DNA from: Escherichia coli | Lineage (GTDB): Bacteria; Pseudomonadota; Gammaproteobacteria; Enterobacterales; Enterobacteriaceae | Assembly: GCF_024700885.2 (NCBI RefSeq) | Contig: NZ_CP117016.1 | Direction: 5' to 3' (one strand) | DNA: 64,000 nt | In this document: positions 1 to 64,000 of the stretch, piece by piece | How the letters are laid out: every line of letters begins with the position of its first letter | How positions within the stretch are numbered: the first letter of the stretch is position 1 | Position numbers and translations under genes: made by a program | The notes under the pieces: model-generated | The model's database searches: none | Told to the model about the DNA's origin: nothing | Seen by the model: only the letters and a program-made list of their open reading frames with translations

Positions 1-11496: not shown

Positions 11497-11682
11497 TAGT
11501 GAAAATGTATATTGTACGATCATGATTTGATATGTGATCGTAGCAGTAGTAATTAAGAAACCGCTTTTATGTCAAATGTATTGAGCTGATAATTATCAGA
11601 TCGTCAGGAAAGCGTATTTTGATTAACAGGGGATTACTTAACAATCCCCTTTTTATAAAAAATAATTTGCCTGTTTAACTCT

Positions 11683-13500
11683 TCACTCCTGCTGAGACTG
11701 AATTATTCCTAGTGCGTCATAAATCAGTCTTCTGCGTAGTTTATTGTTTTTATCTGCACCATATAACATAAATATATTTTCAACTTTTTCTTCAGGTGTT
11801 CTGAGATAATGGATAAGAAAGGTTATCATTCCAACACAATGGAATAAAGTGAATCCATCAAACAGGCTTATCAGGTTTCCTTTTTTTTCCCGTGTTGTAA
11901 GTATTTTTTCGCGGGTAAGAATATTTGCCAGTTCATGGGGGGCTGATATGTTTCTGCTGTCTATAATGTCATTTATTTTACCAAGGGCTATATCAACTTC
12001 CTGTAATAGGTTATTTATCATAGCTGAGTGAATGTTATTGGTTTCATGTTCCTGACAGTTTATGAACTTATAAATCATTGAGTTATACAGAAATATTACT
12101 CTTCCTAATAAATATGTGTTTGTGTCATTTTGAAGACAGGACTCTGGGTATTCGTGATCCAGTGAAATAAGGTTAATGGACTCGCCCTGATAAGTCATAA
12201 AATAATTGATGTCATTTAATAATGCTCGGATATTTACATGATTTTTACTGAATTTTATTTTAAATGCTATCTTTAGTATAGCAAACGCGGCAATGATAAA
12301 TCCAAAAGGTAATTTCTCATAGTTCAGTTTATTGATGGTGCGATGAACACTTTCAGTCTTTCCTGAAGTAAGTTGTCTCAAACAGTTAACAAATTCTGTA
12401 TAGCCATTTAAGACATAATGGCATGAAGAATCTTTTAAAGAGTTTTCTATGTTTTGTAATGTGACGCCGTTGTTCAATGTATAAATGTAACCGCCAAAGA
12501 CAATGTTTTCAATCTCAACGACACAATTTATTGTTTTTTGTTCAGGATAAAGATAAATATCAGAAATACTATAGTCTCGTATTGCGTCAATGGCATCCCA
12601 CGATAATGCACTGTCAATTTTCAGTGTATAAAATGGTGAGTTCTCATTAGGAAAGTAATATATGTATTTGTTCAGTATATTCATTACATCTATTGGGTTG
12701 GTTAAATATAATAACTGGCATTCATATTCTGAAACTTCTCTTTCGCTTATCAGCATTTTATATAAAGTTGTCAGGGTGCTTGTTAATGAAGTTCGTCTTT
12801 CGAAAGCCAGTAATATAGTGAGATAATAACATGCAACCTGAACTTTATCTAAGTCAGAAATTATTTTTTCCTTGTCTTCATTACTTAAATAAAGCAGATG
12901 TTTACAGGTTTCTTTGCATGTGTTGATAGTTGCGATAAGTTTTGTTTTTCCTGGTGTACTGTTTTTGCGAATATTACGAATGAATTCATATACGCCATCA
13001 AAGATATCTTTGAAATGCGCATTCGCTGGCGTGTATCCGGATAAACATAACTTAACGTAATTTCGCAGATATGTCCTTGCAGCATGATATATATCATCCT
13101 CATTATCCGGTATCTGAGTGAGAAAAGAATGAATATGATAGTAAAATGCCATCTCATTATCCGGGCGATATGTGTTCCTGATGTCGAGTGCGAGAATCAT
13201 TGGTACAATGTCATTAAAATATTTTTGTTTTATTATTTGATGTGTTTTGTCTGTAAAAACAGAATAGTGCATTAGCTTAACATAGAGATCTTCATATCTC
13301 CTAAATATAACTTTTCGTTGTTCTTTACTCAATACTTGTTCTTTATCAATAATGTTTATTAATTCATCAAACATGTCGCCCAGTGAATGTTGATGTGAGG
13401 AAAAATTTTTAATATTTCGGATGTCACGGCTATTCTGGTTTTTAGCCAGAACACCAAAACATGAAAAGACATCATACATTATAGTGATAAAATTATACAT
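11683..13500 (-). CDS. Hypothetical 605-aa protein, AT-rich orphan gene convergent with integrase
   Basis: Uninterrupted 1.8-kb ORF, very AT-rich compared with flanking int and core genes; no motif recognised by eye. Confidence 0.7.
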   Translation of the reverse strand: MYNFITIMYDVFSCFGVLAKNQNSRDIRNIKNFSSHQHSLGDMFDELINIIDKEQVLSKEQRKVIFRRYEDLYVKLMHYSVFTDKTHQIIKQKYFNDIVPMILALDIRNTYRPDNEMAFYYHIHSFLTQIPDNEDDIYHAARTYLRNYVKLCLSGYTPANAHFKDIFDGVYEFIRNIRKNSTPGKTKLIATINTCKETCKHLLYLSNEDKEKIISDLDKVQVACYYLTILLAFERRTSLTSTLTTLYKMLISEREVSEYECQLLYLTNPIDVMNILNKYIYYFPNENSPFYTLKIDSALSWDAIDAIRDYSISDIYLYPEQKTINCVVEIENIVFGGYIYTLNNGVTLQNIENSLKDSSCHYVLNGYTEFVNCLRQLTSGKTESVHRTINKLNYEKLPFGFIIAAFAILKIAFKIKFSKNHVNIRALLNDINYFMTYQGESINLISLDHEYPESCLQNDTNTYLLGRVIFLYNSMIYKFINCQEHETNNIHSAMINNLLQEVDIALGKINDIIDSRNISAPHELANILTREKILTTREKKGNLISLFDGFTLFHCVGMITFLIHYLRTPEEKVENIFMLYGADKNNKLRRRLIYDALGIIQSQQE

Positions 13501-13640
13501 AACATTCTCCTTTTATTGCACTATATAAAATTTTAACATTATATCATTTTGCTTTTCTGTTAACTGGTTTTCATTTTTGAATCAATATTTTCTGAACAGG
13601 GTAATAGTACACGTATTAACAGATTATGTCAGAAGGCCCC

Positions 13641-14402
13641 GGTGATGCCTTCTGACGATAGATTAATGTTGTATTCTATTGGTATCTGGAGACCATATGG
13701 CAACAGTTACAGTATATTCTCCCCGCTGTAATTCCTATAAAGTGTACCGTTATGATCACAGCACCTCAGATCATGAGCGTTTCCAGTGCTAATCCTGCAA
13801 ACGTGTATTTCAACTGAATTACATCTACGAAACCCGAAAACCAGGCATTAAAGAGCAAATTGTTGAAATGGTTCATAACGGAGCCGGGGTTCGCGATAGC
13901 TCCAGAACGCTGAAGGTGGATATCAACACCGTCATTCTCACTTTAAAAAACGCTCACCACGTAAAGTAACCATATCTCCAGCCGCCAGTGTCGATGTGGC
14001 ACTTATCTGTGAACTTGATGAACAATGGAGTTTTGTCGAAAACAAAGCTCGTCAGCAGTGGCACTGGTACGCGTATAAGACCAAAGCTGACGGTGTGCTG
14101 GCTTACACTTTTGGTCCTCGCACTGATGAAACATGCCGTGAGTTGCCGGAATTCCTGAAGCCATTCTCCGCAGGCATGATAACCAGAGACAACCGGAGCA
14201 GTTATACCAGAGAAATGCCACAGGATAAGCATCTTGTCGGCAAGATATTTACCCGGCGCATTGAGCGCAACAATCTGACACTTCGTACTCACATCAAACG
14301 ACCTGCCCGGAAAACGATTTGCTTTTTACGCTCCCTGGAAATTCACGAAAAGCCATTGGTTCATTTATCGAAAACACATGTACTACTGACAGGAGTCATT
14401 AC
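13641..14402 (+). mobile_element. IS1-family insertion sequence, divergent, probably degenerate
   Basis: Left end ggtgatgcc.. resembles the IS1 inverted repeat and right end ..ggagtcattacc resembles IS1 IRR; InsA-like start MATVTVYSPRC..HERF.C is interrupted, and the InsB-like ORF (13996..14433: ELDEQWSFVENKARQQWHWYAYK..FTRRIERNNLTLRTHIKRPARKT) is present. Confidence 0.65.
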
Positions 14403-14599
14403 CAGGGCCTCTTTTGCTGTTTTTTTGCCATGAATGATAATGAGAATCGACAGCGATAAGGGAAAAGTAAAATAACACTAATGCTGTCGTTTTCTATCAT
14501 ATTGATTTTTAATTATTTATTGTCTTTTTTCTCAACCCATTTTTTTACGCAGACAAATTTACCTGGGGAATACAAACTGTAACGACAGTTCACCACACT

Positions 14600-14908
14600 A
14601 TGGGGGATAAAATGCCAGATCAATCCGGACACTGCAGGACTCCTTCACGCATCTTACGGATGCCTGAACTGAGCCAATTGTTAGGTATATCTCGTTCGAC
14701 AATTTACGAAAAAATGAATCCGTTATCGAAATACTACGATGCAACCTTCCCCAGGCCGGTACGTCTTGGTAGTGGTTCTGTGGGCTGGCGTTCATCAGCT
14801 ATTGACGAATGGCTTACTTTACATACTGTACCTGCCAGATCAGCAGTCAAAGGTGTTAATGACGAAGTGAGACATACGCTTTCTTCAGATATGACCATGA
14901 GCAGATAA
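14600..14908 (+). CDS. alpA: AlpA-family phage regulatory / excisionase-like protein
   Basis: RILRMPELSQLLGISRSTIYEKMNP..YDATFPRPVRLGSGSVGWRSSAIDEWL matches the AlpA/MerR-like HTH signature; located downstream of int as in CP4-57-type islands. Confidence 0.8.
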   Translation: MGDKMPDQSGHCRTPSRILRMPELSQLLGISRSTIYEKMNPLSKYYDATFPRPVRLGSGSVGWRSSAIDEWLTLHTVPARSAVKGVNDEVRHTLSSDMTMSR

Positions 14909-15009
14909 GTTTTTGTCATCACGTGATCACCTCAGGAGGAAAAAGAAGCATAAGAACAATTTAGCCAGAAGTTTAATTGATAAACAGAATTTCCAGCATT
15001 CATTGTTGA

Positions 15010-15345
15010 AAGAGCAGCTATTGTCGCTATTGTCGCTATTGTAGCGGTAATTGCTGCTATAACCGAAACGTATTACGAAAAAGGAAGCATTTATGCCTTA
15101 CATCAAACCGGATATGCCGTATTCAGTATATGCATGACCATCAATGATAGGGAAGGCAATAATTAAAGCTCAATACAATAAACAAGTACCTCTGACTCTG
15201 GTTGCAATGTCAGTATTAACAGCGATGTCAATTGCCTGTCAGAATCAGGTTGACGTATGCAGTCCCAGAAATTTACGTGGGGCCGTTAATATTTACACTA
15301 TGGTTCTGGAGAAAGGGAAAAGACCGGGGGAAAGGTATTAGTGAA
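15010..15345. repeat. Partial tandem duplication of the yfjI-like 5' region
   Basis: agcagctattgtcgctattgt..gctgctat at about 15013 recurs at about 15489; the 65-aa ORF 15144..15341 (VPLTLVAMSVLTAMSIACQNQVDVCSPRNLRGAVNIYTMVL) parallels residues ~38-75 of the 483-aa protein (APLAMVATSALTAISIACQNQIDVCRPGNLHGPVNLYSLIL). Confidence 0.7.
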
Positions 15346-15541
15346 ATAATTTCCGGAGGTATTAAGAATGAGAAATATGAATGATATTTCGTGGTGAATA
15401 ATACAGTCTTCACTGAATTAACCTTATCGGTTTATTAAACATCAGATCTACAAATGCTCTGTATTTCTCAGAGCATCAGGTCTGAATAGCAGCTATTTTC
15501 GCTATTGTAGCGGGATTTGCTGCTATTTTACTAACCCATTA

Positions 15542-16993
15542 ATGAAAAGAGAGGCTTTTATGTGCTTACTTGCACCAGAAAATCCTTATCCGATATATGC
15601 ACTACCACCGCTGGTGAGAAATGCAATAATTGAAACTCAAAAAAATACACAGGCACCTTTGGCTATGGTGGCAACATCCGCATTAACAGCGATCTCAATT
15701 GCCTGTCAGAATCAGATTGACGTGTGCAGACCTGGAAATTTACATGGGCCTGTTAATCTTTACTCTCTGATTCTGGCTGATTCCGGTGAAAGGAAAACGA
15801 CCGTGGATAAAGTGTTTATGAAAGCATTTTATCTCAGGGATGAAGCCCTGGCGGATGAATACGCGAAACTGGTTGAGAATTACAGTACAGAAAAGGAAAT
15901 ATGGGAGCAAAAACAAAAAGCGCTGGAATCAAAATTTCATAAAGAGATTCGTGCCGGTAAAGATTACAAGGCAACAGAATCAGAGCTTGAAACGCATCTG
16001 AATAAACCTCCTGTTCCGCCGCAGATACGTCGAACAATTTTTAATGAGACAACGATAGAGGGAATGTTAAAATATTACTCCGATAGCAATCGCTCTTTTG
16101 CTCTTGTATCCAGTGAAGGGGGGGTGATTTTTGACAGCCGGGCCATGAGTAAACTGGGAATTATTAACACTTTGTGGGATGGAGGTTCTCTTTTCATCGA
16201 CAGGAAATCATCTCCCGGAATTAATTTGAAGGAGCCAAGACTGACGATATCGGTGATGATTCAGCCTGATGTTTACCACAAAGGTTTTTGTACGCGAAAA
16301 AAAGAAATTGTGAAAACGTCAGGACATCATGCAAGGTTTTTGATGTGTCAACCAACATCAACGCAGGGGACAAGGATAATAACCGGAGATAATTATTCAT
16401 CACAGTATCAGGATTTGTTTGAAGAGAGGATCAATGAGCTTATTGATGAAAGTCTGGCGATGAGTGGTGAACGACGTTGCCTTCACTTTTCTCCTCAGGC
16501 TGCCAGAATCTGGACGGATTATTACAATGATGTGGAATCGAAGCTGGGGGGATTGGGGCCTTTAAGACATTGCCGGGAATATGCTGCTAAAAATGCAGAG
16601 TATATGGCAAGACTGGCAGGACTTATTTACCATTCGAGCGGTGAAGAGGGGGAGATTTCCCCTTACACTGCAGAAATGGCGAGAGAATTAGCAATATGGT
16701 ACGGTAATGAGTATGTGCGGTTGTCTAATCCGTTAACTTTTGACAACTCTGCCCTGACCGTACCTGTGCGACTCATTCCAGAGGAGCTTGAACTTTTCAA
16801 CTGGATAAAAAGCTATTGTATTGAGAAGGGGATCCTCTGTATGAAAAAAAATGATATTTTACAGCGTGGTCCGAACCGTTTCCGGAAAAAGGATAAAATC
16901 AACTGGTTACTGGATTTACTGTATGAACAAAACAGAGTTGTACCGGTTATTGAGGGAAAAACGTTGTGTGTCGCACCTAACTTTGACCTCTGA
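15542..16993 (+). CDS. YfjI-like DUF3987-family protein (island replication/primase-associated)
   Basis: 483 aa; gene order int-alpA-this-yfjJ-like parallels CP4-57 intA-alpA-yfjI-yfjJ; family assigned from context and memory, not from a search. Confidence 0.6.
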   Translation: MKREAFMCLLAPENPYPIYALPPLVRNAIIETQKNTQAPLAMVATSALTAISIACQNQIDVCRPGNLHGPVNLYSLILADSGERKTTVDKVFMKAFYLRDEALADEYAKLVENYSTEKEIWEQKQKALESKFHKEIRAGKDYKATESELETHLNKPPVPPQIRRTIFNETTIEGMLKYYSDSNRSFALVSSEGGVIFDSRAMSKLGIINTLWDGGSLFIDRKSSPGINLKEPRLTISVMIQPDVYHKGFCTRKKEIVKTSGHHARFLMCQPTSTQGTRIITGDNYSSQYQDLFEERINELIDESLAMSGERRCLHFSPQAARIWTDYYNDVESKLGGLGPLRHCREYAAKNAEYMARLAGLIYHSSGEEGEISPYTAEMARELAIWYGNEYVRLSNPLTFDNSALTVPVRLIPEELELFNWIKSYCIEKGILCMKKNDILQRGPNRFRKKDKINWLLDLLYEQNRVVPVIEGKTLCVAPNFDL

Positions 16994-17813
16994 ACGACTT
17001 AATCGTTGAGTACATATAGTCTCCTCTGCTACTTGCGGAGGAGACTAATGTCTTTACCATGTCAGCGTTGTATTAGAAAACTCTGGTACAGGTCAGTCAG
17101 TAAATATAACTGGTGTAACCACTATTTACTATTGGATAGAGTGTTGCTCAGGATATTGTCGGCTTTAGTCTGAGGTGAGGTGGGGCCTTCATTGTTTTCG
17201 TGTTCAATAAATAATTTAGGTTAATTAGTATTATTAGTGGAAGTTATGTGATCTGTTATGTTGTCTTGTACGCACTTAACACTGGTTACGTACCGGAACA
17301 CTATTAGAGTATGTTATGGCTCTGTTACAGTTTATAGGTATGAAAAAATATAATCTTTCCTGTATGAAATAATATTCTTATGGTGTGTGGGGTATGGTCT
17401 GTATACCATCATTTTTATGGTGAAGTTAAATATCTGTAGAGGCCTTAAGCTGGGTCGCTGTTTTTACTTAATGGTACAGAAGTATTAATAGCGGTGTTGC
17501 CTGTGGCTACCCGATACTGGCTTTTGTGAATGTCAGATTACTTCCTGTAAGTGATTGAATGGTACTTCCTTAAACTCAATTCTATGAGGTGTGTTTTTAC
17601 CATTGTAATTCGTACTGGTCCTCAGTTTAAGTGAGTCTTACTGTACTCTGAAATATTACCTCTTTGGAGTAATGAGGTAATACGAAACAGTTTTATCAGG
17701 TTGTCTGTGCTGCTGGTTACCTCGTTTATTAATGCCGCGGTACGGCGTTTCTGTACTCTCAGTATTTATGTAATTCCACCTTCCTGTAACTTTTATAAAG
17801 TAAGGACTATAAA

Positions 17814-18377
17814 ATGTATAATGCTAATCCCAATTACGAAATGGACTTCATGATTCTGAAAGACGTGAATGAACACATGGAAGGTCTGTTTCAACGTTTT
17901 TCTAAACTGTTACCTTTCAGAATTGATTTTGCCTACAGGAAAGACACGCCCAGTTTTGGTCATTCCTGTAGGCACAGTATGTGTATTGAAATGCACCGCT
18001 TACTTAGTGAAACCCAAACGATGCTGGCGGGATATTACTGGGTAATGGAATATACGTCAAACAAGGGACTTCATATTCATTTTATCGGCTACTTGGATGG
18101 GCAACGTCACAAGAAATTTTATCGGATATCCAGGCAACTGGGAGATATCTGGAGTCGGATCACGGAAGGGGAGGGTTATTTTCACCTGTGCAGTACTAAA
18201 GACAAATACCCGGTGCGTATCGATCACGTGATTCACTATAGTGATAAGTCTGCGGTAGACGGTTTACGTTACGCCCTTAGCTACCTGGCTAAACAGGATC
18301 AGAAAGAACACGGTATTATTCTGGGCCGTAGCAGGCTTCCCGAAAAAAGCAACCGGGGCCGACCACGACATAACTGA
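17814..18377 (+). CDS. YagK/YfjJ-like (inovirus Gp2-type) protein
   Basis: 187 aa; ..YYWVMEYTSNKGLHIHFIGYLDGQ.. resembles the YagK/YfjJ family found after yfjI in P4/CP4-57-type islands. Confidence 0.5.
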   Translation: MYNANPNYEMDFMILKDVNEHMEGLFQRFSKLLPFRIDFAYRKDTPSFGHSCRHSMCIEMHRLLSETQTMLAGYYWVMEYTSNKGLHIHFIGYLDGQRHKKFYRISRQLGDIWSRITEGEGYFHLCSTKDKYPVRIDHVIHYSDKSAVDGLRYALSYLAKQDQKEHGIILGRSRLPEKSNRGRPRHN

Positions 18378-19039
18378 ATTACAGTTGTATTAGGTATTAA
18401 AATTAAGTTTCTGTAAGTTGTTGGGAGGTGCTTGAGTTAATAGGCAGAAGAGGGCGGGGCGCTTTGTCATCAGTGTAGGGGACCCGAATTTCTGCCGTGG
18501 TACCTCAGTGGATCGGATACAGGTAACGAATATGGTTCATAAATCTGACAGTGATGAATTAGCTGCACTGAGGGCAAACATAACTTGAAGCTTATGGGAT
18601 TGAATGGCGACGTAAACCGCAGAGTCCTGTGCAGTGCGTTTCCGTATTATCCACGGATGAGAAAGTTGCGTTATTTTGTCGACTGTTTCGCGGGCGTGAT
18701 GATGTATGGGCCCTTCGATGGGAAAGCAAAACCAGCGGCAAATCAGGGTACTTGCGGGCCTGTGCTAACGAATGGCAGCCGGGAATAGCGGTAAACTCCG
18801 GATAAAATGTGGGGACTGCGCTCACCGTCAGTTGATCCCTGTATCTGATCTCATCATCTACCACTACACGGTTTAACGGGGCCGCGTCATCTCGGCGTTG
18901 CCCGATAAATTCTTTTCTACGTATAATAACCAGAATGAACGTGTAAAACACCATAGTATTCAGAACTATAAACATCGAAACCTGCCATATTGACTAGAAT
19001 AAATGACCTTATTTTTACTGAAATTTAAGGAGAACACCG

Positions 19040-22000
19040 TTGGAAGTAGAAATGTGGGATGGTGGCTTACAAGAACAGGAAGTATTGGCTATCGAGAAAA
19101 TAAAAGCTGCTTTTTCAGTCAACGTATCTAAGCCTGACAAGCCTTTCCGTAGCGGTTCAATTAGTGAGCAGCTAAAAAGCTATGGTTTTATCGGCAATGA
19201 AATGTTCCCTTGGAAAGGTTATGCAGGTTTTCGATTTGTTGAGGCAAAAAAAGAGGGGGAATTCGATTTAGTTATTGTAACACACTGCAACGTGATCATT
19301 GTTGAACTGAAAGACTGGAACCATCAGCCTGTAACCGCACGCGGAGATACTTGGTTTAAAGGTGATAAGAACATGGGGCGCTCGCCAGTAAGCGTGACTC
19401 GTAGCAAAAAATTCATGCTGGACAAAAAACTCAAGCGTCTGGTAGACCGTTTTACGAACAAAGGCTATATCCCGATTGTTCATTTTTTTGTTGTGATGAC
19501 CGGCAATGCAGATTTCAGCGCGCTGCCGGAGGAACAACGGCGCCATACGATCTCGTTAAAAGATTTCCTGAAGTTTGCCGATCGCGGGAGCTTCAATAAC
19601 TATTTCAAACCGCACCCAGCTACCAAGGTTCTTAACAAGGATTTCCATCTTTTCGATGATTTGTTCCTAGGGCCTCAGACGGCACCAAAAGCCTTGAGAG
19701 TTAATGGCTATGAAGCTAATGATATGATTTTCGAACATCCTAAAAAGGTGTATCGAGAATATCTGGCAAAATCTGAGATATCAACGAACAGCGAAGCGCT
19801 ACTCAGAGTATGGAATTTTAGAAATATAACGGGAACGAAAGCGAATACCCCGGAAGGACGAGCTCAGATTGTTTCACGTGAGCGCGAAGTGTTACAGCAC
19901 ATCAATCACCAGAATCGTGACCTGTATAACCACTGTCTCAGGTCTTTGACGAGTTTTCAGAAAGACGAGGTGACGGCCGAGTATAGCGAAGTCTACGAAG
20001 TTCCGCCGGGTCATGTCCGGTTTAATGAGTTTATCGGAAAATATGGTAAGAACTTTTCTGATATGGACCGCTTGAATGTGGTGAAACTGCTCATTGCAAA
20101 GTTTAGTGATCTCCATGAGATGAAAATTGCGCACAGGGATGTCGCCGATCACAGTCTGTGGATTTCACCTTCAAAAGAAGTTGCTCTTTCGAACTTTATT
20201 TCGGCTTACCACCAGCCAGCCGGAACGGTTGGCGATTACCGTAAGCTTTTATCCGTAGGTGCAGTCCACGTAAAAGACATGCTTGATAAGGGCGAGCTTA
20301 CGCCTTTTCAGCAAGATGTTCATACTCTGGGCCTTGTCGCCTGGCACTTATTTAGCGGTATGCGCATGTCGCCAAAGAGTCTGGAGAAAGTACAGGACAA
20401 CATGCTAAACAGCCAGCACTGGTATTCATCTGTATTACGGGATGCCGTTGCCGCAAAATTCACTTCTGCAACAGAATTCTTTGATGCCCTGAAACAAGCC
20501 GAACCTGCTGGCAAGGATATTCCAACATTTGATGATACTGAGCTTGACCCTTACCGACATGCTATCAATCACGCTCGTCAATACCCGGAAGACGATGGCT
20601 TTCAGTTTCAGGTCGAAACAGTCGACAAAGAAGTCTATATCTCGAAAGGAAGGCTCGTGAAGGCTTGGCTGAATGTTGGGGGACAGGGATACGATCCGTC
20701 AATTAATTTCCAGGTTCTGAAGTTTTTAAAGCAGGTTGAGCGGCTTTCTTCAGTTAAAACAACGTATCTACCTCAAATTCGTGAATTCGGTATCGCATCA
20801 AAATCATCAAGCCTATATATGGTCACGGATCAGGTACAGGGAGAAACCTGGGATAAAATAGCGGTCCCCGATGATGAAAAAATCGACCTCATTGGTAAGT
20901 TTGTCGCCGCCGTTGAGCACTTACATGGTCTGGGTGTTTCTCACGGGGACATCCACCCTGGCAATGTGATATTTGAGACACAGAGCCGTTTGCTTTTTCT
21001 CATCGATATCCCCGATTTTTCACCGTCCGGTGACGAACCTAAAAATCACAGTTACAGCCCTGAATACATTGATAATTGTACTTCTTTTGAACGTGACAAC
21101 TATGCAGTGATGAAGATGTCCTGCGAGTTGCTAGGCATGTCATGGGGGCTGGAATCAGACATTTATCCGACAATCGCGAATGCTATCCGAGCAGAGCTGG
21201 AAGATCCGGTTTTTGGGTTTAAGGATTTAGGCCGCTTTAAAAAAGCGATAGATAGTAATGACCTGGTGCCAGAACAAGACCTGATAGAGATTACTGCAGG
21301 AAATGCCGATGAAATAATCTCTATTCTGCCTGATAACGGGCATCTGTATGTCAAAGTTAAGTCAAATCCTAAAGCGCCAGCTGAAGTAAATGTGACTTTC
21401 TCTGGGATTGGTGGCAGTTTTACTGCGGTGTTCAACAAAGATCAGAAGACGCTGGTTCATGGCTTCAGGCCACGGGCTCGCGTCACAATTCGTAAGCAAG
21501 ATATTGATGAAAGCCAGTTCGAAATTGATACTGGTATCAAGATTATTCCCGGCAGTCCGCAGGATCTGTCGGCGTTGACAGTATTGCTTAATGAAGAAGA
21601 ATCTTTTGCGCGGGCAATCGAGTTGATTGCCGCAACTGAAGATGTTCAGGTACAAGAGCCACTTACGCTTCAGCTAAAAGATACCTTTGCAAGGCTTGAT
21701 AAGCAGACGCTTGAACCTTCTTTAAGAGAAGTGCTGGAAATCCCAACAGTGAAACTGTGGCGCGCCATTCTGGATACTGAAACAGAATCTTATCCAAACA
21801 TTGAAATCAGCGGTGAAGTGGTCCCGGTTGCAGATGCTCATGGAGAGCTTCTTCTCCCTTACTCTGCTGATGTTGATCCACTCGGTGCTTTCAGAAGTAG
21901 TGATGAAGTCGAAGCCTTACAGGTCGATCAGGAAGGTGTTGAGCGATTTATTGGTGAAGTGTCACTTAAGAAGTCAGAGCTCAAAGAGATTCGTCTTGTC

Positions 22001-31036: not shown

Positions 31037-31284
31037 TTTCCTCTCCAGTTCAGATTGCTGCGATATTAATCTTTCGTTTTGTTTCAGTTGATACTGCGTC
31101 ATGGTGAGATAAAAATAAAACGAAAGATAATGGTTTTCTGATCTGATTCACAAAAGAAACATAATGAAAGTCAGTGAAACGAGAGTAGCTTGCGCCAATG
31201 GGCAAGGTGGGCTTGCATTTGCTTAATAGAAAGGCGTTAATAGGCAAAACGAAATGAAACGAAAGTTTTACGAAAGGACTTACT

Positions 31285-32109
31285 ATGAGTAATACCGACG
31301 CTTCAGGTGAGAAGCGAGTGACAGGCACCAGCGAGCGACGAGAACAGATCATTCAGCGTCTGCGACAGCAAGGGAGTGTGCAGGTTAACGATCTGTCGGC
31401 ATTGTATGGCGTATCTACTGTGACGATCCGCAACGATCTGGCGTTTCTGGAAAAGCAGGGAATCGCTGTGCGTGCCTATGGTGGCGCGTTGATCTGCGAT
31501 AGCACGACGCCGTCAGTCGAGCCATCAGTGGAAGACAAAAGCGCACTGAACACCGCGATGAAACGCAGCGTTGCGAAAGCTGCCGTTGAGTTGATTCAGC
31601 CAGGTCATCGGGTGCTCCTCGATTCCGGGACCACCACTTTTGAGATTGCTCGTCTGATGCGCAAGCACACTGACGTAATTGCGATGACCAACGGTATGAA
31701 CGTGGCTAATGCGTTGCTGGAAGCGGAAGGCGTTGAGCTGCTGATGACCGGCGGGCATTTGCGCCGTCAGTCGCAATCTTTTTACGGCGATCAGGCTGAG
31801 CAATCGCTGCAAAATTACCACTTCGATATGCTGTTTCTTGGTGTAGATGCGATCGATCTGGAGCGCGGCGTCAGCACGCATAATGAAGATGAAGCCCGTT
31901 TAAACCGCCGGATGTGCGAAGTTGCGGAACGGATCATCGTGGTCACCGATTCCAGTAAGTTCAATCGTTCCAGTTTACATAAGATCATTGATACTCAACG
32001 TATCGACATGATCATTGTTGATGAAGGCATTCCTGCGGATAGTCTGGAAGGCTTGCGAAAGGCTGGGGTTGAAGTGATTCTGGTCGGGGAGCTCGCGTCT
32101 TCGCTGTGA
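31285..32109 (+). CDS. agaR: DeoR-family repressor AgaR
   Basis: 274-aa ORF near-identical to E. coli AgaR as recalled ([59 protein letters not shown]..). Confidence 0.9.
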
Positions 32110-32171
32110 TTCACTATGCCCGATAAACAAGCGTTATCGGGCATAATACAACTTAATGTATGAAGAGAATA

Positions 32172-33422
32172 TCAGGCCACCGGTGCCGGGTTAAACACTG
32201 CCAGTTGGTTATGCAATCCCCATTGATCCGAGAGGGTTTTCTTCTTCCCGCTGGCGACGTCGAGAATAAAGTGGAACAACTTCCAGCCCACCTCTTCAAT
32301 GGTTTCTTCGCCGGTAGCGATAGTGCCTGCGTTAATATCCATTAAATCAAACCAGTGGTTCGCCAGCCCGGTGCGGGTCGCCATTTTAATAACGGGTACC
32401 TCCATCAGGCCGTACGGCGTACCACGGCCGGTCGTAAACACTTGCACGGTGATACCCGAAGCCACCTGTTGCGTGCCACAGACAAAATCGCTGGCTGGCG
32501 TCGCGGCGTAAATTAATTCGCGTTTAGTCGGGTGTTGACCGGGCGACAGCACTTCAACAATTGCGGTTTTACCCGATTTAGCAATGGAGCCGAGTGCTTT
32601 CTTTACCACGTTGGCGAGGCCGCCCTTTTAGTTGCCCGGCGAAGGGTTGGCGCTGCGGTCGGTTTTGCCCATATCGGGATAGTTATCGTATCAGGCCATC
32701 TCTTCGAGCAGACGCCTGCCCACTTCTTCATTGATGGCGCGTGGCGTTAACAGATGAATGGCGTCGCGTACTTCAGTGACTTCGGAGAACATCACCGTTG
32801 CGCCGCAGCGCACCAGCAGGTCAGAGTCGTAGCCGACAGCGGGGTTAGTGGTAACGCCGGAGAACGCGTCGCTGCCACCGCACTGCATGCCCACCACCAT
32901 CACTTCGCCACCGAAGTTTGGGTTCAGCGCAATATTATGGATGGTGCGAATTGGCACCACGGCGGCCGGTACATTAATCGCTACGCCACAGCCGTAGAGG
33001 TGGTTCAAGTCGACCACGCCGTCGATGCTCAGGTATTTCGGCAGCAGGTCGCGTTCGATAATTTTAACCACGTAGTCCTCAACGTCTGCCATGCAGTGCA
33101 CGCTGGTGGTAATACCCAACAGGTTTTTGGTGCCCACGCTGCCGTCGGCGTTGCGGTAACCTTCAAAGGTGTAATCTTCCTGCGGCGGCTGCGGCTCCGG
33201 CACTTTGGTCGCCCGAGGCAGGGTGTTAAGCGGCGGCGCTTTCGGTAGCGTGACCGTGGATTCGTCGATCCAGCTGCCTTTGGCGACATCGCGTACCGTG
33301 TAACCGATAGCGAATGATTTCACCATTATGAGGAAGGTTGTTATCCCTTTTCTGGCGTATTCGTCATTCCATTCGTATCCCCGGTACCGGATGTTTATAT
33401 CGTACAGTGCCGGTGCTGGCAT
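32172..33422 (-). pseudogene. garD: garD (galactarate dehydratase) pseudogene with internal deletion and frameshifts
   Basis: Two adjacent ORFs (32691..33422 and 32172..32609) match GarD N- and C-terminal parts (..[25 protein letters not shown].. and ..[29 protein letters not shown]); about 70 central residues are missing and the frame is broken. Confidence 0.8.
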
Positions 33423-34533
33423 GCTTTCCTGCAGGTCTGCACCGGTTTAACAAACAAAACTTAACAGAGTCTGAAGGAGTAGTATTCCGTGCAAATAACC
33501 GAAGCGTTACTTTCAGAGCCGGGAGATATCTGGCGTTTTGTTCAGCAGGCGGTGGACCACTGGCCGCGTCTGCTGGCAGTCCACTTCACGCGTCATTCGA
33601 CCAGAGTAAATATTGATGATTACTAGATTCGTGTATTTTATCAGGCATTTTACTTGCGAATAAATCCCCTTGCTATCCAGCGAAACCACACAGGTAGCTA
33701 TTACCATATGTGGTAATACACTAGTTACAGGAAAAATATGCAAGTTCCGCAATACGTTGTGTGTTGCTCCTTAGCCAGGATCTTTTCTTCCATGCGAGAT
33801 ATGACAACAATTTTGAGGAAGGATGTTCGTAACTGGTAGAGTTACTACAACAAGCATGGGAGGCTCTGACTCTGACAGACATTGTACTGTGGAATGTTGT
33901 TACAGGTTGGGGCGGCAACCGTGCCAGGAGACCATGAGCCGTTCACGGCATTAAAGGCCACACTTCAGTCGTTTACATTCCCTATGGTGGCAGGCATCTT
34001 CCATTAAGGCGTCAGAGCGTTACCAACGTTATGTTGTCATGGCTCATCTTTCATAGTCGATGCTTATCTGGTGGCTGAAACTAGCCGCAGATAAAGAGTG
34101 TGAAGTTGATACCATGGAGTGGAGTGACGTGCAGGCAGGAGATTCGCTCTATGCAGGGTTGTGAGATGAATTCAAACCGGCTGGCAGCGCCAGTGATATT
34201 CGAAGATTCGTCCGGTTGTTACCCAGTATGCATTAAAAACCCAGACATTATGGACAATATAACGGCTTCTACAACAAGGAAGTGCCTGTTTACCATCCGG
34301 GTGTAATGACTCACCTTTGTGGGCTTTTGCCCGTCGCGCTCTTAACGTTGAAGACATTCTCTGCCTGCCGATTCAGGACTGCGACAAAAGCCATATCTGG
34401 CTACTGGTCAAGGATGACCAGCGTCTGGAGTAGGTGATAAGCCAAATAGATAAGCTGGAATATGTGGTGAAAGTGCAACGTAATCAGTCCAATCCGACGA
34501 TGTTTAACAAGATTGTGGTGTTTTTTCAGTAAG

Positions 34534-35319
34534 TCATTCGTCTTCTGAATCAGGTGTAATGATCTTTACAGAACCATTCCGGCAGTGCGTAACATAATCT
34601 GCCGGTAACGGACGATCGCTAATCAGAACGTCAAATGCAGAGATCGGTGCGAGGCTGGCAGAGGCCACTTCATCGAACAACGCGTGGCGGGCGAGCAAAA
34701 TTTTCCGTAGTCCACGGTTCATCGCTTTACGCTTAGTGGCAAGATCTTCAGGGTTAAACCAGCTGACGCCAAAGTGATTATGCACACCGCTGGCGGAAAT
34801 AAATATTTTTCGCGGATTGAGAGAGTCTAATGGCGAAGAGTTACTGGCATCGTAAAAAGCATCACTTCTGGCACGATACGTACCACCACAAAGTATTGCT
34901 GTTACATTAGGCTTTTCATTCAACGCAACAAAGACGCGATGTGAGTAACAGATACCGGTGAAGGTGATTGCATCCGGGATCATGCTTATAACGAGTGGTA
35001 TCTCCTGACCATTATCAAAGAAGATCAGATCATTTTCATTAACCATTCCGGCAGCCAGAATTGCAATAGGTAAGTCATCACGATGATTTTTTGGAACGTC
35101 ATGGATTACTGGCATGGATGGCGCGGGTTTATTCACCATTACAATATAGCCACCCAGTAGGGTCAGTGGCAGAGGTTCATCTTCCTGATGGAGATCGCGA
35201 CGAATAGTCATTACAGAAACTTCCAGCATTCGCGCTGCGTCTTTCAAATGGATTCTGTCGGTTTTCTTAAGCAGTTCCATCAAACGTCGGATACGCTCTT
35301 TTTGCTTCGTTTCCATCAA
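34534..35319 (-). CDS. deoQ: DeoR-family regulator of the deoxyribose operon (DeoQ-like)
   Basis: 261 aa; N-terminal HTH (IRRLMELLKKTDRIHLKDAARMLEVSVMTIRRDL) and sugar-binding domain; divergent from the deoK operon. Confidence 0.7.
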   Translation of the reverse strand: MMETKQKERIRRLMELLKKTDRIHLKDAARMLEVSVMTIRRDLHQEDEPLPLTLLGGYIVMVNKPAPSMPVIHDVPKNHRDDLPIAILAAGMVNENDLIFFDNGQEIPLVISMIPDAITFTGICYSHRVFVALNEKPNVTAILCGGTYRARSDAFYDASNSSPLDSLNPRKIFISASGVHNHFGVSWFNPEDLATKRKAMNRGLRKILLARHALFDEVASASLAPISAFDVLISDRPLPADYVTHCRNGSVKIITPDSEDE

Positions 35320-35621
35320 CTCTCTCTCCGTAAGAATGTTATAAAAATAACATTTTGGCGTTAGTAAACATTGTTTTCATTACCATACTATACGACCGCC
35401 CCTTTGAAATGAAAAGGGTATAGGCTGCTGAGTTTTCGGTATTAATCCTGTTAGGTTGCTTATGATTAGATCGTGTTGGCCTGAGTGATGAGACTGGAAG
35501 TCTATTAAATAAACATCGGGTTGATGTGCTAATCGCGATCTCAGTCACAAATGATGCAAAAGTAACATGCTAATGTTATTTAAATACCATTGTTATGCGA
35601 AAGTTTATAAGAGGTAGTGAA

Positions 35622-36542
35622 ATGGACATTGCAGTTATTGGTTCCAATATGGTGGATCTCATTACTTACACTAATCAGATGCCTAAAGAAGGAGAAACTC
35701 TGGAAGCACCTGCCTTCAAAATCGGATGTGGTGGGAAAGGTGCTAATCAAGCGGTGGCGGCGGCTAAATTGAATTCAAAAGTCCTGATGCTGACTAAAGT
35801 AGGTGATGATATTTTTGCGGATAATACTATTCGTAATCTCGAATCATGGGGAATTAATACCACTTATGTTGAGAAGGTCCCCTGTACCAGCAGTGGTGTT
35901 GCACCGATCTTTGTTAATGCCAACTCGAGCAATAGTATATTAATAATTAAGGGAGCGAATAAATTTCTTTCCCCGGAAGATATCGATCGAGCTGCAGAAG
36001 ATCTGAAAAAATGCAAATTGATCGTTTTACAACTGGAAGTTCAACTGGAAACAGTTTACCACGCGATTGAGTTTGGTAAGAAAAATGGTATTGAAGTGTT
36101 ATTAAATCCGGCTCCGGCATTGCGTGAGTTAGATATGTCTTATGCCTGCAAATGTGATTTCTTTATCCCGAATGAAACAGAACTGGAAATATTAACCGGT
36201 ATGTCGGTTGATACTTATGATCATATTCGTTTGGCCGCACGTTCGTTAGTTGATAAAGGGCTGAACAATATTATTGTTACCATGAGCGAAAAAGGCGCAT
36301 TATGGATGACCCGCGATCAGGAAGTCCATGTTCCTGCATTCAAAGTAAATGCTGTTGATACTAGTGGCGCTGGTGACGCATTTATTGGTTGCTTTTCCCA
36401 TTATTATGTTCAAAGCGGTGATGTTGAAGCCGCTTTGAAAAAAGCCGCTCTCTTTGCCGCTTTCAGCGTCACAGGGAAAGGTACGCAATCATCTTATCCG
36501 AGTATTGAACAATTTAATGAATTTTTAACCTTAAACGAATAA
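35622..36542 (+). CDS. deoK: Deoxyribokinase DeoK (PfkB/ribokinase family)
   Basis: MDIAVIGSNMVDLITY..GGKGANQAVAAAKL.. and C-terminal DTSGAGDAF motif; matches DeoK of Salmonella and pathogenic E. coli as recalled. Confidence 0.85.
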   Translation: MDIAVIGSNMVDLITYTNQMPKEGETLEAPAFKIGCGGKGANQAVAAAKLNSKVLMLTKVGDDIFADNTIRNLESWGINTTYVEKVPCTSSGVAPIFVNANSSNSILIIKGANKFLSPEDIDRAAEDLKKCKLIVLQLEVQLETVYHAIEFGKKNGIEVLLNPAPALRELDMSYACKCDFFIPNETELEILTGMSVDTYDHIRLAARSLVDKGLNNIIVTMSEKGALWMTRDQEVHVPAFKVNAVDTSGAGDAFIGCFSHYYVQSGDVEAALKKAALFAAFSVTGKGTQSSYPSIEQFNEFLTLNE

Positions 36543-36569
36543 TCATCCTGCACAGTTAAAGGTAGCACT

Positions 36570-37886
36570 ATGAACGATAAAAACATCATTCAGATGCCTG
36601 ATGGGTATCTGAATAAGACTCCCTTGTTCCAGTTTATTTTGTTATCGTGTTTATTCCCGCTATGGGGATGCGCAGCTGCATTAAATGACATATTAATCAC
36701 TCAATTCAAAAGTGTATTTTCGCTAAGTAACTTTGCTTCAGCATTGGTGCAGAGCGCATTTTATGGAGGTTATTTTTTAATTGCAATACCAGCATCCCTT
36801 GTGATTAAAAAGACCAGTTATAAGGTGGCAATTTTAATTGGCCTGACGCTGTATATTGGTGGTTGTACACTTTTTTTCCCTGCCTCGCATATGGCAACCT
36901 ACACTATGTTCCTTGCAGCTATTTTTGCGATTGCGATTGGCCTGAGTTTCCTTGAAACTGCAGCGAACACATACAGTTCAATGATCGGTCCAAAAGCCTA
37001 TGCCACATTGCGGCTCAATATCAGCCAGACCTTTTATCCGATTGGTGCTGCGTCTGGTATTTTATTGGGCAAATATCTGGTTTTCTCCGAGGGGGAAAGC
37101 CTTGAGAAGCAGATGTCCGGAATGAACGCCGAGCAAATTCACAACTTTAAGGTGCTGATGTTAGAGAACACCCTTGAACCGTATAAGTATATGATTATGA
37201 TTCTTGTTGTGGTCATGGTGTTGTTCCTTTTAACCCGCTTCCCAACCTGTAAAGTGGCACAGACAAGTCACCATAAATGCCCGTCAGCAATGGATACGCT
37301 GCGCTATCTGGCTAAAAATTCGCGCTTTCGTCGTGGTATTGTGGCTCAATTCCTTTATGTGGGTATGCAGGTCGCAGTATGGTCATTTACCATCCGTCTG
37401 GCACTGGAGTTGGGCGATATCAACGAACGTGATGCTTCAAACTTCATGGTCTACAGCTTTGCCTGCTTCTTTATTGGCAAGTTTATAGCCAACATCCTTA
37501 TGACACGTTTTAATCCGGAAAAAGTCCTAATTCTCTATTCCGTTATAGGGGCGCTGTTTCTGGCATATGTTGCACTGGCTCCAAGTTTCAGCGCGGTCTA
37601 TGTCGCCGTCCTGGTAAGTGTTTTGTTTGGCCCTTGCTGGGCGACGATCTATGCAGGAACACTGGATACAGTTGATAACCAACATACAGAAATGGCAGGA
37701 GCAGTCATTGTTATGGCTATTGTTGGCGCAGCGGTGGTTCCGGCAATTCAGGGGTATATTGCAGATATGTTCCACTCACTACAGCTTTCATTCCTGGTTT
37801 CTATGCTCTGTTTTGTCTATGTCGGTGTCTACTTCTGGCGTGAAAGCAAAGTACGTAATGCACTGGCTGAAGTCACAGAGTCCTGA
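36570..37886 (+). CDS. deoP: Deoxyribose permease DeoP (FucP-like MFS transporter)
   Basis: 438 aa, about 12 predicted TM segments, directly downstream of deoK. Confidence 0.8.
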   Translation: MNDKNIIQMPDGYLNKTPLFQFILLSCLFPLWGCAAALNDILITQFKSVFSLSNFASALVQSAFYGGYFLIAIPASLVIKKTSYKVAILIGLTLYIGGCTLFFPASHMATYTMFLAAIFAIAIGLSFLETAANTYSSMIGPKAYATLRLNISQTFYPIGAASGILLGKYLVFSEGESLEKQMSGMNAEQIHNFKVLMLENTLEPYKYMIMILVVVMVLFLLTRFPTCKVAQTSHHKCPSAMDTLRYLAKNSRFRRGIVAQFLYVGMQVAVWSFTIRLALELGDINERDASNFMVYSFACFFIGKFIANILMTRFNPEKVLILYSVIGALFLAYVALAPSFSAVYVAVLVSVLFGPCWATIYAGTLDTVDNQHTEMAGAVIVMAIVGAAVVPAIQGYIADMFHSLQLSFLVSMLCFVYVGVYFWRESKVRNALAEVTES

Positions 37887-37897
37887 GGAGAATCGTT

Positions 37898-38911
37898 ATG
37901 AGTACGCGTATTTATTTGTGGCGGGCGCTTTTTGGCGAAAAACCTCGTATCTTGCTGGAAAATAGTGATTTTACTGTCACGTCTTTTCGCTATGACAGTG
38001 GTGTCGAGGGGCTTAAAATTGCAAACAGTCGTGGACATTTAATTATTCTTCCCTGGATGGGGCAGATGATTTGGGATGCGCAATTTGATGGACACAGTCT
38101 CACCATGTGCAATATGTTTCGCCAGCCTAAACCGGCGACAGAGGTGATAGAGACCTATGGCTGTTTTGCCTTTCATTCAGGTTTGCTGGCTAATGGCTGC
38201 CCATCTGCGGAAGATACTCATCTGCTACACGGTGAAATGGCCTGTGCCGCGATGGATGAAGCATGGATGGAATTAGAGGGAGATATGTTACGCCTTACCG
38301 GGCGTTACGAGTATGTAATGGGGTTCGGGCATCATTATCTGGCTCAGCCAACAGTGGTCCTTCACAAATCCTCTACATTGTTCGATATTAAGATGGCCGT
38401 AACCAATCTGGCTTCTGTAGATATGCCACTACAATATATGTGCCACATGAATTATGCATATATACCAAATGCTACGTTCAGCCAGAATATACCGGACGAA
38501 ATATTAAGGTTGCGTGAATCAGTACCTTCGCATGTTAATCCCACCGCCCAGTGGCTGGCGTTTAATCAACGAATTATGCAGGGAGAAGCCTCTCTGTCGA
38601 CGCTGAATCAACCGGAATTTTATGATCCAGAAATAGTCTTCTTTGCAGACAAACTGGACGCTTACACAGATCAGCCAGAGTTTCGCATGATCGCTCCCGA
38701 TGGCACTACGTTTGTTACTCGTTTCTCCAGTGCTGAACTAAATTATGTGACACGCTGGATCCTTTATAACGGCGAGCAACAGGTAGCCGCCTTTGCATTA
38801 CCAGCAACCTGTCGACCTGAGGGGTATCTTGCCGCGCAACGTAATGGCACGCTGATTCAGGTTGCACCGCAGCAAACGCGCACTTTTACAGTCACCACAG
38901 GTATTGAATAA
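37898..38911 (+). CDS. deoX: DeoX/DeoM-like putative deoxyribose mutarotase
   Basis: 337-aa ORF terminating the deoK-deoP operon; position and size match deoX. Confidence 0.7.
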   Translation: MSTRIYLWRALFGEKPRILLENSDFTVTSFRYDSGVEGLKIANSRGHLIILPWMGQMIWDAQFDGHSLTMCNMFRQPKPATEVIETYGCFAFHSGLLANGCPSAEDTHLLHGEMACAAMDEAWMELEGDMLRLTGRYEYVMGFGHHYLAQPTVVLHKSSTLFDIKMAVTNLASVDMPLQYMCHMNYAYIPNATFSQNIPDEILRLRESVPSHVNPTAQWLAFNQRIMQGEASLSTLNQPEFYDPEIVFFADKLDAYTDQPEFRMIAPDGTTFVTRFSSAELNYVTRWILYNGEQQVAAFALPATCRPEGYLAAQRNGTLIQVAPQQTRTFTVTTGIE

Positions 38912-39682
38912 CCACATTTACGCGCTTATCGCTAAGGTAAGCGCCATTCTGCCTGCAGAAATCTACCTGCCGAAGTGATGCTTCAGTGGTAAGCGGCTCA
39001 CCAAAACCGTATTGATATTTACTGAGAGGCCAGCTCAACTATTTAGAGCAACAGATCGTGTACCCGGTTTGCCGGCCAGTCCTAGATATGCTCAATGACA
39101 TAACGCATCCATTTTTCTGGCTCCACATCGTTCAGACGGCATGTGCACAATACCAAAACGGCAAGCGTTTGAGGCGAAGCACATATATACAGGACAGCTT
39201 TATCGTCATTGCATTACCGAAACGGCTTTCATCGCTGCAAGGTTTTTCTTTGCCGGAATGTATCCGGTCAGCTTATAACCTGCTGATAACCTGCGCCCTT
39301 AAACATGCGGGCTGCAGCCTGTTGAGCCTGCCTGAAATGAGCTAGGATTAGGTGAAACACCTATCCATCTTGGTGTACTGTACATATGAAGCATGTGCCT
39401 TGATGCAGCTTGTAGCGATTTGTATGCAACCGATGACATTAATCCGTAAGACATGGGAAAAGATAGCAACTGAGATCCTAAGTTTGAATGTTATCACGCC
39501 TGCGTTTGAGAAACTTCGTTGGAAAAGTAACCTCGGTAAACCCCCGTGCCCTGAGCTCATTCCGGAGATGCTGTCATAGTGACCGTCTTGCTATTGGTGG
39601 GAATTGGAGACTGAATGTTTTGACAAGACAGTCCGGGAAATTCTGGGTGTAATCATATAAGACAGGTGATATTGCGTTCTCC

Positions 39683-39753
39683 AACCCTTTAGCTCAGTGG
39701 TAAGAGGACTCATAATCGCTTGGTCGCTGGTTCAAATCCAGTAAGGGCCACCA
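39683..39753 (+). pseudogene. Degenerate tRNA-Ile2/Met-like sequence (CAU anticodon loop), probably a pseudo-tRNA
   Basis: aaccctttagctcagtggtaagagg-actcataatcgcttggtcgctggttcaaatccagtaagggccacca aligns with E. coli ileX/ileY (GGCCCCTTAGCTCAGTGGTTAGAGCAGGCGACTCATAATCGCTTGGTCGCTGGTTCAAGTCCAGCAGGGGCCACCA) but has acceptor-stem mismatches and lacks about 5 nt of the anticodon stem. Confidence 0.6.
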
Positions 39754-40351
39754 TCACACACTGCCACTGGCCCATTGCGCCATGCCCGGCACATATCAGT
39801 CACAGAGCCTTTCGGGGATAATTTGCAGAGTGGTCTGGCTGACTTTCTCTGTAGGCAGATCGTTCCCGCTTGATAGCTCATCCCCCAAAGAAACGTCACG
39901 ATATTTGGTATTTTCAAAATTCAAAAAGAAAACCCGCAGAGTGGCAACAGAGATTAAAAAGTTTGAGAAACGCGATCTGGCACAGGCGGTGATTGGTGTT
40001 GGAGTGATGGTAGATTTTATCAGCCGGATAATGTCGGTTCTGGCTGATAGCTGGGGTTGTTGGTGTGGTCTTCCTATTGATGAAAAAACAAGCAATTACT
40101 TGGCATATTATCTGTAACACTTTAAAACTGTTAAGAAGATCACAATTCATTATGTTTATTATTGTCTGGCCGGAGGGATATTTGTTAAAAAGTGCGCCGT
40201 GTGGTGAATCCCCCTGTGCGGTGGGGCGACTGGTGTACATAGCATTTATTATGTTATGAGCGAAGCCTACGCGGGTTCAGTGACACCGACTGAATTCACC
40301 GGGAGGCACCCGGCACCATGCAACAGACGCAAGTTAGGCTAAGCCTTATAC

Positions 40352-40379
40352 CCCTGTAAGTTTTTTACAGGGTTTTTTT
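40352..40379 (+). terminator. Rho-independent terminator-like hairpin
   Basis: ccctgtaa-gtttt-ttacaggg followed by ttttttt. Confidence 0.6.
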
Positions 40380-40448
40380 GTGCACAGAAAACCCCCAGCT
40401 AGGCTGGGGGGGCCGGAAAGCTTTCAGCTTTGAGCCAGTTATTAAAAC

Positions 40449-40607
40449 TCTGAACCGGTTCCTGGCACGAATATCATTCCCGGCCTGCGCTTTGATTATC
40501 TCAGCGACTCCGGCGGGAACTTCAGCCGCAGTCTGAATCTTTCGCAGGAATTGGGCGATTATTTCAAAGTCAAAGCAGGGGTTGCCCGAACCTTTAAAGC
40601 CCCAAAC
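40449..40607 (+). pseudogene. iroN: iroN internal fragment upstream of the IS150 insertion
   Basis: Translation ..EPVPGTNIIPGLRFDYLSDSGGNFSRSLNLSQELGDYFKVKAGVARTFKAPN matches the middle of the salmochelin receptor IroN; no iroN 5' sequence precedes it. Confidence 0.8.
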
Positions 40608-42051
40608 TGTACTGACCCCAAAAAGTTGGACAGTTAAACACGAGGCATATAGGTCTGATTCCGATATTCAATTGGAGTCAGACCTTTTAATTTCAGGCTA
40701 ATTCTTCTGCTGTTGTAGTATTCAATATATTCCGTAACAGCATCCTTCAGTTCGCTTATATTACTGAACTCATCAAGATAAAAACACTCCGACTTTAAGG
40801 TTCCAAAGAAACACTCCACCACAGCATTATCCAGACAATTGCCTTTTCTGGACATGCTTTGTTTAATACCATGTTCTTTAAGGATATTTTGATATCTTCT
40901 CATACGATACTGCCATCCCTGGTCAGAGTGCAGAACAGGATGCTCGTGAGGATTAAGCATTTTTGAATGCCTGATCGAGCATATTCTCAACCATGTTCAT
41001 CACTGGTCTTTCCGAAAGGCTGTAAGAAATAACATCATTGTTGAAGAGATCTATTACTGGAGACAAATACAGCTTGCGCCCATTGACTGCAAATTCAGTA
41101 ACATCGGTAACCCACTTCTCGTTTGGCCGCGTAGCCTTGAAATCTCTTTGGAGAACATTGGGGGCGGTTTGCCCTACCTCTCCTCTGTAAGAGCGGTATC
41201 GCTTGACCTTAATCGCTGCCTTAAGTGAGAGGGTTCCCATCAGGCGCTGAACAGCTTTATGGTTAATCTGTTTCCCTTCTCGATGAAGAGACAGCGTTAC
41301 CCTACGGTATCCGTATCGGCCTCTATTCTCATGATAAATCTCACCAATACGCTTTTTAACGTCCGCATACTTGTCAGGCTTGCTGAGAGCCTTTAGATGG
41401 TAATAAAACGTACTGCGCGGTATCTCCGCAGCCCTGAGAAGCTCATCAAGAGGATAAAACTGCCTTAGCTCGTTGAGTACTTTCACTTTTTCGTGGAATG
41501 AGCTAAGGCTTTCAGCTTTTTTAGATACACAAGCCGCGTTTCAAGAAATCGAACTTGCCTTTCAAGATCCTCAATGCGTCGGTCTTTTGACAGCTCCAAT
41601 GCTGATGCCGCTTTTTCTGGATCAACTGATATTGCAATGTTTCTTTTGGTGCCAATCTTGAGCGCGCGTAAACCAGCTTCTCCGCGCTCTTCATAAACCT
41701 TCAGCCACCTGGCTACAGAACCACTACCAGCAAGCATAAAGTGAGCAGCAGCCTGATTAAGGGACATGTGCTGCTCGATCACAGCTTTCACGACCTTAAT
41801 ACGCAACTCTGGATCAGCACTAACACCTTTAGGTTTGGGAATTAAACCTTTTTCTCCATGTTTTTCATAGAGGGCAACCCATGTCCTGACCTGGATTCGG
41901 GGGGCACCAAAACGTGCCGAGATGATCCTGTAACCATCATCAGTAGTGAAGTAGTGATTCACGACTTCAAGGCGCTTTTCAAAAGGGTATTTTGGCTTTG
42001 ACATATCAGGGGCTATTCCATTTCATCGTCCAACAAAATGGGTGCAGTACA
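40608..42051 (-). mobile_element. IS150 (IS3 family) with frameshifted insK, inserted in iroN
   Basis: 1444 bp; ends tgtactgacccc.. and ..gggtgcagtaca; flanked by 3-bp target duplication AAC (40605-40607, 42052-42054). InsJ 41483..42004 (MSKPKYPFEKRLEVVNHYFTTDDGYRIISARFG..); InsK split into 40953..41486 and 40634..40990. Confidence 0.9.

Positions 42052-64000: not shown

Follow-up and report, generated by a model that had tools for sequence, protein, structure and literature searches.

A widespread partial repeat of the yfjI 5' region in Escherichia coli integrative islands, with an apparently decaying upstream copy

Proteins with a DUF3987 domain are known or predicted helicases of mobile elements, paired with AEP primases (PMC11724360, PMC5862659), and a PriCT-DUF3987 protein has been shown to be a 5'-3' helicase (PMC11724360). 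In Gram-negative PICIs and P4-like satellites, an integrase is followed by alpA and then by replication genes, and in EcCICFT073 AlpA activates downstream island genes (PMC6092414). The island described here lies in a 64,000-nucleotide stretch of E. coli DNA (the window) and has the same layout; unlike those satellites, it is a large pathogenicity-type island in which packaging genes were not seen. It also resembles CP4-57 of E. coli K-12, with a P4-type integrase, alpA, a DUF3987 yfjI and a yfjJ/Gp2-like gene in the same order, and in CP4-57 a related palindrome (TTCCGCCATTAATAGCGGAA) lies about 50 nt upstream of yfjI. However, CP4-57 is single-copy, with a 128-nt gap between alpA and yfjI and neither fragment nor spacer; its yfjI 5' end shows about 73% DNA identity over a 136-nt block, and the YfjI protein about 40%. 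A literature search on yfjI, alpA and DUF3987 returned nothing on the duplication reported below.

In the window, the 5' end of a yfjI-like gene and its upstream region are present twice in direct orientation, 466 bp apart (Table 1). A gapped local alignment of the copies scored 230, with 255 of 321 aligned positions identical (79%), whereas 200 shuffles gave a mean of 20 and a maximum of 30. The partial duplication of about 330 bp proposed in the first-pass annotation is therefore confirmed, and the self-alignment returned an extended repeat far beyond chance, not merely short low-complexity similarity. It joins two pairs of blocks: 15107-15309 against 15574-15776 (203 nt, 77%) and 15026-15092 against 15492-15558 (67 nt, 73%). 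The repeat comprises about 68 nt 5' of the start codon and about 85-90 yfjI codons, more than the 60 or so first suggested, and each copy contains a palindrome (37-46 nt), a ribosome-binding site and a yfjI start. Near-identity of the copies was not borne out, as they have diverged by 21-27%.

Table 1. Features of the alpA-yfjI interval and adjoining module genes, in window coordinates
Feature	Coordinates	Strand	Evidence
Repeat copy 1, with palindrome, RBS and a truncated yfjI 5' end	15026..15352	+	79% alignment to 15492-15829
Repeat copy 2, with palindrome, RBS and the initial ~90 codons of the intact gene	15492..15829	+	Same alignment; 96% identity with the one copy in island L004
Copy-1 frame remnant	15093..15349	+	ATG 15093, in-frame TGA 15135-15137, 10-nt deletion after 15307, ancestral TAA 15347-15349
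Intact yfjI of the island (477 aa; putative DUF3987 helicase)	15560..16993	+	Pfam DUF3987, 282.9 bits; PGAP 'YfjI family protein'
alpA-like helix-turn-helix regulator, 98 aa (PGAP), K-12-AlpA-like allele	14612..14908	+	Pfam Phage_AlpA
yfjJ/yagK-like 'inovirus-type Gp2' gene, next module member	17814..18377	+	PGAP annotation
Filler between the copies	15353..15440	.	In E. coli genomes found only with copy 1
Copy-2 left flank, resembling the 75-aa alpA-type stop codon and downstream intergenic region (tentative before 15477)	15441..15487	+	Local alignment
Mini-ORF MRNMNDISW*	15368..15397	+	Perfect Shine-Dalgarno GGAGGT (15355-15360) upstream
Copy-1 palindrome, one extra 9-nt unit	15013..15058	+	Fold of -20.7 kcal/mol, z -3.4; 84% mean identity among island lineages
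Copy-2 palindrome, 36 nt 5' of the yfjI start	15488..15524	+	Inverted repeat; hairpin of -23.2 kcal/mol, z -4.5; 93% mean identity among islands
9-nt tandem unit GCTATTGTC/A, 3 units here, 2-5 between strains	15017..15043	+	TRF, 2.9 copies

The gene that begins in copy 2 spans positions 1-363 of the 364 in the PF13148 profile, which is a full-length family match. Upstream, the Phage_AlpA profile (PF05930) matches over 14600-14908 with 68.2 bits against a cut-off of 21; this alpA is annotated in the 100%-identical strain 219, and its product is 52% identical to K-12 AlpA. Downstream, the Gp2-like gene has weak Pfam matches to REP_ORF2-G2P and YagK_YfjJ_C, both under their cut-offs. A sequence search for solved-structure relatives of YfjI returned none, and no tRNA gene was found beside the integrase in 8500-11000.

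Of 5,426 complete E. coli genomes, 1,337-1,338 (about a quarter) carry both copy 1 and the spacer, at a median of one place per genome, and within this set the spacer is found only alongside copy 1. About 96% of the 1,400 genomes that match a copy-1 query carry the duplication. The carriers are diverged islands at two or more insertion sites, beside ycdU and at thrW, with the same junction and spacer; the island backbone was found in O157:H7, O26, O111 and human blood and urine isolates, and 100%-identical copies of the locus occur in other finished genomes. In a search of plasmids and phages, every record returned was from E. coli, several of the 'plasmids' being megabase-sized, and none was a phage. 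The detailed analysis covers about ten island sequences of these more than 1,300, and the metagenomic contigs L011 and L012, which end inside the repeat, were not used as firm evidence.

Strain-specificity, raised in the first-pass annotation, is thus clearly contradicted. That replication slippage recently duplicated the segment in this strain, or that the repeat is an artefact of assembly, is exceedingly improbable: the direct orientation, the short distance and the truly slippage-prone 9-nt repeat inside it would suit such a reading, but the 79% identity, the unique spacer and the recurrence in over 1,300 genomes that were finished independently do not. Slippage, which had been suggested earlier, fails for the ~330-bp repeat, with its unrelated spacer and a junction common to about 1,337 genomes, and holds only for the 9-nt unit (2-5 copies). 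The repeat alignment, the spacer and the genome spread already refute a recent event or artefact. Because the duplication is old and widely inherited, with an apparently decaying upstream copy, it is an ordinary feature of these islands, neither recent nor strain-specific.

Copy 1 shows relaxed evolution, and comparison of its variants suggests that it is a decaying, non-functional pseudogene. Its ATG at 15093 aligns with the yfjI ATG at 15560, the in-frame TGA falls at codon 15, and the homology to yfjI ends near codon 85. A blastx comparison with YfjI residues 1-78 found 41 of 78 identical (E 4e-25) in a single frame with an internal stop, and the Pfam DUF3987 match (33.3 bits) covers only profile positions 1-42 of 364. 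Copy 1 is accordingly a fragment with an internal stop and a frameshift, not a complete DUF3987/YfjI (PF13148) member. The truncated 65-aa ORF reported earlier does exist and is annotated by PGAP (15144-15341), but it is merely the longest surviving piece of an ancestral frame that starts upstream of it. The disabling lesions vary by island and include TGA or TAA at codon 15, TGA at codon 76, deletions of 10 or 12 nt and frameshifts.

The rates of change are in keeping with this picture. Among islands, copy 1 is the least conserved segment, at 77-78% identity versus about 90% at yfjI third codon positions, and dN/dS among copy-1 variants is 1.2-1.9, versus 0.16-0.5 for copy 2. Where residues differ between the copies, copy 2 keeps the outgroup residue 13 times and copy 1 3-4 times (p 0.02-0.05; the value for c1_L013, inflated by a frameshift, was left out), and this polarisation places the excess of amino-acid change on the copy-1 lineage. 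Between the copies, dN/dS is 0.6-0.9, a value in line with two branches of about equal length, one neutral and the other under constraint. Given that the rate tests cover only 65-75 codons and that conversion patches inflate copy-1 divergence, 'neutral' is only an approximate description. Copy 1 diverges between islands even more than yfjI synonymous sites do, so the two parts differ in recombination history and may not share a clean single-origin tree. Additionally, some islands (P0005, P0006 and P0008) retain an open 87-aa copy-1 frame, and the copy-1 palindrome and ribosome-binding site are still recognisable, so that some residual function is possible.

The copies also show evidence of exchange. 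At 36 fixed diagnostic sites, copy 1 of island L009 is chimeric, its 5' part being of copy-2 type and its last 12 sites of copy-1 type. Copy 2 of the same island bears a 3-site copy-1 patch that its sister island L010 lacks, and the single-copy island L004 has a 2-site copy-1 patch in the same place. Judged from these mosaics, sequence exchange between the copies is ongoing in both directions; lying 466 bp apart with near-identical stretches, they still recombine. Single-copy islands of the same yfjI subfamily are L004 (O145:H28 RM12581) and L032 (IMG/VR). Both have a 75-aa alpA followed by yfjI after 96 nt, and their yfjI start and promoter are 95-96% identical to copy 2; unlike the window, they have neither copy 1 nor spacer. 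With its two copy-1-type sites, L004 could be a duplication that has collapsed; one island type would then have returned to a single copy. In the window, a different alpA module is joined at the left edge of copy 1; this alpA is unrelated in DNA to the 75-aa alpA of other duplication-carrying islands.

The two copies do not abut, as about 60-125 nt of filler, for which no homologue was detected, lies at the junction. The spacer, from 15353 to about 15477, has no counterpart in single-copy islands, and BLAST searches against single-copy islands, K-12 and all complete E. coli genomes found no source of the filler and no similarity to alpA, yfjI or single-copy flanks. A simple tandem duplication does not predict the filler from 15353 to about 15440, which has no identifiable source. 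Within it, the mini-ORF is nearly invariant in six island sequences, which over 49 sites is not clearly above neutral expectation. Likeness to an alpA stop and intergenic region is limited to the last ~10-45 nt of the spacer, at marginal significance in comparisons with four alpA 3' ends. With the palindrome flank included, the copy-2 left flank scores 43-45 against the alpA end and intergenic region of L002 and L005; without it, 6/500 and 13/500 shuffles reach the score, and the matches to L003 and L004 are not significant. All duplication-carrying islands examined have this junction in common, consisting of the homology end GTGAAATAATTT and the spacer. The filler implies either that the event was not a clean tandem duplication or that DNA was inserted later.

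We consider it fairly likely that the locus preserves what is left of one old tandem duplication, which took place in the ancestor of a frequent family of E. coli integrative islands, and we infer a single origin in situ. The ancestral islands would have had the order P4-type integrase, alpA, yfjI, gp2-like gene and AEP primase. A segment running from about the alpA end through the palindrome and ribosome-binding site to about yfjI codon 90 would have been copied in head-to-tail order, and some 60-125 nt of filler unrelated to it placed at the junction. The downstream copy would have kept the rest of the gene and encode a working DUF3987 helicase, whereas the upstream stub, without almost the entire helicase domain, would have been non-functional ever since and subject to neutral decay. 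Conversion tracts pass both ways, unequal crossing-over may reduce the locus to one copy, and the 9-nt repeat in the copy-1 left arm grows and shrinks by slippage. The alpA allele of the window would have been joined later, at the left edge of the copy-1 palindrome.

Alternatively, two related but diverged islands or alleles that lay side by side may have been fused through loss of the DNA between codon ~90 of one yfjI and a point close to the 3' end of the next alpA, leaving alpA(A) - 5' yfjI(A) - filler - alpA(B) tail - yfjI(B), in which case the 21-27% divergence would predate the junction. Such a fusion would account for the strong divergence, for unrelated DNA and possibly an alpA tail in the junction, and for the conservative nature of many amino-acid differences between the copies; modules have also demonstrably been swapped, the window alpA allele being wholly unlike that of L002-L005. 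Nevertheless, we regard it as unlikely. A full-length yfjI with a copy-1-type N-terminus was absent from the 27 matches in a set of 5.8 billion proteins, all of 52-146 aa, although this collection of exclusively short proteins may be biased. In 100,044 species-representative genomes, a scan relying on exact words found no relative with copy-1-specific peptide words, only 38%-identical Citrobacter and Yersinia genes, and in E. coli DNA every sampled match of more than 77% identity to copy 1 was a fragment. The concentration of amino-acid changes on the copy-1 lineage (13 versus 3-4) also argues against fusion, as does the dN/dS of 0.6-0.9 between the copies, where about 0.25 would be expected for two long-functional alleles. 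Recombination between island variants, the other mechanism offered by the first-pass annotation, is therefore not favoured as the origin, but it did act afterwards, as the chimeric copies and the joined alpA module attest.

Both copies carry a palindrome of the form AGCAGC..CGCTA-TTG-TAGCG..GCTGCT, which occurs nowhere else in the 64-kb window (0.12 chance matches expected). The 'GCTATTGT-rich motif' described earlier is indeed repeated: it is the 9-nt tandem unit at 15017-15043, which forms the left arm of the palindrome. The unit number differs between strains whose islands are otherwise ~99% identical, with 2 in O157 86-24 and O18, 4 in HS13-1 and 5 in SCZE5. Related palindromes precede yfjI by 35-60 nt in K-12, Citrobacter and Yersinia, where the flanks do not align, and the palindrome is co-inherited with the yfjI type, not the alpA type. 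Conservation across genera and co-inheritance with yfjI make it a candidate cis site, probably of the yfjI replication module. Rfam 15 covariance models gave no family, the sole match being a spurious miRNA (E 0.51, far under the gathering score), and promoter and terminator scans gave counts at chance level. Although the copy-2 palindrome is followed by UAUUUUAC and a scan flags the sub-hairpin 15507-15523, terminator-like totals are at chance, and copy 1 lacks a U run. Repeated units and palindromes lie at both copies, upstream of yfjI, in an interval of 31-34% GC versus 35-43%, in which a composition search found no distinct AT-rich block. Viral contigs gave 17 matches to the motif, 16 by chance and one in a single-copy L004-type locus.

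Copy 1 might have been retained for its non-coding part, with the palindrome (2-5 units) serving as a second operator, promoter, attenuator or origin site for the yfjI module and the coding stub as junk. The conserved position before yfjI in other genera, the uniqueness of the motif in the window, its association with the yfjI type and the stable hairpins predicted for both palindromes would agree with this. In copy 1 of three non-chimeric lineages, the palindrome (85%) and UTR (83%) are also somewhat more conserved than the coding stub (78%). The retention of the duplication in about 96% of matching genomes points the same way, but simple linkage within a mobile island predicts it as well. 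Against this, conservation of the copy-1 palindrome (84%) falls short of that of the copy-2 palindrome (93%) and of a neutral proxy (~90%), 1-3 extra units that break its symmetry are tolerated, the promoter and terminator scans and the composition search gave no support, and single-copy islands exist, so we assign this explanation a low probability. A more specific version appears more doubtful still: the duplicated palindrome would be bound or nicked by the island's YfjI helicase or Gp2-like initiator and would not serve as an operator for AlpA. Two tandem origin or operator sites, 466 bp apart, would then tune island replication or yfjI expression according to how many units (2-5) and how many copies of the site (one or two) are present, and the silent stub could also supply the N-terminus of the helicase with variant sequence.

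These results matter chiefly for annotation and for the biology of the islands. In hundreds of genomes, a 65-aa 'DUF3987 domain-containing protein' is annotated that appears to be the stub of a pseudogene and should be left out of gene counts. Recombination within a very common E. coli island backbone can be followed in the alpA-yfjI interval, including module swapping at the palindrome edge, bidirectional conversion between a dead and a live copy, and possible collapse. The 9-nt VNTR could serve as a typing marker. Furthermore, the palindrome, as a candidate cis site, offers the most useful lead on the regulation or replication of a widespread, uncharacterised helicase/Gp2/AEP-primase module.

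The PICI origin lies downstream of pri-rep and consists of two iteron sets flanking an AT-rich stretch (PMC6092414). The repeats here, by contrast, are upstream of yfjI and 466 bp apart. Tandem partial duplicates with gene conversion are instances of concerted evolution, of which silent-cassette systems such as pilS/pilE are the extreme case. Unlike such cassettes, the island has one partial copy, conversion into the functional gene amounts to one short patch in one island, and nothing points to variation that is programmed or selected. What it shares with concerted-evolution duplicates is a truncated, non-expressed copy adjoining an expressed gene, with mosaic tracts running both ways.

A direct repeat sits between an alpA-like gene and an intact yfjI. 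A repeat search returned two pairs of blocks, 15107-15309 against 15574-15776 (203 nt, 77%) and 15026-15092 against 15492-15558 (67 nt, 73%), and gapped local alignment of the entire copies matched 255 of 321 positions (79%) with a score of 230; shuffled sequences averaged 20 and reached no more than 30. The first-pass annotation was right to describe a partial duplication of the yfjI 5' end and its upstream region. Each copy contains a palindrome, a purine-rich ribosome-binding site and a start codon. Homology extends on the left at least to the GGTCTGAATAGC flank of the palindrome and ends on the right at GTGAAATAATTT in copy 1 and ATGAAAGCATTT in copy 2, around codon 90 of yfjI. The 477-aa protein that begins in copy 2 is a full-length match to Pfam DUF3987 (282.9 bits); the match of copy 1 is confined to positions 1-42 of the 364-position profile.

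Positions of the repeat and of neighbouring island features in the window
Feature	Coordinates	Detail
P4-type integrase	10294-11496	
AT-rich ORF	11683-13500 (-)	605 aa
IS1 transposase remnant	~13697-14389	frameshifted; coordinates transferred from strain 219
alpA-like gene	14612-14908	
Palindrome, copy 1	15013-15058	AGCAGC..CGCTA-TTG-TAGCG..GCTGCT
Copy 1	15026-15352	upstream copy
Start ATG, copy 1	15093	
Lesion, copy 1	15135-15137	in-frame TGA, codon 15
Lesion, copy 1	after 15307	10-nt deletion
Filler	15353 to ~15440	
Shine-Dalgarno and mini-ORF	15355-15397	perfect GGAGGT, 7-nt gap, 9-codon ORF MRNMNDISW and stop (15368-15397)
Spacer 3' part	~15441-15476	
Hairpin	15442-15485	just 5' of the copy-2 palindrome
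Palindrome, copy 2	15488-15524	AGCAGC..CGCTA-TTG-TAGCG..GCTGCT
Copy 2	15492-15829	
Intact yfjI	15560-16993	start ATG of copy 2 at 15560
Primase remnant	~18532-18867	TOTE-system archaeo-eukaryotic, frameshifted; coordinates transferred from strain 219
1,656-aa gene	19040-24010 (+)	
478-aa gene	24007-25443 (+)	overlaps end of 1,656-aa gene

Judged from its sequence, copy 1 is a decaying pseudogene stub. Its translation in the frame of its own ATG pairs with the first 78 residues of YfjI, 41 of the 78 being identical (E 4e-25). The 65-aa ORF previously described as a truncated first copy is present, under the PGAP name 'DUF3987 domain-containing protein', but it is only the longest surviving piece of a broken frame. 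Codon 15 is TGA in the window, TAA in the diverged island L003 and CAA in the diverged island L002, and further lesions vary from island to island: a TGA at codon 76 (L002), deletions of 10 nt (window) and 12 nt (L003), and frameshifts (the locus L013 and the database ORFs P0005 and P0006). Nei-Gojobori dN/dS is 1.2-1.9 among copy-1 variants, 0.16-0.5 among copy-2 variants and 0.6-0.9 between the copies (dS 0.32-0.45). Taking omega as ~0.25 for copy 2 and ~1 for copy 1, these values fit two branches of similar length, the pattern expected if a duplication arose in situ and one copy then lost constraint. Where the copies differ in amino acid, the outgroup residue (K-12, Citrobacter, Yersinia) is kept 13 times by copy 2 and 3-4 times by copy 1 of L002 (p 0.02-0.05); the window's own copy 1 trends in the same direction, but not significantly. 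Mean pairwise identity among island lineages is lowest in the copy-1 coding stub (77-78%), against ~90% at yfjI third codon positions and 81-93% in spacer segments.

When the least-decayed copy-1 peptide was compared with 5.8 billion proteins, the hits were all short ORFs of 52-146 aa, none of them a full-length protein whose N-terminus is of copy-1 type. No relative among 100,044 species-representative genomes carried copy-1-specific peptide words, the only genes to turn up being those of Citrobacter and Yersinia at 38% identity, and all sampled matches in E. coli genomes more than 77% identical to copy 1 are fragments. Because no intact copy-1-type gene was found and the two copies evolved at different rates, the sequences favour a single old in-situ duplication over the fusion of two long-functional yfjI alleles. 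Fusion retains a low probability on account of the unexplained filler at the junction and the few codons on which the rate evidence is based.

The copies have continued to exchange sequence. Identity between them is 88-90% in the genome assemblies L009 and L010, which carry sister islands, and 71-76% elsewhere. At 36 diagnostic sites, defined as alignment columns with fixed differences between the copies, copy 1 of L009 is copy-2-type at 21 of the first 24 (the 5' part) and copy-1-type throughout the final 12; it shares its promoter variant with L004, the single-copy island of O145:H28 RM12581 (97.6% identical over the first 90 columns). Three copy-1-type sites form a patch in copy 2 of L009, which is the functional gene, and this patch is absent in L010. 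A chimeric copy 1 and a copy-1 patch in copy 2 therefore indicate transfer in both directions. Mosaics of the two types also occur among database copy-1 ORFs (P0002, P0004, P0008, P0016, P0017). At the location of the L009 patch, L004 has two copy-1-type sites, and it may represent a duplication collapsed by unequal crossing-over, although these sites could also be retained ancestral states. Recombination between island variants, earlier proposed as a possible cause, finds its place in these later exchanges rather than in the favoured single in-situ origin. On the metagenome contigs L011 (1-641) and L012 (1-617), a copy-1 end and spacer are followed by a copy with a copy-2-type promoter and first 27 codons, which is copy-1-type thereafter and ends at the codon-76 TGA (P0004); the contigs end too early to separate a three-copy arrangement from a functional gene inactivated by pseudogene conversion.

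Replication slippage, the other proposed cause, fits one component and no other part of the duplication: the 9-nt unit GCTATTGTC, which lies in the palindrome's left arm in copy 1. The unit is present three times in the window, twice in O157:H7 86-24 and O18, four times in HS13-1 and five times in SCZE5, with few SNPs in the rest of ~1 kb.

The duplication event is old, widespread and largely explained. Positions 14500-17100 were matched in 1,399 of 5,426 complete E. coli genomes and at least 80% covered in 1,024. At least 80% of copy 1 was present in 1,338 and the spacer in 1,337 (median one place each; among sampled rows never without copy 1), so that the duplication is carried by ~96% of genomes with a match to the copy-1 query. 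Its strain specificity had been raised as a question; more than 1,300 complete genomes share it, in diverged islands. Carriers include O157:H7, O26, O111 and O103 strains and human blood and urine isolates. The alpA-fragment-spacer-yfjI layout recurs in L002 and L003 (the latter at thrW), whose copy 1 is 85% and 78% identical to that of the window. Single-copy relatives are L004 (alpA-yfjI gap 96 nt), K-12 CP4-57 (128 nt) and one IMG/VR contig. In plasmid and phage collections, the structure occurred in E. coli records only and in no phage.

Within the 64-kb window, the motif GCTATTNNCGC-N7-GCGNNAWTWGC is confined to the two copies (chance expectation 0.12). Related palindromes lie 35-60 nt 5' of yfjI in K-12 (TTCCGCCATTAATAGCGGAA) and in Citrobacter and Yersinia (TTCCACTATTAATAGCGGAA), with flanks that do not align. 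In the window, alpA is an allele resembling that of K-12 (52% identity to K-12 AlpA); over 14600-15026, other duplication-bearing islands, compared as L002-L005, have an unrelated-looking 75-aa Phage_AlpA-family gene. This switch falls exactly where the copy-1 palindrome starts on its left side (AGCAGC, 15013), suggesting that the alpA module was exchanged there. All four combinations occur: the K-12-type palindrome with K-12-type alpA in K-12 and with the 75-aa alpA in Citrobacter, and the window-type palindrome with K-12-like alpA in the window and with the 75-aa alpA in L002-L004. By this pattern the element goes with yfjI rather than with a cognate AlpA. Transcripts of the palindromes, if made, would fold stably, at -20.7 (copy 1) and -23.2 kcal/mol (copy 2; z -3.4 and -4.5). 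Promoter and terminator scans were at chance level, Rfam gave no match, and the locus has no marked AT-rich block. The palindrome is a candidate operator, attenuator or origin site. Lower conservation in copy 1 (84%, against 93% in copy 2) and its acceptance of unit insertions argue that the copy-1 version is weakly constrained at best.

The 3' part of the spacer resembles the 75-aa alpA type at its stop codon and in the short intergenic stretch that follows, a marginal likeness whose score was reached by 6/500 and 13/500 shuffles and was not significant for two other loci. No source of the filler was detected in E. coli genomes or the loci fetched for comparison. The Shine-Dalgarno and mini-ORF stretch hardly varies across six island sequences, next to a copy-1 end that is highly variable; at 93% over 49 sites, conservation of the stretch is not clearly above a neutral proxy of ~90%. 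The spacer hairpin (-20 kcal/mol, z -4.7) shows one C-G to U-A double change in L002 and is probably not conserved, since its pairing is broken in L003.

The window at 14500-17100 is 100% identical to E. coli strain 219, in which the island adjoins ycdU and reads tyrosine integrase, 605-aa hypothetical gene, IS1 remnant, HTH/alpA, fragment, yfjI, inovirus-type Gp2 (yfjJ-like) and TOTE-type archaeo-eukaryotic primase remnant. The IS1 remnant lies between the 605-aa gene and alpA, and the primase remnant 3' of the Gp2-like gene. Both are frameshifted. The primase is intact in the single-copy island L004 (787 aa or more), so the replication module of the window's island looks partly degraded. Neither Pfam nor NCBIfam has a match to the 605-aa ORF that lies between integrase and alpA; the corresponding position in diverged islands holds a hypothetical gene of 536-544 aa. 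ARAGORN found no tRNA gene beside the integrase in 8500-11000; in strain 219, PGAP annotates an 'RtT sRNA' that lies ~220 nt 5' of the integrase. Further downstream, a 1,656-aa protein combining NERD nuclease-related, protein-kinase (PglW / MAD6-like) and SF1 helicase (AAA_11/AAA_12, IGHMBP2 / PLuB-like) regions and a 478-aa protein without family matches appear to be an island-borne candidate pair for anti-phage defence.

These analyses yield an annotation correction, the copy-1 'domain-containing protein' being a pseudogene stub. They also document conversion running both ways between a dead copy and a live one within a very common island backbone, and they single out a well-defined cis-element candidate for the yfjI module, which is uncharacterised. 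DUF3987 domains are predicted mobile-element helicases that accompany archaeo-eukaryotic primases (PMC5862659), and for a PriCT-DUF3987 protein both 5'-3' helicase activity and binding to its primase-polymerase have been demonstrated (PMC11724360). In E. coli PICIs, AlpA activates downstream island genes (PMC6092414). Gene order and these published roles put the repeat at the start of the putative replication module of the island.

Follow-up and report, generated by a model that had tools for sequence, protein, structure and literature searches.

The gap between the yfjI-like and yfjJ-like genes, at positions 16994-17813 of the 64,000-nucleotide stretch of Escherichia coli DNA analysed here (hereafter the window), is best read as the putative non-coding control region of the yfjJ-like gene, which encodes an HUH-type nuclease. 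Within it a single AT-rich box (17213-17244) would be the cognate cis site of that gene, acting as an operator or promoter and possibly also as a nick site. Sequence comparison shows the box to be deeply conserved; it was previously unannotated, and it is probably the docking or start site of the yfjJ module. An earlier note on this DNA had missed it, and this single-copy box is the real signal in the gap. The rest of the gap is spacer and leader.

Genomic Setting

The window carries an SpLE1/OI-43-type island of E. coli O157, and SpLE1 of strain Sakai is collinear with it over positions 10059-18864. Along the window the integrase is followed by a 605-aa protein, an IS1 remnant, an AlpA-type regulator, the yfjI-like gene, the gap and the yfjJ-like gene (Table 1). 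The 605-aa protein beside the integrase (11683-13500, minus strand) had no match in Pfam, PHROGs, or PADLOC. That the genes flanking the gap are related to replication, as the earlier note had proposed, was borne out by the DUF3987/PHROG 'DNA helicase' assignment on the left and the YfjJ-like (Rep-like HUH) protein on the right; NCBIfam and PADLOC contained no model for YfjI or YfjJ.

The counterparts of the gap-flanking genes in Sakai are ECs_1303 and ECs_1304, which are followed by ECs_1305 (iee). Only the first ~330 nt of iee are left in the window, and Mokosh MkoA comes next: the 1656-aa NERD-kinase-helicase protein encoded at 19040-24010 on the plus strand matches it over the full length (PADLOC PDLC03921, E = 0). 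The position behind yfjJ is occupied by defence or DNA-handling cargo that differs between elements: iee in Sakai, Mokosh in the window, and restriction-modification genes in Erwinia and in one metagenome locus. A literature search for the term 'TOTE conflict system' found nothing. Within yfjI a 48-nt indel relative to Sakai was located at 16380-16429, and it is likely a recombination junction because the identity to Sakai falls from 99.65% on its left to 97.3% on its right.

The gap and its flanks were 100% identical to many EHEC chromosomes, and the gap of strain EDL933 differed from that of the window by one base. The gap was present in 1586 of 5426 complete E. coli genomes (~30%), with no annotation inside it among the matches listed. 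Data from K-12 (a sigma-S ChIP peak at yfjJ and a yfjI NAD-RNA) were considered not to be transferable to the window gap because the CP4-57 and CP4-6 loci have neither the long gap nor the box; the gap behind K-12 yfjI is only 152 bp.

Table 1. Coordinates of the features in and around the gap (window positions).
Feature	Position	Strand	Basis or remark
yfjI-like gene, left neighbour	15542-16993	+	Pfam DUF3987, E 5e-84; PHROG 2373 'DNA helicase', E 2e-62
Sense start inside yfjI	16713	+	EDL933 1063268, identical flanks; 281 nt before the gap
Terminator-like 13-bp stem-loop with weak T run, past the yfjI stop	17017-17047	+	Only in relatives with yfjI upstream
AT-rich box AATTTAGGTTAATTAGTATTATTAGTGGAAGT; core 17218-17235 = AGGTTAATTAGTATTATT	17213-17244	+	Cross-genus conservation; single copy
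Variable T/G-rich, C-poor spacer	17245-17472		Mean pairwise identity 0.39-0.77; 219 inserted alignment columns
Proximal yfjJ leader, neutral-level conservation	17473-17813	+	Identity 0.76-0.97 per 40-nt bin
Weak anti-Shine-Dalgarno/Shine-Dalgarno pairing, TCCT 17782-17785 with AGGA 17803-17806	17782-17806	+	Not above shuffles here, z 0.6
yfjJ-like gene, right neighbour; HUH nuclease with RGRPR tail	17814-18377	+	Motifs, weak Pfam and fold matches
Antisense promoter and start inside yfjJ, aimed into the gap	18025-18060	-	TTGACG 18060-18055, 17-nt spacer, TAATAT 18037-18032
iee remnant (IS-excision enhancer, PrimPol-helicase)	18532-18864	+	Sakai annotation ECs_1305; SpLE1 homology stops at 18864
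Rfam matches outside the gap	8403-8596 (-), 40169-40383 (+), 39683-39750 (+), 59235-59314 (-), 60751-60830 (+)		Gathering score

The AT-Rich Box

A protein search for YfjJ-like homologues retrieved loci from Erwinia, Citrobacter, two Yersinia, Limnobaculum, Rouxiella, C. braakii, and one further contig, and at all eight of them a stretch of 350-1450 nt without called genes precedes the yfjJ-like gene. These upstream stretches could not be aligned with the window except for AATTAAGGTTAATTARTATTATTA-N4-AAGT, which corresponds to 17213-17244. The 20-mer of the box was matched with 1-4 mismatches in six of the eight non-E. coli loci; the matches with 1-3 mismatches (five loci) were reached by 0 of 2000 shuffles, and 0.8% of shuffles did as well as the 4-mismatch match in Limnobaculum. 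The remaining two loci carry degenerate copies (shuffle fractions 0.06 and 0.12).

Scanning metagenome and viral contigs with the exact box pattern yielded 127 loci, most of the metagenome loci being chosen by the exact core, so that the conservation of the core there is by construction. A YfjJ-like protein was encoded in 56 of the 127, and in every one of these 56 the box lies upstream of the gene and co-oriented with it, 150-1160 nt from the start codon. One AT-rich group among them encodes proteins that share ~30% identity with the nearest Enterobacterales query homologues; these proteins, too, end in GRPR. The other 71 are either contig ends or the chance 18-mer matches to be expected when a collection is this large. 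A scan of the genome collection with a single protein returned only close relatives, and a scan of viral contigs with an alignment returned 2 loci. In Erwinia, Citrobacter, Yersinia, Klebsiella, and Limnobaculum the yfjJ-like gene is accompanied by an upstream, co-oriented box. The box appears to head the yfjJ module across the lineages examined, being degenerate in two loci and absent in Plesiomonas. The 64-kb window contains one copy of it.

No conserved single-stranded hairpin was found at the box: box-centred 64-nt folds from 9 lineages had energies of 0 to -3.9 kcal/mol, no better than those of shuffles, with one exception (locus L019, -7.1 kcal/mol, z -2.8). The AATTAA-GG-TTAATT dyad at the box is weak and its left arm is poorly conserved. 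Since no conserved single-stranded hairpin exists, the box would be a linear duplex site, and it does not resemble the classical rolling-circle arrangement with the nick exposed in a loop. It contains -10-like words on both strands (TATTAT on the plus and AATAAT on the minus strand). No conserved -35 element was found at the box, where position-weight-matrix scores were modest (5-9 bits) on both strands, and a simple promoter scan of the gap gave no plus-strand promoter. TATTAT is replaced by TGTTAT/TTGTTA in three diverged lineages, which would cripple it as a -10 element and counts against that role. The box also contains TAGTATTAT/TAATATTAT, which we take to be an 8/9 match to the CRESS/geminivirus nonanucleotide TAGTATTAC/TAATATTAC and which by our own estimate would arise by chance in ~8% of cases; the resemblance is only a lead.

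In relatives whose YfjJ is ~62% identical (L113, 10533-10557; L067, 905-1121) a tandem repeat of CTGTAATT with 3.1 copies follows directly past the box. These relatives have TGTAA-N8-TGTA units after the box, with a copy number that varies between contigs, and an additional 71-aa ORF between the box and yfjJ.

Conservation Within E. coli-Type Gaps

The alignment used for the conservation analysis contained 22 distinct versions of the E. coli-type gap. The first 200 nt of the gap, including the stem-loop past the yfjI stop, accompany yfjI and are absent where another gene precedes. The block at ~17193-17245, which includes the box, is well preserved (identity 0.86), and the spacer that follows is the least conserved part of the gap and carries lineage-specific terminator-like hairpins on the plus strand (17380-17409 and 17441-17456). 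In the proximal leader the identity over 17553-17792 was 0.83-0.92 vs 0.90 at the third codon positions of yfjJ; its conservation is at the level that linkage alone would produce. Among the 22 versions no conservation above that of synonymous sites was found outside the box. The palindrome at 17654-17682 in the leader is decaying, with substitutions that are not compensated. Because one relative locus (L006) keeps the gap and yfjJ and has an unrelated gene in place of yfjI, the gap travels with yfjJ and not with yfjI.

Several genera (L012, L016, L019, and L131) share the word CTATCA(C/Y) in their short leaders, 20-60 nt past the box. An invariant E. coli block AAACAGTTTTATCAGGTTGTCTG (17686-17708) includes TTATCAGG. 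These words may represent a second shared element, or chance.

Composition, Open Reading Frames, and Repeats

The gap had been described as free of ORFs of 60 aa or more and as T/G-rich and C-poor on the plus strand, and both descriptions held. The longest ORF in 16994-17813 has 55 aa (17006-17173, TTG start), and a search for a conserved small ORF across 16 homologous gaps found none, the positions and lengths of the short ORFs (31-55 aa) varying by strain. The plus-strand base frequencies are A 0.254, C 0.155, G 0.218, and T 0.373; the G+T content of 0.591 is reached by 0.7% of the 820-nt windows in the 64 kb, and the skews reach maxima of +0.35 (GC) and -0.26 (AT). The excess of T over A and G over C is not a trait of the family, as the compact leaders of Erwinia and Yersinia are A/C-rich. 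It persists in the E. coli lineages despite heavy indel turnover, and we infer that this fits strand-biased mutation of a spacer that is transcribed but not translated, or avoidance of Rho-loading sites rich in C.

The recurring motifs listed by the earlier note do occur at the places given for them (17638/17748 and 17541/17780), at a frequency no greater than chance. The longest exact direct repeat has 10 nt, compared with a mean of 9.66 in 300 dinucleotide-preserving shuffles, 47% of which equalled or beat it. Tandem Repeats Finder detected no array in the window gap, and the dispersed repeat families in it have two copies each and no more. CTGTA is mildly enriched (7 occurrences vs 2.2 expected, z 3.2, uncorrected for the ~1000 words tested). 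Repeat searches and k-mer enrichment thus revealed neither iterons nor periodicity in the gap. The motif cttcctgtaa at 17780 is not an iteron and belongs instead to the weak anti-Shine-Dalgarno pairing described below.

Transcription and Leader RNA

In the Cappable-seq data for EDL933 (PMC10469882) an antisense transcription start site at 1064580 on the minus strand, which is window position 18025, is present in 8/8 conditions. Its near-consensus sigma-70 promoter, the sequence of which is the same in EDL933 and the window, sits in the part of yfjJ that encodes the conserved GYYWVMEYTSN segment; the -35 element requires the TSN codons and is specific to the SpLE1 lineage. The same data contain a sense start inside yfjI (EDL933 1063268) above the signal-to-noise threshold in 8/8 conditions (PMC10469882), which together with the hairpin at 17017-17047 could give rise to a ~330-nt 3'-end-derived RNA, or to readthrough into the gap. 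A weak start at EDL933 1064384 (window 17829) was recorded in 2/8 conditions (PMC10469882); yfjJ codons 2-3 (TAT AAT) form a perfect TATAAT, with the start 7 nt downstream (17814-17829). Since no start was detected within 250 bp upstream of yfjJ in EDL933 under the 8 conditions (PMC10469882), any yfjJ promoter must be distal or silent there.

Searching the whole window at Rfam gathering thresholds gave nothing in the gap, and a search of 14000-20000 at E-values up to 1 gave nothing except a chance miRNA match outside the gap. Elsewhere in the window, matches at gathering score were obtained to Ysr251, STnc100, a tRNA-like family, and two group II intron domains (Table 1). The plus strand of the gap folds no better than shuffles (z -0.09). 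The minus strand folds better (z -2.25, equalled by 0/100 shuffles), and this surplus reflects DNA palindromes. In eight relatives from other genera the Shine-Dalgarno sequence is strongly paired, in a hairpin before the start codon, with pyrimidines that lie upstream of it; the sequences that form these hairpins differ, and the overall pairing probability of the Shine-Dalgarno sequence was 0.77 for native vs 0.54 for shuffled leaders. Beyond this hairpin no shared RNA architecture was found among the compact leaders from other genera.

Two candidates from the literature were rejected. Esr41, a known sRNA of SpLE1, does not belong to the gap since it sits between z1181 and z1182, and AlpA antitermination in P. 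aeruginosa does not provide a model for the long leader since that AlpA is a different, larger protein which binds GGGACG. The accessible part of the Sakai Hfq-CRAC source places three SpLE1 peaks (EcOnc14, 40, and 41) 20-45 kb from the gap.

The YfjJ-Like Protein

The YfjJ-like protein of the window has 187 aa. It retains the family motifs R-x-D, W-V-x-E, H-x-H, and Y-x-x-K together with a C-terminal RGRPR, which across the family is (R/K)GRPR, and its invariant residues are R36, D38, W76, V77, E79, H87, H89, Y157, and K160. Pfam matches to REP_ORF2-G2P and YagK_YfjJ_C were below threshold. The AlphaFold2 model (pLDDT 89) is confident except for the tail. Fold searches returned only weak matches, including parvovirus NS1, AAV Rep, SIRV1 ORF119, IS608 TnpA, and circovirus Rep, and a sequence search of PDB chains found nothing informative. 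The AT-hook, which reads AT tracts through the minor groove, has RGRP as its core.

No box was found with any of the three tail-less relatives considered (K-12 YfjJ, K-12 YagK, and an Acinetobacter homologue). Box-like matches occur with further relatives that do have the tail, from Klebsiella (5 mismatches) and from an E. coli plasmid (3 mismatches), both figures being raw mismatch counts. In a Plesiomonas relative the tail is degenerate (RGRKR) and the box is missing, and in a Moraxella copy an IS occupies the upstream region. Searches for a small rolling-circle plasmid or phage with a YfjJ-like Rep found none, the matches being chromosomes, islands, and large plasmids.

Comparison With Known Systems

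The arrangement was compared with five known systems. In Ff phages (f1/M13) a several-hundred-base non-coding stretch with the cis site inside likewise precedes the gene of an 'inovirus-type Gp2' HUH initiator, and its sense strand is T-rich, as in the window gap. The Ff region, however, forms stable hairpins with the nick site in the loop of a palindrome, whereas the window gap has no conserved hairpin; the window protein has 187 aa as against ~410, with a similarity to G2P below Pfam thresholds, and the window element is a chromosomal island and not a phage. The common region of geminiviruses and other CRESS viruses combines the nonanucleotide TAATATTAC/TAGTATTAC with iterons and divergent promoters. 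It resembles the present case in that a short, near-invariant AT-rich sequence is shared across divergent HUH Reps in the intergenic region upstream of rep. In contrast, the window box has no flanking GC-rich stem and differs in the ninth base, nicking by the YfjJ-like protein is hypothetical, and this protein has no SF3 helicase domain.

In SaPI, PICI, and P4 modules a helicase or primase gene is followed by an iteron origin. The window resembles them in that an integrative island carries int, an AlpA-type regulator, and a gene of a helicase family with a non-coding stretch directly 3' of it, but that stretch has no iterons and is linked to the downstream HUH gene. The pairs of oriT and Rep-like relaxase on integrative mobilisable elements are similar in that a single-copy conserved site precedes an HUH gene in the same orientation, here on a non-conjugative island; in a typical oriT an inverted repeat lies a few bases from nic on its 5' side, whereas the window has only the weak dyad at the box. 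Finally, in Pseudomonas islands at the tmRNA site Gp2-like and AlpA genes form a conserved core beside variable defence cargo (bioRxiv 10.1101/2024.08.29.610337). The gene pair is the same, and the cargo at the loci analysed here consists of iee, Mokosh or restriction-modification genes; that study, with which we compared the window by description only, describes no upstream DNA box (bioRxiv 10.1101/2024.08.29.610337).

Interpretation and Alternatives

According to the reading that we prefer, the YfjJ-like HUH nuclease would dock on the duplex of the box via its disordered RGRPR tail of the AT-hook type, and the box would set the transcription of yfjJ and the downstream cargo by means of its -10-like TATTAT/AATAAT words and of the conserved AAGT that follows closely behind it. 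The other 570 nt would be a fast-evolving, C-poor untranslated spacer and leader. In this lineage the strong constitutive antisense transcript from 18025 would lower the output of yfjJ further, and weak occlusion of the ribosome-binding site would do so as well. We tentatively put the chance that the box is a duplex docking site of the YfjJ-like protein at the head of a transcription unit at somewhat short of even. This is favoured because the box survives amid unalignable surroundings and because it is upstream and co-oriented at all pattern loci that encode YfjJ. A link between tail and box is favoured because the three tail-less relatives have no box and tail-bearing relatives have box-like matches; the RGRKR tail without a box in Plesiomonas was counted against the docking-site reading. 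We infer that YfjJ itself would bind the box and that a transcript would start there. The argument for binding by YfjJ is one of co-occurrence, and AlpA-type regulators accompany most of the loci too, which counts against it; the missing consistent -35 element was counted against a promoter at the box.

A role of the box as the HUH nick site, that is, as a rolling-circle-type ori or an oriT of the excised island which would use YfjI and, where present, IEE, is doubtful, and it can coexist with a role as promoter or operator, the two functions occurring together in the intergenic regions of geminiviruses and Ff. The adjacent gene retains the HUH and the catalytic Y-x-x-K motifs, and the box is single-copy, fixed in its orientation to the gene and flanked by helicase and PrimPol genes. 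It is moreover near-invariant across proteins that are ~30% identical, as nick sequences tend to be across divergent proteins and the operators of regulators usually are not, and the 8/9 nonanucleotide match TAGTATTAT/TAATATTAT points in the same direction, as a lead only. Of the features expected of an HUH cis site, the gene with a catalytic tyrosine and the conserved, oriented sequence are thus present, whereas a hairpin or inverted repeat is not: no conserved hairpin or cruciform displays the box. The window also has no second (termination) copy of the box, no small rolling-circle plasmid or phage with this Rep family was found, and in its fold the protein matches Rep nucleases only weakly. 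The wider proposal, that the box would be the nick site or origin of an unrecognised small family of HUH-AT-hook initiators which replicate or mobilise excised defence and pathogenicity islands with YfjI and IEE as the replisome, is in our view unlikely. As for the candidate origin suggested by the earlier note, the setting and the existence of a cis element tied to an HUH gene stood, and the repeats, which were at chance level and without periodicity, did not. An origin of the iteron type, to which the replication proteins encoded next to it would bind as in SaPI, PICI, and P4, is very improbable: its position directly 3' of a helicase-family gene follows the SaPI/PICI layout, the relatives with 62% identity have the CTGTAATT repeat (3.1 copies) and the TGTAA-N8-TGTA units of variable copy number past the box, and CTGTA is mildly enriched in the window gap, but the window gap itself has no tandem repeat and no repeat family with at least three copies, it is linked to yfjJ rather than to the helicase gene, and the would-be iteron spacer is its least conserved part.

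The remaining alternatives place the function in RNA. The product could be the minus-strand RNA from 18025, which would cross the start of yfjJ and continue into the A/C-rich minus strand of the gap, acting as a cis-antisense repressor of yfjJ in the manner of an excludon or countertranscript; this is distinctly unlikely. Its start was found in every condition with a TTGACG-N17-TAATAT promoter, the minus strand folds beyond shuffles, and its excess of C over G is as expected for a Rho-terminated untranslated RNA. However, the -35 element is limited to the SpLE1 lineage, which leaves the family-wide long gap unexplained, the gap has no intrinsic terminator on the minus strand, the accessible part of the Sakai source reports no Hfq-bound peak at the gap, and the start lies outside the coordinates of the gap. 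The earlier note's other suggestion, a non-coding RNA locus, or else missed small protein genes, on the sense strand would draw on the two terminator-like plus-strand hairpins of the spacer and the short ORFs, and is highly improbable. Those hairpins are within indel-variable segments and the ORFs differ in position and length between strains, no Rfam match was obtained even at E-values up to 1, the plus strand does not fold beyond shuffles, and conservation outside the box does not exceed that of synonymous sites. In coding capacity, repeats, and RNA structure the gap gives no signal; what the data do show is the box with its linkage to HUH/AT-hook genes, together with the antisense start and the start inside yfjI.

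Implications

The gap touches on the wider question of how islands without phage or conjugation genes replicate, move, and regulate their cargo. It heads a module that includes iee in O157 Sakai and variable defence cargo elsewhere, such as Mokosh in the window. An invariant short site next to an HUH nuclease with an AT-hook tail offers a cheap handle for binding and nicking assays, for reporter fusions, and for the computational detection of such modules. If the box is a promoter or operator only, the gap would be a regulatory region of a common sort, unusual only in how well its operator is conserved. If the reading as an initiator site is true, the IS-excision activity of IEE would be a by-product of its work in replicating the island. 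The Gp2-like/AlpA pair has recently been named as an island core without an assigned role (bioRxiv 10.1101/2024.08.29.610337), and the initiator reading, if true, would cover SpLE1-like elements as well as the Gp2-like/AlpA islands of Enterobacterales and Pseudomonas.

Follow-up and report, generated by a model that had tools for sequence, protein, structure and literature searches.

We consider it very likely, at a probability of roughly 90%, that positions 34534-38911 of the window (the whole 64,000-nucleotide stretch of E. coli DNA analysed here) hold, in intact form, the known deoQKPX regulon for the use of 2-deoxy-D-ribose, carried as a ∼5-kb cassette within a mosaic genomic island. The operon has been described before and its gene content holds nothing new: it is reported in strains AL862, 55989, CFT073, EC185 and NCTC 86 and in LEE-negative STEC (PMC6452873, PMC5382810, PMC6455142, PMC7545054), and the accessory operon of the window is the one known as the deoK operon in other strains of the species (AL862, CFT073, 55989, Nissle and NCTC 86). 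To this the analysis adds that the ilvN and uhpA stubs flanking the cassette indicate a source in the Escherichia lineage rather than in Salmonella, that one capture explains almost all E. coli copies, and that an enteroaggregative-type module lies nearby in a strain not typed as EAEC. Deoxyribose use is a documented gut-colonisation fitness trait of pathogenic E. coli, and annotation and metabolic models would therefore benefit from recognising the operon; deoxyribose released from DNA is a food source for cluster-positive E. coli strains and not for K-12.

Gene content and integrity of the locus

The ORF list contains four intact reading frames that together extend precisely from 34534 to 38911, and their order and orientation, with a DeoR-type regulator gene divergent from genes for a kinase, a FucP-like permease and a mutarotase-like protein, are those of deoQKPX, as the original prediction had proposed. 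The same four genes occur in the same order and orientation in Salmonella enterica (deoK is STM3793), and comparison of the proteins with those of that species, a check that the prediction had suggested for DeoK, DeoP and DeoX, gave amino acid identities of 96.1% for DeoK, 95.7% for DeoP, 84.2% for DeoQ (the gene at the same position) and 83.7% for DeoX, which is of equal length in both. The divergent deoQ-deoKPX arrangement recurs in 67 of the best 80 species loci, in genera that include Citrobacter, Raoultella and Providencia and in Pasteurellaceae, and homology to the chromosomes of other genera starts at 34292 and ends at 38944. In Salmonella the operon belongs to the core chromosome (ilvBN-deoQ<->deoKPX-uhpABCT), whereas the window copy is an island cassette with a decayed ilvN stub. 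The start of deoK follows PGAP and all orthologues and is preceded by a conserved AGAGG ribosome-binding site at 35610-35614, whereas the mechanical ORF list begins the gene at 35595; for deoQ this list offers an alternative TTG start one codon upstream.

Features of the deoQKPX cassette in the window, with the basis of each assignment
Feature	Coordinates	Strand	Basis
ilvN (acetolactate synthase small subunit) 3' remnant, decayed	34292..34533	+	homology, PGAP pseudogene
deoQ, predicted repressor of the DeoR family, 260 aa	34534..35316	-	Pfam, NCBIfam, Salmonella orthology
divergent control region, 305 bp	35317..35621	.	ten-genus alignment
deoK, deoxyribokinase (PfkB/ribokinase family), 306 aa	35622..36542	+	orthology, ribokinase model
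deoP, FucP-family MFS proton symporter, 438 aa, probable deoxyribose permease	36570..37886	+	TIGR00885, Pfam MFS_1
deoX, DUF4432 protein, predicted galactose-mutarotase-like fold, 337 aa	37898..38911	+	Pfam, AlphaFold model, Foldseek
hairpin GCGCTTA-N9-TAAGCGC 3' of deoX	38922..38944	+	alignment, RNA fold

The surroundings of the cassette are rich in pseudogenes and IS elements (UxaA, aldolase, iroN/E/C, IS150), and its right end is itself altered. When aligned with its counterparts in Salmonella, Citrobacter and E. coli JML285, the hairpin that follows deoX (RNA fold of -17.4 kcal/mol, z = -3.1) is seen to be the stem of the terminator in the ancestral spacer between deoX and uhpA, but in the window variant 13 bp are deleted behind the stop codon of deoX, the T-run that completes the terminator in other genomes is missing and the uhpA remnant is gone. 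Such a setting might suggest that this strain carries the cluster in a silent or damaged state, as a passenger that shares in the decay of the island as the neighbouring pseudogenes do. We regard this as very unlikely: none of the four frames is broken and each matches, at 100% identity, copies from many strains that are unrelated, the control region has kept all its conserved blocks, the ribosome-binding sites are also present, and the changes of the variant all lie downstream of the coding region. The cluster is probably expressed in this strain.

Substrate, DeoX and control of the operon

PGAP names the genes of the cluster rbsK, fucP and aldose 1-epimerase family, and when automated pipelines use rbsK and fucP the deoxyribose function is lost from view. 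The family models agree with these names, with DeoK matching the NCBIfam ribokinase model at 369 bits (E 1.7e-110) and DeoP the fucP model TIGR00885 at 322 bits (E 6.6e-96), both above the curated cut-offs, and DeoP also matching Pfam MFS_1. As the Salmonella DeoK in addition phosphorylates ribose and supports growth on it (PMC13432705), substrate preference cannot be proved by sequence alone. That the cluster is only a second ribokinase and an L-fucose permease, with a role in ribose or fucose use and no special link to deoxyribose, nevertheless appears extremely improbable. No NCBIfam model specific to deoxyribokinases came up for DeoK, and model-based annotation does not distinguish deoK/deoP from rbsK/fucP (PMC10926698), whereas the 96% identical orthologues lie in the same four-gene arrangement in Salmonella, where deoK is needed for growth on deoxyribose (PMC13432705), and E. 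coli Nissle, which has deoQKPX, grows on 2-deoxy-D-ribose while K-12 has neither the genes nor the growth (PMC7924626). The kinase activity, its requirement in Salmonella and the growth contrast in E. coli are all drawn from this literature.

DeoK is 96% identical over all 306 residues to Salmonella proteins, one of them named Deoxyribokinase. In four E. coli strains that are unrelated, the DeoK protein is annotated under one and the same accession, WP_000350265.1. Alignment with E. coli RbsK (1gqt), to which the match is only E 7.7e-49, shows that the GGKGANQ motif and the catalytic Asp of GAGD (D252) are retained, with Asn-14 and Asn-20 of RbsK aligning to Met-10 and Tyr-16 of DeoK. The substitution N20Y in the K-12 RbsK, which permits growth on deoxyribose (PMC6452873), recreates the tyrosine at this second position. 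Met-10 was rejected as a marker of deoxyribose specificity because the best-matching ribokinases in the PDB (6wjz, 5byc and 2fv7) also have Met there.

DeoX matches Pfam DUF4432 (E 3.4e-16), and its AlphaFold model (pLDDT 82, pTM 0.84) has as its best Foldseek match 3ty1 (KPN_04629), a putative aldose 1-epimerase that is likewise DUF4432/aldose 1-epimerase-like (E 6.8e-15, TM 0.74), followed by GalM-type mutarotases. On this model DeoX is a member of the galactose-mutarotase-like β-sandwich fold. The link to the mutarotases is by fold only, at 10-15% identity (∼12% for 3ty1, with the reaction of both proteins putative), and neither a single-sequence search nor a profile search with 28 sequences found a relative of DeoX in the PDB. 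Residues 92-114, the most conserved loop, are modelled at low confidence. The invariant residues His-111, His-183 and Glu-308 resemble GalM motifs and may be counterparts of its catalytic His/His/Glu set. A literature search for the function of DeoX gave only unrelated uses of the name.

DeoQ contains the Pfam domains HTH_DeoR and DeoRC, and it scores 229 bits (E 4.8e-68) against the DeoR model of NCBIfam, slightly below the cut-off of 244, which makes it a DeoR paralogue rather than the DeoR protein proper. The control region that it shares with deoK (324 bp in Salmonella) contains a palindrome, ATGTT-N8-AACAT, at 35336-35353; CTATAC at 35388-35393, which corresponds to a conserved -10 box TATAGT on the minus strand within a promoter-like site TTTTCA-17-TATAGT at 35415-35387; a CRP-like element, CGCGATCTCAGTCACA, at 35534-35549; and a second palindrome, TAACATGCTAATGTTA, at 35563-35578. 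In the alignment, the palindromes, the -10 box and the CRP-like site are common to Salmonella and the window and invariant over ten genera, although the middle of the region cannot be aligned. We take the palindromes to be candidate DeoQ operators and the CRP-like element to be a predicted CRP site. The DeoR operator consensus, searched with up to three mismatches, had no match in 35317-35621 (the Salmonella site lay outside this comparison). Christensen et al. (2003) reportedly found, in Salmonella, co-repression by DeoR of deoCABD.

Together these features suggest a pathway in which DeoP, as a proton symporter of the FucP family, would take up deoxyribose, DeoX probably accelerates interconversion of the ring forms or anomers to one that the kinase can use, and DeoK would phosphorylate the sugar at C5 to deoxyribose-5-phosphate, which the core-genome aldolase DeoC, encoded outside the window, would convert to glyceraldehyde-3-phosphate and acetaldehyde. 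DeoK and DeoC make up the classical deoxyribose pathway (PMC6365646). When deoxyribose is absent, DeoQ would repress both deoKPX and its own gene through the palindromic operators, and the CRP-like site would place deoKPX under catabolite control. The proposed scheme resembles the rbsDACBK-R ribose operon of E. coli, which is also repressor-controlled and catabolite-sensitive, has a PfkB kinase that phosphorylates a pentose at C5, and includes in the RbsD pyranase a ring-form helper that is the counterpart of the role proposed for DeoX. It differs in that uptake is by an ABC transporter instead of an MFS symporter, the regulator is of LacI rather than DeoR type, and the folds of RbsD and DeoX are unrelated.

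Distribution and origin of the cassette

Of the 5,426 complete genomes of E. coli, 1,644 (∼30%) contain the cluster, which bears out its predicted accessory status, and it is absent from K-12 as had been stated, the ancestral site between ilvN and uhpA being empty there and the strain failing to grow on 2-deoxy-D-ribose (PMC7924626). The earlier statement that it has been described in pathogenic E. coli likewise stands, the AL862 island being reported to carry deoK together with afa-8 (PMC7545054). Probiotic or commensal strains have the cluster as well (PMC5382810, PMC7924626), and identical copies are present in isolates whose sources were pets, spinach and river water; the label "pathogen-associated" rests solely on the literature. 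Of the about 1,593 deo-positive genomes, 1,553 have the left junction of the window with its ilvN stub, and the right junction of the window is of a less common kind, present in 281 genomes. A single capture event accounts for nearly all E. coli copies.

A passage in PMC5382810, citing Bernier-Febreau 2004, considers an origin in S. enterica likely, and the cassette, with its remnants of ilvN and, in other E. coli variants, of the 5' end of uhpA, matches the position of the operon between these two genes on the Salmonella core chromosome. Hence a fairly recent horizontal import from S. enterica into E. coli deserves to be weighed. The DNA identity of the E. coli deo genes to those of Salmonella is, however, only 75-82%, no closer than that of E. 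coli's native ilvB, ilvN, uhpA and uhpB to this Salmonella genome (81-84%), and Citrobacter is equally close or closer. The ilvN remnant, which PGAP marks as a pseudogene and which, compared with the Salmonella and Citrobacter genes, has a 1-base deletion and a CAG to TAG stop, shares 91.7% identity with the native ilvN of E. coli but only 78% with that of Salmonella (75-83% with other genera), and the spacer and uhpA remnant of JML285 are 87% identical to native E. coli against 79-81% to Salmonella. That both remnants are nearer to the native genes argues for a source in the Escherichia lineage. Moreover, a difference of ∼3% has already arisen between a pair of E. coli variants with this left junction in common, which indicates that the cassette is old. 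On this evidence we judge the recent import from Salmonella to be unlikely.

We somewhat favour a different history, in which the deo cassette is a relic of Escherichia's own ilvN-deoQKPX-uhpA locus, which was deleted from its native site (empty in K-12 and most strains) and survives only as a ∼5-kb cassette (33848-38944) that entered an island in a single capture, with its ilvN and uhpA stubs, and was later moved from island to island. A search of about 5.8 billion proteins gave nothing between the 98-99% identity of E. coli copies and 84-85%, and a match at 85% (L089), considered as a closer donor, proved no nearer to the window than the Salmonella locus is. Escherichia species other than E. 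coli were absent from the 80 best species loci.

Island setting and the fimbrial neighbour

The original prediction had also noted an operon of Afa/Dr type about 8 kb away and likened the pair to the reported pathogenicity island with afa-type adhesin genes. The distance (8.0 kb, from 38911 to 46923) and the membership of the wider Afa/Dr-AAF superfamily hold, but the likeness to AL862 does not, the operon being of AAF type and not afa-8. Its minor subunit is of the AfaD family with AggB as best match (1e-41, against 4e-35 for AfaD), and the only matches of its major subunit are weak ones to the AAF pilins AggA and AafA, Pfam giving none to a Dr adhesin (AfaE-VIII lay outside this comparison). 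Genes for dispersin, an Aat-like transporter and an AraC regulator accompany the operon, and with the AggB and AAF matches they identify the neighbour as an enteroaggregative-type module. An afa-8 operon with an AfaE-type adhesin beside deoK was accordingly rejected, within the same limit on AfaE-VIII.

The AL862 island, known to us by description, carries afa-8 and deoK at a tRNA-Phe site, whereas the island in the window carries the AAF-type module and has as its neighbours an integrase and putP-efeUOB-phoH instead of pheV. Within the window no tRNA gene was called by ARAGORN, and an insertion of AL862 type at pheV/pheU (tRNA-Phe) is ruled out. Between the fimbrial operon and deo lie IS150, remnants of iroN/E/D/C and an IS630 fragment, and the full fimbrial operon is found in only 52 genomes compared with the about 1,593 that carry deo. 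The type of module, the debris that separates it from deo, the phoH site and this difference in number together point to island mosaicism, and not to a repeat of the AL862 arrangement, as the reason for the co-occurrence. In strains A4 and JML285 the neighbour adjoining deo is the vpe PTS operon instead of an AAF-type module. A plasmid search with the right-hand module of the window gave matches dominated by IS3.

Identity and distribution of the operon

The original prediction placed a deoQKPX deoxyribose utilization operon at 34534-38911, and four open reading frames of fitting families lie at exactly these positions, with deoQ divergent from deoKPX. For the kinase we use the start at 35622, which is that of PGAP and of every orthologue and follows a conserved AGAGG ribosome-binding site, in place of the 35595 given by the mechanical ORF list. 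Judged by model scores, the family assignments of all four proteins are far beyond chance: the NCBIfam ribokinase model gives 369 bits on DeoK and the fucP model 322 bits on DeoP, and because DeoQ reaches 229 bits on the NCBIfam DeoR model, slightly below its cut-off of 244 bits, we take it to be a DeoR paralogue.

Features of the deo cassette and its control region, with the regulator gene beyond the fimbrial operon
Feature	Position	Strand	Basis or remark
deoQ product, DeoR-family, 260 aa	34534-35316	-	ORF list; HTH_DeoR and DeoRC
Palindrome ATGTT-N8-AACAT	35336-35353		Invariant in ten-genus alignment
CTATAC, predicted -10 for deoQ (TATAGT when read on minus strand)	35388-35393		Invariant block
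Candidate CRP-like site CGCGATCTCAGTCACA	35534-35549		Invariant block
Palindrome TAACATGCTAATGTTA	35563-35578		Invariant block
deoK product, PfkB kinase, 306 aa	35622-36542	+	ORF list; ribokinase model
deoP product, permease, 438 aa	36570-37886	+	ORF list; fucP model
deoX product, 337 aa	37898-38911	+	ORF list; Pfam DUF4432
AraC-family regulator	62541-63338		Downstream of fimbrial operon

Low identity to the Salmonella proteins, which was to count against the prediction, was not found: compared with a Salmonella enterica locus (L087), protein identities are 96.1% for DeoK, 95.7% for DeoP, 84.2% for DeoQ and 83.7% for DeoX. The 90%-identity clusters of the kinase and the permease also hold Salmonella and Citrobacter proteins; some members of the kinase cluster are named Deoxyribokinase, and one so named, of S. 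enterica subsp. salamae, shares 96% identity with the window kinase. In a scan of related loci using one genome per species, all four genes occurred in the same arrangement in 67 of the 80 loci among the matches listed, in genera including Citrobacter, Raoultella, Leclercia, Trabulsiella, Edwardsiella and Providencia, and also in Pasteurellaceae. Only Q and K are present in the Proteus and Providencia stuartii loci, and a Bacillus methanolicus locus has the order P-X-K.

Of 5,426 complete E. coli genomes, 1,644 have a match to the 4.6-kb deo region, which in 1,593 covers ≥80% of it; the 1,725 places matched are, with one exception, chromosomal. By identity the copies separate into two classes, 845 records with ≥99% and 792 with 95-99%. 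DeoK sequences have been reported from strains AL862, 55989, CFT073 and EC185 (PMC6452873), and the operon has been noted in NCTC 86 (PMC5382810) and, for LEE-negative STEC, in a pheV island (PMC6455142). The operon had been predicted to be pathogen-associated; since 100% identical copies occur in isolates from river water, spinach, cats and dogs, it is not confined to pathogens.

PGAP names the four genes rbsK, fucP, aldose 1-epimerase family and DeoR family, so that the deoxyribose function is invisible in standard annotation. In RefSeq, deoK and deoP (35622-37886) appear as "rbsK ribokinase" and "fucP L-fucose:H+ symporter", because both proteins score above the cut-offs of the rbsK and fucP models and no deoxyribose-specific NCBIfam model was returned for either. 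The mis-naming is systematic and affects ∼1,600 complete E. coli genomes; the same problem has been noted for Klebsiella models (PMC10926698).

Origin of the cassette

DNA homology to other genera is limited to window 34292-38944, the first 242 bases of which are a 5′-truncated ilvN carrying a 1-base deletion and a CAG to TAG stop. In Salmonella and Citrobacter the deo operon lies between ilvBN and uhpABC (tisB-ivbL-ilvB-ilvN-deoQ<->deoK-deoP-deoX-uhpABCT in L087), and in E. coli lacking deo, K-12 among them, uhpA is the direct neighbor of ilvN, ∼75 bp away, so that this site is empty; together with the genome counts, this agrees with the earlier description of the operon as accessory and absent from K-12. 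The commoner E. coli variant (strains JML285 and A4) also retains the spacer between deoX and uhpA, together with ∼63 bp from the start of uhpA. The window variant has a 13-bp deletion after the deoX stop codon, keeps the terminator hairpin at 38922-38944 (-17.4 kcal/mol, z -3.1) and diverges thereafter. The left junction is common to 1,553 (∼97%) of the deo-positive genomes, the window's right junction is found in only 281, and the unit common to the variants, window 33848-38944, has 96.9% identity.

Both stubs are closer to the genes of E. coli itself than to those of any other genus, the ilvN stub having 91.7% identity to native E. coli ilvN against 75-83% for other genera, and the spacer with the uhpA stub 87% against 79-81% for Salmonella. 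The deo genes, at 75-84% DNA identity, are no closer to Salmonella and Citrobacter than are E. coli's own ilvB, ilvN, uhpA and uhpB (81-87%). A protein database search found no intermediate relative, and an 85% database match was no closer to the window than Salmonella. A recent horizontal import from Salmonella, as which the region has been cited (PMC5382810), looks improbable beside stubs and a spacer nearer to native E. coli and deo DNA so far from its Salmonella counterpart. Rather, the stub and deo-gene identities suggest that the cassette was captured once, long ago, from an ilvN-uhpA locus of the Escherichia lineage, to which we give a probability of about 0.55; the stubs are short, and gene conversion with the native genes may have acted on them. 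The flanking regions were reportedly already used for an inference of origin in a 2004 paper, and the stubs themselves are therefore probably not a new observation.

Control region and enzyme anatomy

When the deoQ-deoK control region was aligned across ten genera, invariant blocks were seen to flank an unalignable center, and no DeoR-consensus operator was found in the region. Christensen et al. in 2003 reportedly traced DeoQ binding to tandem operators within an intergenic region of 324 bp, and are said to have shown that DeoR too represses the operon, that deoKPX is under catabolite repression and that optimal growth needs deoP and deoX. The spacing measured in a Salmonella locus (L024) is 324 bp, agreeing with the reported figure, whereas that in the window is 305 bp.

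The classical deoxyribose pathway consists of DeoK and the aldolase DeoC (PMC6365646). Salmonella depends on deoK (STM3793) to grow on deoxyribose, and ribose is another substrate of the enzyme (PMC13432705); among E. coli strains, 2-deoxy-D-ribose supports growth of Nissle 1917, which has deoQKPX, but not of K-12, which lacks it (PMC7924626). In an alignment with E. coli ribokinase (1gqt), DeoK retains both the sugar-binding motif GGKGANQ and the catalytic aspartate of GAGD (D252), with Asn-14 and Asn-20 of RbsK replaced by Met-10 and Tyr-16. The mutation RbsK N20Y, seen to arise in K-12 adapting to deoxyribose (PMC6452873), thus recreates the DeoK residue. Met-10 was dropped as a DeoK-diagnostic residue because the best-matching ribokinase structures have Met there too.

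Neither sequence nor profile searches of the PDB found a relative of DeoX. Its AlphaFold model (pLDDT 82, pTM 0.84) matches the putative aldose 1-epimerase 3ty1 (E 6.8e-15, TM 0.74), followed by GalM-type mutarotases, and the predicted "mutarotase-like" character thus holds at the fold level. DeoX may be a helper that would provide DeoK with the ring or anomeric form that the kinase uses, a putative role analogous to that of RbsD.

Island context and the fimbrial neighbor

In the two regions that were searched, the window is 100% identical to E. coli MLI114 (from stool, Mali). It starts with the core genes putP, efeUOB and phoH, followed by an integrase (10294-11496) and a mosaic island with an AAA protein and unnamed genes, an "enterotoxin" gene, malX/malY-like genes, agaR, UxaA and aldolase pseudogenes and the deo cassette, 3′ of which lie IS150, iroN/E/D/C remnants, an IS630 fragment and a low-GC block. 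In other strains the neighbor of the cassette is a PTS/LacI cluster, known from the literature as the vpe operon (PMC6455142).

The fimbrial operon (46923-51391) encodes an FGL-type chaperone closest to SafB, an usher, an AfaD-family minor subunit whose best match is AggB (1e-41), then AafB, HdaB and AfaD/DraD, and a major subunit (50876-51391) that matches only AggA (1e-6) and AafA, weakly. The major subunit has no Pfam or NCBIfam match, is "hypothetical" in every source and may be an undescribed AAF-family pilin variant. Downstream are an ORF (51917-52264) sharing a 90% cluster with dispersin Aap, an aatPABCD-like set (54203-59135) including an Lnt-like acyltransferase whose cluster has a member named aatD, and the AraC-family regulator. 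This is a chromosomal enteroaggregative-type module, 46923-63338, in low-GC DNA (∼28-30%); the full fimbrial operon is present in only 52 of the 5,426 complete genomes, and MLI114 was not typed as EAEC in the paper that describes the strain (PMC10198576).

The co-occurrence with an Afa/Dr-type operon ∼8 kb away had been taken to fit the reported presence of the operon in a pathogenicity island with afa-type adhesin genes; the island of strain AL862 carries afa-8 and deoK (PMC7545054). The proximity is real; a conserved afa-deo linkage does not stand, and the 8-kb spacing reflects island mosaicism. In AL862 the island lies at pheV/pheU, whereas the island here adjoins phoH and an integrase and carries an AAF-type module; ARAGORN called no tRNA gene in the window, and the arrangement is therefore not that of AL862. 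The deoQKPX operon is already known, and its original interpretation is supported with the context corrected.

Several other features were observed in the window. A degenerate tRNA-Ile-like sequence, perhaps what is left of an island attachment site, lies at 39683-39750, ∼770 bp downstream of deoX; it scores 30.7 bits in Rfam (threshold 29 bits) without an ARAGORN call and is ∼88-90% identical to tRNA-Ile genes of E. coli. Between the cassette and IS150, 40169-40383 is a strong Rfam match (136 bits) to the sRNA family STnc100. The decayed salmochelin cluster (41992-46396), between the cassette and the fimbrial operon and bracketed by IS150 and an IS630 fragment, has iroN truncated, iroE frameshifted, iroD intact and iroC frameshifted/truncated. 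In the low-GC block, a maturase-domain ORF and an IS481 transposase lie between two group II intron domain matches of opposite strand (59235-59314 and 60751-60830). The 629-aa protein called only "enterotoxin" (within 25923-30620) has no Pfam or NCBIfam match; on the minus strand, its gene immediately precedes those for MalY/PatB-like and MalX-like PTS proteins, a trio also present in STEC strain 2013C-4538. Next to a pseudogenized "TOTE conflict system" primase fragment lie a 1,656-aa AAA-domain protein and, overlapping it, a hypothetical protein of 478 aa (19040-25443), which may be a defense-system remnant. Over the 3′ end of phoH, 8403-8596 on the minus strand matches the Yersinia antisense sRNA family Ysr251 of Rfam over its full length, at 193 bits.

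Follow-up and report, generated by a model that had tools for sequence, protein, structure and literature searches.

The 71-nt sequence at positions 39683-39753 (+) of the Escherichia coli DNA analysed here (a 64-kb stretch, referred to as the window) is best explained as a dead ileZ gene of a lambdoid or Stx-type phage, lying in a sub-kilobase scrap of prophage within an afa/deoK island, with neither a tRNA function nor a role in integration. We put the probability of this explanation at about 0.93. The sequence of the relic reads AACCCTTTAGCTCAGTGGTAAGAGGACTCATAATCGCTTGGTCGCTGGTTCAAATCCAGTAAGGGCCACCA.

Alignment with K-12 ileX, K-12 ileY and prophage ileZ identified the sequence as tRNA-Ile2(CAU)-like. 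The D-loop, the 7-nt anticodon loop CTCATAA with its CAU anticodon, the variable loop, the T-arm (GCTGG/TTCAAAT/CCAGT, with a G49·U65 wobble), the 3' acceptor strand, the discriminator base and the CCA end (ACCA) are all retained. The relic and the phage ileZ share 65 of 71 bases with one 5-nt gap, and blastn against the tRNA of phage Evi gave E = 1e-21. Two lesions set the relic apart from its relatives. Exactly 5 nt are missing at the junction of the D-stem and the anticodon stem, and this gap, whose placement is ambiguous by about 1 nt, removes the last base of the D-stem, nt 26 and the first three bases of the 5' strand of the anticodon stem; owing to the deletion, the 5-bp anticodon stem and 4-bp D-stem of a functional tRNA are incomplete. 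Moreover, positions 1-2 are AA where the relatives have GG, which creates the mismatches A1·C72 and A2·C71 and leaves five pairs in the acceptor stem instead of the 7 bp of a functional tRNA.

ARAGORN with default settings called no tRNA in the 64-kb window. At the relaxed setting -ps95 it does call the relic, with a malformed D-arm of three pairs and two mismatches in the anticodon stem. When one of the two lesions was repaired in silico, whichever it was, a call was regained, so both lesions jointly put the relic below the threshold. With the Rfam tRNA model RF00005, whose gathering score is 29, the relic reached 30.7 bits (E = 0.02 over the full window, 3e-4 locally), with a 5-column gap located in the anticodon stem; the intact prophage ileZ reached 72.5 bits. 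The minimum free energy of the relic is -17.4 kcal/mol (z = -0.48 versus shuffles) in a fold that is not a cloverleaf, and that of intact ileZ is -33.5 kcal/mol (z = -4.0). No sigma-70-like promoter was found on the + strand upstream of the relic, and nothing is annotated over it in the RefSeq/PGAP record of an identical region (NZ_AP021935.1). Judged from its sequence, the relic is almost certainly a degenerate and non-functional tRNA-Ile2-like element, and we infer that it is neither transcribed nor endowed with any function. The initial annotation had likewise described a degenerate tRNA-Ile2-like sequence whose D-loop, CAU loop and T-arm follow its intact relatives, with two mismatches in the acceptor stem and about 5 nt lost from the anticodon stem, and had considered it unlikely to fold into a functional tRNA; the alignments, the ARAGORN result, the Rfam scores and the predicted fold all agree with that description.

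The tRNA body was also considered as a pointer to the origin of the relic and proved to be indecisive. Apart from the 5-nt gap, the relic differs by 5 substitutions from K-12 ileY, by 6 from ileZ and by 7 from K-12 ileX. The A of the T-loop (TTCAAAT) is common to the relic and ileZ, and is replaced by G in both ileX and ileY; T6/A67 is common to the relic, ileZ and ileY. At positions 43-44 (TCGCTTGG, TT) the relic matches ileX and ileY and differs from the four phage and prophage ileZ copies examined, which are mutually identical. The TT could represent an unsampled ileZ allele, two point changes or a gene conversion; an ileZ allele with TT at these positions was not found in the phages or genomes searched. 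Since the body is not decisive, the assignment to ileZ rests on the flanking sequences.

The features of the region, together with their counterparts in two intact prophages designated L002 and L003, are presented in Table 1. Upstream of the relic, a flank-only blastn search aligned 39584-39675 with L003 3001-3093 at 75% identity over 93 nt (E = 6e-13), and tblastn placed amino acids 331-350 of the methyltransferase at 39601-39660, a weak (E = 0.018) and colinear match. This upstream match to the methyltransferase is short, with an identity of just 70-75%. Downstream, 39776-39994 is 83% identical to L002 3293-3506 over 221 nt (E = 8e-63, flank only), and the spacer is 78% identical to that of phage Evi. 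The deletion of about 194 bp that follows the argN stub has removed the rest of argN and the entire argO. In the terB stub, amino acids 1-37 of the L002 TerB protein were matched by tblastn with 68% identity (E = 2e-13), and the profile phrog_632 ('tellurite resistance') matched with E = 9.5e-8 over profile positions 2-35 of 143. The DUF3927 fragment was recovered by tblastn (93% over 15 amino acids, E = 4e-6) and by the TciB-like profile phrog_1470 (E = 2e-6), and PGAP annotates a partial DUF3927 pseudogene over it. A mechanically called open reading frame of 111 amino acids (39782-40117, +) joins the TerB/TciA N-terminus (aa 44-77) to the TciB/DUF3927 segment (aa 70-89), an in-frame fusion via an internal deletion. 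Flank-only BLAST searches against the flanks of K-12 ileX and ileY gave nothing significant (best E > 0.04).

Table 1. Features of the region around the tRNA relic and the corresponding positions in intact prophages.
Position in window	Strand	Feature	Counterpart	Remarks
34534-38911		deoK-type operon: DeoR regulator, ribokinase-family kinase, FucP-like permease, aldose epimerase
39309-39565	+	Fragment of P2-like phage replication endonuclease (gpA) gene	Klebsiella/Escherichia P2-like phages	78.3% identity, E = 4e-53
39584-39660	+	3' end of lambdoid-prophage DNA methyltransferase gene (last ~20 codons and stop)		blastn, tblastn, order
39584-39682		Methyltransferase tail and spacer	L003 3001-3127	BLAST/MAFFT
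39683-39753	+	ileZ (tRNA-Ile2(CAU)) pseudogene		5-nt deletion, GG>AA at 1-2, four further substitutions
39685-39775		tRNA-Ile, spacer and first bases of first tRNA-Arg	L002 3001-3098	BLAST/MAFFT
39761-39778	+	argN (tRNA-Arg UCG) relic, first ~17 nt		7-nt spacing after ileZ as in Stx2 phages
Absent from window		Rest of tRNA-Arg(UCG) and all of tRNA-Arg(UCU)	L002 3099-3292
39776-39907	+	Spacer between tRNA cluster and tciA/terB in intact prophages		Matches to L002 and phage Evi
39776-39994		Spacer and terB start	L002 3293-3506
39908-40018	+	tciA/TerB-family (tellurite-resistance-like) gene, first 37 codons		Remainder deleted
40004-40048	+	tciB/DUF3927 internal fragment (aa 18-32)	L002 3899-3943	Fused in frame to terB stub
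40169-40383	+	STnc100 prophage sRNA, full length		Rfam RF02076, 136.4 bits (GA 47), model positions 1-206
40202-40321		STnc100 region	L002 4052-4156
40634-42004		Frameshifted IS3		iro remnant beyond

The order of these pieces is that of intact phages. Prophage L002 carries, in this order, genes for an HTH protein, tRNA-Ile, tRNA-Arg, tRNA-Arg, a TerB-family protein, DUF3927 and DUF6645, and prophage L003 carries those for the Q antiterminator, a hypothetical protein, a DNA methyltransferase, tRNA-Ile, tRNA-Arg and tRNA-Arg, followed by holin and lysozyme genes. The window is also colinear with phage Evi and with phage Lahn2, in whose record the three tRNA genes are named ileZ, argN and argO. 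After repair of the tRNA, a query that included the next 24 nt gave a gap-free alignment of 98 of its 100 nt to the ileZ|argN junction annotated in Stx2 phages (90.8% identity, E = 1e-30), and coverage of this query is 80% or more in 259 phage records. The remnant lacks Q, the lysis genes and other phage genes, and STnc100, the methyltransferase tail and the terB and DUF3927 stubs stand in phage order. Among the hallmarks of the phage cluster, an ileZ homologue, argN downstream of it and the late-region context are present in the remnant and argO is missing, an absence that is consistent with deletion in a remnant.

The gpA fragment upstream of the methyltransferase tail is annotated by PGAP as a frameshifted partial pseudogene. 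A PHROG search with the small open reading frames of 39058-39652 gave zero matches; the P2 fragment is supported by the DNA-level gpA match only. This fragment adjoins the lambdoid scrap, and debris of at least two unrelated phage types is hence juxtaposed at this site.

STnc100, which has been treated as a prophage marker (bioRxiv 10.64898/2026.05.13.724894), survives structurally intact in the window though every neighbouring phage gene is destroyed. The intact prophages carry it at the same relative position with scores of 104-161 bits, and 40202-40322 of the window is 93% identical to phage Evi. A terminator hairpin at 40352-40372 followed by a T-run forms a terminator-like site. The sequence of the STnc100 region occurs in up to 31 copies per E. 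coli genome, and an STnc490-like match lies at 40390-40476 (+; 52.3 bits, slightly below the GA of 56). Other Rfam matches in the window were those to the Ysr251 antisense RNA at 8403-8596 (-; 192.8 bits) and to group II intron domains at 59235-59314 (-) and 60751-60830 (+), on opposite strands (53.8 and 50.9 bits, respectively).

Several complete E. coli chromosomes, NZ_AP021935.1 among them, contain this region with 100% identity. The annotation of that record lists, in order, malX and a MalY/PatB-family gene, agaR and the deoK-type operon. Downstream of this operon, two small pseudogenes, the IS3, truncated copies of iroN, iroE, iroD and iroC, and an afa-type chaperone/usher/AfaD cluster are found. 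By its cargo, the island appears to be an afa/deoK pathogenicity island resembling the published one of strain AL862, in which the same cargo, an afa-type cluster and the deoK operon, has been described as the afa-8/deoK island (PMC7545054, PMC3326304). The modules occur in different combinations. Strain NQ3 combines the deoK operon with the gpA fragment and the relic but lacks the iro genes, and carries IS4 and IS200 at the right end; in strain SCU-104 the relic and the iro remnant are present and the deoK operon is replaced by IS elements. In NQ3 (L011, NZ_CP024720.1) an IS100 is inserted right after the relic at 7270-9225, and 89 bp corresponding to window bases 39764-39852 flank it on both sides, a length far above that of an ordinary target duplication by an IS. 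The homology of the deoK operon ends at about 38915 in many E. coli genomes, including EcN, and at about 39273 in strain E22, and from these differing end points it follows that the right-hand junction of the operon varies between islands. The seams between the modules are IS elements, and the relic lies in a mosaic junction of phage debris and IS elements.

The initial annotation had located the relic between the deo operon and the iro remnant, which is correct, and had interpreted it as what is left of a tRNA integration site that marks the boundary of two formerly separate islands. According to such an interpretation, a chromosomal tRNA-Ile2 gene of the ileX/ileY type would once have served as an island attachment site and would now, in decayed form, be the seam of two fused islands. 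The tRNA body, marginally nearer to ileY than to ileZ and with ileX/ileY bases at positions 43-44, is in line with this, and the mosaic junction is real, the deoK homology ending at about 38915 and the IS3 and iro remnant beginning at 40634. We nevertheless regard this origin as very improbable, because the flanks of ileX and ileY are dissimilar, both flanks of the relic match sequence from inside lambdoid prophages, and the argN stub lies at the distance from ileZ that is seen in phages. In the annotation of NZ_AP021935.1 (PGAP) no tyrosine integrase is present within 20 kb on either side, where it lists only IS transposases, and the 25-nt 3' end of the tRNA occurs a single time in the 64-kb window even with three mismatches allowed. 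A search of the 36-44 kb interval found no relevant repeats, and the scan of one genome per species found no chromosomal locus with matching flanks. The seams made by IS elements, and the occurrence of deoK and the relic without iro in NQ3 and of the relic and iro without deoK in SCU-104, also argue against a scar of island fusion, as does the presence of the 5' half of the tRNA in the relic. The proposed boundary therefore holds loosely, as a mosaic junction, but one composed of phage debris and IS elements rather than a tRNA target site.

The relic might alternatively still be functional, either as a non-canonical tRNA or as a tRNA-like element (a processing signal or decoy) that is co-transcribed with STnc100. 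Its Rfam score slightly exceeds the gathering score (30.7 versus 29) and ARAGORN calls it at the relaxed threshold, but the model so obtained is malformed, and the folding energy is no better than that of shuffles, with no cloverleaf. The T-arm, the anticodon loop and the CCA end are intact, and the neighbouring STnc100 is of full length; on the other hand, the + strand has no sigma-70-like promoter upstream, G18 is mutated in NQ3, and none of the neighbouring genes in the phage scrap has remained whole. As for the identity of at least 99% in about 309 genomes, conservation is equal in the surrounding junk. Continued function is thus hard to credit. We are just as reluctant to accept that the scrap was retained for the sake of the intact STnc100, with the crippled tRNA surviving in the same transcription unit, perhaps acting at the 5' end as a tRNA-like element for processing or stability; if that were true, the locus would be more than debris, namely a regulatory-RNA locus of phage origin domesticated in an ExPEC island. 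Finally, a likeness to tRNA by chance might be suspected from the failure of ARAGORN to make a call and from the whole-window Rfam E of just 0.02, but it can be dismissed in view of the 65/71 identity with a single 5-nt gap, the BLAST E values of 1e-21 to 1e-30 and the colinear flanks.

To map its distribution, the relic, extended by 100 nt on each side, was used as the query in a sensitive search of 5,426 complete E. coli genomes. At least 80% of this query was covered in 345 genomes, and 309 records were at least 99% identical. The other matches were either chromosomal tRNA-Ile genes, with similarity in the tRNA body only, or prophage loci of the types 'tRNA-Ile | tRNA-Arg | tRNA-Arg' and 'DNA-methyltransferase | tRNA-Ile | tRNA-Arg', in which the similarity ran into the flanks. 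The relic is contiguous with the deoK operon in 152 genomes, and the full arrangement of 39300-40500 was found in 120. Matches to tRNA-Ile genes were present in all but one of the genomes (5,425 of 5,426); in NZ_AP021935.1, the 100% identical record, three places match the tRNA query and presumably represent the relic, ileX and ileY. A repaired query, in which GG was restored and the 5 nt were re-inserted with the flanks unchanged, found no intact copy in these flanks among the 5,426 genomes, the best matches being the deleted allele at 97.5%. In IMG/VR, an exact-pattern scan picked up neither the relic nor a progenitor; its matches were a tRNA-Ile2 of chromosomal type at one viral contig's edge and, in an unrelated virus, two fragments of the 3' half. 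The same type of scan with one genome per species revealed neither of them outside E. coli; its three loci were all tRNA-Ile2 genes, from Candidatus Pantoea edessiphila and Xenorhabdus indica.

The NQ3 allele carries a further G>A change at the invariant G18 of the D-loop, as expected for an unconstrained sequence. The near-identity between genomes extends equally over the surrounding junk (99.6% over 5.8 kb), which indicates recent common descent and not selection. The relic is a neutral pseudogene on which no constraint is visible.

The homology, the colinearity, the lesions and the population distribution were observed directly, and the order of the decay events is inferred. A late-regulatory piece of a prophage, today about 0.8-0.9 kb long (39584 to about 40480), would have joined the E. 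coli afa/deoK pathogenicity island. The 5-nt deletion and the GG>AA change would have disabled ileZ, the deletion of about 194 bp would have taken most of argN and all of argO, and more deletions would have left terB and tciB as one fused stub. The relic would be carried passively with the island; the prophage piece as a whole would have been worn down by point mutations and by deletions of small and medium size, with STnc100 alone remaining structurally intact.

As a neutral pseudogene, the relic carries little biological weight. It does illustrate that a tRNA-like sequence in an island need not be an integration scar, since phage tRNA clusters leave relics too, and that flank homology separates the two. 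It also means that the deoK/iro junction of the afa/deoK island consists of lambdoid and P2 prophage debris and IS elements. The relic is unannotated in the RefSeq records inspected, and its 5-nt deletion is a handy marker of the island variant, present in about 6% of complete E. coli genomes.

Several known systems can be compared with the relic. Partial, unannotated tRNA sequences in mobile DNA also occur as att-site-like remnants. Two IMG/VR contigs (L007 3940-3984 and L008 11738-11782) contain unannotated 45-nt 3' halves of tRNA-Ile2 that start at the anticodon loop, and E. coli CX05 and HCM-25C-3 (H154/H155) contain unannotated 3'-half matches of 46-47 nt; by their sequence, these halves have the shape that would be expected of att-site remnants. 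Whereas such remnants comprise the 3' half only, the relic spans tRNA positions 1-76, with the 5' half included, and has neither a repeat partner nor a nearby integrase. The chromosomal genes ileX and ileY of K-12 belong to the same tRNA family as the relic, with the CAU anticodon and a nearly identical D-loop, anticodon loop, variable loop and T-arm; their flanks, however, are unrelated to those of the relic, which is moreover truncated and mispaired. K-12 ileY (L005) was itself considered as a remnant of the phage cluster on account of a short likeness to the start of argN downstream of it, but BLAST homology is confined to the tRNA body and the likeness is probably due to chance. On the scale of the island, the hallmark cargo of PAI-I/II AL862 (the afa-8 and deoK island at a tRNA-Phe gene, GenBank GQ497943), namely the afa-type chaperone/usher/AfaD cluster and deoK, is also present in the window.

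The closest counterpart is the phage ileZ-argN-argO cluster, annotated in the Stx2a phages AP012533.1 and AP012539.1 and in phage Lahn2 (AM072972.1). Among the papers searched, none was found that names the cluster as such; for Stx2a/c/d phages, a triplet of tRNA genes, 'Met'(CAU)/Arg/Arg, has been described between q and stx (PMC7366253). The layout of the cluster is Q antiterminator/methyltransferase, ileZ-argN-argO, tciA/terB, tciB, STnc100 and lysis genes, with an ileZ-argN spacer of 7-11 nt in the copies examined. The window shares with it the tRNA body, the argN spacing and the order methyltransferase, terB, tciB and STnc100, and differs in the broken ileZ, in an argN cut after about 17 nt, in the absence of argO and of the Q, stx and lysis genes, in the reduction of the neighbouring genes to stubs and in the bases at positions 43-44. 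The relic is an ordinary pseudogene instance of this well-known phage cluster.
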